From positions 1 to 7,883 of the forward strand of contig JBAWVI010000044.1 of the NCBI GenBank assembly GCA_037147375.1: a DNA stretch of 7,883 nt. The letters are read 5' to 3'. The DNA comes from an archaeon (GTDB lineage Archaea; Iainarchaeota; Iainarchaeia; Iainarchaeales; CSSED10-239). The translations under genes were made by a program, and so were the position numbers. Positions 1 through 7,883 of the stretch are shown piece by piece; position 1 is the first letter of the stretch; each line of letters opens with the position of its first letter. Below the pieces are notes generated by a model. The model was not told the origin of the DNA, ran no database searches, and saw only the letters and a list, made by a program, of their open reading frames with translations.

Positions 1-1
1 T

Positions 2-430
2 AATTCAGATCCAAGTATTATTGATTGGTATGTTGATAAAGGATATAAGGGATTAATTCTTGAAGGAACTGGACTTGGGCACCTTCCAACAGGAATTGGT
101 GGAACAAGTCAAGATCTACCAAAGGATAAGCAATGGCTTCCCTTTATTGAAAAAGCAGTTAAGAAAGGAATAATAATTATTATAACATCACAATGCTTAT
201 TTGGGAGAGTTAATGGTAAGGTTTATGCAAATCTAAGATATGTTGCAGAAGCTGGAGCAGAATATCTTGATAGTCATGATATGCTTCCAGAAACAACATA
301 CATTAAGCTAGGAGTTGCATTATCTCTTTTTAAAACTAAGGAAGAAGTTATTAATTATATGAAAACAAATATTTCTGGAGAAATAACTGAAAAAGAAAAC
401 CCAGAATTCTTTGATATGGAAATGGAATAA
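2..430 (+). CDS. gatD: Glutamyl-tRNA(Gln) amidotransferase subunit D (GatD), C-terminal fragment; 5' end lies outside the window
   Basis: The frame phased from nt 2 is open to the TAA at 428-430. It is absent from the ORF track because it has no start in the window. My translation: NSDPSIIDWYVDKGYKGLILEGTGLGHLPTG...KGIIIIITSQCLFGRVNGKVYANLRYVAEAGAEYLDSHDMLPETTYIKLGVALSLFKTKEEVINYM...FFDMEME*. The GTGLGH and TSQC..G.V segments fit the C-terminal lobe of the type-I L-asparaginase fold carried by GatD. The gene ends 9 nt before the gatE start. Confidence 0.85.
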   Translation, partial: NSDPSIIDWYVDKGYKGLILEGTGLGHLPTGIGGTSQDLPKDKQWLPFIEKAVKKGIIIIITSQCLFGRVNGKVYANLRYVAEAGAEYLDSHDMLPETTYIKLGVALSLFKTKEEVINYMKTNISGEITEKENPEFFDMEME

Positions 431-439
431 AGAATAATT

Positions 440-2374
440 ATGGTTTTAACAAAAATTGATATAAATAAATTAGATTATAAAGCACTTGGGTTAATGTGCG
501 GGCTTGAACTTCATCAACAGCTTGACACAAATAAACTTTTTTGTAATTGTAGGTCTATCCTAATTAAGGATGATACTAAGCCTGATTTTTCAGTTTCAAG
601 AAAGCTTCACGCTGTTACTTCTGAAGCTGGAGAAATAGATGCAACCGCAAGTCATGAACAAAAAAGAGATAAAACATTTATTTATAAAGGATTTAATTCT
701 TGTAATTGTTTAGTTGAAATTGATTGTCAGCCTCCTCATCAGCCAAATAAGGATTCACTTGTTATCTCAATGATTATTTCAAAACTTACTAATTCAACTA
801 TTGTTGATAAAACATATGTTATGAGAAAGCAGGTTATTGATGGTTCTAATGTTTCTGGATTTCAAAGAACAATGATGATTTCTACAAATGGTTATATTGA
901 TCTTGATTTTGGAAGAGTAAGAATAAATAAGATTCTTTTAGAAGAGGATGCAGCAAGACCAATTGAAAGAGGAGAGACTGAAGTTATTTATTCTCTTGAT
1001 AGACTTGGAACTCCAATGATTGAGGTTGTTGCATGGCATGATATTTATACTCCAGAAGATGTTAAGAAAACCACAATGTTTCTTGGACAGTTATTTAGAT
1101 CAACTGGAAAAACCAAGAGAGGTCTTGGTTCAATTAGACAAGATATAAACATTTCAATTAAAAATGGTGCAAGAACTGAGATAAAGGGTGCCCAAGATCT
1201 TGAACTAATTCCAGAAATTGTAAAAAGAGAAATTGTTAGACAATTATCTTTGTTACAAGTAAGAGAAGAATTAAAATTAAGGGGAATAAATGACATATAT
1301 ATACATGAAATAGATATAACAGATATTTTCAAATCAAGTGAATCTAAAATGATTAAGGAAGCAATTTCTCAAGGTAAGAAAATATTTTGTTTTCCTCTTC
1401 CAAAGTTTAAAGGAATTCTTGGTTATGAGGTTCAACCAGATAGAAGAGTTGGAACTGAGATTGCAAACATCTTAAAAACAAAAACAACTCTTAAAGGTTT
1501 ATTCCATGCAGACGAACTCCCAAATTATGGAATCACAGAGATTGATGTAACAAACATAAAAGCAAAATTAAGTTTAAAGGAAGAAGATTCTTTTATTATG
1601 GTTATCTCATCTGAACTTGAAATAAATTATGTTAAAGAGATAATTGAAAACAGATTAAATCAATTTACATTTGGTGTTCCTGAAGAAACTAGAATGGTAA
1701 CTCCTGTAGGTAACACAGAATATCAAAGACCAATCTCTGGGTCTGCTAGAATGTATCCAGAAACTGATATTTCTCCTATTGAGTTCACGCCTGAGCTCAT
1801 AAACAGAATGAATAAAGAAACTCCATTATCACTTGAAGCTAGAAAGAAATTATATTTAGAAAATTATAAAATAAGTGTACAGCTTGCAGATAAAATGCTT
1901 TTATCAAACTTTGCTCCGATCTTTGAGCACATAGTTACAACTTATAATTTCAATCCAACAACCTTATGTGTCTTCCTTCTTGAAGATTTAACAAAACTTC
2001 AAAGAGAAAAAAAGATTAATCTTGATTATCTTGAAGATGAGGATATTTATTCTTTCTTTTCAAACAAAGAAGTAAATGAAATTCCAAAATCTAAATTTAA
2101 TGATATATTTATTGAATATATTAATACAAAGAAACCAATAATAGATATTCTTACAAAGCATGGTGTTAGTTCAAGCAAAGAAAATATAGATGTTGATTCT
2201 TTAGCTATAGAAGTAATAATTGAAAACAAAGATATTATTCTTAAGCAAAGAGAAAGATCAATTGGTTTACTTATGGGTAGACTTATGGCAAAGACCAAAG
2301 GAACAATTGATGGTAAGATTTTATCTGAAAGTTTAAACAAGAGTTTAAATAAATTTTTAAATGAAAATAAATAA
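440..2374 (+). CDS. gatE: Glutamyl-tRNA(Gln) amidotransferase subunit E (GatE)
   Basis: 644-aa ORF. GatB/GatE-family motifs seen in the translation are GLELHQQL...KLFCNC near the N-terminus, LLEEDAARP, GTPMIEVV and RQDINISI. The C-terminal GLLMGRLMAKTKGTIDGK segment resembles the GatB/YqeY-like tail. Length and the inserted middle domain fit the archaeal GatE paralogue, and it sits immediately after gatD. Confidence 0.93.
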   Translation: MVLTKIDINKLDYKALGLMCGLELHQQLDTNKLFCNCRSILIKDDTKPDFSVSRKLHAVTSEAGEIDATASHEQKRDKTFIYKGFNSCNCLVEIDCQPPHQPNKDSLVISMIISKLTNSTIVDKTYVMRKQVIDGSNVSGFQRTMMISTNGYIDLDFGRVRINKILLEEDAARPIERGETEVIYSLDRLGTPMIEVVAWHDIYTPEDVKKTTMFLGQLFRSTGKTKRGLGSIRQDINISIKNGARTEIKGAQDLELIPEIVKREIVRQLSLLQVREELKLRGINDIYIHEIDITDIFKSSESKMIKEAISQGKKIFCFPLPKFKGILGYEVQPDRRVGTEIANILKTKTTLKGLFHADELPNYGITEIDVTNIKAKLSLKEEDSFIMVISSELEINYVKEIIENRLNQFTFGVPEETRMVTPVGNTEYQRPISGSARMYPETDISPIEFTPELINRMNKETPLSLEARKKLYLENYKISVQLADKMLLSNFAPIFEHIVTTYNFNPTTLCVFLLEDLTKLQREKKINLDYLEDEDIYSFFSNKEVNEIPKSKFNDIFIEYINTKKPIIDILTKHGVSSSKENIDVDSLAIEVIIENKDIILKQRERSIGLLMGRLMAKTKGTIDGKILSESLNKSLNKFLNENK

Positions 2375-2387
2375 AGAGAAAATATAT

Positions 2388-2909
2388 ATGGTTGAAAAGA
2401 AAATACTTTATGCTCCATGGAGACAAGAATATTTAACTAGTAATCTTGAAAATAAAAGTAAATCTTCTAAAACCTGTTCTTTTTGTAACATAAAAAAAGT
2501 AGATCTAGATTTATTAGTTCTTGAAGGAAAGACATGTTATATTCAAGCAAACAAATTTCCATACGCTACAGGTCATCTTCTAATAATTCCAAAACGCCAC
2601 GTAAATGATATAAACTCATTAACTACAATTGAAAGAACAGAATTATTTAACTTAATGGATCTTTCTATCTTTGCACTTAAGATATTTATGAAGCCAGAAG
2701 GGTATAATATAGGTTGTTCAGTAGGAAAAGTAGCTGGAGAAAGTATGCTTCACCTTCATTTTCACGTGCTCCCTAGGTTTTCAGGGGATGTTGGGTGGGA
2801 TCTCCCACTTGATTTCAAAGTTTGCTCAATTTCTCCAAAAGATCTAACAAATAAGTTAAAAAATATAATAATTAAGGAAAAACTCTTGAAAAAATTCGAT
2901 ATTTCTTAA
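2388..2909 (+). CDS. HIT (histidine triad) family nucleotide hydrolase/phosphorylase
   Basis: Histidine triad HLHFHVLPR near the C-terminus, an N-terminal CSFC zinc-type motif, and LYAPWRQEYL at the N-terminus as in the Ap4A-phosphorylase-like HIT branch. The ORF track starts it at ATG 2361, which overlaps gatE by 14 nt. I prefer ATG 2388 (MVEKKILYAPWR...) because homologues usually begin a few residues before APWR. Either start is possible. Confidence 0.85.
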   Translation: MVEKKILYAPWRQEYLTSNLENKSKSSKTCSFCNIKKVDLDLLVLEGKTCYIQANKFPYATGHLLIIPKRHVNDINSLTTIERTELFNLMDLSIFALKIFMKPEGYNIGCSVGKVAGESMLHLHFHVLPRFSGDVGWDLPLDFKVCSISPKDLTNKLKNIIIKEKLLKKFDIS

Positions 2910-2926
2910 ATTTAGGAGTGTTTCGT

Positions 2927-2944
2927 CCAACAATATTGGTTTTT
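2927..2944 (+). terminator. Weak hairpin plus T5 run downstream of the HIT gene
   Basis: ccaa(2927-2930)/ttgg(2936-2939) form a short stem around caata, immediately followed by ttttt (2940-2944). Archaeal termination mainly needs the oligo-T run. The stem is short, so this is tentative. Confidence 0.3.
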
Positions 2945-2973
2945 AAACTTATTTACACATATATATTAAGAAA

Positions 2974-3015
2974 CTTTAAAATATATTTAAGGTAATAGAC
3001 ATATACCAAAGGTGA
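2974..3015 (+). promoter_or_regulatory. Candidate TATA box and Shine-Dalgarno for the 3022 ORF
   Basis: The A/T box ctttaaaatatattta (2974-2989) lies about 25-30 nt upstream of a plausible transcription start. GGTGA (3011-3015) matches the archaeal anti-SD complement GGAGGTGA and sits 6 nt before ATG 3022. Confidence 0.4.
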
Positions 3016-3021
3016 TTATGA

Positions 3022-3528
3022 ATGGCTCTTTTTGATATCTTCAAATGGAATAAAAAAACAAGCAACGTTGTTATTGATGAAAAAATGATTAAAGAATCTA
3101 GACTTTCTAAAACTAGATCATTTACTGATTATAAAAAATATGCAGATAAACCTGTTGATTGGCTTTTAGCACACCTAAAAGTAATTGATGAAGTTGTATC
3201 TGGTGTTAAGTTTGGAACTAAACAACAAAGTCATTTCTTGTTTGAAGGAAGAAAGGTTTTAAAGAATGATTATACAAAACCTTTATTCAATGATATGATG
3301 GATAATTATACAGCTTACTATTATGCTCTTAAAAGATTAATAATCTTGAAGAGAGAGCTTGGACAACTTAAGGGTCTAAGAGAAGAAGAATATCTTGTAG
3401 CTGGTAAGCAAAAAGATTTAGTTACAGAACTTAATGATATTGAAAGAAATTTAAATATATATCTTGAGAATATAACTACTTGTAAATCAAAAATAAAAGA
3501 AGATATATTTAATCCAGAAAGAAGATAA
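3022..3528 (+). CDS. Hypothetical protein, 168 aa, no family recognised
   Basis: Long ORF with the purine-rich coding-strand composition seen in the confident genes and a good GGTGA ribosome binding site. The N-terminus MALFDIFKWNKK looks like an amphipathic helix. The C-terminal half (LKRELGQLKGLREEE...NDIERNLNIYLENI) looks helical or coiled-coil. I see no recognisable catalytic motif. Confidence 0.7.
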   Translation: MALFDIFKWNKKTSNVVIDEKMIKESRLSKTRSFTDYKKYADKPVDWLLAHLKVIDEVVSGVKFGTKQQSHFLFEGRKVLKNDYTKPLFNDMMDNYTAYYYALKRLIILKRELGQLKGLREEEYLVAGKQKDLVTELNDIERNLNIYLENITTCKSKIKEDIFNPERR

Positions 3529-3531
3529 ATT

Positions 3532-3699
3532 TTATTTATCTTTCTTTTTCATTTTTTCTTCAATCTCTTTCAATAGATTGTATGCATTTTTAACTTCTTT
3601 ACGTTTTGTTAATTTATTTCTTTTATTTGTCTTGTTAGTTCTTTTACTAATTTTATTAATTAGTCCTGTTTGACCAGGATTTCTAAATTTAAAAGACAT
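3532..3699 (-). CDS. Small lysine-rich hypothetical protein, 55 aa (not in the supplied ORF track)
   Basis: My reverse-strand translation from ATG (complement of 3697-3699) to TAA (complement of 3532-3534): MSFKFRNPGQTGLINKISKRTNKTNKRNKLTKRKEVKNAYNLLKEIEEKMKKKDK. By hand count, 19 of 55 residues are K/R. The - strand is the A-rich, coding-like strand here. The start lies 5 nt after the stop of the upstream small ORF. The stop is 3 nt from the convergent 3022-3528 gene. Confidence 0.4.
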   Translation of the reverse strand: MSFKFRNPGQTGLINKISKRTNKTNKRNKLTKRKEVKNAYNLLKEIEEKMKKKDK

Positions 3700-3704
3700 T
3701 TAAA

Positions 3705-3917
3705 TCATTCCTTTGCTTTCTTAATCTTTACTTTAGATTTTTTCATAAGTTTATAGAATAAGTCTTTGGCTTTACCACTGCGAATTTTGTGTATAACACA
3801 TTCTTTAGAGGATTTCTTTATTTTTTTTGGTAAGACTTTTTCAAATTGAAGTAAGGATCTAAATTTGCTCAAATTTATATCATCCCTTTTGCCATTCCTT
3901 TTGCGCTTCTTAAGCAT
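3705..3917 (-). CDS. Small highly basic hypothetical protein, 70 aa (or 55 aa from TTG at 3872)
   Basis: ORF track entry. By hand count, 27 of 70 residues are K/R. ATG 3917 overlaps the upstream zinc-motif ORF by 43 nt in another frame. The alternative start TTG at 3870-3872 lies 2 nt after that ORF's stop. No family recognised. Confidence 0.45.
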   Translation of the reverse strand: MLKKRKRNGKRDDINLSKFRSLLQFEKVLPKKIKKSSKECVIHKIRSGKAKDLFYKLMKKSKVKIKKAKE

Positions 3918-4078
3918 TTCTTATGCCAATATTGTCCGCCCCATTTTTTATCGCAACCGGGTTTTGAACAAAGCGCACAAGTGTCTGTCTTATACTTGGA
4001 GTTAACTAAATCAATTTCATCAATAGATTTATCTTCTTCTTTTTTCTTTCCAAATCCAAATAAATTTTTTAAACCCAT
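3875..4078 (-). CDS. Small zinc-binding-motif protein, 67 aa (CX2C-X14-HX2C)
   Basis: ORF track entry MGLKNLFGFGKKKEEDKSIDEIDLVNSKYKTDTCALCSKPGCDKKWGGQYWHKKCLRSAKGMAKGMI. C34, C37, H52 and C55 (plus C42) form a zinc-knuckle or treble-clef-type ligand pattern. GQYWHKKC resembles the G-x-x-W-H-x-x-C of the first LIM half-finger. The - strand has coding-like composition. Confidence 0.55.
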   Translation of the reverse strand: MGLKNLFGFGKKKEEDKSIDEIDLVNSKYKTDTCALCSKPGCDKKWGGQYWHKKCLRSAKGMAKGMI

Positions 4079-4124
4079 AATTTGTCTCTTTCTTTTTCCT
4101 TGAAATGATTTTCTTTTGGATTAA

Positions 4125-4197
4125 TAGCCCGAAGGAGATTCGAACTCCTGTCGCAAGGTTCAAAGCCTTGCATGCTTGGCCTCTACACTATCGGGCT
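4125..4197 (-). tRNA. tRNA-Gln (anticodon UUG)
   Basis: Reverse complement folded by hand: acceptor AGCCCGA/TCGGGCT (7 bp), D arm GTGT-AGAGGCCAA-GCAT, anticodon stem CAAGG/CCTTG with loop CTTTGAA (anticodon TTG), variable CGAC, T arm AGGAG-TTCGAAT-CTCCT, discriminator A. It is 73 nt with no encoded CCA and no intron. The D arm resembles other archaeal tRNA-Gln genes as I remember them. Confidence 0.92.
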
Positions 4198-4220
4198 ATT
4201 TCTATTTATTCTTGTGCTTG

Positions 4221-4233
4221 TTATATAATTAAA
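4221..4233 (-). promoter_or_regulatory. Candidate TATA box for tRNA-Gln
   Basis: The - strand reads tttaattatataa, centred about 29 nt upstream of the tRNA 5' end (4197). This fits the archaeal TATA position of about -26/-27 with a very short leader. Confidence 0.45.
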
Positions 4234-4286
4234 GCAAAAGAAGGTTTTTTATATGTTTTTAATGTAAATTATTTAGTAGTATAAAA

Positions 4287-4298
4287 TATTTATATATT
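4287..4298 (+). promoter_or_regulatory. Candidate TATA box for tRNA-Ile
   Basis: atttatatatta is centred about 33 nt upstream of the tRNA 5' end (4326), which implies a short 5' leader. It is arranged divergently with the tRNA-Gln promoter in the 128-nt spacer. Confidence 0.45.
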
Positions 4299-4325
4299 AT
4301 TTACTGTGTGACTTAGAAATTAATT

Positions 4326-4400
4326 GGGAGTGTAGCTTAGTCTGGTTTGAGCACTCGACTGATAATCGAGCGGTCGCAGGTTCAAATCCTGCCATTCCCA
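4326..4400 (+). tRNA. tRNA-Ile (anticodon GAU)
   Basis: Hand fold: acceptor GGGAGTG/CATTCCC (one G-T pair), D arm GCTT-AGTCTGGTTT-GAGC, anticodon stem CTCGA/TCGAG with loop CTGATAA (anticodon GAT), variable CGGTC, T arm GCAGG-TTCAAAT-CCTGC, discriminator A. It is 75 nt with no intron and no encoded CCA. Confidence 0.93.
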
Positions 4401-4401
4401 C

Positions 4402-4432
4402 TCAACCTCTTGCGCCAGGTTGACGAGCGCAA
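4402..4432 (+). other. GC-rich structured element in the tRNA-Ile 3' trailer (two interleaved perfect stems)
   Basis: tcaacct (4402-4408) is the exact reverse complement of aggttga (4417-4423). ttgcgc (4410-4415) is the exact reverse complement of gcgcaa (4427-4432). The four arms are interleaved, so they form either mutually exclusive hairpins or an H-type pseudoknot. By hand count the segment is about 59% GC in a genome of about 30% GC. Confidence 0.4.
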
Positions 4433-4482
4433 TAATTAATTTAAAATTTAATATATTTTAGTTTTTTAATAAAAAAGTACTT

Positions 4483-4716
4483 ATGGTGATATGTTTGAAT
4501 AATGTTATAATTCCAGTTAAAGCAGCAACAGAAGATAAAAAAGAAGCTGATTACGATATTTCTGATTTTGATTATGATGAAGATCCAAAAATCAAAAAAG
4601 ATAAAGATGATAAGCTTGATTCTCCAGATGATGAAATAGAAACAACTGAAGAAGCATGGGAAGAAGAAGAAACTGAAGAAGCACCAACAGATTATGATGG
4701 AGATTCAGAATATTAA
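4483..4716 (+). CDS. Hyper-acidic small hypothetical protein, 77 aa
   Basis: ORF track entry. By hand count, about 30 of 77 residues are D/E (16 D, 14 E). The hydrophobic N-terminus MVICLNNVIIPV is followed by low-complexity D/E/K sequence. The A/T box tttaaaatttaatatat (about 4440-4456) is positioned for a leaderless or short-leader transcript, and no SD is present. It could be a spurious low-complexity ORF, so confidence is modest. Confidence 0.4.
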   Translation: MVICLNNVIIPVKAATEDKKEADYDISDFDYDEDPKIKKDKDDKLDSPDDEIETTEEAWEEEETEEAPTDYDGDSEY

Positions 4717-4720
4717 AATC

Positions 4721-4750
4721 TCTTTCTTCTTTTTAATTTTAATTTAAATT
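4721..4750 (+). terminator. T-rich terminator tract merging into an A/T promoter box for the next gene
   Basis: tctttcttctttttaattttaatttaaatt lies directly after the acidic ORF stop. The T5 run fits archaeal oligo-T termination. The following ttttaattttaattt lies about 25 nt upstream of ATG 4762, compatible with a leaderless or near-leaderless mRNA. Confidence 0.35.
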
Positions 4751-4761
4751 TGAGATTGAAA

Positions 4762-5607
4762 ATGGATACAGAATATTTTAAAATAAGACTTGAATCCTTA
4801 TATAATTATACTGTGAAGAATCAGAAGCAATCTCAACTTGGCATGAATTTTTTCATGTCTCACCCTAGATCTAATTTTTATGATTCAATTTCTGAAAAAG
4901 ATAAAGATAAGATAATAACAACAGTTACTAGTTTTAAATTAAGTAAAGATTTACCAAAGCTTCAACAATTTTTTGTTGCAGTAAGTTTTTATTCAAGATT
5001 AAATCTTATTAATCCAGAATACATGAGAAGACAACCATTAATTCATGAAGTTGAAAGAATAAAATCAGGTTTATTTACATCAAAGGCATTTTCTAATCTT
5101 GAAGGTGATTGGTGCAGAAAAACATATGGTGGTTTCTTAAGATCTTTAAAACAAGATACGTTGCAGATTGTAAATGTTGATGTAGAAGGTAAAATGAAAC
5201 CTATGCTATTGAAATCAAATGCTGGTGATTCATTGATTTTTGAGGGTGGTGTTCTAAGTGGATACCATACACTTTTAATGGATCCAAAAACATTAGATAT
5301 TTATTCATTTACAACTTCAGATAATGGTAAGATAATTCTTGAAAGAGGAGTAAGTTTAAGTTTATTAATAAAAGATCATCCAATGTATAAACAAAGATTT
5401 AAAGATATATTAGTAGAAATTAAAAAAGAGCTTCCAAGCTATATAAGATCAAAAAAGAAAAACTATTTAGTACACTATGAAAATAAATTTAAAAAGCAAC
5501 CAGAAAAGCAAGAACTTGTTAAGAAAAGAATAAACAAAATCTTCTCAGAAAAGAACATAAATTCGTTCACAAGATCATTTGGAAGAAGCAAATCCAGAGC
5601 CAAATAA
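4762..5607 (+). CDS. Hypothetical protein, 281 aa, no family recognised; basic C-terminal tail
   Basis: The ORF track begins it at TTG 4750, but I prefer the first ATG at 4762 (MDTEYFKIRL...). It is a long ORF with coding-like composition. The C-terminus is lysine-rich (SKKKNYLVHYENKFKKQPEKQELVKKRINK...GRSKSRAK). No catalytic signature could be confirmed. Confidence 0.75.
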   Translation: MDTEYFKIRLESLYNYTVKNQKQSQLGMNFFMSHPRSNFYDSISEKDKDKIITTVTSFKLSKDLPKLQQFFVAVSFYSRLNLINPEYMRRQPLIHEVERIKSGLFTSKAFSNLEGDWCRKTYGGFLRSLKQDTLQIVNVDVEGKMKPMLLKSNAGDSLIFEGGVLSGYHTLLMDPKTLDIYSFTTSDNGKIILERGVSLSLLIKDHPMYKQRFKDILVEIKKELPSYIRSKKKNYLVHYENKFKKQPEKQELVKKRINKIFSEKNINSFTRSFGRSKSRAK

Positions 5608-5664
5608 TACCTTATTTTCACCTTAAAAATCCACTCAAAGATAACCTTTTTAAACTCTTTATTG

Positions 5665-5727
5665 CCTATATATATTATAGTCCTATAACTAATTTTTATT
5701 AGATAATTTATAAAAAAGAAGAGGGGT
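5665..5727 (+). promoter_or_regulatory. Candidate TATA box (5665-5677) and SD-like GAGGGGT (5721-5727) for the 5736 ORF
   Basis: cctatatatatta is a strong TATA-like box about 60-70 nt upstream of the ATG. gaggggt lies 8 nt upstream of ATG 5736 and resembles GGAGGTGA. Confidence 0.4.
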
Positions 5728-5735
5728 AATTCTTT

Positions 5736-6149
5736 ATGAAAAATGTTGAAAAAGTTGAAGAAACAAAGATTGAAACACCAGTTGAAGAAATTGTTCTTGA
5801 AGAAAATGATGATGCACTTCTTGAAGCAGAGGATGATAAATTACCATTCCCTAATGCAAGAGTTGTAAACTTAATGAGAAAGAGTCTTGATCCCCACAAA
5901 CAAATTAAATCAGTTGTTAAAAAGGAAATGAATCTTTTCCTTGGAAGAATGGTTGAAACCATTTGTAAGAAAATGAATGAGTTTGATTATAGTTATGTTG
6001 ATTATGGAATGTTCAAGCAAGCAACTGAAACATTTGAAAACATAAGAACAATTGAGCTTGAAAAAATAAGAATCATAAAATCTCTTGAAAGAATCAAAGC
6101 AGATTGTGATGTCTTAGTTAATGATGTTGAAAGAAAATTCCATGAATAA
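5736..6149 (+). CDS. Divergent histone-fold (archaeal histone / NF-Y / NC2-like) protein with acidic N-terminal tail and C-terminal helical extension, 137 aa
   Basis: Residues about 36-99, LPFPNARVVNLMRKSLDPHKQIKSVVKKEMNLFLGRMVETICKKMNEFDYSYVDYGMFKQATE, fit an alpha1-L1-alpha2-L2-alpha3 histone-fold pattern. PFPNARVV resembles the P-I-A-P-I-G-R-I-I of archaeal histones and the LP(L/F)AR(I/V)K of NF-YC/NC2alpha/POLE4-type proteins. A long amphipathic alpha2 carries LF...VE.I.K. Residues 1-35 hold 14 D/E by hand count. Residues about 100-137 (NIRTIELEKIRIIKSLERIKADCDVLVNDVERKFHE) look like an added amphipathic helix. The ORF is well supported (SD, composition). The family assignment is by-eye homology only. 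Confidence 0.6.
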   Translation: MKNVEKVEETKIETPVEEIVLEENDDALLEAEDDKLPFPNARVVNLMRKSLDPHKQIKSVVKKEMNLFLGRMVETICKKMNEFDYSYVDYGMFKQATETFENIRTIELEKIRIIKSLERIKADCDVLVNDVERKFHE

Positions 6150-6155
6150 AATGGA

Positions 6156-6176
6156 TTTCTTTTCTTTTTTATTTTT
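6156..6176 (+). terminator. Oligo-T terminator tract after the histone-fold gene
   Basis: tttcttttcttttttattttt starts 7 nt after the TAA at 6147-6149 and contains T6 and T5 runs typical of archaeal termination signals. Confidence 0.45.
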
Positions 6177-6212
6177 AAATTTAAATAAATATTTCCAAAC
6201 AAATTTTGGAGG
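6176..6212 (+). promoter_or_regulatory. Candidate TATA box and strong SD (GGAGG 6208-6212) for the thermosome gene
   Basis: The A/T box taaatttaaataaatattt (about 6176-6194) lies upstream of GGAGG at 6208-6212, which sits 8 nt before ATG 6221. Confidence 0.5.
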
Positions 6213-6220
6213 AATAAATT

Positions 6221-7846
6221 ATGAGTGATAATATTAATTCTAAAAATGGTTTCTTACCTGAAGGTTCAAAGAGAGATAAAGGACGTGATGCCCAAAGAAT
6301 GAATATCATGGTTGCAAAGGCTGTTGCTAATTCTATTAAATCAACTCTTGGTCCAAGAGGAATGGATAAGATGCTTGTTGATGAGCTTGGAGACACAACT
6401 ATCTCAAATGATGGAGCAACTATTCTTAAAGAAATGTCAATTGAACATCCAATAGGAAGAATGCTTGTTGAGCTTGCAAAAACACAAGACAATGAAGTTG
6501 GAGATGGAACAACATCAGCTGTAATAATTGCAGGTGAACTTGTTTCAAAAGCTGAAAACTTACTTGATGAAAACATTCATCCATCAATAATTGTTAAAGG
6601 TTATAAGCTTGCAACAGAAAAAGCAGTTAAATTCTTTACTGAGGTTTCAGAACCAATTTCAATTAAGGATAAACCACTTCTTTTAGATATTGCAAAAACA
6701 TCAATGACTGGTAAAGCATCTGAGTACAGTAATACATTATCAGAAATTGTTGTTGATGGTGTTTTAAAAATTTATAAAAAAGAAGATTTAGATAAAGAAG
6801 CAATCAAGATAGAAAAAAGAGTTGGTGGCTTATTATCAGACACTACATTAATTGATGGAATTGTTTTAGATAAAGAAATAGTTCATCCTGAAATGCCAAA
6901 AGATTTAAAATCAATTAAGATTGCATTAATTAATTCTGCTCTTGAAATTAAAGAACCAGAAACAGATGCTAAGATTGAGATTGAAACCCCTGAACAACTT
7001 CAATCATTTATTGATCAAGAAGAAGCAACCTTAAAGAAGATGGTAACAGACATCTCAAGCACAGGAGCAAATGTTGTTATTTGTCAAAAAGGAATTGATG
7101 ATCTTGCATCTCATTATCTTGCAAAGAAAGGAATAATTGCAATAAGAAGAGTTAAACAATCAGATATTGAGAGAATTGCAAAATCAACTGGAGCAAAGAT
7201 AGTAAATAGAATAAAAGATATTGCAAAACAAGATCTAGGAACTGCAAATCACATTTTTGAAAAAAAGATTGCAGGAGAACCAATGATTTTTATTGAAGGA
7301 ACAAAAAATCATGGGGTTTCAACAATACTTTTAAGAGGAACAAGTGATCAGGTTCTTGCTGAAACTGAAAGAACTTTAACTGATGCAATTGGTGCAGTTA
7401 TCTCAACATTAAGAGATTGCAAGTATGTTGCAGCTGGTGGTTCATCAGAAGTTGAGGTTGCATTGAAATTAAGAGAATTTGCAAAAACAATTGGTGGACG
7501 TGAGCAACTTGCAATTGAATCATATGCTGATGTTCTTGAAGTTATTCCAAAAATCCTTGCAGAGAGTGCAGGAATGGACGCAATAGACACAATTGTTTCA
7601 CTTAGAAACAAGCACCATGAGAAAGGTGGAAAGTTTATAGGTGTTGATGTAATCAATTCAAGAATCTTTGATATGAAAAAGCTTAATGTAATTGAACCTC
7701 TTTCAGTTAAAACACAAGCAATCACATCAGCTTGCGAGGTCGTTGAAATGATTTTAAGAATTGATGATATAATTGCTGCATCCTCAAAGAATAAGGGCAT
7801 GGGAATGATGCCGCCAGGAATGCAAGGCGGAATGGATATGGAATAA
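6221..7846 (+). CDS. ths: Thermosome subunit (group II chaperonin, Cpn60/TCP-1 family)
   Basis: 541-aa ORF. Features seen are [32 protein letters not shown], the ATP-binding GDGTTS motif, [10 protein letters not shown], and the C-terminal Gly/Met tail [16 protein letters not shown] typical of archaeal thermosomes. Confidence 0.95.
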
Positions 7847-7874
7847 CAATTTATTCCATAATCTCTAATTTTTT
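7838..7874 (+). terminator. Perfect 9-bp hairpin spanning the thermosome stop codon, followed by a T6 run
   Basis: atggaataa (7838-7846, including the TAA stop) and ttattccat (7851-7859) are exact reverse complements around the loop caat. tttttt at 7869-7874 follows. Confidence 0.4.
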
Positions 7875-7883
7875 AAAGGTTTA

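Follow-up and report, generated by a model that had tools for sequence, protein, structure and literature searches.

The gene described here lies in a window of 7,883 nucleotides, by which we mean the whole stretch of DNA that was analysed, from a small, uncultured and Iainarchaeota-like DPANN archaeon, with a GC content of ~29% (Table 1). It is preceded by open reading frames without any family match and by tRNA genes, and its product is identical to NCBI entry MEI8364479.1, which is labelled 'hypothetical protein [archaeon]'. The preliminary description of this DNA had reported an open reading frame of 137 codons whose 35-residue N-terminal tail holds 14 Asp or Glu, and both the counts and the sequence were confirmed. 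Because the open reading frame has many homologues, with strong conservation of both fold and C-terminal helix, we take it to be a real gene and not a chance one. Ahead of the start codon lies an AT-rich motif that recurs in similar form 5' of orthologues at many related loci, and that probably serves this gene as its BRE/TATA promoter. The T-rich tract behind the stop codon resembles an archaeal oligo-T terminator and may act as one. Together, the upstream motif, the Shine-Dalgarno-like motif and the T-tract would fit an apparent stand-alone transcription unit in this genome; coiled-coil (CC) histones, the family to which the protein is compared below, are organised as single-gene operons (PMC11390915).

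Table 1. Features of the window and parts of the protein encoded by the probable CC histone gene.
Feature	Position (nt)	Strand	Residues	Basis or remark
GatE gene	440-2374
HIT hydrolase gene	2361-2909
Hyper-acidic mini-protein gene	4483-4716			upstream of the probable CC histone gene
Two tRNA genes				upstream of the probable CC histone gene
AT-rich motif TTTAAA..CTATATATATTATA, probable BRE/TATA promoter	5649..5679	+		similar motif 5' of orthologues at many related loci
GAGGGG, Shine-Dalgarno-like motif	5721-5726	+		between the AT-rich motif and the start codon
Probable CC histone CDS	5736..6149	+	1-137	complete, 137 aa plus stop, ATG start; ORF list and homology
Acidic disordered N-tail	5736..5840	+	1-35	composition; AlphaFold2 pLDDT
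Histone fold	5841..6038	+	36-101	hhalign, PDB profile matches, PF00808, AlphaFold2 helices, column conservation
Fold elements			alpha1 ~40-51; L1 52-58; alpha2 59-83; L2 84-90; alpha3 91-101	opened by the LPFP entry motif
Putative DNA-face residues			R42, (N45), R48, K55, K58, K62
C-terminal helix, predicted coiled coil	6039..6146	+	102-137	AlphaFold2 helix 103-136 and conserved a/d heptads
T-rich tract, putative terminator	6156..6176	+		after the stop codon, within the 71 nt up to the thermosome gene
Thermosome gene (PF00118)	6221-7846			downstream of the probable CC histone gene

The 137-residue protein has three parts, an acidic disordered N-terminal tail, a histone fold and a C-terminal helix with conserved heptads, and its computed pI is 5.05 for the entire chain and 8.9 for residues 36-137. 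The AlphaFold2 monomer model, which was built from 26 homologues and has a mean pLDDT of 70 and a pTM of 0.34, places helices at residues 42-48, 59-82, 90-101 and 103-136. These agree with the boundaries read earlier for alpha1 (39-51 against 42-48 in the model), alpha2 (59-83 against 59-82) and alpha3 (91-100 against 90-101), and the added C-terminal helix of that reading reappears as the fourth modelled helix, with conserved heptads.

Evidence for a histone fold

That the protein has a genuine histone fold, as the preliminary description had proposed, is supported by profiles of the whole family, whereas for the single protein the evidence is marginal. The family profile was aligned by hhalign with a profile of HMfB-type histones (HMfA, HMfB, HPhA and one further archaeal histone, the HMfB sequence being verified as identical to PDB 1A7W), with a probability of 83% and an E-value of 9.7e-6, and window residues 38-101 paired with HMfB 3-68, which is the entire fold. 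Against the PDB, a profile of 58 diverse members matched H2B (2.7e-6), H2B chimeras and NF-YB (~7e-5, NF-YB itself 7.4e-5) and archaeal histone A (1.4e-3). The Pfam check that had been suggested gave a divided answer: the window protein alone scored 17.9 bits with PF00808 (E 0.0039), below the gathering threshold of 21.4 bits, with only residues 38-82 aligned, from alpha1 to alpha2, but 19 of the 58 diverse members match this family, with a best E-value of 2.9e-8. One relative (P0088) has a precomputed PF00808 match. In Pfam no other family recurs among the 58 members.

With the window protein as query, phmmer against the PDB returned only chance matches to I-OnuI (E 0.34), and a search of NCBIfam gave no match. 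A sub-threshold match to DUF3456 (19.6 bits) was rejected as an artefact of composition or of the coiled coil; 2 of the 58 members match that family, over the coiled-coil region.

Structural comparison adds to the profile evidence for the fold. All 50 of the top 50 Foldseek matches are histone-fold chains, both for the monomer model and for the model of a natural tandem doublet (P0091), a protein of 276 aa with two CC units whose model has a pLDDT of 76, rising above 90 in the second half. Probabilities reach 0.99-1.00 with the doublet model, and the E-values are weak (at least 0.07), as expected because the query is an isolated histone-fold monomer. Foldseek aligned single folds only in the doublet model, which was built with a putative intramolecular handshake dimer in mind.

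Family membership and architecture

We consider it probable, and hold this with good confidence, that the window protein is a CC histone of the family described by Schwab et al. 2024, who sorted prokaryotic histones into 17 categories (PMC11390915), and that it would bridge DNA as a tetramer of handshake dimers. What ties it to this family is a histone fold, a long coiled-coil-like helix that follows the fold, homology to catalogued members and an acidic tail. In one protein database 90 homologues were found at E<=1e-23, mostly of 130-150 aa, which come from MAGs named Candidatus ainarchaeum, Iainarchaeum, Diapherotrites or 'archaeon', the closest matches bearing one of the first three names; several of the homologues carry the JGI name 'histone H3/H4'. 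An exhaustive profile search over 1.84 billion cluster representatives (clusters at 50% identity) returned a compact family of 129 clusters at E<=1e-3 and 94 at E<=1e-10, and a second profile search with a broad alignment recovered essentially the same close relatives.

The link to catalogued members comes from a tblastn scan of GTDB species genomes, in which 44 loci with relatives were found in Iainarchaeota/Diapherotrites, Methanofastidiosum, Methanobrevibacter and Woesearchaeota. The Methanobrevibacter relatives share 47-49% identity with the window protein, and two Methanofastidiosum loci (L028 and L034) share 52-53% identity with its residues 35-136 (E ~1e-30). The proteins of these two loci are the exact sequences of UniRef100_A0A150IHS7 and A0A150IVM8 from Candidatus Methanofastidiosum, which the description of the family marks as 'Coiled-coil histone' in its source data (PMC11390915). 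They are direct homologues of the window protein, which has the acidic tail of the family and, it seems, its basic alpha1 face. The published hosts of CC histones are Aenigmatarchaeota, Altiarchaeota, Iainarchaeota, Methanobacteriota(_B), Micrarchaeota, Nanoarchaeota and other phyla (PMC11390915). The same layout of a histone fold and a long C-terminal helix is seen in HMfC of Methanothermus fervidus (Mfer_0945, UniProt E3GZL0), which bridges DNA in vitro, in a bridging assay, and whose cloning primer encodes the N-terminus MEEKLP (PMC11390915), a match to the family entry motif (E/D)KLPFP.

In the AlphaFold2 model the C-terminal helix reaches a pLDDT of ~94 over residues 111-130. Across the 58 diverse members, positions 103, 106, 113, 117, 120, 124, 127 and 131 are 78-100% hydrophobic, with an a/d spacing of 3-4 over ~4.5 heptads, and positions 114, 128 and 135 are hydrophobic too. 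Such a pattern would suit a multi-helix bundle, and we predict that the helix is a coiled-coil tetramerisation element. Cys124 is invariant among close relatives, but the idea that it is a redox or metal switch was rejected, because column 124 is an ordinary hydrophobic heptad core position (C24/I16/V8/A4 over the 58 diverse members).

The N-terminal tail has 4 Lys or Arg beside its 14 acidic residues and a net charge of -10, and the AlphaFold2 pLDDT lies below 50 for residues 1-29. Its sequence and length vary across the family with acidity kept. Among 188 full-length members, a sample weighted towards close relatives, the median N-tail has 33 residues and a net charge of -10, the folded core has a median net charge of +2, and 77% have at least one tail with a net charge of -5 or lower. 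The acidic tail is thus a family trait and no peculiarity of the window gene. Disordered tails of strong negative charge, at the N and/or C terminus, are given as 'a common feature' of CC histones, with autoinhibition proposed as their role, and HMfC, the sole biochemically tested CC histone, is without acidic tails (PMC11390915). The combination of tail and coiled coil is already the published definition of CC histones, and the window protein is a new member and no new kind. Its novelty had been overstated in the preliminary description, because this architecture is how the family has been described, with acidic tails common and Iainarchaeota named among the hosts (PMC11390915). In a later survey (Laursen & Luger 2026, PMC13260811) histones are clustered by length and pI, and coiled-coil histones form no separate class.

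Gene neighbourhood

When the window was scanned by HMM in its six frames, a histone fold was found in 5736..6149 only, in agreement with the earlier remark that no second histone gene is visible in the window, and no canonical histone partner was found within 10 kb on contig CAYUKR010000004.1 (GCA_964445425.1). Elsewhere, other histone genes stand near the CC histone gene: one for an alpha3-truncated histone, which ends in ...GGRKTVKPFDF, at a distance of 4-5 kb in more distant Iainarchaeota loci, and one of the nucleosomal type, at 0.5 kb, in a single Methanobrevibacter locus. Judging from these neighbouring genes, CC histones coexist with other histone types, a coexistence that is also indicated by published work (PMC11390915).

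In ~20 Iainarchaeota loci the CC histone gene stands directly upstream of a thermosome gene, with a spacer of ~12-20 nt in five of them. No such adjacency is seen at the loci of Methanofastidiosum, Methanobrevibacter and Woesearchaeota. Linkage to the thermosome as a trait of the family was rejected, since it is confined to the Iainarchaeota clade, and because it is missing outside Iainarchaeota we regard it as lineage synteny. The hyper-acidic mini-protein encoded upstream in the window has counterparts of 52-57 aa in six relatives, which carry the motif DYDxS[DE][FY]DYDEDPKxKK. It is conceivable, though we think it unlikely, that in Iainarchaeota the mini-protein, the CC histone and the thermosome make up a small conserved module in which DNA bridging would be co-regulated with the heat-shock chaperonin, and in which the mini-protein or the tail would serve as a dedicated antagonist or chaperone. 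If true, the module would amount to a switch that compacts chromatin in response to stress, in an archaeon with a reduced genome.

DNA-binding face, proposed mechanism and alternatives

The preliminary description had set GRKTIKAEDI of canonical archaeal histones opposite DYSYVDYGMF of the window protein, a pairing that the profile-profile alignment with HMfB reproduced. In it R52, T54 and D59 of HMfB, which form the RxTxxxxD motif of L2/alpha3, align with Y85, Y87 and M92. The consensus of the 58 members at these positions is Y at 85, T or Y at 87 and D or M at 92, and these replacements are family features, with Y85 present in 38 of the 58. Relative to HMfB, L1 is 2 residues longer and alpha2 is 4 residues shorter at its end. 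The wider claim, that the canonical DNA-contact residues are replaced, holds for the R-T/Asp motif of L2/alpha3, which is gone, but seemingly not for the alpha1 face, where R48, K58 and K62 remain. HMfB R10 pairs with position 45, an Asn in the window protein and K/R in 78% of the family, and HMfB K13 pairs with R48, at a position that is K/R in 100% of the family; the K/R share is 57% at position 58 and 88% at position 62. R42 sits one turn ahead of N45 in alpha1.

The published CC logo names R32, K35, R45 and K49 as proposed DNA-binding residues (PMC11390915). Mapped by spacing alone, its intervals of 0/+3/+13/+17 fall on N45, R48, K58 and K62 of the window protein, of which three of four are basic, and the family consensus R-x2-K-x9-R-x3-K has the same spacing. 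The alpha1-face basic residues proposed for DNA binding in the family therefore seem to be retained here, save at N45. Unlike the CC family, which usually has Arg at the R10-equivalent position of alpha1, the window protein has Asn there, and with Asn in place of K/R it could bind DNA less strongly than typical members do.

What is supported directly is the histone fold, membership in the CC family, the conservation of the heptads and of the basic face, and an acidic tail, and on these we place a mechanism whose dimer, tetramer, DNA bridging and tail role are drawn from the family, that is, from the HMfC assay and from the AlphaFold multimer models of the paper that described it. Residues 36-101 would pair head-to-tail with a second copy in a handshake dimer, as proposed for the family, and the dimer would present a basic alpha1/L1 face (R42, R48, K55, K58 and K62) to DNA. 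Helices 102-137 of two such dimers would pack via their a/d positions into a helical bundle, giving a tetramer whose two DNA-binding faces point apart and which could bridge two DNA duplexes. In the published model of the CC homotetramer, two histone dimers likewise face apart and are joined via their C-terminal helices (PMC11390915). Lacking the L2 R-T/Asp clamp and having an alpha2 shorter by one turn, the protein would not be suited to nucleosome-like wrapping or to hypernucleosome stacking. The acidic N-tail, with its net charge of -10, probably folds back onto the basic face and may tune or autoinhibit DNA binding. A bridging histone that works through its C-terminal helix was among the functions listed in the preliminary description, and of these it is the one that homology to the CC family, with its DNA-bridging member HMfC, backs.

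The acidity of the whole protein (pI 5.05), N45, the modest scores of the monomer model (pLDDT 70, pTM 0.34), the weak Foldseek E-values and the tail-less state of the tested HMfC were counted against this mechanism, N45 and the missing HMfC tail being the chief caveats.

Comparison with other systems places the window protein beside HMfC, from which it differs in having an acidic tail and, in its lineage, a linkage to the thermosome gene. With HMfA and HMfB (PDB 1A7W, 5T5K) it has the fold, the (L)P entry motif and basic alpha1 residues in common; unlike them it is twice as long, lacks RxTxxxxD and adds an acidic tail and a coiled-coil helix, and in place of the fold-only layout of ~65-70 aa of the HMfB type, with its full-length alpha2, it has 137 aa, of which the tail takes up 35 and the extra helix 36. 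Compared with HMfA and HMfB it would be expected to bridge DNA and not to wrap it. An analogous arrangement is that of MJ1647, the DNA-bridging histone of Methanococcales (Ofer et al. 2023, PMC10516927), described as a histone-fold dimer with a C-terminal tetramerisation element and opposite DNA faces for bridging (PMC11390915). MJ1647 is set apart from CC histones by little sequence similarity and by another type of C-terminal domain, and its type is restricted to Methanococcales (PMC11390915). The relatives found in the scan of GTDB species come from Iainarchaeota, Methanofastidiosa, Methanobrevibacter and Woesearchaeota, with no Methanococcales among them. RdgC histones of Bacillus and Halobacteria also combine the fold with a long C-terminal helix and are predicted to form a tetrameric bundle; they share 15-20% identity with CC histones and are always in an operon, as its first gene, with an RdgC-like and a specific transmembrane protein (PMC11390915). 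Within 10 kb of the CC histone gene no RdgC-like gene was found, and the transmembrane neighbour of the RdgC operon is likewise missing.

Eukaryotic H2B and NF-YB are the best matches among solved structures, by profile and by fold, and also have a helix after alpha3, although the matches span alpha1-alpha3 only. Both are obligate heterodimer partners, and their alphaC is short, packs on the fold and forms no coiled coil. The presence of NF-YB, HapC, Dpb4 and TAF chains among the best solved structures in the profile and Foldseek searches could be read as a sign that the window protein is an NF-Y/NC2/POLE-like heterodimer subunit of transcription or replication complexes, with no architectural role in chromatin, and the name of the matching Pfam family (CBFD_NFYB_HMF) and the resemblance of the LPFP motif to an NF-YC/H2A-type entry point the same way. 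PF00808 also covers archaeal histones, however, and the scores of H2B and of archaeal histone A are comparable. The window holds no partner histone-fold gene, the conserved heptad helix points to homo-oligomerisation, and HMfC, a homologue of the family, forms homo-oligomers that bind and bridge DNA (PMC11390915), so that we regard such a subunit as quite unlikely. We consider it very unlikely that the protein is a wrapping or capping variant of the nucleosomal type, which would join or end the hypernucleosomes of another histone and carry a eukaryote-like tail. A genuine histone fold and the presence of other histone genes near the CC gene in distant Iainarchaeota (4-5 kb) and Methanobrevibacter (0.5 kb) loci would agree with it, but RxTxxxxD is replaced by Y/Y/M, alpha2 and L1 differ in length from those of HMfB (by 4 residues fewer and 2 more), the tail is acidic and not basic, and a 35-residue helix directly follows alpha3, where the stacking or four-helix-bundle interface would sit. 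Capping, heterodimer-only and NF-Y/NC2-like roles had been offered in the preliminary description, and for these no specific support emerged.

A loss of DNA binding, which would leave an acidic histone-fold scaffold or co-factor possibly tied to the adjacent thermosome chaperonin, is in our view highly improbable. The pI of 5.05 for the whole protein, the loss of one alpha1 arginine (N45) and the position of the gene directly upstream of a thermosome gene in ~20 related loci, five of them with spacers of ~12-20 nt, speak for it. The folded part is basic (pI 8.9), though, with positions 48 and 62 being K/R in 88-100% of the family; the thermosome adjacency is lineage synteny that family members from Methanofastidiosum, Methanobrevibacter and Woesearchaeota do not share, and in the window a T-tract and 71 nt separate the two genes. 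A CC histone that bridges DNA is the reading that we prefer.

The non-wrapping CC histones have only recently been recognised as a branch of the histone family, and a reading from sequence only was able to recover their architecture here. The gain for annotation is a name, coiled-coil histone, for MEI8364479.1 and ~90 close relatives. The conceptual gain from one tailed DPANN member is small, with only HMfC tested in the family, and the value that remains lies in the function of the acidic tails and in the link, specific to this lineage, with the acidic mini-ORF and the thermosome gene. Such a tailed DPANN member offers a clean example for studying the acidic tails and their possible autoinhibition of DNA bridging.

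Genes and ORFs upstream of the coiled-coil histone gene

Coordinates of the features on the 5' side of the CC (coiled-coil) histone gene are collected in the table. Loci with histones that share 68-83% identity with the one in the window have a conserved DNA motif, roughly 30 nt long, 5' of the histone gene; it takes the form TTTAAAGGCTTCTATACCTATATATATTATA in relatives and probably serves as the BRE/TATA promoter. A small hyper-acidic ORF, for which there is no Pfam family, has counterparts of 52-57 aa in six relatives (L002-L007, among the 44 loci with CC histone relatives from the scan of GTDB species genomes), where it lies some 120-190 nt 5' of the CC histone gene, and the motif DYDxS[DE][FY]DYDEDPKxKK is conserved in it. 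Its product might assist the CC histone as a chaperone or bind it as an acidic partner; alternatively, the ORF could be a mere conserved neighbour of the histone gene.

Between this mini-ORF and the histone gene lies a longer ORF with no match in Pfam or NCBIfam. Its counterpart was found on contigs with an identical histone, where it is called as 254-281 aa, but it is missing from all 44 related species loci. This pattern resembles that of an insertion at the strain level, on the downstream side of the tRNA pair. The same tRNA-Gln(TTG)/tRNA-Ile(GAT) pair occupies the equivalent position in relatives. Mechanical ORFs at 4105-4284 and nearby were rejected as genes, being artefacts that overlap these tRNAs. 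The small Cys/His-rich protein encoded beyond the pair retains 73-86% identity in relatives over its C-terminal 44 aa, and its match to a PHD-like zinc finger was weak (E 7e-4, under the cut-off).

Features of the window and of related loci
Feature	Locus	Coordinates	Strand	Remarks
Two lysine-rich ORFs	window	3532-3917	-	55 and 70 aa; adjoin Cys/His-rich ORF
Small Cys/His-rich protein	window	3875-4078	-	67 aa; includes CALCSKPGCDKKWGGQYWHKKC
tRNA-Gln(TTG)	window	4124-4198	-	
tRNA-Ile(GAT)	window	4326-4401	+	
Small hyper-acidic ORF	window	4483-4716	+	77 aa, 30 D/E
ORF	window	4750-5607	+	285 aa
Upstream DNA motif	window	5649-5679		5' of CC histone gene
Spacer after histone stop codon	window	6150-6220		71 nt, with T-tract
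alpha3-truncated (face-to-face-type) histone	L021	1865-2068	-	
alpha3-truncated (face-to-face-type) histone	L022	1976-2230	-	
alpha3-truncated (face-to-face-type) histone	L024	604-813	-	
Nucleosomal-type histone	L039	5113-5457	-	C-terminal extension; Methanobrevibacter

The thermosome junction and other histones in related loci

About 20 Iainarchaeota loci have the thermosome gene directly 3' of the CC histone gene. Five of these (L008, L009, L014, L016 and L019) have a spacer of only about 12-20 nt between the histone stop codon and the thermosome start, which suggests that the two genes are co-transcribed there.

Other histones also occur near CC histone genes. In three distant Iainarchaeota loci, a gene for an alpha3-truncated histone that ends in GGRKTVKPFDF is found at a distance of 4-5 kb from the one for the CC histone, and the nucleosomal-type gene of L039 lies 0.5 kb from its CC histone gene in divergent orientation. 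At L023, the final 21 codons of the CC histone gene (LEKIKADCDSLARDVDRKFEV) recur as an exact second copy at 7185-7358 (+), some 870 nt 3' of the intact gene; this copy may be the footprint of an insertion or rearrangement.

A tandem doublet of CC histone units

Among the homologous proteins from database searches, one from the representative library, P0091 (276 aa; compare P0107), naturally contains two diverged CC histone units in tandem, which are connected by a continuous helix. This form is not mentioned in the part of Schwab et al. 2024 (PMC11390915) covered here. P0091, for which AlphaFold2 gave a model with pLDDT 76, would be a single-chain pseudo-heterodimer of the CC histone family.
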